A DNA stretch of 64,000 bases from Pristiophorus japonicus (GCF_044704955.1 NC_092003.1:8494001-8558000), one strand, 5' to 3'; numbered from the stretch's first letter, positions 1 through 64,000 are shown. Notes: generated by a model not told the origin, from the sequence alone. Numbers and translations are program-made.

Positions 1-2779
1 GTTTCTCTCGCCTTATCTTCTGTGTGCCACCCAATGACTCTAAGCAAAATATATATACAGTATCTGTATACATTCCAAGTAGAATTTAATCAGAATTTTG
101 AATAAAATCTATAACCGCGGGTTAAATAGCCAAGCCATTTTGCTATTTCTTTCTAAACGTTCACCTCCCAATTGTCACCCACGTCCAAATATTCACTGAA
201 CATCTAACCCTCTGAAAAGAAAGGATCCAAAAAGGTATTATGCCAAGTCCTAGGATTAGAAGAGACACTTCACGTAGGTATTCTCTAGTGGTGTTGTGTG
301 GTGGCACTGACTTGGGGGTTCAGTGAACTGGCACTGCACCACTCCAAGTACTGTAGTCCCCTCGGTAGGTGCCCGCTAACATATAACCACTCAAGCGCTA
401 TGGGGAACGTTCCTGGCTTACACATCCGGGAGGGCGGCGACCGCTCTTCCGATTGTGCGCCATCGCGGATCGGAAACCTATAGCCGACTGCAAGCGACGC
501 CGGAGCTGCCACGCAAGTTGTGGCCGCGCGAGTCGTGACCCCCCACCCTTCCCATTCCATTCCCAACGACGGTGACAGGCCGCCCGGGCAGAGCCGGCCC
601 CTGGTTCCTGAAGCCAGTCGCACGCACATCCGTACGGACCGCTGGCCCGACATGCTGTGGACCAGCCAGCTGTGCGCCGGGCCCCGTTCCCTCGCTCGTC
701 TGCCACTCGGCAAAATCGCGTCGGGAAAAGGGAGCTCTAGAAGGAACGACAAACACATTCATCTGAAAATAGCCCCATCTCTCCCTGCCCTGCCCCACCC
801 CACCCACCCCTGCCCCTTAAACTCGACATTAGAAAGGCTGCATCATACATTAATAACCTGCAGGCTAATGATTAGGAAACATCGCTCGAGTTGAGAAGCA
901 ATTTTTTCTTTCTTGTAAAAATTAAAAATAAAACACGCACGCACGCAAATCCGAAGCTTGCTGGAAGGCTGTGGCAGAGGACTGTACAAAGTTCGAAGCG
1001 TCGTAAATACAAAAAGCAACTTCAGTGACTCTGCTCAGTTTTCCCTTTGCTGTTAGTTCAAGTCCCCAGTCCCACCCGTCCGCTGTGCAGTGTTAATTTG
1101 GAAGGCAAGGTTTTCCCGAGAAGAGTTTTAGGAGAAAAAGCAAAAAGCACCAAAAATTAAACAAAATGGCGCCTCCCCAGCCCTGGCCAAAAAAATATAT
1201 TTAGCGAGAGAGAGCTCATCCTGGACTGGCAAAGGGGCAAACTCGAACCCTTTCAACTCCCCCCCCCCCCCCCCCCACCCCGCCACAATAATTCTCGAAT
1301 CTAGTTCATTTAACGTTGCGGTAAGTCTGCACTATCTGCTCACAAGACCGAACTCGATGGCTGGTAGGTCCACAGAGTATGGTAACCTTCTCAAACAGCG
1401 CTGATGTACGTACTGGGAGAGGCGGTTAATAGATAACGTTGGGGAGAAGACACACACACACACACACACACACACGTATATTATCTGTGTTATATTGACA
1501 GGACGGGATTTTCTGCCCCCCACCTCCTGTCCCCAGGAACGTAGCAGTAGTTATTCTCTTTCCCCCACCCTGACATTTTAAGAAGCTCGACCCCCGCTAA
1601 AATATTTGAGCGTGCAAAGCCAGGCGGCAGGTGGCAGTCGCTGCGTGGAGAGAAATCTGTGCGGGGGGGTGGGGGGGGTCGACGATCTGCAAGTCACGAG
1701 GCCTGCTGCGTGGTTGGGATGGGCCGGGGGGGGGGGGAAGAGAGAGAGAGAGAATTCCGCGTGACGTTCCGAGTTCTTTGAGCCGTGGGGAGCAGGAGGT
1801 GCCGGCTTCACAAGGCGGGCTCAGCTCCACGCCAGTTAACGCGGGACGCCTGCAGTACTGTGGACGGGCGAGTCTTTAGACAGGGTATGGGGCAAGTCAT
1901 GGGGAAAGGAGGACCCTGTGCGCTGGAGGGGAGCGAACTCAGTTTGCAGATCCTGAAAGGGCCGATACATCTCCGGGAATTCCCTCACAACTGTCCCTTT
2001 CCTCAAGTTGTGTGGGGGGGGGGGGGGCGGAAGCAGCTTATGATCACGTCCCACAGCATGCAAAAAAAAGTTTCCCCAGAAAAGACGGTCCCACGAGTTT
2101 TCCCCCCCCCCGCCACCACCTCCGCGGGTCGTGGGCAGAGCTGGCAGAGGGGCCCGTTCCCCTACTTGTGCTGAAGAGGGGGTGGTGCCGGCCTTCTGCT
2201 AGATAACAAGTGTTGGTACAACCGAAGGGCTTCGGAGGGGCATTAAGAGCCCAGTGCAGCGTGGGACAGGAGTCGCGGGTGGGCTAGACTGGGTAGGGGG
2301 CTTGTCGTAAAAAGCCTGGTTCGCACTACAACTCGGCAGTTTTACCACGGTCATTTTATCTGGTGCCAGGCCAAAACTGCCAGATTTATTGCGTTTTATC
2401 TTTCATCCAGCCCGAGCTGCATTTGAACTCTCAGCTCGGGTTACTCGTCCAGCTCTATACCACCGAACCCAGGTTTCCTCGGGTAAACCATGCCTTATGC
2501 GCCCCTCTTGCCTCTCAAATTGAATGCAAAAGAAAAGCACGGCGGATACCCGACACAAGTGCACGCGCGTGGCAGCCTCTCAAAGGCAAGGGCCCCACGG
2601 ATATCCAACTCGCTCCTATTTACAAATGTCAGCACCTCCCCTTCCCCTGCGGAAAGTGGCAATCTGCCAGTGCGCGCCGTTCTGTGCAGCTCCACCCAAC
2701 ACTCGCCCACAGAGCGGGTCAGTGTTAAGAACATATAGTTAATGAAAAGTCGAAGGTGTTAGTGGCATGTGTGAGAAAG

Positions 2780-3480
2780 GGAGCGCGCGCCAGAGAGAGA
2801 GGGGGGAGGGCGCACGAGAGGGGGGGGGGGGGGAAGAGCAACAGACAGCACGTGAGCACGCGAGGGGGGGGTGGGGGGGAGAGAGAGCACGCGAGAGAGG
2901 GTGGGGGGAGAGCTCACGGGGGGGGGGGGGGAGCTCACGAGGGGGGGGCGAGCTCGCGGGAGAGGGAGGGAGGGAGGGGGAAGAGAGCTCGCGCGGGGGG
3001 GGGGGGGGGAGAGCTCACGGGAAAGAGAGGGGGAGGGGGGAGAGCTCGCGCACGAGGGGGGGGGGGAAGAGAGCACACAAGGGGGGGGGCGGAGAGCGCG
3101 CGGAAGCACGCGAGGGAGGGGGGAGCTCGCGGGAGAGTGGGGAGGGGGGAGATCTCGCGCGCGAGGGAGAGAGAGCGAGGGGGGGGGTGGGCGGACGCGC
3201 ATGAAGGGGAGAGGGAGAGAGAGGGGAGTGCAAGAAGGGGAGAGAGGGGAGAGAAGAGAGTATGCCGTGAGAGGGGAGAGAGTATGAGCACAAGAGAGAG
3301 GAGTGTGCGCGTGTGAGAGAGAGGAGACGAGAGAGAGGAGAGTAGGCGCGCGAGGGAGTGTGTGTGTGTGTGTGTGAGCAAGAGAGCCTGCGTGTGCATC
3401 TGTGCACGAGTGTGTGTATCCGTGCACGAGAGTGAGAGTATGTGCGCGCGGGAGAGTGTGAGCATTTTGAGTGTGTGTTT
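2780..3480. repeat. G/A-rich low-complexity tract with GCGCG/GAGCTC cores
   Basis: Poly-G runs, (GA)n and (GT)n just 3' of the HNRNPUL2 stop. Confidence 0.85.
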
Positions 3481-3715
3481 TATACATTCCGCGTTAACTA
3501 CTGTGGTTCGTCGGTTGAGGAAAAGCTGAAATGCCTTGTAAAGCCAGGCACTCACTTTGTTTAAACATGAGTAAAAATAAAATTAAAAACAGAACATCTA
3601 ACACTAGCCGAAAACTTGAGTAAAACCCCCACAGCCACTTGCCGCTCCACTGGAATGAAACTATGTTGGAGGCTGGCTGAGAGCCCGGGCTGTGGGGACG
3701 CACGCGCTCGTGCTT

Positions 3716-3775
3716 TCATCGGTAGCCATAGTAACTGTTGTAGTAGCGGTTTCGCTCCTCGTAATAGCGGTGCCA
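3716..3775 (-). CDS. HNRNPUL2: HNRNPUL2 exon 14 (last coding exon)
   Basis: [19 protein letters not shown]; polypyrimidine tract + CAG acceptor. Confidence 0.9.
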   Translation of the reverse strand, partial: WHRYYEERNRYYNSYYGYR

Positions 3776-6700
3776 CTGCAGACAGAAGGAGAACACGCAG
3801 CACGTTAATGGTTAAACGGTCTTGTCCCGACCCGACCCGCACTACACACCCACAGCACCGTACCCACGTGGCCATTCGTCAGACGCAAGCCTGGACAGTG
3901 CGCGTCAGTGCGCTATTCAACCACGGGGAGCATCGCAGCTGAACCTGACCCTGCCTTTGCTCGACGTGTGTCTCTCACACGCTCAGAACAACATTCACGA
4001 CTGGCTAACGATTAATGGGGCGGGGGCGATCCCTGACTAATGTTTCCCCTCTCGAGCCAACAATGCCAATTTTGATACTGCTTCACGCACCCCCTGCCCC
4101 TCCCCTCCACACTGCTCTACCTGACGTTGGCTGGTAGCTTAAATCCTGGGACATTTTGGGCAGGCACATCAGGGTCCCCCCATGCATCCGCGCGCCCCCC
4201 CCCCCCCCGCCTCCCCCCTCCCCACCTCGTTCCCAGATTACAGGGAGCCAGTCAGCGACAGATCATGCAGGAACGCCGGAAGAGCACAGGCAAGCACCTA
4301 CCTCGCGAGCGTACTCCCGGTAATAGTCCCGATATCTGTGGTAGTCGTAGGGCTGTGTATAAGCCCGGTCGTACTGCTGCCTGTATCGGTCGTAGGCTTT
4401 ATGGTAATCCTGTGATAACAAATGACTGGTCAGTGTATTGCTACAAACGGCAGGGCAAGTATTGCTGGCTCACGGGACCCAATTTGCAAATCGTGTTGAG
4501 AATCCTTTACCCAAATCACAAAGACATAAGCAAGGAATCCGGATAAAGAAACCAGCAACTCATCTCACCAGAGTTTCAGGTGCAAAGGAAGAGGATATCA
4601 AACCGATGGGGCAAAACCAAGGTCAGGAAAGAGATTGTTAAGTCCCATGTTACTTTCTTATCCGATCTCTGGCGTGCATATCCGGCAACACATTCTTACC
4701 GTGGTTCTGACAGAACCAAGGTAGGTAGATGGAGTTAAGATACAGATCAGCCATGATCTAATCGAGGGGTAGAACGGGCTCGAGGGGCTGAATGGCCTCC
4801 TCCTACGTACCCATGATCAAAAGTCACAAATAACATTCTTTGTGACAGTGACAAAGAAACATAGACAATAGGTGCAGGAGTAGGCCATTGGGCCCTTCAA
4901 GCCTGCACCACCATTCAATATGATCATGGCTGATCATGCAACTTCAGTACCCCATTCCTGCTTTCTCTCCATACCCCTTGATCCCTTTAGCCGTAAGGGC
5001 CACAACTAACTCCGTTTTGAATATATCTAACAAACTGATCCCAACAACTTTCTGTGGTAGAGAATTCCACAGGTTCACAATTCTCTGAGTGAAGAAGTTT
5101 CCCCTCATCTCGGTCCTAAATGGCTTACCCCTTATCCTTAGACTGTGACCCCTGGTTCTGGACTTCCCCAACATCGGGAACATTCTTCCTGCATCTAACC
5201 TGTCCAATCCTGTCAGAATTTTATATGTTTCTATGAGAACCCTTCAATTCTTCTAAACTCCAGTGAATATAAGCCTAGTCGATCCAGTCTCTCCTCATAT
5301 GTCAGACCTGCCATCCCGGGAATCAGTCTGGTGAACCTTCGCTGCACTCCCTCAATAGCAAGGTAAACTATCCCTCCTTGACCCGTCTGCAGCCTCCTCC
5401 AACGCCTCGCCACTGTCGGCTAGCTGGGTGGGACTGCACTCGCCTGGTTCCATTCTTATCTATCTAATCGTAGCAAGAAAATCTCCCGCAATGGCTTCTC
5501 TTCCCGCCCCCACATCGTTACCTCTGGTGTCCCCCAAGGATCTATCCTTGGCCCCCTCCTATTTCTCATCTACATGCCGCCCCTTGGCGACATCATCTGG
5601 AAACACAGCGTCAGTTTCCACATGTACGCTGATGACACACAGCTCTACCTCACCCCCGCTTCTCTCGACCCCTCCGCGGTCTCTAAATTGTCAGACTGAT
5701 TGTCCGACATCCAGTTCTGGATGAGCAGAAATGTTCTCCAATTAAATATTGGGAAGTCCGAAGCCATTGCCTTTGGTCCCTGCCAAACAGCGTTCCCTAA
5801 CCACTGACTCCATCCCTCTCCGTAGCATCTGTCTGAGGCTGAACCAGCCTGTTCGCAACCTTGATGTCATTGTTGACCCTGAAATGAGCTTCCGGCCACA
5901 TATCCGCTGCATAAATAATACCGCCTATTTCCACCCCCATAACATCGCCCGTCTCCGCCCCTGCCTCAGCTCATCTGCTGCTGAAACCCTCATCTGTGCC
6001 TCTGTTACCTCCAGACTTGACTATTCCAACGCACTCCTGGCCAGCCTCCCACATCCTACCCTACGTAAACTAGAGATGATCCAAAACTCGGCTGCCCAGT
6101 GTCCTAACTCGCACCGAGTCCCACTCACCCATCACCCCCTGTGCTCGCTGACCTGTATCCTAACTCGCACCGAGTCCCGCTCACCCATCACCCCGTGCTC
6201 ACTGACCTACATGGGCTCAATTTCAAAATTCTCATCCTTGTTTTCAAATCCCTCCATGGCCTTGCCCCTCCCAATCTCTGTAATCTCCTCCAGCCTCAAA
6301 TTCTGGCCTCTTGAGCATCCCTGATTACAACGGCCACTGGTGGCCGTAGCTTCAGCTGCCTGGGCCCTAAGCTCTGGAACTCCCTCCCTAAACCTCTCCA
6401 CCTCTCTACTCTCCTTTAAGATGACAAGAGGCTGCAAGGTGACATGGATAGGTTAGGTGAGTGGGCAAATGCATGGCAGATGCAGTATAATGTGGATAAG
6501 TGTGAGGTTATCCACTTTGGTGGCAAAAACAGGAAGGCAGATTATCTGAATGGTGACAGATTAGCAAAAGGGGAGGTGCTACGAGACCTGGGTGTCATGG
6601 TACATCACTCACTGAAAGTAGGCATGCAGGTACAGCAGGCGGTGAAGGCGGCAAATGGCATGTTGGCCTTCATAGCGAGGGGGTTTGAGTATAGGAGCTG

Positions 6701-9700
6701 GGAGGTCTTGCTGCAGTTGTACAGGGCCTTGGTGAGGTCACACCTTGAGTACTGTGTGCAGTTTTGGTCTCCTAATCTGAGGAAGGACATTCTTGCTATT
6801 GAGGGAGTGCAGCAAAGGTTCACCGGACTGATTCCTGGGATTGCAGAACTGAAAGACTGGATCGACTAGGCTTATATTCACTGGAATTTAGAAGAATGAG
6901 AGGGGATCTCATAGAAACATATAAAATTCTGACGGGATTGGACAGGTTAGATGCAGGAAGAATGTTCCCGATGTTGGGCAAGTCCAGAACCAGGGGTCAC
7001 AGTCTAAGGATAAGGGGTAAGCCATTTAGGACCGAGACGAGGAGAAACTTTTTCCACCCAGAGAATTGTGAACCTGTGGAATTCTCTACCACAGAGAGCT
7101 GTTGAGGCCAGTTCATTGGACATATTCAAAAAGGAGTTAGATGTGGCCCTTACGGCTAAAGGGATCAGGGGGTACGGAGAGAAAGCAGGAATGGGGTACT
7201 GAAGTTGCATGATCAACCATGATCTTATTGAATGGTGGTGCAGGCTCGAAGGGCCGAATGGCCTGCTCCTGCACCTATTTTCTATGTGTCCAAGACACTC
7301 CTTAACACCTACCTCCTCATCTGCCGTAATTTCTTCTTGTGCGACTCGGGGTCAAATTTATGTGTTTTGTCTTATAACACTGCTGTGAAGCACCTGGGGA
7401 CGTTTTACTACATTAAAGGCACCATATAAATACGAGTTGTTGTTGTGATCGAGCGTCTCTCTCTTACCTCTCTGTACGCCGGGTTGTTGCCATAGGCGGC
7501 ACCCCAGCTCTGCCCGTACTGCTGCCGATCGTAGCTCCTGTTGTCCCACCTGCCCATGCGGTTACCACCTAGCAGAACAGAGGTGTACAATGTGAGGGCA
7601 TTTGTTTTGTTGTGCGCAGGTCTGAAACTAATGTTGGGTTCCAAGACAGGATGGAAACAAGAGTCTTGAAACCCCCCACCCCTCCCTCCCCCCTCCTCTC
7701 CCTCTACCCTCCTCCTCCCCCCTTTCCCTCTGCCCTCCTCCTCCCTCCCTCTACCCTCCCCCCTCCTCCTCCCCCCTTCCCTCTGCCCTCCTCCTCCCTC
7801 TGCCTTCCTCCTCCCTCTCTCTACCCTCCCCCTCCCTCTATCCGCCTCCTCCCTCCACCCTCTACCCTCTACCCTCTTCCTCCCTCTACCCTCTACCCTC
7901 CTCCCCCGCAAGCCACAGAATGTCACTGCCGGGAAGTACCCACACAGTGCTGGTGGAAGCAGACTGCTTCGCCCTAGGTGGCACCGAGCACCGTGGGATA
8001 GAGAGCCACATATCCAAATTTGCCGATGACATAAAGATAGGCGGCATTGTAGATGAAAGCATAAAATTACAAAAGAGATAGTGATAGATTAAGTGAGTGG
8101 GCAAAAACTGTGGCAAATGGGTTTCAAAAGTCAGCAAATGTGAGGTCATCCACTTTGGACCTAAAAACGATACAACAGGGTGCTTTCCAAATGGTGAAAA
8201 ACTGAAAATAGCGGTGGCCCAGGTACATCGATCATTAAAATTTCAAGAACAGATACAGAAAATAATCAAAAAGGCTAATGGAATGGTGGCCTTGACAGCA
8301 AGAGGACTAGAATACAAGGGCGTAGACGTTATGCTGCAGCTGTACAAAGCCTTGGTTAGACCACACCTGGAGCACTGCGAGTACCTTAGGAAGGATATAT
8401 TGGCCTTTTGAGGGAGTGTAGCGTAGGTTCAACCAGAATTCCAGAATACCCGGACTCCAAAAAGGTTAAATTACAAGCGAACATCCCCACTTCTGACCTT
8501 AAGATGGAGGGAAGGTCATTGATGAAGCAGCTGAAGGTGGTTGGGCCTAGGAGACTGCCCTGAGGAAGTCCTGCAGCGATGACCTGGGGTCTGGGATGAT
8601 GGGTCTCCAACAACCACAACCATCTTCTTTTGCGCTGGGTATCATTCCAGCCAGTGGAGAGTCATTCCTCCCCACCCCCGCTGCCCCTTAATCTCCATTC
8701 AGGATTAGTTAGAGGATCCCCAGTTTACAAGAAAGCCCGCTACAAAAACCAAAGTTATTCAAGAGGATTAATGTGCGAGAGCAGAAGGAAGAGAGAGAGA
8801 CGGTTGTGTTCCGCTCGGGGTGGCGTCTCACCGTAGTTCCTGTCTCGGTCGTTGCGGTTGCGGTAGTTACGCCGATCCTGCCGCTTCTCCTGCTGTGGCC
8901 GGGATTTCTTTGCCTCGTCTCGATACTTGTTCATCAGCTTGGTGGCCTGCTCCTTCTCTAGCTCCACGAAAGTCACTTTGTCCAGGAAGTCGCTCGTCTC
9001 GGGGAGCGTAAAATTCACTGGAGAGAAAAAAAAAAATCAACACAAACTTCGGCCTTGATGATTTTCGGGGCGGTAACGCCTGCGCCCGGGAATAGCTTAC
9101 GCCTCAGTCATCGAGTCTGGGGTGCAGCGCTAAGGGAGGCACTGTACACCTCTCTTGGGGCGTTAGCATGGGAAAATCCCGAGCTAAAGAGCCGGGCTGG
9201 GAGCGCACCGAGAGACACCTGGGGAGGGGGAAAAAACCCTGAAAACCCCCCGCCCCACAAAAACATTCCCAAAACATGGCCCACGCCACCACAACATAAA
9301 TTGCAACTTTTTTTTTTTTTTAAAAAGCAATCGCACTTGCCCGAGGACGACATTACTTAAGCTCTCTGCACTCGGTATGGGATTCCCAGGCGTTCGCTGC
9401 GGGATGTGCAGCGGGGTGTAGAGGAGTCACAAAGCATGCCGGTGTCGAGTCTGGGGGCCGCTCTGCTCACCACAGCCTGCTCGACCCTACGCTCGCCCAA
9501 CACCCATAAACGCGCGCAATTCCAGCAGAACACACTGGACGGTGAGCAACACATTCAGGAGTGGGGGGGGGGGGAGGAAGACAGCGGTAAACAGACATCA
9601 GAGGTACAGGCACGTACCAGAAACACATCACAGGGAACCAAGACTCCTGTCCACACCCAGTGTCGCCCCTCACCTTTCATCTCATGCATTGCAAAGTCTG

Positions 9701-12700
9701 GCACGTCCTCGCCCTCTTCCGCAATCCGTTGCTTCAGCCTGGTCTTCCAGTCCTCATCGCTCGGGCAGATCACCACAGCGTGGCGGTTAAACCCTTTGAA
9801 CTGGTTCATCTTCCGCCTCTGAGCCGAGTTGTACACGTTGGTCTGGAAGGGAAGCGGACGCAGAGGCCATTGACCAGGGAAAAGTTATGTCCCCTGGCCA
9901 GAATTCTAACAATCCTGGCCTCTTGCACATCCCCCGATTTCCGTCGCTCCGTGCCTTCAGCTGCCTGGGCCCCCAAGCTCTGGAATTCCCTCCCTAAACC
10001 TCTCCGCCTCTCTCTCCTCCTTAAAACCTACCCCTCTGACCCAGCTTTTGGTCGCCTGTCCAAATATCTCATGTGGCTCGGTGTCAAATTTTGTCCAATG
10101 ACACTCCTGTGAAGCACCTTGGCACATTTTACTAAGTTTACGGCGCTATATAAATAAATGCAAGTTCTTGTCGGTAGATGCAGCGACTCAGAATTCGAAT
10201 GGCAGATAGAGTGACTCCAAATTCTTGCCTCTCTCCCCACCTTTCTCGAAGGCACCGACTCGGACGAGCATGAAGCCCCACAGTTGCCGTCAGCGCTTTG
10301 ATACCTCGCCGAAGTGGCGAGAGATGATGGGGGGGGGGGGGAAGCAGGAACGAGGGGGAACGGAAACTGGGGAGGGGGCACAATCATTAGGAGTTAGGGA
10401 GGTTCAACGGAATGAACAGATGTATTCACATGGAGAGAAGTTACCCTGCTTAGCGGGAGACATTGCTACAGTTTTAGTCACGATTTCTGTTTGCTGTAGT
10501 TTGTAGAGCTCCTTTTTTTTCCCAAATAGATACTGTAGACTGTTTGCTGTAGCGCGCTGTTTAAATAGATACTGCAGACTGTTTGCTGTTTAAATAAATA
10601 CTGTAGACTGTTTGCCGTAGTGCTGTTTAAATAGATACTGTAGACTGTTTGCCGTAGTGTGCTGTTTAAATAGATACTGTAGACTGTTTGCCGTAGTGTG
10701 CTGTTTAAATAGATACTGTAGACTGTTTGCCGTAGTGTGCTGTTTAAATAGATACTGTAGACTGTTTGCTGTAGTGTGCTGTTTAAATAGACTGTTTGCT
10801 GTAGCGCAGTTTAAAGACATTGTAGACCGTTTGCTGTAGTGCGCTGTTTAAATAGATACTGTAGACTGCTGTAGCGCACTGTTTAAATAGACACTGTAGA
10901 CTATTTGCTGTAGTGTGCTGTTTAAATAGACACTGTAGACTGTTTACTGTAGTGTGCTGTTTAAATAGACACTGTAGACTGTTTGCTGTAGTGTGCCATT
11001 TAAACAGACTTTGCTGTGAGTCCTGCCACAAGTCCCCACCACCCTGCACCACCACCATCACCCCCCAACCGCTTCCAACTTATTGGCTGACCCAGTGGTG
11101 TTAATAGACACTCTGACTATTTAGTGGGCCAAAATCTCAGAAGGACGGTACCTGATCAAGGATGTAGTTACGCTTCTTGCAAGCAGCGATCTGGATCAGT
11201 TTGCTCAAGGACTGCGCCGCCTGCTGCATCAGGATATTCCGACGCTCCGCATTCATTTCAGGACCCTCCAATCCTTTGATCTGGGAGAACAAGAGCAGAA
11301 GAGCGCACAGTGAGCGGTTTTATATCAAACAGCTACTCCAGCTGTGGGGGTTCACCACCTGCCCTCTTCTCTCGTACTGGGGTGCAGTTCCACGGGAAAG
11401 CCGAGATGGAATCTTCAACTGCGAGGGCAGAGCCTGTTCCTGCCCTCGCTGGAACACCACCACCACCCCCCCCCCCCCCAACAAGCTGAATGACCAGTTA
11501 ACCCATTATTTTGGGGGTCTTGGTTGAGCCTCCTGACCCACAGTCAAGTTGATCTTAAAAGCAACAGGGTCAGCAAATCAGCTCCTAATTCTCTGAAGAT
11601 CTTTGAGGCTTTACAATAGCGGTTTTAAGAAAACTACAGGACTGACTCGAAGCCTGGATGAATTACCCGCTAAAGGAGCAGAGTTTGGTTAAAAGAACCG
11701 TTAAACTGACTGTGCAACAAGGCGCACTGCAAAGATTGACCAAGTTCAAGAAGTGTTATGCAGACTGTCTGGAAGGCTACAGATAAGGAAACCTTGAAAC
11801 CCCGGGGGAGCGGAGACGGGGGGGGGGGGGGGGGGGGGGGGGCGGAAACGGGACACCAGGTGTTGTTTGGTGTCAGTCTGTGTAACCATGGGAGAGGGAG
11901 AGAATGGAACATTACTGGAAAGCTTGTTTTCGTCAGCAAGAAGTGTAGAAAACCAGCCGTTTTAGTAAGTTCACAGGAGACCGTCCATGAGATAGGCCAG
12001 AAGAATACACAAGTTGTCGATGGATTATTAACCTCACAAGTCTTCCAAAGCACGAGAATTGGCCACTCCGAGTTTCGAATTGTATTTCGAATTAAGGTTG
12101 TACAAATCTCCATCTGTAAACCTTGTTGTATTTTTAATGTTAATAAAACCAAGGAGTTAAAAATAAAGATTTGCTGTCTGATTACCCTAAAGAGTAAATG
12201 GAGAATAAAACACAAACCCAACATCTCTTACCCTCATCCTGTCCAGAACATTGAGTGTTCCCAGTACGGTGTACCTTTTCTCCGGATTCTCAGCCACGTA
12301 TTTCTTCACCCACGTAGTCTTACCAACCCCCGGCATCCCAACCATCAGTATAACCTTTAGAAAAAGAAAGACTTGCATTTATATAGCACCTTTCACAACC
12401 TCAGGACGTCCCAAAGCGCTTTACAGCCAACAAAGTACTTTCTTGAAGTGTAATGCAGGAAATGCAGCAGCCGATTTGCACACAGCAAGCTCCCACAAAC
12501 AGCAATGTGATAATGACCAGATCATGTGTTGTGGTGATGTTGGCTCAAGGATAAATATTGAACCCTGGACACTGGATAATTCCCCTGCTATTCTTCCAAT
12601 AGTGGCCGTGGGATCTTTTATGCCCACCCGTGAGAGTAAATGGCTCATCGACAGTGCGGCGCTCCCTCAGTACCGCCCCTCCGACAGTGCGCCGCTCCCT

Positions 12701-15700
12701 CAGTACCGCCCCTCCGACAGTGCTGCGCTCCCTCAGTACCGCCCCTCCGACAGCGCAGCGCTCCCACTCCCTCAGCACTGCACCGAGAGTGTCAGCCTAG
12801 ATTTTTTTGTGCTCAAGTCCCTGGAGTGGGAACTGAACCCACAACCTTTTGACTCCATGGCGAGAGTGCTACCCACTGAGCCACGGCTGCACAAAGGCCA
12901 TTCGGCACATCATGTCTATGCTGGAGCTTACTTCACAGGCGTCCTTAGCTTTGGGACCAACTGCTCCACGAACACGGTCCTCCAGGGGAGCGCTCTGGAT
13001 GAAAGCGTAATCCTCTGGGATCGGGAAGAAAGGTTCCTCCTTGTGGCCAAAGTTGCACTCCACCGCGCAGTTTCTCGACAGGACGTGCGGGAACAGCGCC
13101 TTCTCGCCGACAGACTCTTTGCTGACTGTGAAGGCCACTCCGAGACAGGTGCCGTTCTTCGAAAAGGAAAGCTCCACCTCCTCGCCGTCAAAATTCTGTG
13201 AACAGGAAGCGGCAAACTGGTTACAGTGCGCTCCAGACAACATGTGCTCGATTCCTCACACTTCGGGACGCGGGTTCAAATCCGGCCCAGGCAGGTGGGA
13301 TGAAAATCTCTTGTGTGTGGTAACTAGAAGGGTTCTGTGGGAACAGAGTGTGGCAGTCACAATCCTCTCCTTACACCAACAGTCTCAATTCAATCTCACT
13401 CTGTGGCCACGGGATGGCTAGTTGAGAAATGCAACAAAGTCACAATGGTGCTCAAAGATTGGGACAGAGGCACATTGGGGCAGAGAAGAGGGAGCTTTAC
13501 TCTGTATCTAACCCCCTGTACCTGCCCTGGGAGTGTTTGATGGGACAGTGTAGAGGGAGCTTTACTCTGTATCTAACCCCGTGCTGTACCTACCCTGGGA
13601 GTGTTTGATGGAGACAGTGTAGAGGGAGCTTTACTCTGTATCTAACCCCGTGCTGTACCTGCCCTGGGAGTGTTTGATGGGACAGTGTAGAGGGAGCTTT
13701 ACTCTGTATCTAACCTCATGCTGTACCTGCCCTGGGAGTGTTTGATGGGACTGTGTAGAGGGAGCTTTACTCTGTATCTAACCTCATGCTGTACCTGCCC
13801 TGGGAGTGTTTGATGGGACAGTGTAGAGGGAGCTTTACTCTGTATCTAACCCCATGCTGTACCTACCCTAGGAGTGTTTGATGGGATAGTATAGAGGGAG
13901 TTTTCTAACCTGTGCTGTGAGGATTGCTTGACTCCAATGGCCAAAATGGAAAGTGAGTTTAGACGCAGCGCTAACCTCGAGGTGCACAGAATAAAATGCT
14001 GAGAGAGAAATTTGGAGTCGAGGCAAACAACTCGCCCAATCAGGCCACATCAAAGTACTTACAGCGAAACAACCAATCACGTCATTTTCATCGAACTTCT
14101 CTCCGTAATCCTCAAATTTGGAGTTCTCCCACTTTCTCCCAGCTCCATCGTATCCGTAAGAAAACTCCGCGTCTCCTGCAACGTGTTAAAAATTGGGCGT
14201 CACTGAAAGCGAGATTAAAAACAAACTCTGCGGCAAGACGAGGCGACCGCTCCTCAAAACAGGTGGGAACCTGAAGTCAGGCGGAGTACGGGCCCTGTGG
14301 GCTGCTGCTTACCCAGCTGTAGCGAGGAGCTGTCCAGGGACCAACCCACACGAACAATGTGCCGCTCGCTGTCGCTCTCGGGCAGCTGCTTCACAGGGAA
14401 CTTCTGGGTCACCTGGAATCGAAGTTGAGAGAGAGAGAGAGAGAGGGAGAGAGAGGAGTGCCTGTTAATGTAGACTCGCCAACAGGCAACGCACGTTTAG
14501 ATTTCTTCGATCCAAACCCCAACCCCCCACACAAACTTTCCCGCTTCTTTGAAAGGTGCTGGAGTACGATTCCCTGCATCCCCTTCACCGAAACGGCCTT
14601 TCCGCACGCCCCCCCCCACCCCACGACAGGACGACAAGTGTCTCCAGGCTATTCGGCCACAGGGCTTAAACCCATTCCCACAACATGGTTCAGGAAAGGT
14701 GGTACAATTCCACAGGTGGCAGTCACCCTCCAGCATCTCAGCCGAGTGGCCACCCTGCACGAGGGAGCTTAGGCATGGAGTGTCGGCGGGCTATTCGACT
14801 ACGGGCAGCATCGCAGCCAATCCTCAACCCATTCTCACTCAAAAATAGCCACAGTTCTGGTAAAACCGCTGGATAGGAATCGGGAGCAGTTACCCTGGCT
14901 AACTAAGCCCACAATAGGGCAAAGAACGCATGTGAACTGTTAAACACGAGGCGATTAACATAGGTTTGCAGAATAGCGTTTCATTGAAACATTAGGTTCG
15001 CTGCAGAGACACACACGTCTTGGCACAAGAATATAATTAGGAGGAGTAGACCACACCACCCCTCGAGCCTGTTCTGCCATTTAATAAGATCATGGCTGAA
15101 TATACTCAACAACTGAGCCTCCACAGCCCTTTGGGGCAGAGAATTTCCAAGATTCACCACCCTCTGAGTGAAGAAATTCCTCCTCATCTCAATCCTAAAT
15201 GGCCGTCCCCTTATTCTGAGACTGCGTGACCCCTGGTTCTAGACTCCCCAGCCCGGGGGAGACAGCCTCTCAGCAGCTACCCTGTCAATCCCCCTCAGAA
15301 TCTTGTGTTTCAATTAGATCACCTCTCATTCTTCTAAACTTCAGAGACTATAGGGCCAATCTACTCAATCTCTCCTCATAGGAAAACCCGCTCATCCCAG
15401 GAATTAGTCTTGTGAATCTTCATTGCAATGCCTCAAAGGCAAGTATACCCTTCCTTAGGTAAGGTGACCAATATTGTGTACAGGCGTGGTCACACCAAAG
15501 CCCTTTACAATTGTAATCGGAGGGGAAGGTTGGGGCGGGTGAGCGATCGTGGCTAAGATTCGGCAAGGGATCGTGGCGGAGGTGCGGTGAATGTTTGTGG
15601 CGGAGGAGCGGCGAGAGATCGTGGCGGAGGTGCGGCGAATGAGGGTACAGGGCCTAGAAGAGCCGAGGGCCCAGGGGCAGCACGGGCCAGCCCACACTGC

Positions 15701-18700
15701 GATTGTGCGCGCACTAGGTCCGTGCAGCAGAGCAGGTCTCCAGTCATCCTGGTTCAACCCATGCCACTGGATAAAGGCCAAGCTGTGTCAAGGCCGTGTG
15801 GTGGCTGATGTGCAACGGTCACCACACGTTAAAAAAAATCCACGCACAGGCATCTTCCACCCCCTCAATTGGAGTTCAGGACTTGAATATCATGTCCTTC
15901 ATTGAAACACCTGTGAACTCGTGTGGAAGCAAGTCATCCTGGTTCGAGGGACTGCCTATAATGATATTATAATTGTAGCCTTACCTTCACCTCGAAGCAG
16001 AGTTTGCCCTTCGTCACTCCGTAGGTAGCCCGCGCACCGCCCCAGAGGTATCCAAACTTCTCGGGGGAGAGGGGCTGCCCGCCATAGCGGTCTTTGGCCA
16101 CCTGGAAGTGGAGGTCGGAGTTATCTGTCGGAAAAGAAGGAGAGGTGAAACAACCGACACGTCCGGGACGCCAGGATATTGGGGTCCATAGCCAAAGCAC
16201 AGCTCGCCCGAGATCGAGACATACCCAAACCGCTCTAATTTAAAAGATCACAGGTTATTAGAAAGAGGTCACAGTACAATCTTAAAACGAGCACCCCAGT
16301 GGCTCAGGTGGTAAAGTCAACGTGTGACTGGACCAGAAGTGCCGGGGGGGGGGGGGGGGGAACGGCCCACGTTGTGGCCAAACCGAGCCGCTGCCCGCGT
16401 TGGAACCTGTAAGGTACAAAGTCTGTTCTGCTGGCCAATGTAAACCCACGAGTCAGTTTTAACCTCTGCCCAGCGTGTTTAACGTCCAATATGTGCAGCG
16501 GTAAATGGTGCACGCAACGAGAGCACTCGAGAGACAGAGAGAGAGAGAGAGAGACGTCCTGTCGATGAAGCATCTGGATGAAGAGCCTGGTTGTCCGGAA
16601 TTTTTTAGCTCCCTCTCGAAAATTAACAAATTCACGAGACCAATAATCATCGCACGTCATCCGATTCCCCCACTTCCTGCAAACCCCCACAGCCATCCGG
16701 CACGATCGGTTAGACAGGCGTAATATAAAACGTTAAGAGAGAGACCATTTTTTTTTTTTTAAACTGATGGAGTGAACGTTGACCTTTGCCTCACAGAACG
16801 TCACACTTACAGGTGTCGAGACAAACTAAACTGTCGTCAAATTCTTCTTCAGCCTCCTCATCCCCCACAGGCACCGGGGACCTGGCCCTGTAGGGATCAA
16901 CAGACACAACTTAGAGATAGGAGCAGAAATCAGGGCGCGGGCGATCAACAAAGTGGCCCCGCGTCTGAGCATGTGTGCACGCACCGAAACGAAAACTCAA
17001 CAATTCAAATGCCAATGGGGGGGGGGGGGAACAACGCGCTTCTCCGAAAAGAATCTGGGTCTCACCCAGGAATCGGTTTGGAAGTCGGGGCTGGCTGGAC
17101 ATGCGAGCTTTCGAGTGAGTGGCATCGTCACTTACTGTAACAGGCAGACCACACATCAGCAGTCATGTACATTATATCGAACTTGGGTACTTAAACTCAC
17201 CTGCTAATTGCTGGCGTGGCTCCAAGGTAATTAGATTTACAACTACCAGAAAACACTCCAAGTACACGTTACGCTGTAAACTGGATCGACATGTATCATT
17301 TATTCCCCCTCCCATGCCAATTTGCTGCCCTCCACTCCCTCTCTCGAAGCCACCGACACCTCACATTTGCGGAAGCCCTCCAATACTGCACCCAAGAGGC
17401 CGTTTCCGATGCAGGAGGCTTGATTGCATCGGTAGCCAGCCTCCAAACAGGAGGCACCACAAAGCAGCCCAAGATGGCCAGCGCTCAGGAGGGGGACCTC
17501 TATCTGTGGCCTATTTCACCCCTCCCCGACCCCCGCATCCCATCCCAGGGCACTGAGGCAAAGTGCAGTCCATTATCGCCACTTTGGCTAAGATAAGTCA
17601 GATATCAAACCCACCCGGTTCGCCACTCGGGTTCACCATATAACACTCGCTGTAAAAATCAGGGAAAATAAGAGTAGATTTTTCTTTAATACATTGGGGC
17701 GTATTTAATATTTACTTGTAAACGGCCTGTGGTTTCTAATGAATATAATTTTTTTTTTAAATATATACATACAAGGAGTTGGGAGAATGACTAAAGAAAG
17801 ATGTTCTACCAGCCGTGTGGTTCCAGGGGCTATAACGGCATCGCAAATTACTTTGCCAACTGTCAACAGTGTGAAATGTGGACAGAAAAGCACGACGAAT
17901 AAATCATAGAATCATACAGCACAGGAGGCCCGTGCTGGCTCTGAGAGCCTCCAGATGAGTCCCACTCCCCTTGCTCTTTCCCCACAGCCCTGCAATGTTT
18001 TCCTCTTCAATTATTGATCCAATTCCCTTTTGAAATAAGTCTCCTTACTTAAAAGGAAGGATATACTTGCATTGGAGACAGTTCAGAGAAGGTTCACGCA
18101 GTTGATTCTTGAGATGAAGGGGTTGAGCAGGTTGGGCCTGTACTCATTGGAGTTTAGAAGAATGAGAGGAGATCTTATTGAAACGTGTAAGATTGAGGGG
18201 GCTTGACAGTGTAGTCAAATCGCCTAAAGGCATTGCACACAGGTAGTGAAGACCATGTATAGTTTGCTAAATGAAAGGCCGAGAGGGAAGGGGACAATTG
18301 CACAGGGCGTGCAAATGTCATTCAGTCCCCACTTTGAACCTGGTCAATATAGTATTGATAGGAGTTAGAAGGCTTGCCGTATTAGTGTTACTTGAAACCA
18401 CCGGTGAACCGGTTAAGCAATGGTGTGCATTCTCTCACCGGTTGTAGTAAGTCTCCTCCCTGAATTCGTAGTACCCGCGCCCGCGGTTCTCGTGGCGCCT
18501 CTTCTGCCCGCGCCGCTCGTTTTCAGATGGCCGCTCCTCGCTGCTGCCCGAAGCACGCTCCTCGCTGCCTCCCTCTCCGGGTTCCTGCTCGCTATTGGGT
18601 TTTTCTGCCAGCACAGACGAAAACAACGTTCAGAGTTACTGGTGTCGCGCGTTACACAGGAGTTCTAAACCAACTTCCGAAACGGGACGCACCGAGCATT

Positions 18701-21700
18701 TCCCACCTCTCCTAACTCAAGAGGCTCGGCAAGAGCCGTCTTGGCTGGGACATTCCACGCCAACAGGCCCCGGTGCTTTAAACACGAGGTTACATCAACA
18801 CATTGCTCGGGGGTGTGATCACTTTTTAAAACAACTTAAAACCTCAGATCGACACAACAACAAACGGTACAAATAGATACAACTACACTTCAATAAATAA
18901 CACATTTGTGCAGGAGAAACTTTATAAATAAAGGCTGAGACTATACGAACAGGAGGCCCTTCAGCCTCTCGAGCCTGTTTCTCCCATTCAATTAAAAGAC
19001 TTGGATTCCCACAGTGCCTTTCACGACCACCGGATGTCTCAAAGTGCTTTACAGCCAATTAAGTACTTTAGGAGTGCTGTTGTAATGTGAATTAGATCAT
19101 GGTTGATCTGTATCTCAACTCCATCTACCCGCCTTGGTCCCATAACCCTTAATACCCTTGCCTAACAAAAATCCATCAATCGCAGTTTTGAAATATTCAA
19201 TTGACCCTCAGTCTCAACAGCTATTTGGGGGGAGAGAATTCCACTCCCGTGTGTGTGAAGAAGTGCTTCCTGACATCACCCCTGAATGGCCTGGCTCGAA
19301 TTGTAAGATTACGCCCCCTTGTTCTGGACACCCCTACCAGAGGAAATCTAGCCTTCAGCTCCTTTGATAATCTTAAAACACCTCGATTAGATCAGCCCTT
19401 ACTCATCTATAATCAAGGGCATACAATCTAGTTTATATGCAAGTTGACTTTATAATTTAACCCTTTTAGCTCTGGTGAATCTGCGCTGCCAATATACCCT
19501 TCCGGTGCAGAACCCAAAATGGGTTTGATGTCCTGTACAGCTGTAATATAACTTCCACCCCTCAAGATTATGACTGGCATTCCATTAGCCTTTTAAATTC
19601 GGTTTTGTACCTGTCCACTAGTTTTGCGATTTCCATACTTGGGGTCCCCCCCCACCAAGTCTCTCTGCCCATCCTACACAGTCCCGAGCTCCGTACCATT
19701 TAGAAAACACTCTGCTCTATCTTTCTTGGGTCCAAAGTGGATGAGCTCACACTGAGCTCCATCAGCTAGTTTTGCTCACTCACTTAAAATCGAGCAAAGC
19801 AGCCTACCGTTGCCTTCTACACTATTTACAGCGCCACCTAACTTAGCATCGGCAAATTGAGAAATAGAAACATAGAAAATAGGTGCAGGAGTAGGCCATT
19901 TGGCCCTTCGAGCCTGCACCACCATTCAATATGATCATGGCTGATCATGCAACTTCAGTACCCCATTCCTGCTTTCTCTCCATACCCCTTGATCCCTTTA
20001 GCCGTAAGGGCCATATCTAACTCCCTTTTGAATATATCTAACAAACTGGCCTCAACAACTTTCTGTGGTAGAGAATTCCACAGGTTCACAATTCTCTGGG
20101 TGAAGAAGTTTCTCCTCATCTCGGTCCAAAATGGCTTATCCCTTATCCTTAGACTGTGACCCCTGGTTCTGGACTTCCCCAACATCGGGAACTTTCTTCA
20201 TGCATCTAACCTGTGCAGTCCCGTCAGAATTTTATATGTTTCTATGAGATCCCCTTCTCATTCTTCTAAATTCCAGTGAATATAAGCCTAGTCGATCCAG
20301 TCTTTCTTCATGTCAGTCCTGCCATCCCGGGAATCAGTCTGGTGAACCTTCGCTGCACTCCCTCAATAACAAGAATGTCCTTCCTCAGATTAAGAGACTA
20401 AAACTGTACACAATATTCCAGGTGTGGCCTCACCAAGGCCCTGTACAACTGCAGTAAGACCTTCCTACTGACTAATACTCTATGATTCTATGACAGGGGG
20501 TACAGTAGCATGGTGGTCATGTTACTGGACTAGTAATCCAAAGGCCTGGACTAATGATTCAGAGACATGAGTTCAAATCCCACCACGGCAGCTGGGGGAA
20601 TTTAAATTCAGTTACTTAAATAAATCTGGAATTTAAAAAAAGCTAGTATCAGTAAGGTGACCATGAAACTACCGGATTGCTTCACACCGCTACAAGTCAG
20701 CACTGCGGTTCAAGAAGGCAGTTCACCACCTTCTCAAGGGCAATTAAGGATGGGAAGTAAATGCCAGCCTTACCAGCTGCCGTGGTAATATTACTAGGAG
20801 GAGTCAAGGAGTATGGCGAGAAAGCAGGAAGGGGGTACTGAAGTTGCATGTTCAGCCATGAACTCATTGAATGGCGGTGCAGGCTCGAAGGGCCGAATGG
20901 CCTACTCCTGCACCTATTTTCTATGTTTCTATACTCAAATCCTCTCGCTATGAAGGCCAACATGCGGCTCTCAATGTTGCCTGTAAGGTGCGCGGCTACG
21001 CAGCGCTCCAGGGAGCCCGTACAACCCGGCTTTTCAAGGCAAAAAAACGCGCAGGGCCAAAAGAAACACAGGGAGCGTGGCTCTCTATTCCTTCATCCGA
21101 GTCATTTACGGGTATAGCGAAAAGCTGAGGCACCCGTACAGGTCCCTGGGGGTGATGCGCTGGGTTACACTTCCCTTTCACCTTGAAAGCCTGGGTCCAA
21201 ATCGGGCCCAGACTACTGACTGTTTGGGTCAGATTTCAAATGAGTTTGGGCAGTCTCTGTACAACCTTGAGTAAGCACGGCCCCACTTCCCCGAATTCTG
21301 AGCTCCAGTCAAGAGAGAAGAACTTGCATTTCTGTGGCGCCTCTCAGGACCTCAGGATGTCCCAAAGCACTTTACAGCCAATGAAGTACTTCTGAAGCGG
21401 GGTCACTGTTGGAATGTGGGAAACGCGGCAGCCAATCTGCGCACAGCAAGCTCCCACAAACAGCTACGAGATAATGACCGGATAATCTGTTTTAGTGATG
21501 TTGGTTAAGGGATAAATATTGGACACCAAGGATAATTCCTGCTTCTCTGTGGCCTGTGGGGAATCTTTTACGTCCACCCGAGAGGGCAGACCGGGCCTCG
21601 GTTTAACGTCTCGCCTGAAGAGAGGCCATAGGTTCGGCGAGCAAGGAGACCGTAAAGATTGCAGCAGGGGTGCTCTTCTGGAGGAGGGTGCTAAGGCACA

Positions 21701-24700
21701 TTGTTGGCGCAGAGTAGAGGCAGTGCGAAGCTGCTGGGGCATCGAGCTAATGCCGCTGGCTCCCAGTCTGCAGACAGCAACAATTGCACGATGAACCTGG
21801 CAGATTTGCGGAGGCTGGCAGCCTTGTATAACTCAAGTAAGTGTGAGTTTACTTGGGTTATACAAGGACTGAGAGAGAGCCAGTCACAGTTGTTACCTGG
21901 GGCTTGGTTTACTGAAGGTATAGGATTTGCATTTACATAGCGCCTTTCACAACCTCAGGAATCTCCCAACGCACTTTGCAGAACAGTTCACTGCAGGACT
22001 TCTTGAAGTGGAATATAGGAAACGCGTCAGCCAATTTTGGGCATGGTAACGTCCCACAAACTGCAACGTGATAATGACCAGATCATCTATTTTAGTGAGG
22101 GATAAATATTGGCCAGGACGGTATTTAAAGAAAGAAAAGACTTGCATTTATATAGCGCCTTTCACGACCACCGAATGTCTCAAAACGCTTTACAGGCAAC
22201 GAAGTACTTTTGGAGTGTAGTCACTGTTGCAATGTGGGAAACGCAGCAGCCAATTTGCGCACAGCAAGCTCCCACACACAGCAATGTGACAATGACCAGA
22301 TCATCTGCTTTAGGTGATGTTGGTTCAGGGATAAATATTGGCCCCGGGATAGTATTTAAGATGACATTTGTACTCCCTTTTCAAGGAGTTGGGTTCAAAT
22401 GGACCTCCCTGTATTTAAAGAAAAAATGTCACAATTTTCTTTGAAAGGGATATGGGGACAGTTCAGGAAAGTGGAGTTGAGGTCGAAGATCAGCCATGAT
22501 CTTATTGAATGGCGAAGCAGGCTCGAGGGGCAGAATGGCCGACTCCTGCTCCGATTTCTTTATGTTTTTATGAAACGGCACTTGCACTGTGGAAGAACAC
22601 TCCAGCGGGATAGTTGTAGATTCTGTCCTTCCGTTGCGCCCAGAGAGCTTATCTACTGAGCCATGGCTGACACTTTGTACATAAAGACATCCCAAAATAT
22701 TTCATAAAAACTTATTTAACCTAAGAGTTCTCTTCTCTTCTCACCCTCAGTTGAGTACAGCTCCCTCAGCAGAAACCAAGGATGAACTGGGGAGCTTTCT
22801 GGTCTCTCCAGCTCAATTCCAGAGAGACCATTGCAATTATATTCATGCAAATATCAATGTTGTTGGCTCCAAAGCCAAACTGCAAGAAAACAAAGCTGGA
22901 CATTCCGCATACTCATACACAAACATTGCATAATCATTGTGACCTTTACAGTGTCTCTCAGAAAGTTGGGGACAGTGTAGCAAGACTTCAGAAAAAATGA
23001 CTTAAGCCAAAGTGTTTTATGCTTTTTGAATGCACTCAACATTAGGATTAGGAGCAGGAGTAGGCCATGCAGCCACTCGAGCCTGCTCCGCCATTTAATA
23101 AGATCATGGCTGATCTTCGACTCCGACTCTGCCTTCCCGCCCGATCCCCATATCCCTCGACAATCCAAAAATCTATTGACCTCAGTCTTGAATATACTCA
23201 ACGACTGAGCATCTGCCCATTGGGGTAGAGAATTCCAAAGATTCACCACCCTCTGAGTAACAATTTCTCATCTCAGTCTTAAATGGCTGACCCCTTATCC
23301 TGAGACTGTGTGACCCCTGGTTCTAGACTCCCCAGCCCGGGGGAAACACCCTCCCTGCATCTACCCTGTCAAGCCCCCTCAGAATCATGTATGTTTCAAT
23401 GAGATCACCTCTCATTCTTCTAAATTCTAGAGAGTACAGGTCTAATCTACTCACTCGCTGTGTGATCTTAAATCGGTCACATCAGATTGCTCCAACCATA
23501 ACCAGATCGGTCACCGCCAGACCACCCTGCTGTTATCGAGCTCAAAACGCTCTCTCCACACACAGCCCAAGTGTAAAAGGCCAAAACATATGACTGTACC
23601 ATTGGGAATCCATTCCCCGATTCATGTATCTTTTATAAAGCTTACAAAAACACAAAACTACACTGGATTTGGGATCACTAAGGGAGATGACTTGATCTCA
23701 CTAGAGAGCTGCAAAATCAGGTCAGTGCTGTCACAGCACTCATTAATGTATTAGCACCGAAATGCTAACATTTTTTAAAATAACACACCAGCCAATATAC
23801 TTAAACACCGTCAGGTTTTTGTGCGCTGCTCATAATACATTATCTCAGCTACAAGCATTAGAGTCAGCTGTGCCTCAATAGGTAGCACTCTCTCGTCTGT
23901 GAGTTCGAAGGTTGTGGGTTCAAGTCGCACTCCTAGACTTGAGAACAGAAGTCCAGGCCGACACTCCCAGTGCAGTGCTGATGGAGCGCCACACTGTCGG
24001 AGGGGCGGTGGCGAGGGAGTGCCGCACTGTGGGAAGTACTGTCTTTTGGATGAGACGGTAAACCGAGGCCCCGTCTGCCCTCTGGGGTGAATGTAAAAGA
24101 TCCCGCGGCACTATTTAGAAGAAGCGCTGGGGAGTGATCCCCGGCGTCCAGGGGCCAATATTTATCCCCGGCGTCCAGGGGCCAGTATTTATCCCCGGCG
24201 TCCAGGGGCCAGTATTTATCCCCGGCGTCCAGGGGCCAATATTTATCCCTGCCGTCCAGGGGCCAGTATTTATCCCCGGCGTCCAGGGGCCAATATTTAT
24301 CCCTGCCGTCCAGGGGCCAATATTTATCCCCGGCGTCCAGGGGCCAATATTTATCCCCGGCATCCAGGGGCCAATATTTATCCCCGGCGTCCAGGGGCCA
24401 ATATTTATCCCTGCCGTCCAGGGGCCAGTATTTATCCCTGCCGTCCAGGGGCCAATATTTATCCCCGGCGTCCAGGGGCCAATATTTATCCCTGCCGTCC
24501 AGGGGCCAGTATTTATCCCCGGCATCCAGGGGCCAGTATTTATCCCCGGCGTCCAGGGGCCAATATTTATCCCTGCCGTCCAGGGTCCAGTATTTATCCC
24601 CGGCGTCCAGGGGCCAGTATTTATCCCCGGCGTCCAGGGGCCAGTATTTATCCCCGGCGTCCAGGGGCCAGTATTTATCCCCGGCGTCCAGGGGCCAGTA

Positions 24701-26362
24701 TTTATCCCTGCCGTCCAGGGGCCAGTATTTATCCCTGCCGTCCAGGGGCCAGTATTTATCCCCGACGTCAAGGGGCCATTATCCCTGCCGACCAGGGGCC
24801 AGTATTTATCCCTGCCGTCCAGGGGCCAGTATTTATCCCTGCCGTCCAGGGGCCAGTATTTATCCCCGGCGTCCAGGGGCCAGTATTTATCCCCGGCGTC
24901 CAGGGGCCAGTATTTATCCCTGCCGTCCAGGGGCCAGTATTTATCCCTGCCGTCCAGGGGCCAGTATTTATCCCCGACGTCAAGGGGCCATTATCCCTGC
25001 CGACCAGGGGCCAGTATTTATCCCTGCCGTCCAGGGGCCAGTATTTATCCCTGCCGTCCAGGGGCCAGTATTTATCCCCGGCGTCCAGGGGCCATTATCC
25101 CTGCCGACCAGGGGCCAGTATTTATCCCTGCCGACCAGGGGCCAGTATTTATCCCCGGCGTCCAGGGGCCATTATCCCTGCCGACCAGGGGCCAGTATTT
25201 ATCCCTGCCGACCAGGGGCCAGTATTTATCCCCGGCGTCCAGGGGCCATTATCCCTGCCGACCAGGGGCCAATATTTATCCCTGCCGTCCAGGGGCCAGT
25301 ATTTATCCCCGGCGTCCAGGGGCCAGTATTTATCCCTGCCGACCAGAGGCCAGTATTTATCCCTGCCGACCAGGGGCCAGTATTTATCCCTGCCGACCAG
25401 AGGCCAGTATTTATCCCTGCCGACCAGAGGCCAGTATTTATCCCTGCCGACCAGGGGCCAGTATTTATCCCCGGCGTCCAGGGGCCAGTATTTATCCCTC
25501 AACCGACATCACAGCAACAGATGATCCGGTGATTATCACATCGCTGTTTGTGGGAGCTTGCTGTGCGCAAATTGGTGGCCCCGTTTTTTTTACATTACAA
25601 CAGTGACTACACTCCAAAAGTACTTCACTGGCTGTGAAGCGCTTTGGGACGTCCAGTGGCCCTGAAAGGCGCTATATAAATGCAAGTCTGCCTTTTCTTT
25701 CACACCCGACACCATTGACAGGGTGAATGCAGTCAGAAAGCCCTTCGCACCCACGCCAGTCGCAGTGACACCACTCAGGGTGGTCTGAACACCACAATTT
25801 GCAGGGCCTCACCGGCCTGGGGCTGAGCCTGGGCCTCGCTGGGAGGCTTCTGGCCGTTCTCCTCTTGCTTGCTCCCGGCTTTTTCCGCCTCTTGCTCCTC
25901 CTGCCCGGGCTGCTGCTGCTGCTCCTTGTCCGCCTGCTCCATGGCCTCGAGCTTCTGCTCCCCCTCGCCTTGCTCTTGCCCCTGCTCCTCCGGCCGAGGC
26001 TCAGGCTGGGTAGGCCGCACCTCATCCTCGGCCTCGCCCGCGGCGCGCTGCCGCCCCTCGGCTTTTTCCTCCATTTCCTCCTCGTCGTCCTCGGCCAGGA
26101 GCTCGTCCTCGTCCTCCTCCTCCTCGTCGTCGTCCTCTTCCTCCTCGTCGCCGCCGTCGTCGTCGTGGCGGCGCTGGCGCTGGTAGGCCTTGCTAGGCCG
26201 CGCCTCGTCGCCGCCCGCCTCGTCGCCCAGCAGCTCGGCGTCCAGGGCCTCCTGCAGCCGCTGCGCCAGCTCGGCCTTCAGGCCGCGGGCGTCGAGGCCC
26301 CGCTCCTGCAGCTCCTGCCGCAGCTCGGCCACCTTCATCTTCTTCACGTCCAGGCCGCTCAT
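3716..26362 (-). CDS. HNRNPUL2: Heterogeneous nuclear ribonucleoprotein U-like 2, complete 14-exon CDS (2286 nt, 761 aa)
   Basis: Exons 25813-26362, 18439-18604, 16811-16887, 15985-16124, 14313-14412, 14063-14175, 12932-13195, 12232-12354, 11152-11280, 9674-9842, 8832-9017, 7468-7568, 4302-4409, 3716-3775. All introns are GT-AG with consistent phases. Domains: SAP, acidic tract, SPRY, P-loop (GMPGVGKT), RY-rich tail. Motifs such as [24 protein letters not shown] and YRDYYREY match recalled human HNRNPUL2 better than HNRNPU or HNRNPUL1. Confidence 0.93.
4302..4409 (-). CDS. HNRNPUL2: HNRNPUL2 exon 13
   Basis: [36 protein letters not shown]. Confidence 0.9.
4855..5362 (-). mobile_element. CR1 LINE 3' fragment
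   Basis: [27 protein letters not shown] + CR1 3' UTR. Confidence 0.88.
5370..7445 (+). mobile_element. L2 LINE 3' fragment interrupted by a CR1 insertion (6424-7289)
   Basis: L2 RT motifs [28 protein letters not shown]; CR1 C-terminus inside; L2 tail ATATAAATACGAGTTGTTG. Confidence 0.85.
7468..7568 (-). CDS. HNRNPUL2: HNRNPUL2 exon 12
   Basis: [34 protein letters not shown]; TAG acceptor and GTAAGA donor. Confidence 0.88.
7990..8475 (+). mobile_element. Degraded CR1 fragment
   Basis: [25 protein letters not shown]. Confidence 0.75.
8832..9017 (-). CDS. HNRNPUL2: HNRNPUL2 exon 11
   Basis: [38 protein letters not shown]...[10 protein letters not shown]. Confidence 0.94.
9674..9842 (-). CDS. 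HNRNPUL2: HNRNPUL2 exon 10
   Basis: [56 protein letters not shown]. Confidence 0.95.
10525..11010. repeat. 39-bp minisatellite (~12 copies)
   Basis: Unit TGCTGTTTAAATAGATACTGTAGACTGTTTGCCGTAGTG. Confidence 0.9.
11152..11280 (-). CDS. HNRNPUL2: HNRNPUL2 exon 9
   Basis: [43 protein letters not shown] (Walker B-like). Confidence 0.94.
12232..12354 (-). CDS. HNRNPUL2: HNRNPUL2 exon 8 (Walker A)
   Basis: [41 protein letters not shown]. Confidence 0.95.
12365..12890 (-). mobile_element. tRNA-derived Deu-domain SINE (SacSINE1/AmnSINE-like) with internal 33-bp repeats
   Basis: Deu core TGTGGGAGCTTGCTGTGTGCAAAT.., head CAGCCGTGGCTCAGTGG, tail CTATATAAATGCAAGT. Confidence 0.8.
12932..13195 (-). CDS. 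HNRNPUL2: HNRNPUL2 exon 7
   Basis: [15 protein letters not shown]...[26 protein letters not shown]...DACE. Confidence 0.95.
13488..13905. repeat. ~69-bp minisatellite (~6 copies)
   Basis: Unit GGGAGCTTTACTCTGTATCTAACCCCGTGCTGTACCTGCCCTGGGAGTGTTTGATGGGACAGTGTAGA. Confidence 0.9.
14063..14175 (-). CDS. HNRNPUL2: HNRNPUL2 exon 6 (SPRY)
   Basis: [37 protein letters not shown]. Confidence 0.94.
14313..14412 (-). CDS. HNRNPUL2: HNRNPUL2 exon 5 (SPRY)
   Basis: [34 protein letters not shown]. Confidence 0.92.
15035..15515 (-). mobile_element. CR1 3' fragment
   Basis: [17 protein letters not shown]. Confidence 0.8.
15640..15966 (+). mobile_element. RTE-derived short non-autonomous element
   Basis: Ends GTGGAAGCAAGTCATCC..GAGGGACTGCCTA(TGA)n like the RTE copies in this window; related copy at ~63490-63790 (-). 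Confidence 0.6.
15985..16124 (-). CDS. HNRNPUL2: HNRNPUL2 exon 4 (SPRY)
   Basis: [47 protein letters not shown]. Confidence 0.95.
16811..16887 (-). CDS. HNRNPUL2: HNRNPUL2 exon 3
   Basis: [25 protein letters not shown]; CAG acceptor and GTAAGT donor; not in ORF track. Confidence 0.9.
18439..18604 (-). CDS. HNRNPUL2: HNRNPUL2 exon 2
   Basis: EKPNSEQ...[26 protein letters not shown]; AG/GT borders, phase 1->2. Confidence 0.88.
19865..20465 (-). mobile_element. CR1 3' fragment
   Basis: Same family as 40057-41540. Confidence 0.88.
20495..20790 (+). mobile_element. tRNA-headed SINE
   Basis: A/B-box-like head (TAGCATGGTGG...GAGTTCAAATCCC); 3' part shared with the LINE tails at 45335 and 49770. 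Confidence 0.6.
21320..22345 (-). mobile_element. Cluster of three 5'-truncated Deu-SINE copies
   Basis: Repeated TTGCATTT..AGCGCCT..CAGCCAAT.TGCGCACAGCAAGCTCCCAC. Confidence 0.75.
23865..25690 (+). mobile_element. Full-length Deu-SINE expanded by an internal 27-bp array
   Basis: tRNA head at ~23865, array at 24137-25500, Deu domain and tail at 25500-25690. Confidence 0.85.
24137..25500. repeat. 27-bp minisatellite (~50 copies)
   Basis: Unit ATCCCCGGCGTCCAGGGGCCA(A/G)TATTT; some 22-bp deletion variants. Confidence 0.95.
25813..26362 (-). CDS. HNRNPUL2: HNRNPUL2 exon 1 (SAP domain + acidic region)
   Basis: [41 protein letters not shown]...; donor G|GTGAGG. Confidence 0.95.
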
Positions 26363-26569
26363 CCTCCTCCTCCTCCTCCTCCCTCCTCCCTCCCTCCTCC
26401 TCTCGCCGGCGCGCCAAAACCAAAAAAAAAACCAAATTATTTTCCCTCCTCCTCCTTCCGTAAACAAAACAAAAAAAAAAACAACCGTTTCTTTTAATTT
26501 TTTTTTAAATTTCGACCGTTTTTTTTGGCCGTTTAACGGTCGGAAAAATAATTTTTTATATTTTTTTTT

Positions 26570-27030
26570 AAAAAAACAAAATGGCGCCCGACCAGCTCCG
26601 GACGCCGCGCACTTCCCGCCCCTCCTCGGTCCCCTTTGATTGACGCCGCCGTGCCGCCGTGGCTGATTGGCCCCCGCCCTTGGCAACTGGGCGGGACGCC
26701 GCGCCGGCCGCCAATGGGCGGCGCCCGCTCATCCTCCCCGCCCCCGTGGCGGCTGCTGCCGTCTCCTTTTCCCCTCCCGAAGCGGGATCAGCCGCGGGGT
26801 GGGCGGAGTCGCCGCCTCTCCGCCAATGGCCGGCGCCCGCACAGCCAGCCCGCGCAAGCTGGTCCGCTCCCGCTGCAAGCTGGTCCGCCAGTGGTGGGAT
26901 TCGCCGGCGGGTGGGCGGGGACGGCCGCTCTCCACCAATGGGCTTGCCCCGTACGTTGTTTTAATCTTCCCGCCGCTGAGATTGGGGGGGGGGGTTGCTG
27001 GCAAGGGCTGATGGGAAATGTAGTCCTGCC
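26570..27030 (-). promoter_or_regulatory. CpG-island promoter of HNRNPUL2
   Basis: Very CpG-rich. Contains a YY1-type AAAATGGCG (~26578), several CCAAT/ATTGG boxes (~26666, 26711, 26823, 26935), GC boxes, and GACTACATTTCCCA (ZNF143/THAP11-type) on the minus strand at ~27013-27026. Confidence 0.8.
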
Positions 27031-27489
27031 TGATCAATGATGGAGGAGGCAGCCATTCAGCCCCTCTAATCTGTCCATTTAATTCGATCATGGCTGATCT
27101 GTATCTTAATTCCATCCCCCTGCCTTGGTTCTCTTCATAAACTTTAATTTTCATGACCCTTAACACCCTTGCCGAATAAATATCAGTTAGTGACATTTTC
27201 AATTGACCCTGCCGCCTCAACAGCATTTATGGAGAGTTCCAGAATTCCACTACCCTTTGTGACAAGATTCCCTTTAATACCAAATGGAAACAGAAAATGC
27301 TGGAAACACTCAGCAGATCAGAGGCAGCATCTGTGACGAGAGAAACAGAAGTAAGGTTTCAGGTCAATGACCTCTCCAGTTTAAAAAAAGAAAGATTTTC
27401 ATTTCTATAGTGCCTTTCACGACTATCAGACGTCTCAAAGCACTTTGCAGCCAATGAAGTACTTTTGGGGTGTAGTCACTTGTAATGTG

Positions 27490-28195
27490 ACTGTGGCCGG
27501 CTGAGGAAGAAAGTGTTCGAAGATCAGGCCCTTAAATCTGGCACCAAGCTCATGGTCTACAGTGATATCCGCCCTCCTGTATGGCTCAGAGACTTGGACC
27601 ATGTACAGTAGACACCGCTGGAGAAAGACCACCAACGATGTCTCCGCAAGATCCTGCAAGTCCCCTGGGAGGACAGACGCACCAACGTTAGCGTCCTCGA
27701 CCAGGCCAACATCCCCAGCATCGAAGCACTGACCACACTCGACCAGCTCCGTTGGGCAGGTCACAATGTTCACATGCCCGATACGAGACTCCAAAAGCCA
27801 GCGCTCTACTCGGAACTCTTACACGGCAAGCAAGCCCCAGCTGGGCAGAGGAAATATTTCAAGGACACCCTCCAAGCCGCCCTGATAAAGTGCAACATCC
27901 CCAGTGACACCTGGGAGTCCCTGGCCCAAAGACCAGTCCGCCCTAAGTGGAGGAAGTGGATCCGGGAGGACGCTGAGCACCTCGAGTCTCGTCACCGAGA
28001 GCGTGCAGAAACCAAGCGCAGGCAGCAGAAGGAGCGTACGGCTAAACCAGTCCCACCCACCCCTTCCCTCAACAACTATCTGTTCCACCTGTGACAGGGA
28101 CTGTGGTTCTCGTATTGGACTGTTCAGCCACCTGAGAACTCACTTTTAGAAAGGAAGCAAGTCTTCCTCGGTTTCGAGGGACTGCTTATGATGAA
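27490..28195 (+). mobile_element. RTE-clade LINE 3' fragment nested in a Deu-SINE (27395-28455)
   Basis: LRWAGH..MPDTRLQKPALYSEL, C..CDRDC.SRIGLFSH zinc-finger end, (TGA)n tail. Confidence 0.85.
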
Positions 28196-28904
28196 ATATT
28201 GGCCAGGGCACTGCGGATAACTACCCTGCTCTTCTTCGAAATAGTGCCATAGGCTCGTTTACATCCACCTGAGCAAGCAGCCTGGAGCTCGGTTTAACGT
28301 TTCATCTGAAAGACGGCACTTCCCACAGGGCAGCACCACCTCAGCACAGCACCGGGTGTGTCAGCCTAGATTTTTGTGCTCGGGTCCCTGTTGTGGGACT
28401 CGAACCCACAACCTCCTGACTCAAAGGCAAGTGCGTTACCCACTGAGCCACAGCTGACCCTGGAAAAAAGTTGGCGATGGAACAGGTTTTAAGCAAGTGC
28501 AAGGGGCAGGGAAAGTGGGAAGGGAAGTTCTGTGATAGGATGGAGGGCAGGAGAGATTAAATGACAAAAGGGATGAAAGTACAAAGCAAATAGAGATGGT
28601 AATGGGAGAGCTAAAGAATCATCAATAGCTGCCATGTGCAAAAATAAGGGTAGAGGTTATGGACTGAAATTGTTGATTCGATGTTGAGTCCAGAAGGCTG
28701 TAAAGTGCCTAACCAAATGAGTTACAGTTCCTCGAGCTTACGTTGAGCTTCGTTGGAACAGGCCGCGGACGGAGAGATCAGAGTGGGAGTCGAGCGGAGT
28801 ATTAAAGTGACAGGCGTGTCACTTAACACCATGTGCTTTAATTTTTGCAACAAGTCTCTCATGTGGCACCTTAGCAAATGCTTTCTGGAAATCTATTATA
28901 TGAA

Positions 28905-30585
28905 CACAAGAACCTAAGAATTAGGAGCAGGAGTCGGCCATACGGCCCCTCGAGCCTGCTCCGCCGTTCAGTACGATCATGGCTGATCTTCGACCTCAAC
29001 TCCACTCTCCCGCCCGATCCCCATATCCTTTGATTGCCCTATCGATCTCAGCCTTGAATATACGCAATGTGTGAGCATCCACAGCCCTCTGGGGCGGAGG
29101 ATTCCAAAGATTCACCACCCTCTGAGTGAAGAAATTCCTCCTCATCTTAGTCTTAAAAGGCCCACTCCTTATCCTGAGACTATGCCCCCTAATTCTAGAT
29201 TCTGCAGACAGGGGAAACAACCTCTCAGCATCTACCCTGTCCATCCCCCTCAGAATCTTGTTTCAATTCGATCAACTCTCATTCTTCTAAACCCTAGAGA
29301 GTAGAGGCCCAATCTACTCAATCTTTCCCCATGTGACAACCCTCTCATCCAAGGGATCAAACCAGTTGATACGCTCATAATAAAGGATGAAACTGAGTAC
29401 TGTGTACAATGAACAAGTGTGACCTTAGCTCCCTTAATAAGACTCTAGAGTGCAGGTACCTCTTGGGTGGCCTGCTTATATACCGTGCTCCCAGGGGATG
29501 CTGGGATCCCTTGGGACTCCAACAGGTAGGCTCTCTGGTGGTAGAGTAATACAGGTTATAGGGGTTAAATACATAACACCAGTGAACCTTTATTGTACTG
29601 CCTCCAAGGCAAGTACGTCCTTCCTCAGATAAGGAGACCAAAACTGTGCAGCAACATCCACTGTATTTCCTTTATCAATACAGTTTGTACTTTTGTGCAG
29701 TTTGTACGGTTAAGCAACGCCTCGATTTCAAAATTCTCATCCTAATTTTCAAATTCCTCCATGGCCTCACCCCTCCCTATCTCTGTAATCTCCTCCAGCC
29801 CCACAACCCCCCCGGGATCTCTGCACTCCTTTAATTCTGCCCTCTTGAGCATCCCTGATTATAATCGCTCAACCATCGGTGGCCGTGCCTTCCGTTGCCT
29901 GGGCCCCAAGCTCTGGAATTCCCTGCCGAAACCTCTCTGCCTCTCTTTCCTCCTTCAAGACGCTCCTTAAAACCTACCTCTTTGACCAAGCTTCCTGCGC
30001 TAATTTCTACTTCAATCCGGAGAAGTGTGAGTTAATACATTTGGGGAGAGCTAACAAGGTAAGGGAATACACATTAAATGGTAGGACACTGAGAAGTGTA
30101 GAGGAACAAAGGGATCTTGGAGTGCAGGTCCACAGATACCTGAAGGTTGCAGGCCAGGTAGATAAGGTGGTTAAGACGGCATACGGAATACATGCCTTTA
30201 TTAGCCGAGGCATAGAATACATGAGCTGGGGGGGGTGTTATGCTTGAACCGTACAAAACACTAGTTAGGCCACAGCTGGAATACTGCGTGCAGTTCTGGT
30301 CACCGCATTACAGGAAAGATGTGATTGCACTGGAGAGGATACAGAGGAGATTTACGAGGATGTTGCCAGGACTGGAGAATTCTAGCTATGAGGAAAGATT
30401 GGATAGGCTGAGTTTGACAAAAACCTTTAAAAAGTACGTGGATGTGCACTTGAAGTGCCGTAACCTACAAGGCTACGGACCTAGAGCTGGAAAGTGGGAT
30501 TAGGCTGGATAGCTCTTTGTCGGCCGGCGCGGACACGATGGGCCAAAATGGCCTCCTTCCCTGCTGTAAATTTCTATATTCTACA
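28905..30585. mobile_element. CR1(-), L2(+) and CR1(+) fragments
   Basis: [13 protein letters not shown]; L2 3' end; [20 protein letters not shown]. Confidence 0.8.
29367..29578. mobile_element. Solo LTR (212 bp) inserted in a CR1 fragment
   Basis: TG...CA ends; 5-bp TSD CCAGT (29362-29366 / 29579-29583). Confidence 0.75.
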
Positions 30586-30707
30586 ATGTGTGAGGTGTAC
30601 AACAGAGATTGTAAGAGGAGATTGAATCAAGTTTTCTTTTAATGCAGGAAGGGTTTTTGATAGGATTAACAAAGAGTCGATGACAAGTGTCAATTTAAAC
30701 TCGTCAC

Positions 30708-31058
30708 TGTTAGATATGCACACTATAGATATACTCGCTTCAGTCACTGTAGACACTGCATAAGATGGAGACTTGTTACCTGATGTACTATCAATTAGGT
30801 TTACACTGTGTATATACTATGCTGGCACCACTAGAGGGTGCAACTGGTGGAGACCGGGGTTTCCTGCCCCTGTGGCAGAGGGCACTGCGGTGGGAGACCT
30901 GAGGATCACCTGCATAGGTGTGCAGGGCCCAGTATAAAAGGCTGCTCACCATGCTTGTGTCTCACTCTGGAGTTACGAATAAAGGACCAAGGTCACTACA
31001 GTTTGAGTACAACACATTGCCTCGTGGAGTCATTCACAAGTGCATTACAGACATAACA
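30708..31058 (+). mobile_element. Solo LTR (351 bp)
   Basis: TGTTA...TAACA ends; TATAAAA ~30933; AATAAA ~30978; flanks GTCAC/GTCAT. Confidence 0.7.
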
Positions 31059-31690
31059 GTCATGAAGACCAAGGAGAGAGCGTAGGAGACATTTCTTGGC
31101 GGAGAGGGTGGTAGGAGCAGGGAATGCCATGCCACTGGGAGTGGTTGAGGCGGAAAACATTGCACCTTTGATGGGAAACGAGGACACAGTTTTGAAGCAA
31201 AGGAAAATACAGGGCTACGGGCAGAGATTGAGGCCAATGGGGTTCACAGAAACATAGAAATTTACAGCGCTGAAGGAGGCCATTTTGGCCCATCGTGTCC
31301 GCGCCGGCCGACAAAGAGCCGCACGGCCCTCGGTCAGCAGCCCTGAAGGTTACATATAAACCTATGAACAATGAACAATGGCGGACAGATAAAGAGCATC
31401 CAGCCCAACCAGTCCACCCCATACAATTGCGATCATATATCATATCATCATCATCATAGGCAGTCCCTCGGAATCGAGGAAGACTTGCTTCCATTCTTAA
31501 AATGAGTTCTTAGGTGGCTGAACAGTCCAATACGAGAACCACAGTCCCTGTCACAGGTGGGACAGACAGTGGTTGAGGGAAGGGGAGGGTGGGACTGGTT
31601 TGCCGCACGCTCCTTCCGCTGCCTGCGCTTGGTTTCTGCATGCTCTCGGCGATAAGACTCAAGGTGCTCAGCGCCCTCCCGGATGCACTT

Positions 31691-32360
31691 TGTTAGCGTT
31701 AGTGTTTTCTTAGAAGAATCACTCAACACTCAGGGTCGGTTCCAATGCTGAAGCAGCTTTTATTACGCTCAGCGGGAAGGAAAAACTCAGGACCGTATCC
31801 AGGTTTCTCTTGACAGAACAAAGAGTTACATGTACCTTTATATGTTTCACAACAGTTACAAAACAGTTTACTGCAGCTACACAGCCCATCACGGCTGGAC
31901 ACAAGCCAATCACAATGATTATAGATTACATATAGGTTATTTTAACCCAATAGAATTCCCCTTATGTCTCAGGAACCATGTGTTCGTCTTTTGTCAGCTT
32001 GGGCTGATTGATATAGGTTCTCTCACTAGTTCTTTCTTCTTGGAGAAATAATTGGTATATAGCCTTGTTTACAGCAAATGGTTTCCCTCTTATCTTTCTT
32101 CCTGAAATAATTGGTTTCATGGCCTTGTTCACAGGAGATGGTTTCCTTCTTATCTCTGTCTTCCCAGGCATTCCTACAGTGGGCCTCACAGGGTTATTGC
32201 TCGGTCAGTGAACGTTCAACAGTTCACAGTTTGACTACCTGATTTCCCATAATGCCTGGGCAGCCATTTTATGTGTGTGTCCATTTAAGCTTATGTGAGT
32301 TTTAAATATCCAGCAGGTGCCTAATGCCTAAGTCTATATATATTTCTACTCTCTACAACA
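31691..32360 (-). repeat. 3' LTR
   Basis: Identical to the 5' LTR by eye except 31812 G vs 37365 C; TATAAA at 31837-31842; AATAAA at 31759-31764; preceded by the PPT. Confidence 0.95.
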
Positions 32361-32361
32361 A

Positions 32362-32373
32362 TTCCCCCCTTTC
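32362..32373 (-). other. Polypurine tract
   Basis: GAAAGGGGGGAA immediately before the 3' LTR. Confidence 0.9.
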
Positions 32374-32499
32374 GGTAAAGGGACTAGTCCTAGTCCCCTT
32401 TTAACCGACCGTACTGCCTTTATCTGATATTTGTGCACTGCCCGGTACTCCTTGCCTCAACGTGCTGGCCAGTCACGCGGTTTCAGGAGTCCCGGTTGC

Positions 32500-34603
32500 T
32501 TAGATCAAATTAACAAAGGCTAGCTCCTCCCGTCCCCTTATCAAACAGGCTTGTTTAATATCCAGGGAACGGTGATTGGTCCGTTTCCGCCGTTTGTGGC
32601 GCCTGCATACCTGGCAGGCCATCACGCCCCATGTTATTGCTAAGATTAATTGTATTCCGACCAGTGTGTGTGAAATAATTCGAATCCATGGGTGGATATT
32701 CACATTTATTCCCCAGTCCCAGACCTTTCTCCACCAACTCTGACTTTGTAAGTCTACCTCGGTATCTTCTTTGATTTTAGTTTGTAGCTGGTGATAGAGT
32801 TTTACAGATTGACCCACTCTGAGCCTCAACTCCCGTAATACTTAGGTTAGATGTGGGATAGGGACCTGCTCTGGCTCGTCATAATCCTGCAAATGATCAT
32901 GGAGCTGATCAGTTACTTCAATAACTTCGGACTTCCGGCGCCTAACCTGGGTGATATGCGATTGCCCGATTGCGACAGGTCGTAGTGGTGTAAAGCAAAA
33001 GTTTGGCTGCGGTATAGGGCACTGCAGGTCATTATACTGGTATGAACGCTCAGTAGTAGAGACGCAGTATCTTCCCCTCCCTCCGTAGCCTTCCCTCGCG
33101 AAGTGCATGTGTGCGGGCACTATTTCTAGTACACACCCGTTGGTTCGGTTAAACCCGCACTCGTCTAGTTCCCCTCGGCCCACCGGGTGAGGGCATACTG
33201 TGATTTCCCCCCTTTGCTTGCAATCTGCTAGGGAAATCCCAGTAAGTATGTTGTTTCGACGAACGGCAGAGGTGGTGGTTAGGTAGTAGCGAATGGAGAC
33301 ATTTTCCCGTATTACTCCGATATTCTCTAGTTGGTATAAGGGGAACGGCCCTGAGTCCGGCGTTGCTATGGGGATCAACAGGACTATCCCTATCCCGGTA
33401 GTCCTACCCATCTGGCAATCTGGAATTGCGGGGTATACTCGGGTCAGTCCCTTCAGAGTACAATTATCCAGTGTCCCCCTTTGGTTCGCCAACTGAGCCA
33501 AATGTGAACTGTCTATCCAATCGGGTACTTCCCCGCGTTGGATCTGGTCGAGGTTGTGGCGGATCTGTCCCACCATCCACAGACCATAAGCATGACAGAG
33601 TTGCCCCTGTCTTTGCTTTATTGTATCTTCTTGTTCTCTATCAATGAGGTGATTGATGGTTTTAGCGTGAGCTTCCAGGACTGAGATGCCATCCAACTGG
33701 ATTTCGGCACCCTCCTTTCCTAGGTTGGCCTGGTCTTCCTGGTTTTGCTCCACCCTCTCCAATAACCCCTTCATCACCCCTTTAAGCTGTTCTACCCTCT
33801 CATTTAGCCCTTGTATGTCTATCGAGTTCACTACGGAGGTTCCTGTATTGAAAACGGTAGCAACATCATTTACTATTTCCCTCTTCACCCTGGGTGCTAA
33901 CCCCTGTCCCCGGAACTTACTGGCACCCATGGCATCGGCAGCCTGCTGCATTACGACTTTACTTAATACATTGTACATCTTCCTTGACTGTTCGGTACAA
34001 TATTCCGGCATCTGGATGCCTGAAATATTGATCAGAACAGGCACAATTTCATGTTTAACATTATCATACAATAATTCCCCTTCGTTGTACATTGCAATCC
34101 CATTTTCTGGTCCCTTAGTAGTTATGGGACAAGGCAGTTCTTCGGGCAATGTAGTGATTCTTATGGGGCGCGGTGTCGGAGGGGGTGAGAAACATACATA
34201 CAATTATATTGCAGCCGCCCCCGCCTCCTCGTAATACCCACACAGCCCCATTCCCTTCTTGCGGATGACTGATTGCTGGGATTGTCCCGGAGGCGCGCAA
34301 ATTATGCCAAAAGTACATTTATCAGGCCCTTTGACATCCCTCCGTTTAATGCATCTGCTCCTTATACCCGTGGAGCACTGTACACATACTCTTATTCTTA
34401 TTAGGATTCTTATTAAAATAAGTCCTGTCCTTGCTCCAGTCCTTGGCTGCTGGGATGCACATTCCGTCCGTTAAATTAAACAAGACTCCATAGTTCATAT
34501 AGTTGTTTATTTCCAGCGTGCTCTGCAATCCGTCGGTGTTGCCCAGGGTACGTGCCTGTCGCAGGGCTATCCATATTACGAGTAGCGCCGTTCGTATTCC
34601 CAT
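32500..34603 (-). pseudogene. env: Disrupted env, class-I fusion glycoprotein of F-protein-like architecture (~700 codons)
   Basis: Signal peptide MGIRTALLVIWIALRQART (ATG 34603); frameshift near 34390-34420; in-frame TAA at 34204-34206; furin site RVKR at 33880-33891; heptad region; Cys-rich domain; in-frame TAA at 32842-32844; Trp-rich MPER, TM helix and basic tail RRHKRRKR. Confidence 0.85.
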
Positions 34604-36555
34604 TCCGGTAAGTATTATCTGTAATTTTAAACAGACGGCCTGGTCGTCACCAGGGGTTAAGTTTTTTTGCTCTACGAGTGTCCCTGTCACCCTGCAAAAT
34701 CAGAAGCACAAGGTTATAATCGAACCATTTCGAGCTGAATCTGTAGGGCGTGCGCCTGTGTCTTTACCCACTTAAATATTACCCAAACTCCTATTATGAC
34801 CAAGGCCAAAGCTATTCCTCCAAACATCGCTGTCTGCTTTACCGTTAGGTTGGGTTTGTGGACTACACCTACCCACCGTGGGGTACATTGGCTCTATTGC
34901 CAGAGGTGATGGTGCTATGGCTGCGCACTGCACTATCCGTCTAGTCCCGTTATCTCTTCCAGCCTGTTTATCTTAGCTTTTAACTCTTCAATTTGTTTTA
35001 TTGAATATCTATTTCTTTATTGTATCAGGCAAGTATTATTACATAAGCTAGTTCTATTTTTATTTTTGTTTCCTCTGTTAGGTGAGTCTTTTTTTTTCCC
35101 TATTAAGAAATCCAAATTAATAATGTTCAGTATAAAACGGCTGTCAATGGAAAGGGTTAACTCCTTTCCAGGTTTGTAAGAAGACCTGATGTCATTACGT
35201 GACTTCACGTAATCATCTGGAAAAAAAAAGTCTTTGTGCCTTCAAAACTGGCTTCGAAATTAGGAATCCGTTAAACAGCATAAATCATTAGAGTAAACTC
35301 CAATGTTTTCTTAACTTCTAATTCAAGTACTTGCCAAAGAATTATTTTTTTTTTTTAATTGTTTTAAAACAAGACCACACATACAATAGCAATTTTGTTT
35401 ACTGAAATTCAATTCTGTTTTTTTTTATTTCTCTCTTTCTCCTCGTTATCTTCAAAACCCTCCTGCTTGTTTAGACTGTTCGGGACATTTTGGAAATCTT
35501 TTCAAACTGCATTGAAACTTTTTCATAATTGAAAATTCGAATCCATGTAGAGTGTTTTTTACTTATTCCAATTTTTTTTTTTTCTAATTAAACCAATATC
35601 TTTTTCACAGCAAACATCAACTAGTATTTAGTAAGTTATGTCTTTTTCCATTTAGTCTGTTACATCTTTTTTTTCTTTCTTCAAATTAGGTTTTGTATTT
35701 TACACGGAGGGTTCGTAACTCCATAAAGTTGTTAATTTAAAATTTGTTTACTTTCAAAGTGGCATCTTTATCTTTTTCTTTTTCTCCATAACTGGAATGA
35801 AGTCCATCTTTGAGAGTTTGAGTGCTTTTTCGTTATCTCAAAATGCTCCAGTTTCAAAGTCGTTACTAAAGCTTGCTGTTTTTTAACATTTTCCAAAAGT
35901 TCCTTTTACACCTTCGCAGATAGCTCGCCACTTGCCCAGGAGTTTGACCTGATCAGATTTAATTTAATCTTTTTTTTTTTTAAATCCACCTCAGTATTTC
36001 CTGTGCCTTCTCTGAATATCTCAAAATCCCAATTCAAACTTTGTAATTTCAATCTTTATTTAAAACTTTTTTTTTAGAAGCTCTCTTTTTTTTCAGCATT
36101 CTTTATCTCATTCCGAGACTAAATTTATGTCTTTCAACCCAATCAATCATTGCATGTTTTCTTTCGGCAAGTAAGTGAGCATGTCAAATAAATATTTTGC
36201 TCAACAAACCTATTCTTTATTTGTTTATTTTCCTAGCTCCGTAACTTATCATCCGAATAAATCCACACCTGCGTTTCTAACTTAAATGTCTTAAAACTTC
36301 CCACATACAGGACAACATTACAAAGGGTTTAAAAAAAAAGACTTTCACTCTGTTTCTAAAATAAACAGACACTTGCATTCCTCTTCCAACCAGACTTTCG
36401 GAACATGAAAACATAAAAAAATTCATTCTGCAGTCAAAAATCACACAGACACTTCTCACTCAACGATTTACAACAGTCTCTCTTCTTGTTTTGGCCGGCT
36501 CTATTTTTGGATCCATGACCTTTCAGGGAATTCGTAGTTTTATCTAAATAATTCC

Positions 36556-36687
36556 TCACATAACTAATTCCTGAGGATTCCACCCTGCTTTAATCATATT
36601 TTCAATAAGCTTCTTTTGTTTTTCCGCCAGGTGGCGGGTAAGCGACCCTTCTGGTCCCCACTCGAGTTTACTTGTTTTCATGGCCAT
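36556..36687 (-). pseudogene. Probable gag N-terminal remnant (43 aa)
   Basis: MAMKTSKLEWGPEGSLTRHLAEKQKKLIENMIKAGWNPQELVM* lies at the expected gag position after a ~540-nt leader and is followed by stop-riddled, A-rich sequence. Confidence 0.4.
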
Positions 36688-37223
36688 TCCTGGGTAGGAC
36701 TACTACCGTTAGGAATCTACTCTCAGAGGTCCGCTTTCTTTCTAGCGCGACTTGTAGTAAACTTTCTCTTGGCTACTGTCAGGTCACAAGTTCTGCTGTT
36801 GCACAAACTTATACAATTCTTAAAAACGCGTTTAAGCAATTCCCGCAGTGCTCTACATATCCTTAACGACTACCTACCACCGCTCAGCCCGTTGGTCCGA
36901 CCCTGTTCACAGGTTTGGATTCCGTTAGCCGCTGTACACCGCTTGGTTCTATCCCGGGGTATTTCAAATTACACTACTGGGTCCGGAAGATGTCTCTCGG
37001 TATCACGATCCCACGGTCTAAGTGTGTTCCCTACGCCTACTTGGTTCCTGGCCGTCACGTGGGACAAAAGTCCTCTTAATTCAGGCTCAGGCTAGGCGTT
37101 TGAGATATTAGACCGTCTCCTCATGTCGATCAACCAGCTTCCACCTTCCGCACCCTTTATACTTAAAAATAGTTTTTTTATACTCACCCGGGTTTTTTCC
37201 AAGGGCGTCCAGCGACTCCGGGA

Positions 37224-37242
37224 AATCCTGCCGACTACGCCA
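37224..37242 (-). other. Primer-binding site complementary to tRNA-Ser 3' end
   Basis: Minus strand reads TGGCGTAGTCGGCAGGATT, 1 nt after the LTR; complementary to the vertebrate tRNA-Ser 3' end ...AATCCTGCCGACTACG-CCA. Confidence 0.92.
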
Positions 37243-37243
37243 T

Positions 37244-37913
37244 TGTTAGCGTTAGTGTTTTCTTAGAAGAATCACTCAACACTCAGGGTCGGTTCCAATG
37301 CTGAAGCAGCTTTTATTACGCTCAGCGGGAAGGAAAAACTCAGGACCGTATCCAGGTTTCTCTTCACAGAACAAAGAGTTACATGTACCTTTATATGTTT
37401 CACAACAGTTACAAAACAGTTTACTGCAGCTACACAGCCCATCACGGCTGGACACAAGCCAATCACAATGATTATAGATTACATATAGGTTATTTTAACC
37501 CAATAGAATTCCCCTTATGTCTCAGGAACCATGTGTTCGTCTTTTGTCAGCTTGGGCTGATTGATATAGGTTCTCTCACTAGTTCTTTCTTCTTGGAGAA
37601 ATAATTGGTATATAGCCTTGTTTACAGCAAATGGTTTCCCTCTTATCTTTCTTCCTGAAATAATTGGTTTCATGGCCTTGTTCACAGGAGATGGTTTCCT
37701 TCTTATCTCTGTCTTCCCAGGCATTCCTACAGTGGGCCTCACAGGGTTATTGCTCGGTCAGTGAACGTTCAACAGTTCACAGTTTGACTACCTGATTTCC
37801 CATAATGCCTGGGCAGCCATTTTATGTGTGTGTCCATTTAAGCTTATGTGAGTTTTAAATATCCAGCAGGTGCCTAATGCCTAAGTCTATATATATTTCT
37901 ACTCTCTACAACA
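37244..37913 (-). repeat. 5' LTR
   Basis: TGTTG...TAACA on the minus strand; TATAAA at 37390-37395; AATAAA at 37312-37317; followed by the PBS. Confidence 0.95.
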
Positions 37914-38709
37914 CACTTCCTCCACTTAGGGCGGACTGGTCTTTGGCCAGGGACTCCCAGGTGTCGGTGGGGTTGTCGCACTTTATCAGGGAGGCTTTGA
38001 GGGTGTCCCTGTAACATTTCCTCTGCCCACCTTCGGCGCGTTTGCCGTGAAGGAGTTCCGAGTAGAGCGCTCGCTTTGGGAGTCTCATGTCAGGCATACG
38101 AACAATGTGGCCCGCCCAGCGGAGCTGATCGAGTGTGGTCAGTGCTTTGATGCTGGGGATGTTGGCCTGATCGAGGACGGTAACCTTTGGTGCGTCTGTC
38201 CTCCCAGGGGATTTGTAGGATCTTGCGGAGACATCGTTGGTGGTATTTCTCCAGCAACTTGAGGTGTCTACTGTACACCTGTTATTACAACTGCGATACC
38301 CCATGCATCGCAACATTTTACACTTCACCCCACGCGGAGCTGTGCAATCTGGGAGAGGCCAAAAAAACAGATAAAACCCAGGCCAATTGGGAAAAAAATT
38401 TGGAAAAATTCCTCTCTGACCCATCCAGGTGATCAAAACTAGTCCGGGAGATCACTCTGGCGGGATTAGATTCCCTGACGTACTTACCTTCGTATCTGCG
38501 CCAGCCAACAAGAGGTTATCTAGTCTAGCGACAACTTTCCCAGTGGCTTATGACTGGTAAGCATCAAGGCTGTGACCTCCCACTCTGAACTCCAGTGGAC
38601 CACTGACCCTCTCAATGCCTGCCCTCAACCAAGCCCCCGACCATCTACCATCAAGGGCGCTACTCGGAGCTGAGCTTGTGGCCAATATCTCGCCGTAGGC
38701 AATTAGGCT

Positions 38710-39215
38710 CATTCAGCAGTGCCCGGTCTCCAGTCGTCTTGGACCTTCTTGCCACTGGACCAAGACCTTGCTCAGCTCAGCCCGTGTGCAACGGCCACCC
38801 CACGTTAAAAGAACTCATGCACAGGCATCTTCCACTCTGTTAACATGAAGTTTTGGACCTGGAACGTCAGGACCCTCATGGACAACACCAACACCGACAG
38901 GCCGGAACGCCGCACTGCCATAGTTGCCCAGGAACTTAGGCGCTTTGATAGCGACATCGCCGCCCTAAGTGGAGGAAGTGGATCCGGTAGGGCGCTGAGC
39001 ACCTAGAGTCTTGTCATCGAGAGCATGCAGAAACCAAGCGCAGGCAGGCAGTGGAAGGAGCGTGCGGCAAACCAATCACACCCACCCCTTCCCTCAACAA
39101 CTATCTGTCCCACCTGTGACAGAGACTATGGTTCTCGTATTGGACTGTACAGTCACTTAAGGACTCATGTTAAGAGTGGAAGCAAGTCTTCCTCGATTCC
39201 AAGGGACTGCCTATT
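38710..39215 (+). mobile_element. Internally deleted RTE LINE
   Basis: APE N-terminus (TWNVRTLMD..RPERRTAIVAQELRRFDSDIAALS) fused directly to the RTE 3' end. Confidence 0.75.
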
Positions 39216-39324
39216 CCCAGTCTAACCCCACTTACCAGTTCTAGGTCCGTAGCCCTGTAGGTTATTTCATTTTGGATTTCTCGAATACAGTGCTGGCACC
39301 AACACGATGGGCCAAATGGCCTCA

Positions 39325-40052
39325 TCCATGCCTTTGTTACCTCTCGACTCGACTATTCCAACGAACTCCTGGCCAGCCTCCCACCTTGCACCCTCCGTCA
39401 ACTTGAGCTCATCTAAAACTCTGCTGCCCATATCCTAACTCGCACCGAGTCCCGCTCACCCATCACCCCCTGTGCTCACTGCCCTGTATCCTAACTTGCA
39501 CCGAGTCCCACTCACCCATCACCCCCTGTGCTCGCTGCATCATGTCCTAACTCGCACCGAGTCCCGCTCACCCATCACTCCTCTGTGCTCGCTGCCCCAT
39601 GTCCTAGCTCGCACCGAGTCCCGCTCACCCATCACCCCCTGTGCTCGCTGCCCTGTGTCCTAACTCGCACCGAGTCCCGCTCACCCATCATCCCCTGTGC
39701 TCGCTGACCTACATTGGCTCCCGGTCCAGCAACTCCTCGATTTTTAAAATTCTAATCCTTGCGTTTAAATTCCTCCCTGGCCCCCATGGCCTCGCCCCCT
39801 CGCTATCTCTGTAACCTACTCCAGCCTTACAAACCACTGAGATGTCTGCGCTCCTCCAATTCTGGCTTCTTGTGCATCGGGGGCTTCTTGTGCATCCCCC
39901 GATTTCCATCGCTCCACCATCGGTGGCCGTGCCTCCAGCTGCCTGGGCCCCAAGCTCTGGAACTCCCTCCCTAAACCTCTCCGCCTCTCTCTCCTCCTTT
40001 AAAATGCACCTTAAAACCTACCAGTCTTTTGGTCACAAGTCCTAATATCTCC
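39325..40052 (+). mobile_element. L2 3' fragment with 56-57-bp tandem repeats
   Basis: SRLDYSN; ~5 x CCTAACTCGCACCGAGTCCCGCTCACCCATCACCCCCTGTGCTCGCTG. Confidence 0.85.
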
Positions 40053-40056
40053 TAAT

Positions 40057-41540
40057 AGTTCCTATGGAGTGGAGGGTAGCCAATGTAACCCCACTTTTTA
40101 AAAAAGGAGGGAGAGAGATAACAGGGAATTATAGACCGGTCAGCCTGACATCGGTAGTGGGTAAAATGATGGAATCAATTATTCAGGATGTCATAGCAGT
40201 GCATTTGGAAAGAGGTGACATGATAGGTCCAAGTCAGCATGGATTTGTGAAAGGGAAATCATGCTTGACAAATCTTCTGGAATTTTTTGAGGATGTTTCC
40301 AGTAGAGTGGACAAGGGAGAACCAGTTGATGTGGTATATTTGGACTTTCAGAAGGCTTTCGACAAGGTCCCACACAAGAGATTAATGTGCAAAGTTAAAG
40401 CACATGGGATTGAGGGTAGTGTGCTGACATGGATTGAGAACTGGTTGTCAGACAGGAAGCAAAGAGTAGGAGTAAATGGGGACTTTTCAGAATGGCAGGC
40501 AGTGACTAGTGGGGTACCGCAAGGTTCTGTGCTGGGGCCCCAGCTGTTTACACTGTACATTAATGATTTAGACGAGGGGATTAAATGTAGTATCTCCAAA
40601 TTTGCGGATGACACTAAGTTGGGTGGCAGTATGAGCTGCGAGGAGGATGCTATGAGGCTGCAGAGCGACTTGGATAGGTTAGGTGAGTGGGCAAATGCAT
40701 GGCAGATGAAGTATAATGTGGATAAATGTGAGGTTGTCCACTTTGGTGGTAAAAACAGAGAGACAGACTATTATCTGAATGGTGACAGATTAGGAAAAGG
40801 GGAGGTGCAAAGAGACCTGGGTGTCATGGTACATCAGTCATTGAAGGTTGGCATGCAGGTACAGCAGGTGGTTAAGAAAGCAAATGGCATGTTGGCCTTC
40901 ATAGCGAGGGGATTTGAGTACAGGGGCAGGGAGGTGTTGCTACAGTTGTACAGGGCCTTGGTGAGGCCACACCTGGAGTATTGTGTACAGTTTTGGTCAC
41001 CTAACCTGAGGAAGAACATTCTTGCTATTGAGAGAGTGCAGCGAAGGTTCACCAGACTGATTCCCGGGATGGCGGGACTGACCTATCAAGAAAGACTGGA
41101 TCAACTGGGCTTGTAATCATTGGAGTTCAGAAGAATGAGAGGGGACCTCATAGAAACTTTAAAATTCTGACGGGGTTAGACAGGTTAGATGCAGGAAGAA
41201 TGTTCCCAATGTTGGGGAAGTCCAGAACCAAGGGACACAGTCTAAGGATAAGGGGTAAGCCATTTAGGACCGAGATGAGGAGGAATTTCTTTACCCAGAG
41301 AGTGGTGAACCTGTGGAATTCTCTACCACAGAAAGTTGTTGAGGACAATTCACTAAATATATTCAAAAAGGAGTTAGATGAAGTCCTTACTACTCGGGGG
41401 ATCAAGGGGTATGGTGAGAAAGCAGGAATGGGGTACTGAAGTTGCATGTTCAGCCATGAACTCATTGAATGGTGGTGCAGGCTAGAAGGGCCGAATGGCC
41501 TACTCCTGCACCTATTTTCTATGTCTATGTTTCTATGTTT
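40057..41540 (+). mobile_element. 5'-truncated CR1 LINE with 350-aa open RT segment, nested in an L2 3' end
   Basis: [39 protein letters not shown]; L2 tail resumes at ~41543. Confidence 0.93.
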
Positions 41541-41639
41541 CTTATGTGGCTCGGTGCCAAGTTTTGACTGATTATCGCTCCTGTGAAGCACTTTGGGATG
41601 TTTTACTACGTTAAAAGGTGCTATACAAATACATATAAG

Positions 41640-44600
41640 AACATATAAGAAGGAGTGGTGCAGAAGGAAGGGAGATTCAAATTCCTGGCACATTGGAACC
41701 GGTTCTGGGGGAGGTGGGACCAGTACAAACTGGACGGTCTGTACCTGGGCAGGACCAGAACCATTGATCTAGGGGGAGTGTTTGCTAGTGCTGTTGGGGA
41801 GGGGTTAAACTAATATGGCAGGGGGATGGGAACCTATGCAGGGACATAAAATGGAGGCAGAAGCAAAAGATAGAAAGAAGAATAGTAAAAGTGGAGGGCA
41901 GAGAAACCCATGGCAAAAAACAAAAAGGGCCACATTACAAGCAAAATTCTAAAGGGGCAACTTGTGTTTAAAAGGCAAGCCTGGAGGCTCTGTGCCTCAA
42001 TGCAAGGAGTATTCGGAATAAGGTAGATGAATTAACTGCGCAGATAGCAGTTCACGGATATGATGTAATTGGCATCACGGAGACATGGCTCCAGGATGAC
42101 CAAGGCTGGGAACTCAACATCCAGGGGTATTCAACATTTATGAAGGATAGACAGGAAAAGGAGGCGGGGTGGTGTTGCTGGTTGGACGAAATTAATGCTG
42201 TAGTAAGGAGGGACATTAGCTTGGATGATGTGGAATCGGTATGGGTGGAGCTGCGGAATATCAAAGGGCAGAAAACGCTAGTGGGAGTTGTGCACAGACC
42301 ACCAAACAGTAGTAGTGAGGTTGGGGACAGCATCAAAAAAGAAATAAGGGATGTGTGCAATAAAGGTACAGCAGTTATCATGGGCGAATTTAATCTACAT
42401 ATTGACTGGGCTAACCAAACTGGTAGCAATGCGGTGGAGGACGATTTCCTAGAGTGTATTCGGGATGATTTTCGAGACCAATATGTCGAGGAACCAACGA
42501 GAGAGCTGGCCATCCAAGACTGGGTGTTGTGTAATGAGAAGGGACTAATTGGCAATCTTGTTGTGCGAGGCCCCTTGGGGAAGAGTGACCATAATATGGT
42601 AGAATTCTTTATTAAGATGGAGAGTGACACAGTTACTTCAGAAACAAGGGTCCTGAACTTAAGGAAAGGTAACTTCGATGGTATGAGGCGTGAATTGGCT
42701 AGAGTAGACTGGAAAATTATGCTTAAAGTGTTGGCGGTGGATAGGCAATGGCAAACATTTAAAGATCACATGGATGAACTTCAACAATGTACATCTCTGT
42801 CTGGAGTAAAAATAAAACGGTGAAGGTGGCTCAACCGTGGCTAACAAGGGAAATTAAGGATAGTGTTAGATCCAAGGAAGAGGCATATAAATTGGCCAGA
42901 AAAAGCAGTAAACCTGAGGACTGGGAGAAATTTAGAATTCAGCAGAGGAGGACAAAGGGTTTAATTAAGAGGGGGAAAATAGAGTAGGAGAGGAAGCTTG
43001 CCGGGAACATAAAAACTGACTGCAGAAGCATTTATAGATATGTGAAGAGAAAAAGATTCGTGAAGACAAACGTAAGTCCCTTGTAGTCAGATTCAGGTGA
43101 ATTTATAATGGGGAACAAAGAAATGGCAGACCAATTGAACAAATACTTTGGTTCTGTCTTCACGAAGGAAGACGCAAATAACCTTCCGAATGTATAAGGA
43201 AGCCGTGGGTCTAGTGAGAAGGAAGAACTGAAGGAAATCCTTATTAGGCGGGAAATTGTGTTAGGGAAATTGATGGGATTGAAGGCCGATAAATCCCTGG
43301 GGCCTGCTAGTCTGCATCCCAGAGTACTTAAGGAAGTAGCCCTAGAAATAGTGGATGCATTGTTGATCATTTTCCAACAGTCTATCGACTCTGGATCAGT
43401 TCCCATGGACTGGAGGGTAGCTAATGTAACACCACTTTTTTAAAAAGGAGGGAAAGAGAAAACGGGTAATTATAGACCGGTTAGCCTGACATCAGTAGTG
43501 GTGAAGATGTTGGAATCAATCATTAAGGATGAAATAGCAGCGCATTTGGAAAGCAGTGACAGGATCGGTCTGAGTCAGCATGGATTTATGAAAGGGAAAT
43601 CATGCTTGACGAATCTTCTGGAATTTTTAAGGCTGTAACTAGTAGAGTGGACAAGGGAGAACCAGTGGATGTGGTGTATTTGGACTTTCAAAAGGCTTTT
43701 GACAAGGTCCCACACAAGAGATTGGTGTGCAAAATCAAAGCACATGGTATTGGGGGTAATGTACTGACGTGGATAGAGAACTGGTTGGCAGACAGGAAGC
43801 AGAGAGTCGGGATGAACGGGTCTTTTTCAAAATGGCAGGCAGTGACTAGTGGGGTGCCGCAGGGCTCAGTGCTGGGACCCCAGCTCTTTACAATATACAT
43901 TAACGATTTAGATGAAGGAATTGAGTGTAATATCTCCAAGTTTGTGGATGACACTAAACTGGGTGACGGTGTGAGCTGTGAGGAGGACGTTAAGAGGCTG
44001 CAGGGTGACTTGGACAGGTTAGGTGAGTGGGCAAATGTATGGCAGATGCACTATAATGTGGGTTATCCACTTTGGGGGCAAAAACACGGAGGCAGAATAT
44101 TATCTGAATGGTGGCAGATTAGGAAAAGGGGAGATGCAACGAGACCTGGGTGTCATAGTACATCAGTCATTGAAAGTTGGCATGCAGGTACAGCAGGCGT
44201 TGAAGAAGGCAAATGGTATGTTGGCCTTCATAGCTAGGGGATTTGAGTATAGGAGCAGGGAGGTCTTACTGCAGTTGTACAGAGCCTTGGTGAGGCCTCA
44301 CCTGGAATATTGTGTTCCTAATCTGAGGAAGGACATTCTTGCTATTGAGGGAGTGCAGCGAAGATTCACCATACTGATTCCTGGGATGGCTGGACTGACA
44401 TATGAGGAGAGACTGGATCAAGTGGGCCTTTATACACTGGAGTTTAGAAGGATGAGAGGGGATCTCATAAGATTCTGATGGGACTGGATAGGTTAGATGC
44501 GGGAAGAATGTTTCCGATGTTTGGAAAGTCCAGAACCAAGGGACACAGTCCAAGGGGTAGGCCATTTATGACTGAGATGAGGAGAAACTTCTTCACTCAG

Positions 44601-44830
44601 AGAGTTGTTAACCTTTGGAATTGCCGACCACAGAAAGTTGTTGAGGCCAGTTCATTGGATATATTCAAGAGGGAGTTAGATGTGGCCCTTACGGCTAAAG
44701 GGATTAAGGGGTATGGAGAGAAAGTAGGAATGGGGTACTGAGGTGAATGATCAGCCATGATCTTATTGAATGGTGGTGCAGGCTCGAAGGGCCGAATGGC
44801 CTGCTCCTGCACCTATTTTCTATGTTTCTA
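41640..44830 (+). mobile_element. Long CR1 LINE: ORF1 3' end + disrupted ORF2 (APE endonuclease + RT) + 3' UTR
   Basis: ORF1 esterase-like end (..DGLYL..GEGLN*); APE motifs (GITETWL, GKSDHNMV); RT motifs (YLDFQKAFDKVPH, SGVPQGSVLGP, FVDD); many stops/frameshifts; TTCTATGT tail. Confidence 0.92.
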
Positions 44831-45631
44831 TAAGAAAGAAACAGGAGCAGGAGTCGGCCATTCGGCCCCTCGAGCCTGCTCTGCCATTCAATAAGATCAT
44901 GGCTGATCTGATCATGGACTCAGCTCCACTTCCCCGCCCACTCCCCCTAACCCTTCACTCCCTTATCATTCAAAAAGGTCTATCCCCACCTTAAATATAT
45001 TCAGTGACCCAGCCTCCACAGCTCTCTGGAGCAGAGAATTCCACAGATTCACGAACCTCTGAGAGAAGAAATTCCTCCTCATCTCAATGGGCGAACCCTG
45101 ATTCGTAATTTATGCCCCGTAGTTCTAGAGTTGTTGCTGGTGTTTGTAGAAACTTCCATAGTTGCATGGAGTGAATATGCATAAGCTTTGTCCCAAGAAA
45201 TGTTCTGGATTTAGTTGTAATACAATTGATAGTCACGGTTCGTAGAGGAACATAATTAGAAGAGATGAAGCTCTGTAATTGATAGTGATCTAGTGTGGAA
45301 TGCAGGTGTATGACATTTTTTATTTATTAATTCCTGAGATGTGGGCGTCGCTGGCAAGGCCGGCATTTATTGCCCATCCCTAATCGCCCCTTGAGAAGGT
45401 GGTGGTGAGCCGCCTTCTTGAACCGCTGCAGTCTGTGAGGTGAAGGTGCTCCCACAGTGCTGTTAGGGAGGGAGTTCCAGGATTGAGGCCGAGCAACGCT
45501 GAAGGAATGGCCGATATATTTCCAAGCCGGGATGGTGTGTGTGTGACTCGGAGGGGAACGTGGAGGTGATGGTGTTCCCATGCGTCTGCCGCCCTTGTCC
45601 TTCTAGGCGGTAGAGGTCGCGGGTTTGAGAG

Positions 45632-46220
45632 GTGCCCCTCCGACAGTACGGCGCTCTCTCAGTATTGCCCTTCCAACAGTGCAGCGCTCCCTCAGCACGG
45701 CCCCCCCCACAGTGTGGCACTCCATCAGTACTGCCCCTCCGACAGTACGGCGCTCCCTCAGCACTGCCCCTCCCACAGTGTGGCGCTCCCTCAGCACTGC
45801 CCCTCCGACAGTACGGCGCTCCCTCAGTACTGCCCCTCCGACAGTGCGGCGCTCCCTCAGTACTGCCCCTCCGACAGTGCGGCGCTCCCTCAGTACTGCC
45901 CCTCCCACAGTGTGGCGTTCCCTCAGTACTGCCCCTCCGACAGTGCGGCGCTCCCTCAGTACTGCCCCTCCCACAGTGTGGCGTTCCCTCAGTACTGCCC
46001 CTCCGACAGTGCGGCGCTCCCTCAGCACTACCCCTCCGACAGTGCGGTGCTCCCTCAGTACTGCCCCTCCGACAGTGCGGTGCTCCCTCAGTACTGCCCC
46101 TCCGACAGTGCGACGCTCCCTCAGTACTGCCCCTCCGACAGTGCAGCGCTCCCTCCGACAGTGCAGCGCTCCCTCAGCACTACCCCTCCGACAGTGCGAC
46201 GCTCCCTCAGCACCGCACTG
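45632..46220. repeat. 33-bp SINE-derived minisatellite (~17 copies)
   Basis: Unit CCCTCCGACAGTGCGGCGCTCCCTCAGTACTGC; SINE head at 46220-46320 (-). Confidence 0.92.
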
Positions 46221-46939
46221 GAGTGTCAGCCTAGATTTTTGTGCTCAAGTCTCGGGAATGGGACTCGAATCCACGATCCGGCTCAGAGGCAAGAGAGAGG
46301 AGTGCTACCTACTGAGCCAAGACTGGCAATCCTTCGCCTCCCTCCCCCAATCTGCTGTGAGGGGGAACCACTTAGGCCGGGGAGGGGAGGGAGGAGACTG
46401 TTTGCCAGGGTTTCGGGCACCCCGACTCCCCCCGGTGTAAAGTGAGGGTGACGGGATCGGGGGCTTCGTTGCCGGCAGATCATTAATGGATGAGGTAGCA
46501 AGATTCTCTGCTTCCCATGCAAGCTGTTCCCCAGCGAGAGCCAGCGTCCCCTGGGAAAGGAGTGGGGGCGGGGGGGGGGAGGGGAGGCAGGGAAACTGGA
46601 CAAAGCCTTAATACTCGTTCAGCCCCCGATACGCAGCTGCTCAGGCCCCTTTGAATTCTGACCGTTGCCGGGCGATAAAGCGATCAGGCTCGGCTAAGTG
46701 TCCCCAGGCCTTGGCCTCACCAACAAACAGATGCGGCCTGGTTTTCCTGGGTCTGTGTTGTCACGGTAACCCCAGCGAGCGGCCAGCTGTCTGGCTTGTT
46801 TTGTTTCAGGCCCAGCCGGGAGTTGGGGGTCACCGATGGGGCTGAGAGGGATGTGTGGCGAGATGGAGAGAGAGTGAGAGATGGCGGGGGCGGGGGTGGG
46901 GGGGGGGGGGGGCAGGGAGACAGAAATAGAGAGAGGACA

Positions 46940-48275
46940 GCATCCCCGAAGGTAGCGGGCCAGGTCGATAAGGTGGTTAAGAAGGTATGCGGGATACTTG
47001 CCTGTATTAGCCGAGGCATAGAATACAAGAGCAGGGAGGTTATGCTTGAAGTGTATCAAACACTAGTTAGGCCACAGCTGGAGTACTGCGTGCAGTTCTG
47101 GTCAACACATTACAGGAAGGATGTGATTGCACTGGAGAGGGTGCAGAGGAGATTTACGAGGATGTCGCCGGGACTGGAGAATTTTAGCTGTGAGGAAAAG
47201 ATTGGATAGGCTGGGGTTGTTTTTTTGGAACAGAGGAGGCTGAGGGGAGACCTGATTGAGGTGTATAAAATTATGAGGGGCCTGGATAGAGTGGATAGGA
47301 CGGACCTATTTCTCTTAGCGGGGGGGGGTCGACAACCAGGGGGCATAGGTTTAAAGTAATTGGGGGGAGGTTAAGAGGGGATTTGAGGGGAAATTTCTTC
47401 ACCCAGAGGGTGGTGGGGGTCTGGGGCAGAACTCACTGCCTGAAAGGGTGGTAGAGGCAGAAACCCTCACCACATTTAAAAAGTACTTGGATAGAAACAT
47501 AGAAACATAGAAAATAGGTGCAGGAGTAGGCCATTCGGCCCTTCGAGCCTGCACCGCCATTCAATGAGTTCATGGCTGAACAATGAGGAGAGACTGGATC
47601 AACTGGGCCTTTATACACTGGAGTTTAGAAGGATGAGAGGGGATCTCATAGAAACGTATAAGATTCTGACGGAACTGGACAGGTTAGATGTGGGAAGAAT
47701 GTTCCCGATGTTGGGAAAGTCCAGAACCAGGGGACACAGTCTTAGGGGTAGGCCATTTAGGACTGAGATGAGGAGAAACTTCTTCACTCAGAGAATTGTT
47801 AACCTGTGAAATTCCCGACTGCAGAGAGTTGTTGATGCTAGTTCATTGGATATATTCAAGAGGGAGTTGGATATGGCCCTTACGGCTAAAGGGATCAAGG
47901 GGTATGGAGAGAAAGCAGGAACGGGGTACTGAGGGAATGATCAGCCATGATCTTATTGAATGGTGGTGCAGGCTCGAAGGGCCGAATGGGCCGGCCGACA
48001 AAGAGCCACCCAGCCCAATCCCACTTTTCAGCTCTCGGTCCGTAGTCCTGTAGGTTACAAATGCACATCCAAGTACTTTTTAAATGTGGTGAGGGTTTCT
48101 GCCTCTACCACCCTTTCAGGCAGTGAGTTCCGCCCCAGCCCCACACCAGCTCTGGGTGAAGACATTTCCCCTCAAATCCCCTCTAAACCTCCCCCCCCCA
48201 TTACTTTAATTCCACACCCCCTGGTTATTGACCTCTCTGCTCAGGGTAATAGGTCCTCCCTATCCACTCTATCTA
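46940..48275. mobile_element. Nested CR1 3' fragments
   Basis: Two CR1 subfamilies in both orientations. Confidence 0.8.
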
Positions 48276-50752
48276 GGGGGGGATGGGTAAGAGAGAGAGC
48301 ATGAGGGAAAGAGAGAGAGAACGTGAGACAGCGGGTACGAGTGAGAAAGAGAGAGAGTGTGAGCGCGAGCGACAGAGAGAGAGAGAGAGAGAGTGAGCAC
48401 GAGCCACAAAGAGTGGGAGAGAGTGTGAGCGAGAGAGAGGGGAAGAGAGAATGTGAGCACGAGCAGCAGATAGAGAGAAAGAGGGAGAGAAAAGGAGGTG
48501 GAAAGTGTGAGAGAGACAGAAAGAGAGCCAGCGCGATCGAAAGAAAGACACAGAGGTACAGAGAGATGCAGACATACAGAAAGAACGATGCAGAGAAAAG
48601 AGGAGAAAGAGAGGTCTAAAAGAGAGAGAGAGACAGACAGCAAGGAGATGCACTGAAGAGAGGGAAGTGAAAACAGTGAGAAATGCAAAGAAATATGGAG
48701 AGAAAGAGTAAATGATTAAAACTGGAGAAATTAGCACAGAACTCAGTCTCATTGTATTGTTGTTTAATAAATACAAACAGATTGTAGACAGGAAGTAGCA
48801 CAATTAATAATAACACTGTTTATACCAGTAAAAACTTAAAACAGTTTCATTAAAAAGTCCAGATAATAAAACACAGGGGGGTAGTTCTTGAGTGTGCTTG
48901 TGTTTGGGCGATAGGGAGTCATCTTACAACTCGCCCTATTTTTGTTCCCATGGATTCCAATTCGCTTTTGCCTGTTTCACACTGAAGTCAAGAACCACCC
49001 CACACAGTTTCTTATTTCACAGCTTGAAGACAGGACCCCTGTCCCAGGATACCAGGCCCCCCCTTAGGTGGGGAGTCCCTGGCTTTAATCCTCGATAGTA
49101 ACACCCCACCCCCCCACTCCGCGCGCCCCCCCCCCACTCCCCTCCTGACGGTGACAGCTTAGTTCCAGGGACTCTGGCCGCATTCAGGCGCCTTGCCCGA
49201 AATCACCCACGGCCCGGGGCAGTGGAGCTATCCGGCTACAGCAGGCATCGCGGGCCGAATACCCGATCGCACCCTCATCCCCGCACGCGCACCGATGGGG
49301 GTCACTGGATGGCAATCAGGAGCCGGTACCCTGGCTGCTTTCTATGCCCTGCCCCCATCCCCCTGCTCTTAGCCCCACCAACGCTGAGAGAAATGGAGGA
49401 AGTGGGGGGTGGGGGGGGCAAGGGAGACGAACTAAGCGATGTTGAGATACTTTGAATTGTTAAGCTCTCCGAGAGAACGAGCACAGAATTATTTCTGCGT
49501 TTCAACAAGCACTGCCCTCCCTCCCACTCCCCAGTCACCCACACGACCGCTCGAGTTGCCGAGTGCAGACTCGTGTGAGACTCTCTCCAGATTCCATCCC
49601 TGGGCTGTGCTGAGATAGCTGGTCTCAGATGTTGGGATGTGAGTGGGCGTTACAGATAATCCCCAGCCCTGGGATGCAGTCTACATTCCCCCGTGTGTGT
49701 GTCTGCGTCCGTGCCTGTGGGTATGCATGTCTGTGTGCGCGTGCCTTTTAGAAAATGTATTCGCTCGCGGGATGTGGGCGTCATTTGCAAGGCCCAGCAT
49801 TTATCGCTGATCCATAATTGCCCCTTGAGAAGGTGGTGGTGAGCCGCCTTCTTGAACCGCTGCAGTCCGTGTGGTGAAGGTGCTCCCACAGTGCTGTTAG
49901 GGAGGGAGTTCCAGGATTGTGACCCAGCGAAGATGAAGGAACGGCCGATATATTTCCAAGTCGGGATGGTGTGTGGGTGTGACTGGGAGGGGAACGTGGA
50001 GGTGGTGTTCCCATGCGCCTGCTGCCCTTGTCCTTCTAGGCGGTAGAGGTGGCGGGTTTGGGAGGTGCTGCCGAAGAAGCCTTGGCGAGTTGCTGCAGTG
50101 CGTCTTGTAGACGGTGCACACTGCAGCCAGGGGGCGCCAGTGGTGGAGGGAGTGAGTGTTGAAGGTGGTGGGTAGCGTGCTGATCAAGCGGGCATGTGAG
50201 AAGCTGACTGGACTGCGACGCCCCTCACGGTCGAATGGCACACCGACACTCGCCGCCTAACCTCACGGGTGACAAATGGCCGCTCGCAGGAAGGGGAGGG
50301 GTGGGGGGGGGGGGGTGGCATCATGGAACCCGTTCCCTAGCCCAGGGATGGAGATTGGGCGGGAAAATCAAACAATCAGTGACAGACTGAGATTGGGAGC
50401 TGGCCGCCTGTGGGAGTTGGACAGGTTCAGAACTGCATCTCATGGGCCCGCCGAGACCATGTGTCGGACCATTCCAGAGTGGCTGTGAAGCAAGATACCG
50501 TAGCTACCAACAAAAAGTCCCAGAGCAATAACTTACTACAAAAAAAAAACACACACACAATTCTTCGACACTACTCACCAAGTGTATAAATGGGGACCGG
50601 GGGCAAAGGGTTAACTTATTTGTCCCACTTAGAAGGCAATTGATATAGGCCCGAGGCCTCGCGACCTCAGATTTGACCTCTTCCCACAATGCAGCGTCTC
50701 TTAGCGGTTGGTTTGCACCCAGCATGCTGTGCGGCGCCGGCCACCCATTGGC

Positions 50753-50944
50753 TCAGATGAAGACGCTGGGGAGGGCGGCCTGCTCCTCCTGAGGGCCCTG
50801 CCTGCGGGAGGAGGGATCAAGAAGCAGCTCCTTCTCCCGGGATAGGCAGCGGGCCAGCTCCTTCCGCTTGTAGTTCCGGTAGACCTTCAGGAAGGCCAAC
50901 ACGCCAAGCAACACCCATATCGTCCAGATGCTCCACAGCCCGAA
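50753..50944 (-). CDS. TMEM179: TMEM179-like exon 4
   Basis: FGLWSIWTIWVLLGVLAFLKVYRNYKRKELARCLSREKELLL...PSVFI*. Confidence 0.9.
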   Translation of the reverse strand, partial: FGLWSIWTIWVLLGVLAFLKVYRNYKRKELARCLSREKELLLDPSSRRQGPQEEQAALPSVFI

Positions 50945-53900
50945 CTGGAAAGAACAATAACTTGTATTTATATAGTGCCTTTAACATCGTGAAACGTCCC
51001 AAGTGCTACGCGATAAAAGTTTGACACTGAGCTGCATAAGGAGAAATGAGGACATGAAGCTTGGTCAAAGAGGGAGGTATTAAGGAGCGTCTTGAAGGAG
51101 GAGAGAGAGGCGGACAGGTTTAGGGAGGGAGTTCCAGAGCTTTGGGCCCAGGCAACCGATGGTGGAGCGATTATAATCAGGGATGGTCAGGAGGGCAGAA
51201 TTAGAGGAGCGCAGAGATCTCGGGGGGTTGTGGGGCTGGAGGAGATTACAGAGATAGGGAGGGGCGAGGGCCATGGAGGGATTTGTAAACAAGGATGAGA
51301 GTTTTGAAATTGAAGCGTTGCTTAACCGGGAGCCAATGTAGGTCAGCGAGCACAGGGGGTGATGAGTGAGCGGGACTCGGTGCGAGTTAGGACACGGGGG
51401 CAACGAGCACAGGGGGTGATGGGTGAGCGGGACTCGGTGCGAGTTAGGACACGGGGCAGCGAGCACAGGGGGCGATGGGTGAGCGGGACTCGGTGCGAGT
51501 TAGGACACGGGTCAGCGAGCACAGGGGGCGATGGGTGAGCGGGACTTGGTGCGAGTTAGGACACGGGGTCAGCGAGCACAGGGGGTGATGGGTGAGCGGG
51601 ACTCGGTGTGAGTTAGGACACGGGTCAGCGAGCACAGGGGGTGATGGGTGAGCGGGACTCGGTGCGAGTTAGGACACGGGTCAGCGAGCACAGGGGGCGA
51701 TGGGTGAGCGGGACTCGGTGCGAGTTAGGACACGGGGTCAGCGAGCACAGGGGGCGAGGGGTGAGCGGGACTCGGTGCGAGTTAGGACACAGGGCAGTGA
51801 GCACAGTGGGTGATGGGTGAGCGGGACTCGGTGCGAGTTAGGACACGGGTCAGCGAGCACAGGGTGTGATGGGTGAGCGGGACTTGGTGCGAGTTAGGAC
51901 ACGGGGCAGCGAGCACAGGGGGTGATGGGTGAGCGGGACTTGGTGCGAGTTAGGACACGGGGCAGCGAGCACAGGGGGTGATGGGTGAGCGGGACTTGGT
52001 GCGAGTTAGGACACGGGGCAGCCGAGTTTTAGATCACCTCTAGTTTACGTCGGGTAGAATGTGGGAGGCCGGCCAGGAGAGCGTTGGAATAGTCACGTCT
52101 GGAGATAACGATGGCATGAATGAGGGCTTCAACAGCAGATGAGTTGAGGCAGGGGGCGGAGACGGGCGATGTTACAGAGGTGGAAATAGGTGGTCTTAGT
52201 TATGCTGCAGATATGTGGCCGGAAGCTCATTAAAGGGGAAAAGCGGAGAGGTCAACGTCAGTTGCAGGATCAGGAAGCTCGTGGCTTGCCCCCACCTCCG
52301 CTACTTCCAACCCCACCAACAGCTCACACTTAAACAGCGTCTTTAACTTGGTGTCAGCCGTGGCTCAGTGGATAGCACTCTCGTGCCTCAAGAGGTCATG
52401 GGTCCCACTCCAGAGACTCAGGCACAAATATCTAGGTCAACACTCCCAGCCCTGCGCTGTCGGAGGTGCTGTCTTTTCGGACGAGCCTTGCATTTCTACA
52501 GGGCCTCAGGACGTCCTAAAGCGCTTTACAGCCAATGCAGTACTTTTGGAGTGCAGTCACTGTTGTAATGTGGGAAACGCGGCAGCCAATTTGCGCACAG
52601 CAAGCTCCCACACACAGCAATGTGATAATGACCCAGATCAGCTGCCTTAGTGATGTTGGCTGAGGGGAATGCTGGCCCCAGCACACCAGGGATAACTCCC
52701 CTGCATCTTTCAATAGTGCCATAGGATCTTTTATGTCCACCTGAGAGGGCAGAGGGGCCTCGGTTTGACGTCTCATCCGAAAGACGGCACCTCCGACAGT
52801 GCGGCACGCCCTCAGTACTGCCCCTCCGACAGTGCGGCGCTCCCTCAGTACTACCCTTCCGACAGTGCGACGCTCCCTCAGCACTGCCCCTCCGACAGTG
52901 CGCCGCTCCCTCAGCACTGCCCCTCCGACAGTGCGGCGCTCCCTCAGCACTGCCCCTCCGACAGTGCGGCGCTACCTCAGCACTGCTCCTCCGACAGTGC
53001 GGCGCTCCCTCAGCACTGCCCCTCCGACAGTGCGGCGCTCCCTCAGCACTGCCCCTCCGACAGTGTGGCGCTCCTTCAGTACTATACTGGGAGTGTCCGC
53101 CTGAATTTGCTGCTCAAGTCTCTGGAGTGGGGCTTGGACCCACGACCTTCTGACTCAGAGGCGAGTGTACCATCTACTGAGCCAGGCCTGAGATAAAACC
53201 ACCTGCCAGTACTGGAGATGACGCTCCCATTCCTGATTATGCTCCTCCCGAGGGAGAGGTCTTCCGTCTGGCTGGCTCGCTTGCTCCCAAGCCACACGGT
53301 GGAAGAGGAGGGCGGGCCGCTTCGATTCATCAGGTTACCATGACAACAGTACGCGTCTGCACTCACCTGGGCAATCCTGAAGTGGATGTAGAAGGCAGAT
53401 GTGTCCACATTCAGGTGAAGGTTCGTCGATTGGATCTCCTCACAACTGCCAAGCAAAGAGAGCAGGAATAAATCCCAGAGCAACGCAGGAGGAAAAAAAG
53501 CATCGGAACAGGAGGAGGCCATCCAGACCCTCGAGTCTGCTCTGCCAATCAGATTGTGGCTGATCTGTACCACAACTCCATTTACCTGCTTCGCCTTACA
53601 GCCAATGAAGTACTTTTAGAATGTAGTCACTGTTGTAACGCGGCAGCCAATTTGCGCACAGCAAGCTCCCACAAACAACAATGTGATAACCACCAGATAA
53701 TCTATTTTTGTTATTTTTGATTGAGGGATTAATATTGGCCCCAGGGCACCGGGGAGAACTCCCCTGCTCTTCTTCGAAATAGTGCGATGGGCTGTTTTAC
53801 GTCCACCTGAGAGGGCAGACGGGGCCTCGCTTTAATATCTCATCCAAAAGATGGCGCCTTCGACAGTGCGGCGCTCCCTCAGTACCACCCCTCTGACAGT

Positions 53901-56900
53901 GCGGCGCTCCCTCAGTACCGCCCCTCTGACAGTGCGGCGCTCCCTCAGTACTGCCCCTCCGACAGTACGGCACTCCCTCAGTACTGCCCCTCTGACAGTG
54001 CGGCACTCCCTCAGTACTGCCCCTCCGACAGTGCGGCGTTCCCTCAGTACATCACTTGGGTGTTGGCCTAGATTTCTGTGCTCAAGTCCCTAGAGTGGGA
54101 CTTGAACCCACAACCTTCTGACTCAGATGCGAGTGTGCTGCTTACTCAGCCACGGTCAACATCCATCCCACTCATTATTCCTCGCTTCTCACCATCTGGA
54201 AATCGAGACTCATCATTGCCCCATCAACTACTCTGACTCATTCTGTCCCCAGGTCCTCTGTCTCCTCCCCTCCCTCAGTCCATCATCGCCTACACGCTAC
54301 AGTCTGTTAAAACCCGACAGTGCGGCGCTCCCTCAGCACTGCCCCTCCGACAGTGCGGCGCTCCCTCAGCACTGCCCCTCCGACAGTGCGGCGCTCCCTC
54401 AGCACTGCCCCTCCGACAGTGCGGCGCTCCCTCAGTACTGCCGCCTACGACAGTGCGGCGCTCCCTCAGCACTGCCCCTCCGACAGTGCGGCGCTCCCTC
54501 AGCACTGCCCCTCCGACAGTGCGGCGCTCCCTCAGTACTGCCGCCTACGACACTGCGGGACTTCCTCAGTACTGCCCCTCAGGGCATCTAGTTTCACCTC
54601 ACCCTCAGAACAGAAAGAGGCCATTTGGCCCATCGTGTCTGTGGTGCTCTTTTGCATTGTGAGCTTTGAGCCATCTGTTTTTTTTCCATTCATTCATTCA
54701 CGGGATGTGGGCGTCGCTGGCAAGGCCAGTATTTATTGCCCATCCCTAATTGCCCCTTGAGAACCGCTGCAGTATGTGCTTTATATACACCTTTGTAGCA
54801 GTTTGGTACAAGGCCATTTCCGAGGGCAGTTAAGAGTCAACCACATCGCTTGTGGGTCTGGAGTCACATACCGGCCAGACCGCAGATGGGGGAGGGAAGA
54901 ATTCATCAGCTCACCTCATGGGCATGTTGCCGTGATCGGTGACCAGGTCACACCAGATGTTGAAGCCCACACTGATCATCACGCTGGCCACGATGGTCAG
55001 GAACAGCACCGAACAACTCAGCAACAGGTTCAGGAACGCAGAGAAGAATGTGCTGAAAGTCAAAACACATAGGACGCTCCGTCATTACAATCGAGATCCA
55101 GTGTCTGCAGCACTTGAAGACATAAGGTCTACCCTCATGTCAAATGCCAACGAGACCACATTTTGCCAGGCCTTGGCCAGGACGTCGGTACCGGAGAAAG
55201 AGAAGAAAGATTTGCATTTATATAGCGACACTGGATGTCTCAAAGCACTTTACAGCCAATGAAGCACTTTTTGGAGAGCAGTCACTGTTGTAATGTGGGA
55301 AACACGGCAGCCATCTTGTGCTCAGCAAGCTCCCACACACAGCAATGTGATAATGACCCAGACCATCTGTTTTAGTGATGTTGATTGAGGGTTAAATATT
55401 GGCTCCAGGACACTGGGGAGAACTCCCCTGCTCTTCTTCCAATAGTGGCCGTGGGATCTTTTACATCCACCTGAGAGGGCAGACGGGGCCTCGGTTTAAC
55501 GTCTCATCCGTAAGACGGCACTGTTGGAGGGGCAGTACTGAGAGAGCGCCGCACTGTCGGAGGGGCAGTACTGAGGGAGCGCCGCACTGTCAGAGGGGCA
55601 GTACTGAGGGAGCACCGCACTGTCGGAGGGACTGTACTGAGGGAGCGCCGCACTGTCGGAGGGGCGGTACTGAGGGAGCGCCGCACTGTCGGAGGGGCGG
55701 TACTGAGGGAGCGCCGCACTGTCGGAGGTGCCGTTTTTCGGATGAGACATTAAACCGAGGCCCCGTCTGCCCTCTCAGGTGGATGTAAAAGATCCCTTGG
55801 CACTATTTGGAAGAAGAGCGGGGGGAGTTCTCCCCGGTGTCCTGGTGCCAAAATGTATCCCTCAGCCAACATCACTAAAACAGATGATCTGGGTCATTAT
55901 CACATTGCTGTTTGTGGGAGCTTGCTGTGCGCAAATTGGCTGCTGGGTTTCCCACATTACAACAGTGAGCACACTCCGAAAAGCACTTCGTCGGCTGCAA
56001 AGCGCTTTGAAAGGCGCTATATAAATGCAAGTTTTTATGGGAACATACTGGCCCTTTCCCAGGTACTTCTGCATCCTTCCCTATAAACGGGGATGGCTGC
56101 AAGGAGCAAAATAATTCAATGCACGTGGAAGTAGCCGGTAATAATTTGTTCTCGCGAACAGTTGGAGGGAGAGGCTGGTCACTTTAGCAGCAAGGGCTGA
56201 AAAGAGCATGTCTGCAAGGGACGAGAGAGAGAGAGAGAGAGAGAGATGGCGAGGGGGAGCACCACAGGCCAAGATCATTAGCAAGGCTCCCTCCTGGTCA
56301 AATGGGCTTCTCGTCCCGACAATGTAATGGGGCCTGTGATTGAATGCACTGTGCCTGCAAGTCACGGTAATGGAATCGGCTAAACAGCGCACCCACCCCC
56401 ACCCGGCGCCAATGGGCAGCTGCCCGGCAGTGTGGGAGGGGCCAGTCTGACAGCTTGTATATTGTCATACATCGTGTGACAATCAGAGGTTCCAATCTCT
56501 CCCAGAAACCCCCCCCACTGGCCATCTCCCCGACCCTAAACCGCTGTGCAAAACATGCAAGGAAAACTCTTAGAATTTGCAGAGATGGGTCGCTTTTTCG
56601 ATCTTTCCCCCACGCCCCCAACTCCTCTCCTGCCCATCACTAGAGCAGGAGGCCCACAAGCAGGTAACTCGGGTTACCAATCCCTCAGAGACTGCCCGGG
56701 AATCTCCAGCAATTAACGATGAACCTGCGGGACACTGCTTCAAGTAACACCCAGCCCCCACTCTCCCCACCCACCCCCCACAGGAGAACATATATCATAG
56801 AAGCATTACTGTGCGTTTTAAATAAAGACAATTGTTCTTTGAACTCTCGCAGCACGGAAGACAACCATTCAACCTATCGTAATATAACAACTCTTTGAAC

Positions 56901-59900
56901 GAGCAATCGTGCTCAGGCCCACAACTCCCCCCCCCCCGCCCCGCCCCCAGCTTTTTATGGCCCGCCACCCCTGCACGTTCTCTCCTGTAGCCGCACAAAT
57001 ATCGGAGCTTGCGGAAAATAGGCTGCTCGAGTGGGGCGGGGCGCTCATCTGATGAAACGTCCGGAAACACGAGCAGAGTTGGAAGTGCGAGTGTTTGCTG
57101 CCGCCCGACCCCTGCACCTTGCCCATCCGTCGTGGGCGAGCTCAGACAGCGAGCCTCAGCAGGCTTGTCGACCAAGGGGGGAGGGGGGAACAGGGCATTG
57201 AAACATCGGGGCTAAGCCCAGTCTTATCATTATTGTATATTGTCCAGCATCAGGAGGGGCGTCCCCTCCCCCAACTTGGGTCTCGCTGCGGCCTGCTGAA
57301 GCGACCTTAACATGGCAGGGGCCTGGGACCTAGCAGAGGACCCCCTGGTCCTTCCCCTGGCCCAGCAAACGCCGCAGGAGCTGCACTTCACCACCAGGGA
57401 GCAGTGCACCCCTCATTCTTCTTCCTTATTAATAACTCCACCATTAAAACTCGGCTGCCCCCGTGTCCTAACTCGCACCGAGTCCCGCTCACCCATCACC
57501 CCCTGTGCTCGCTGACCCCGTGTCCTAACTCGCACCCAGTCCTGCTCACCCATCACCCCCTGCGCTCGCTGCCCCGTGTCCTAACTCGCACCGAGTCCCG
57601 CTCACCCATCACCCCCTGTGCTCGCTGACCCCGTGTCCTAACTCGCACCCAGTCCTGCTCACCCATCACCCCCTGCGCTCGCTGCCCCGTGTCCTAACTC
57701 GCACCGAGTCCCGTTCACCCATCACCCCCTGTGCTCGCTGACCCCGTGTCCTAACTCGCACCCAGTCCCGCTCACCCATCACCCCCTGTGCTCGCTGCCC
57801 CGTGTCCTAACTCGCATTGAGTCCCGTTCACCCATCACCCCCTGTGCTCGCTGCCCGTGTCCTAACTCGCACTGAGTCCCACTCACCCATCACTCCTTGT
57901 GCTCGCTGACCGACATTAGCTCCCGGTTAAGCAACGCCTCGATTTCAAAATTCTCATCCTCCTTTTCAAATTCCTCCATGGCCTCACCCTTCCCTATCTC
58001 TGTAATCTCCTCCAGCCCCACAACCCCCCCCCCCCCCCACCCCGAGATCTCTGCGCTCCTCTAATTCTGCCCTCCTGAGCATCCCTGATTATAATCGTTC
58101 CATCGGTGGCCGTGCCTTCTGTTGCCTGGGCCCCAAGCTCTGGAACTCCCTCCCTAAACTTCTCCGCCTCTTTATCTCTCTCTCTTCCTTCGAGACGCTC
58201 CTTAAAACCGACCTCTTTGACCATGTCTGCCCTAATTTCTCCTTATGTGGTTCGGTGTAAAATTTTTTATCTGATAACACTCCTGTGAAGCGCCGTGGGA
58301 CGTTTCGCTACATTAAAGGCGCTATATAAATACAAGTTGTTGTTGTTTCTTGGACTCAAAGGAGCATTTAAGCGATGGCAAAAACGATCGGTCAGTCCGA
58401 TTAAAGGGTTACATCACGAGGACAGGTTGCATAAGCTTTGCTCATATTCCCTTGAGTTTAGAAGGTTGAGGGAAGATCTAATCGAGCTCTTTCAAAGATA
58501 GAGAGGAACTATTTCCTCTGGTGGGGGGAGTCGAGGACAAGGGGGCCTTAATATTAGAGATGGCTCCTTCAGGAGTGATGTCAGGAAGCACTTCTTTGCA
58601 CAAAGGAAATCTGGAACTCTCTTCCCCCAAAAGGGCTGTGGATGCTGGAAGTCCACTGGAGCTTCCAAGACTGCGATGGATAGATTTTTTTGTGGGGTAA
58701 GGGGTATTGAGGGATGTGGGGCCAATTTGGGTAAATGTTGAGGTACAGATCAGCCATGATCTGGTTGAATGGCGGAGCAGTCGCGAGGGGGGGGGGGCCG
58801 AGCGGCCTCCTCCCGTGTAAATAAATCCCGCCCGCTGCTTGTGAATCCAACTCAGACCTGGCCGCAGAATTCCCCAAAGGAGCCAGGTCAGAGGCAAAGC
58901 TTAAACGTCGCTCTGCTTTCCCCTGCGTGGAAACGCACGGGTCCCCGCTCTGGGCTGGGCTGGTGGATCACCACGGGGCTGGGTGGGAGGCCCCGCACTT
59001 GGCCTCTTGGTCCCCGTACCGCGCTCTCGATCGCCACCTAGTGACCCCCACGAGTGGCACATAGGGCAGGTTCGGATTCGGCCGCGCGCCCCCTCCCCTA
59101 GTCGAATAGCCGAACGGGTATTCGCTCTCTCGCCCAGGGTGTTGGGGGCAGGGAGGGGAGGGGGGGGGGGAGAAAGAGGGACCAGTGCGCCTGCGAGCCA
59201 CACCCAGCCAAGAAAATCAGGAAGGAGGGAAGGGGAAGAGAAAGACAGAGGCAAAGAGCAGGAGGAGGAGTGAGAGAGAGAGAGAGAGAGAGAAGGCAGG
59301 AGGGAGAGAGAGAGAGAGCGAAGGAGTTGAGAAAGAGAGCGAGAGAGAAGCAAGGGAGAGGAAGAAAGCGAGAGAGAGGGGGGAAGGAAAGAGAGGGTAA
59401 GAGAGAGGGAAGGAGGAGGAGGGAGGGACGGAAGGAGGAGGGAGGGACGGATGGAGGAGGAGAGAAGTAGGGATGGAGGAGTGGGATGGAGGAGGGGAGA
59501 GAGAAGGAGAAGGGGGAGAGAGAGAGAGCAAAGGGGAGAGGGGAAGAGGGGAGCGAAGGGGAGAGAGAGAGCGAAGGGGAGAGAGGAAGAGGGGAGAGAG
59601 AGAGCGAAGGGGAGAGAGGAAGAGGGGAGAGAGAGAGAGCGAAGGGGCGAGGAAGAGGGGAGAGAGAGAGCGAAGGGGAGAGAGGAAGAGGGGTGAGAGA
59701 GAGCGAAGGGGAGAGAGGAAGAGGGTAGAGAGAGAGAGCGAAGGGGAGAGAGGAAGAGGGGAGAGAGAGAGCGAAGGGGCGAGGAAGAGGGGAGAGAGAG
59801 CGAAGGGGAGAGAGGAAGAGGGCAGAGAGAGAGCTAAGGGGAGAGAGGAAGAGGGCAGAGAGAGAACGAAGGGGAGAGAGGAAGAGGGGAGAGAGAGAGA

Positions 59901-60756
59901 GCGAAGGGGAGAGAGGAAGAGGGGAGAGAGAGAGCGAAGGGGAGAGAGGAAGAGGGGAGAGAGAGAGCGAAGGGGAGAGAGGAAGAGGGGAGAGAGAGAG
60001 CGAAGGAGAGAGAGGAAGAGGGGAGAGAGAGAGCAAAGGGGAGCGAGGAAGAGGGGAGAGAGAGAGCGAAGGGGAGAGAGGAAGAGGGGAGAGACAGAGC
60101 GAAGGGGAGAGAGGAAGATGGGAGAGAGAGAGAGCAAAGGGGAGAGAGAGGGAAGGAGGAGGAAATGGGGAGAGGGAGAGAGGAGACAGAGAAAGGCGAG
60201 GGAAGGAGGAGCTGGAGAGGGAGGAAGAGACTGGGATGAGGAGGGGGGGAGGAGTGGGGAAGAGAGCTACCGAACAAAAAAACTCACAACCCGAAAGTGT
60301 CCCGTCCGGAATCTGCCAGCCCAGGACTGTCTCAGACCTAACTTAGCTCCGCGGCAGGGATTGTGCCGGTGTCATTGTCCAGGAGGGCTAAAAGGAAGGC
60401 AGGGTAGCTTAGCGGGTGCCCGCAGCTCCCCCCGGGAGTATCACTTACTCATCGTGCCCCTTGCAGAGGTAGAAGAAGGTCCTCCAGCCCTGCACTGCGC
60501 ACAGGATCAGGGTGAAGACCCCCACAAAGGTGCAGAACTGGCAGGCTGCCGGGGGTCCCCACTCCTCCACCACGAAGCGGCTGATGAGGGAGCCGGTGAC
60601 GTTCTCCTCCCTCCAGAAGGCCCGGCTGAAGAGCAGGCAGCTCCCTTTGAATTCCCGTCCGTTCTCGGCCAGGGGCACCACCACAAAGAGCGAGAAGAGC
60701 AGGGCCAAGAGGTAGGCACAGCACTGGCTGAAGAGCAGCTTGTTCCGGATCTCCAT
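50753..60756 (-). CDS. TMEM179: Transmembrane protein 179-like, complete 4-exon CDS (717 nt, 238 aa)
   Basis: Exons 60449-60756, 54915-55052, 53367-53445, 50753-50944; GT-AG, phases 2/2/0. Motifs LLFSQCCAYLLALLFS..VVVPLAENG, WGPPAAC, FFSAFLNLL, CEEIQ..SAFY..FRIAQFGLW and LAFLKVY..EKELLL align with recalled human TMEM179. Exact orthology is uncertain. Confidence 0.85.
50955..52230 (-). mobile_element. L2 3' fragment with ~12 copies of the 56-57-bp unit (51345-52020)
   Basis: Reverse complement of the unit seen at 39430 and 57467. Confidence 0.85.
52345..54590. mobile_element. Deu-SINE copies with 33-bp arrays flanking TMEM179 exon 3
   Basis: Arrays at ~52790-53085, 53860-54050 and 54315-54580. 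Confidence 0.8.
53367..53445 (-). CDS. TMEM179: TMEM179-like exon 3
   Basis: CEEIQSTNLHLNVDTSAFYIHFRIAQ; donor GTGAGT. Confidence 0.9.
54915..55052 (-). CDS. TMEM179: TMEM179-like exon 2
   Basis: TFFSAFLNLLLSCSVLFLTIVASVMISVGFNIWCDLVTDHGNMPM. Confidence 0.9.
55205..56035. mobile_element. Inverted pair of headless Deu-SINEs around a 33-bp array
   Basis: 55205-55520 (-) and ~55728-56035 (+) are reverse complements. Confidence 0.8.
57445..58345 (+). mobile_element. L2 3' fragment with ~8 copies of the 56-57-bp unit
   Basis: Tandem units 57467-57910; tail GCTATATAAATACAAGTTGTTG. Confidence 0.85.
59220..60265. repeat. Polypurine (GA-rich) tandem repeat, ~29-33-bp unit
   Basis: GAGCGAAGGGGAGAGAGGAAGAGGGGAGAGA-like units. 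Confidence 0.9.
60449..60756 (-). CDS. TMEM179: TMEM179-like exon 1
   Basis: MEIRNKLLFSQCC...WRTFFYLCKGHD; donor GTAAGT. Confidence 0.9.
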
Positions 60757-61378
60757 TTTCCTCCACACTGCCCGAGGGGAGTGATTTAAAATCTCAGCTG
60801 GGCGTTAACTTGCTCCACACCATCTGCCTCACAATTGCTGACTGGGATTTTAACCCTTTGTCTCCCCCCCCCCTCCCTTGGCAGTTTTCTTTCAGTGTTC
60901 CTTTGTGGTTTTGCAAACAAACAACAACTTGCATTTATATAGCGCCTTTAACATAGTGAAACGTCCCAAGGCGCTTCACAGCAGTGTTGTAAGACAAAAC
61001 AAATACATTTGACACCGAGCCACACAAGAAATTAGCGCAGGTGACCAAAAGCTTGGTCAAAGAGGTAGGTTTTAAGGAGCGTCTTAAAGGAGGAAAAAGA
61101 GAGGTGGAGAGGCGGGGAGGTTTACGGAGGAGGTTCCAGAGCTTAGGGCCCAAGCAACAGAAGGCACGGCCACTGATGGTTGATGCAGAAAAAAAAAGAG
61201 AGACAGAGATGAGAGGGAGAGAGAGCAAGAAGAGAGAGAGAGAGAGTCAGAGAGAGAGATGAGAGAGATGTGGGAAAAGAGAGAGATGGGGAAAAAGAGG
61301 GAGAGAGAGAGAGACACACAGGAAAAAAGAGAGAGAGATGAGAGAGAGAGATGTGGGGAAAGAGAGAGAGATGGGCAG

Positions 61379-61589
61379 TGTTATATCTTGGATAAAGAGT
61401 CAGACTAGATACTGCAAGCGCAAAGTAAGTGTGACCGTAGTCTTTTATTGCAGATCTCAGAGTGCCTCTCCAGCCTGTGAGGCCTCCTTAAGTACAGGTG
61501 CTCCCAAGGGATTGTGGGATCCCTTGGGACTCCAGGGGATGAGCCCTCTGGTGGTTAAACAAGGTATTTACAGGTTTATATATATAACA
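61379..61589 (-). mobile_element. Solo LTR-like element related to 29367-29578
   Basis: TGTTATAT...ATATAACA ends; shares GTGCTCCCA..GGGATCCCTTGGGACTCCA core; no TSD evident. Confidence 0.55.
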
Positions 61590-62069
61590 ATTCATGTATA
61601 TTGTAAATAGCTGGGGTCCCAGCACTGAACCTTGCGGTACCCCACTAGTCACTGCCTGCCATTCTGAAAAGGTTTTAAGGAGTGTCTTAAAGGAGGAGAA
61701 AGAGAGGTGGAGAGGCGGAGAGGTTTATGGAAGAAGTTCCAGAGCTTGGGGCCCAGGCAACAGAAGGCACGGCCACCGATGGTTGGTGCAGAAATCAAGC
61801 GCAGGCAGCGGAAGGAGCGTGCGGCAAACCAGACTCCCAGCCCACCCTTTCCTTCCACCACTGGCTGTCCCACCTGTGACAGGGACTGTGATTCTCGTAT
61901 TGGACTGTTCAGTCACCTAAGGACTCATGCTAAAAGTGGAAGCAAGTCTTCCTCGATTCCGAGGGACTGCCTATGATGATGATGATGGCGTTATCATCAC
62001 AGGCGGTCCCTCGAAACGAGGATGACTTGCTACCATGCCAAAAAAGGATGAGTTCACAGGTGCTTCAAT

Positions 62070-63110
62070 GAAACATAGACATAGAAGCATAGAAAATAGG
62101 TGCAGGAGTAGGCCATTCGGCCTTTCGAGCCTGCACCACCATTCAATAAAATCATGGCTGATCATTCACCTCAGTACCCCATTCCTGCTTTCTCTCCATA
62201 CTGCTTGATTCCTTTAACTGTAAGGGCCACATCTAACTCCCTTTTGAACATATCTAACGAACTGGCCTCAACAACTTTCTGTGGTAGAGAATTCCATAGG
62301 TTCACAATTCTCTGAGTGAAGAAGTTTCTCCTCATCTCGGTCCTAAATGGTTTACCCCTTATCCTTAGACTGTGACCCCTGGTTCTGGACTTCCCCAACA
62401 TTGGGAACATTCTTCCTGCGTCTAACTGGTCCAAACCTGTCAGAATTTTATATGTTTCTATGAGATCCCCTCTCATTCTTCTAAATTTCAGTGAATATAA
62501 GCCTAGTAGATCCAGTCTTTCTTCATATGTCAGTCCTGCCATCCCTGGAATCAGTCTGGTGAACCTTCGCTGCACTTCCTCAATAGCAAGAATGTCCTTC
62601 CTCAGATTAGGAGACCAAAACTGTACACAATACTCCAGGTGAGGCCTCACCAAGGCCCTGTACAACTGTAGTAAGACCTCCCTGCTCCTATACTTAATTC
62701 CTCTCGCTATGAAGGCCAACAAGCCATTTGCCTTCTTCACCGCCTGCTGTACCTGCATGTCAACTTTCAATGACTGATGTACCATGACACCCAGGTCTCA
62801 ATGCACCTCCCCTTTTTCTAATCTGTCACCATTCAGATAATATTCTGCCTTCTTGTTTTTGCCACCAAAGTGGATAACCTCACATTTATCTACATTATAC
62901 TGCATCTGCCATGTATTTGCCCACTCACCTAACCTGTCCAAGTCACCCTGCAGCCTCTTCGCATCCTCCTCACAGCTCACACTGCCACCCAGCTTAGTGT
63001 CATCTGCAAACTTGGAGATATTACATTCAATTCCTTCGTCTAAATCATTAATGTATATTGCAACTGAACCTTGCAGTACCCCACTAGTCACTGCCTGCCA
63101 TTCTGAAAAG
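62070..63110 (-). mobile_element. CR1 LINE 3' portion (RT C-terminal half)
   Basis: [24 protein letters not shown], 3' UTR. Confidence 0.9.
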
Positions 63111-64000
63111 GTTTTAAGGAGCGTCTTAAAGGAGGAGAAAGAGGGGTGGGGAGGTGGAGAGGTTTATGGAGGAAGTTCCAGAGCTTAGGGCCCAGGCAAC
63201 AGAAGGCATGGCCACTGATGGTTGATGCAGAAATCAAACGCAGGCAGCGGAAGGAGCGTGCGGCAAACCAGACTCCCAGCCCACCCTTTCCTTCAACCGC
63301 TGGCTGGGAGTCTGGTTTGCCGCACGCTCCTTCCGCTGCCTGCGTTTGATTTCTGCATCAACCATCACTGGCTGTCCCACCTGTGACAGAGACTGTGGTT
63401 CTCGTATTGGACTGTACAGCCACCTAAGAACTCATGCTAAGAGTGGAAGCAAGTCTTCCTCGATTCCGAGGGACTGCCTATGATGATGATGATGGCGTTA
63501 TCATCATAGGCAGTCCCTCGAAGCGAGGATGACTTGCTTCCACGCCAAAAAGGGATGAGTTCACAGGTGTTTCAATGAAGGATCTAATATTCCGGATCCC
63601 GAACTACCTCCTGAAGGGTGGAAGATGCCTGTGGGTGGATTTTTTTAACGGCACAGCAGCCACCACACGGGCTTGACAGAGCGAGGTCTTGGTCCAGTGG
63701 CAAGGGTTAACCAGGACGACTGGAGACCAGCTCTGCTGCACGGGCCTAGTGCGCTCACACATATCGCACAGTGTGGGCTGGGCCCGTGTATAATCAGGGA
63801 TGCTCCAGAGTGCAGAATTTGAGGAGCACAAACTTCTCATGGGGTTGCGAGACTGAAAGAGATTACAGGCACAGGGAGGGGCACAGTCATGGAGGGATTT
63901 GTAAACAAGGATAAAAATGTTAAATGGAGGCATTGTTAAGAGAGTTAAGAAGAGAGTTACATTGCATTAGCAAATCCTTTTCTGCCAGAACTGTGGTTAC

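What the first reader, a model, noticed from the sequence alone, without database searches (positions are those of the whole stretch)
31691..37913. Very recent insertion of a coding-dead provirus, implying an active helper/parasite retroelement system
Seen: the LTRs differ at only 1 of 670 positions (31812/37365), and the TSD, 19-nt tRNA-Ser PBS and PPT are intact. Yet no pol is recognisable, the gag region is reduced to stop-riddled A-rich sequence, and env has three lesions. Inference: this much internal decay cannot have accumulated in the time that produced a single LTR mismatch. The element was therefore already defective when it integrated and must have been packaged and reverse-transcribed in trans by an autonomous partner. 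It may still be polymorphic in the population.
Basis: partly seen in the sequence, partly recalled or inferred. Interest (0 to 1): 0.8.

Follow-up and report, generated by a model that had tools for sequence, protein, structure and literature searches.

The report
Defective shark provirus, copied by helper
A retrovirus-like insertion in a shark genome has nearly identical end repeats but ruined genes, so it was most likely already broken when it inserted and was copied using another virus's enzymes, a known lifestyle, here in a little-described shark virus family.

Summary
The anatomy is real. There are two 670-nt LTRs with one mismatch, a 5-bp target duplication (two uninterrupted LINE paralogs carry it once), a tRNA-Ser PBS, a PPT and a structured leader. 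No pol is present. env has four lesions rather than three, and the A-rich middle could not be shown to be gag. The LTR clock predicts about 2 substitutions in env and about 5 in the whole interior (P of two or more env stops about 0.005). The element was therefore almost certainly defective before it integrated and was mobilised in trans, unless gene conversion reset both LTRs. 'Very recent' and 'active' are overstated: at shark rates one mismatch means roughly 1 million generations (27,000 to 5.9 million). No helper, sister copy or polymorphism could be tested, and the two closest named copies (sawshark, 85-92%) do not share its stops. Helper-dependent defective ERVs are well known (cattle D-type ERVK, VL30, ETn, recKoRV, zebrafish Bik). 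What is less ordinary is the env. It belongs to an unannotated shark and frog family that folds like paramyxovirus F, and its parent lineage (epsilon-like, loki-like or foamy-like) is unresolved.

The parts
37244..37913 (-). 5' LTR, 670 nt, TG...CA; 60-nt tandem duplication at 37598-37717; AATAAA at 37317-37312
37224..37242 (-). Primer-binding site complementary to the tRNA-Ser 3' end, 1 nt from the LTR
   Evidence: motif found in tRNA-Ser papers (listing only); 19-nt length by recall
36688..37243 (-). 5' leader, probable packaging signal (inferred). Most structured of 6 segments folded (z -4.41), CpG o/e 1.0. Candidate splice donors at 37187 and 36877; 36922-36875 matches the N-terminus of sawshark model P0009 (81% over 16 aa)
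36556..36687 (-). 43-codon AUG ORF at the position where gag would start; identity untested, no database hit
34960..36450 (-). A-rich non-coding middle (41% A, GC 31%). 8 A-runs of 8 nt or more against a shuffle mean of 0.65 (max 4 in 500); unstructured. Origin not identified: decayed gag or a swapped-in segment
34717..34893 (-). 59-codon stop-free stretch with a strong transmembrane-like segment, preceded by a coiled-coil-like piece near 35000; relic of an unidentified membrane-protein gene
   Evidence: no match to the env profile
32500..34603 (-). Broken env of paramyxovirus-F-like type: signal-peptide-like start, RVKR cleavage motif, heptads, transmembrane segment; four lesions; longest open piece 453 aa (32845-34203)
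32362..32373 (-). Polypurine tract
31691..32360 (-). 3' LTR, 670 nt, one mismatch to the 5' LTR at 31812
31686..31690 (.). Target-site duplication, left copy
37914..37918 (.). Target-site duplication, right copy
31444..31690 (-). Host LINE-like repeat, downstream half, split by the insertion (RTE-type by recall; weak C2H2 finger, below Pfam cut-off)
37914..38277 (-). Host LINE-like repeat, upstream half; 88% identical to the uninterrupted paralog at 27602-27958

Best explanation
This is a non-autonomous endogenous retrovirus of a shark. Shown: all cis signals for one retroviral cycle are intact (LTRs, tRNA-Ser PBS, structured leader, PPT), the ends were processed in integrase fashion (TG...CA, 5-bp duplication), and no enzyme gene is encoded. 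Inferred: an ancestor lost pol and its coding sequence drifted over earlier rounds of copying or residence. The parent copy was transcribed from its 5' LTR, packaged through the leader into particles made by a related gag-pol-bearing element or virus, primed with host tRNA-Ser, reverse-transcribed (which resets the two LTRs to identity) and integrated into a LINE. That happened somewhere between the recent past and a few million years ago; whether the helper is still active is unknown.
For: Intact cis elements and a verified duplication. Lesion load incompatible with the LTR clock. No secondary insertions: 0 of 454 overlapping same-size windows elsewhere are repeat-free, and the longest repeat-free runs outside are 4.7 kb (at the window edge) and 2.2 kb. 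The leader folds better than shuffles (z -4.41), while 4 of 5 control segments do not. A relative in Chiloscyllium has an integrase C-terminal-like piece just before env (E 0.089, weak), and a 714-aa open env exists in Mustelus, so coding-competent relatives existed in sharks. Precedents: cattle D-type ERVK, VL30 and zebrafish Bik-1.
Against: No helper or sister copy was seen. There is none in the window, and the search for longer fused pol-env proteins found 0 of 3,593 candidates (weak). The closest named copies are only 85-92% identical and are open at the stops they span. One env control segment also folds well (z -3.19), so the leader signal is not unique. env CpG o/e (0.70) is barely above the flanking LINEs (0.61-0.68), so it does not show youth.
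Confidence: 0.8

Rival explanations
1. An old provirus that decayed in place, whose two LTRs were later homogenised by gene conversion or recombination.
For: LTR conversion is a recognised cause of underestimated ages (PMC5512871 passage). Sharks evolve slowly. A single locus cannot exclude it.
Against: Conversion would have to cover all 670 nt end to end. The duplication is perfect, the interior has no secondary repeat in a 42%-repeat neighbourhood, and the leader keeps CpG o/e 1.0 against 0.57 for the rest of the window. env is still 85-92% identical to paralogs while the middle is unrecognisable, which uniform decay in place would not give.
Confidence: 0.1
2. A one-off defective genome made in the last one or few rounds of an infecting virus (deletion, template switch into an unrelated RNA, or editing), integrated by that virus's own proteins and never amplified as a family.
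For: No sister copy was found. The lesions are private among the protein records seen. The middle has no identified viral homology.
Against: Four independent env lesions and eight long A-runs suggest many rounds without selection. The A-rich zone is poorer in C (0.10-0.13 in most 300-nt blocks) than in G (0.16-0.22), which is not the signature of G-to-A editing.
Confidence: 0.07
3. Artefact: LTR identity from assembly collapse or polishing, or lesions from sequencing error.
For: Homopolymer run lengths in the middle are error-prone. Reads were not available.
Against: The LTRs differ at one site and each joins unique, matching LINE halves. The env breaks are not in homopolymers (env has no A- or T-run of 6 or more). 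Nearby ORFs stay open for 211-356 codons. No error model removes a whole pol gene.
Confidence: 0.03

Closest known systems
Cattle ERVK[2-1-LTR] D-type; koala recKoRV; mouse ETn/MusD (PMC10924933, passages)
   Same: Defective provirus without functional genes, mobilised in trans. The D-type (about 6.8 kb) keeps LTRs and flanking gag/env portions around a poorly alignable central segment.
   Different: There the helper and de novo insertions are demonstrated, and the cattle clade is ERVK. Here no helper or copy number is known, and env is F-type.
Mouse VL30 (PMC4859993, passages)
   Same: Stop-riddled interior with identical LTRs in 42 of 86 full-length copies; trans-complemented.
   Different: VL30 has no env; this element retains a nearly full-length broken env.
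Zebrafish BHIKHARI Bik-1 (bioRxiv 2024.03.25.586437, passages)
   Same: Fish-lineage pol-less LTR element, recently mobile, partner inferred but not found.
   Different: Bik keeps an intact gag and lacks env; here the reverse relic pattern, with nothing intact.
Walleye epsilonretroviruses WEHV1 and WDSV; epsilon-like shark CmiERV II/III (PMC4422223)
   Same: Their Env models are among the top 6 Foldseek hits (E 5e-13 and 2e-12). A shark relative has an MLV-type integrase tail before env (weak).
   Different: Env is about 700 aa against 1,159-1,317 aa, TM-scores are low (0.15-0.29) and other viruses rank higher. A 5-bp duplication is not the 4 bp I recall for class I ERVs.
Lokiretroviruses (PMC7947760)
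   Same: Vertebrate LTR element with F-like Env: signal peptide, RXKR site, coiled coil, transmembrane segment.
   Different: Defined by RT phylogeny, which cannot be tested here. They were reported in 0 of 3 chondrichthyan genomes. No PF00523 hit by sequence.

Membership tests
Integrated LTR retroelement (provirus) | Paired LTRs with TG...CA ends, PBS, PPT, target-site duplication | tested here: met
Non-autonomous ERV | No functional gag or pol | tested here: met
   Longest stop-free run in 34960-36690 is 74 codons, and PBS-to-env space is 2.62 kb; 0 of 6 frames with a Pfam hit
Non-autonomous ERV | Lesions predate integration | tested here: met
   P about 0.005 under the LTR clock, conditional on no gene conversion; no secondary insertions
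Non-autonomous ERV | Dispersed copies share lesions; an autonomous partner has the same LTR and PBS | not testable with these tools
   No shark genome collection was available and cluster members could not be listed; protein records cannot show shared stops
F-type class I fusion Env | Paramyxo/pneumovirus F-like fold with RXKR site and transmembrane segment | tested here: met
   Model of the open Mustelus relative P0001 (pLDDT 64, pTM 0.44): Foldseek E 1e-11 to hPIV3 F; VIA-align Z 9.9, rmsd 17.4, 382 aligned to NDV F, and the top 15 rows are all F proteins or foamy Env
Gamma-type Env ERVs | CX6CC motif | tested here: not met
   Absent in the window's open ORF and in P0001
Epsilon-like (class I) ERV | RT/IN phylogeny with epsilon- and gammaretroviruses | tested here: inconclusive
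   No pol in the element. The relative P0007's N-terminus best matches the 2m9u integrase C-terminal domain at E 0.089 (MLV origin of 2m9u recalled)
Lokiretrovirus | RT sister to other retroviruses, tether plus RH, CGIN1-like IN | not testable with these tools
   No pol in the element
Lokiretrovirus | Env similar to published loki Env | tested here: inconclusive
   0 of 6 short motifs and no PBS 12-mer in the supplement, which was cut when stored; exact-word tests are insensitive
Foamy-like ERV (FLERV) | FV-like pol; usually Lys, Asn or Thr PBS; accessory ORFs after env | tested here: inconclusive
   Foamy Env matches the fold (Z 8.1, rmsd 8.1, 276 aligned), but the PBS is Ser and only about 140 nt lie between env and the LTR
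Ty3/gypsy errantivirus | Gypsy-type pol with an F-type env | tested here: inconclusive
   Atlas look-alikes include Baculo_F and Gypsy clusters at 0.91-0.92 with low recognition; the survey paper found no intact vertebrate ERVs homologous to invertebrate elements

The most novel reading that the evidence does not exclude
An undescribed retrovirus lineage with a paramyxovirus-F-type envelope is spread across sharks, with distant relatives in frogs, and is still invading at least one shark germline as a helper-parasite pair. The parasite is a recKoRV/D-type-like chimera whose A-rich middle and small membrane-protein relic were swapped in rather than decayed from gag. RT-based screens for invading ERVs would miss it by design.
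Probability: 0.2. Interest if true: 0.62.

Novelty: new member of a known kind. Interest (0 to 1): 0.35.

Why it matters
The lifestyle is textbook, so the mechanism alone is not surprising. The value is in the lineage. Complete shark ERVs dated in the papers read are tens of millions of years old (54-75 Myr; earliest insertion about 36 Myr). This one is far younger and points to retroviral mobilisation in a shark germline within roughly the last few million years. The published screen for invading ERVs required an RT match, so pol-less elements like this are outside it. The env family is unannotated, invisible to Pfam, and adds a vertebrate branch to F-type retroviral envelopes. The insertion lies 5.3 kb upstream of an hnRNP U-family gene in the same orientation, so a cis effect is testable.

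Tried and rejected
Pfam on env pieces and relatives gave no fusion-family hit (5, 4 and 24 proteins). PDB sequence searches with the env ORF and with a profile gave nothing significant. The search for longer fused pol-env proteins found 0 of 3,593 candidates. Rfam gave 0 hits on the region and on the window, and ARAGORN 0 tRNAs. The idea that the middle is a second, decayed copy of this env was rejected: the env profile scores all 12 frames below zero bits, and tblastn with 55 proteins gives only the leader match to P0009. G-to-A hypermutation was rejected on composition. The ribosomal L19 hits are taken as compositional. CpG content did not discriminate age for env. The low-ranking profile hits P0037, P0049 and P0051 are unrelated repeat proteins, and P0029, P0033 and P0039 look like chimeric gene models. 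The tree used 18 rows: 17 of the 55 stored proteins plus the window's open ORF, leaving out short, redundant or chimeric rows. Cluster sizes and names of close copies, and the identity of the transmembrane relic, stayed unchecked.

Full report
Observation. The element lies on the minus strand at 31691-37913. Its two 670-nt LTRs differ at 1 of 670 sites (31812/37365), end in TG...CA and are flanked by a 5-nt duplication; no other length from 3 to 8 matches. The flanks are two halves of one LINE-like repeat. Two uninterrupted paralogs in the window align to the left flank up to 27954 and 38976 and to the right flank from 27958 and 38980, so they carry the 5-mer once. A PBS starts 1 nt inside the 5' LTR. 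Its motif occurs in papers on human tRNA-Ser (PMC3299991 and PMC13478228 seen as search listings only), and the 19-nt length is from my recall. A 12-purine PPT precedes the 3' LTR. No other copy of the LTR or interior is in the window.

Host and env. The 453-aa open piece (32845-34203) has no Pfam or PDB sequence match. It hits 12 proteins among 3,728 candidates; the 11 named ones are all uncharacterised shark proteins: Pristiophorus japonicus 92% and 85%, Heterodontus 64%, Mustelus 61%, Chiloscyllium 54-61%. The host is therefore a shark. A profile search returned 47 proteins, including full-length distant relatives, two of them named from frogs. The shark rows form a starred clade (97/99), with the window sister to the sawshark copy P0002. 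A model of the open 714-aa Mustelus relative (pLDDT 64, pTM 0.44) matches paramyxo- and pneumovirus F proteins: Foldseek E 1e-11; VIA-align Z 9.9 to NDV F and 8.1 to foamy Env. Among predicted viral structures, walleye epsilonretrovirus Envs rank 5th and 6th. There is an RXKR site and no CX6CC motif.

Lesions. Against 19 relatives examined, env has a frame break near 34390-34410 (3 of 3 relatives that align on both sides), a stop at 34204-34206 (8 of 8 spanning relatives open), a stop at 32842-32844 (8 of 8 open) and an in-frame 3-codon loss near 32769 (5 of 5 that extend well past it). Protein records cannot contain stops, so copies sharing these lesions would be invisible to this comparison. 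Between PBS and env there are only 2.62 kb, too little for gag plus pol by established genome sizes. That stretch holds a structured, CpG-rich leader (z -4.41, against -3.19, -0.06, 0.60, 0.50 and 0.85 for five controls; CpG o/e 1.0), a 43-codon ORF where gag would start, a 1.5-kb A-rich zone with 8 A-runs of 8 nt or more (shuffle mean 0.65), and a transmembrane-like relic. None of it matched Pfam (0 of 6 frames) or the env profile. The 'gag' label is therefore positional only.

Timing argument. With 1 change in 1,340 LTR sites, the posterior expectation is 2.3 substitutions in env and 5.5 in the whole interior (upper bound 20). P(two or more nonsense changes) is 0.005. Loss of pol and scrambling of the middle cannot fit in that budget. 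Independently, the 4.9-kb interior has no dispersed-repeat hit, whereas 42% of the flanks are repeats and 0 of 454 overlapping 6.2-kb windows outside are repeat-free (the windows are not independent, and this shows only relative youth). Absolute age is loose. It is about 1.07 million generations (27,000 to 5.9 million) at 7e-10 per generation (PMC10587355 passages), or 3.4 Myr (0.09-19) at 2.2e-10 per year (PMC4422223 part 1 of 2). The LTR divergence (0.0015) is close to the diversity reported for the epaulette shark (0.002), so polymorphism is plausible but not implied. Present-day activity is not shown.

Mechanism. Shown: intact cis signals, an integrase-type junction, and no enzymes. Inferred: transcription of a defective parent, packaging through the leader by a related gag-pol element or virus, tRNA-Ser priming, LTR resetting during reverse transcription, and integration into a LINE. 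Indirect signs of competent relatives are an integrase-tail-like piece before env in a Chiloscyllium model (E 0.089), the open Mustelus env with 7 cluster members, and a sawshark model that joins this leader to env. Against: no fused pol-env protein was found (0 of 3,593 candidates), and the closest copies are 8-15% diverged.

Comparison with known systems. It works like cattle D-type ERVK, recKoRV and ETn (PMC10924933 passages), VL30 (PMC4859993 passages) and zebrafish Bik-1 (bioRxiv 2024.03.25.586437 passages). Family membership needs RT, which is absent. F-like Env occurs in lokiretroviruses (PMC7947760 parts 1-3 of 4; 0 of 3 chondrichthyan genomes in its supplement, which was cut when stored), in foamy viruses (PMC11468914 passages) and in invertebrate errantiviruses (bioRxiv 2023.10.26.564294 abstract and passages). 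Epsilon Envs are described as neither gamma- nor beta-type (bioRxiv 2021.11.23.469661 parts 1-2 of 6 and passages). I lean to an epsilon-like parent at roughly even odds; the 5-bp duplication argues against it by my recall. PMC5210030, PMC8672886, PMC12583693, PMC10435555 and PMC10699275 were seen as passages.

Novelty. Searches showed no description of this shark env family or element. The library lacks most subscription papers and repeat databases, and bioRxiv supplements were closed, so an entry in Repbase, Dfam or a supplementary table is possible. Verdict: a real, relatively young, non-autonomous ERV and a new member of a known kind, with an under-described envelope lineage. Interest 0.35.

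Noticed in passing
window 25775-26410 (-), ATG near 26362: First exon of an hnRNP U-family gene: SAP domain (Pfam E 6e-13; best PDB match 1zrj, E1B-55kDa-associated protein 5) followed by an acidic tract. The provirus lies 5.3 kb upstream in the same orientation, with its 3' LTR pointing at the gene.
   Followed up: partly
window 34717-35020 (-): Coiled-coil-like piece followed by a clean transmembrane-like segment just upstream of env. It does not match the env profile and may be a relic accessory membrane-protein gene.
   Followed up: partly
P0009 against window 36922-36875 and 34627 onward: A sawshark gene model begins with a peptide matching this element's leader and continues into env. 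This implies a same-family copy joined leader-to-env by splicing or deletion.
   Followed up: partly
P0001 (Mustelus asterias): A 714-aa open env of this family whose 90% cluster holds 7 member sequences: possibly a recent expansion or a kept gene in that shark.
   Followed up: no
P0046, P0055, P0023, P0042, P0044: Full-length distant relatives (677-757 aa); two are named from frogs (Pelodytes ibericus, Lithobates pipiens). P0044 has a weak V-set Ig-like match near its N-terminus.
   Followed up: partly
window 24137-25499: 27-nt minisatellite of 51 copies (90% matches) just beyond the hnRNP U-family exon, open in several frames.
   Followed up: no
window 40046-44478, 62171-62797: LINE ORF2 fragments with RT (Pfam E 8e-35) and endonuclease domains. 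Many SINE-like and 33-nt/56-nt tandem-repeat families occur across the window, and 42% of the flanks are dispersed repeats.
   Followed up: no
window 32045-32164 and 37598-37717: 60-nt tandem duplication (85% matches) inside both LTRs, a possible U3 enhancer repeat.
   Followed up: no
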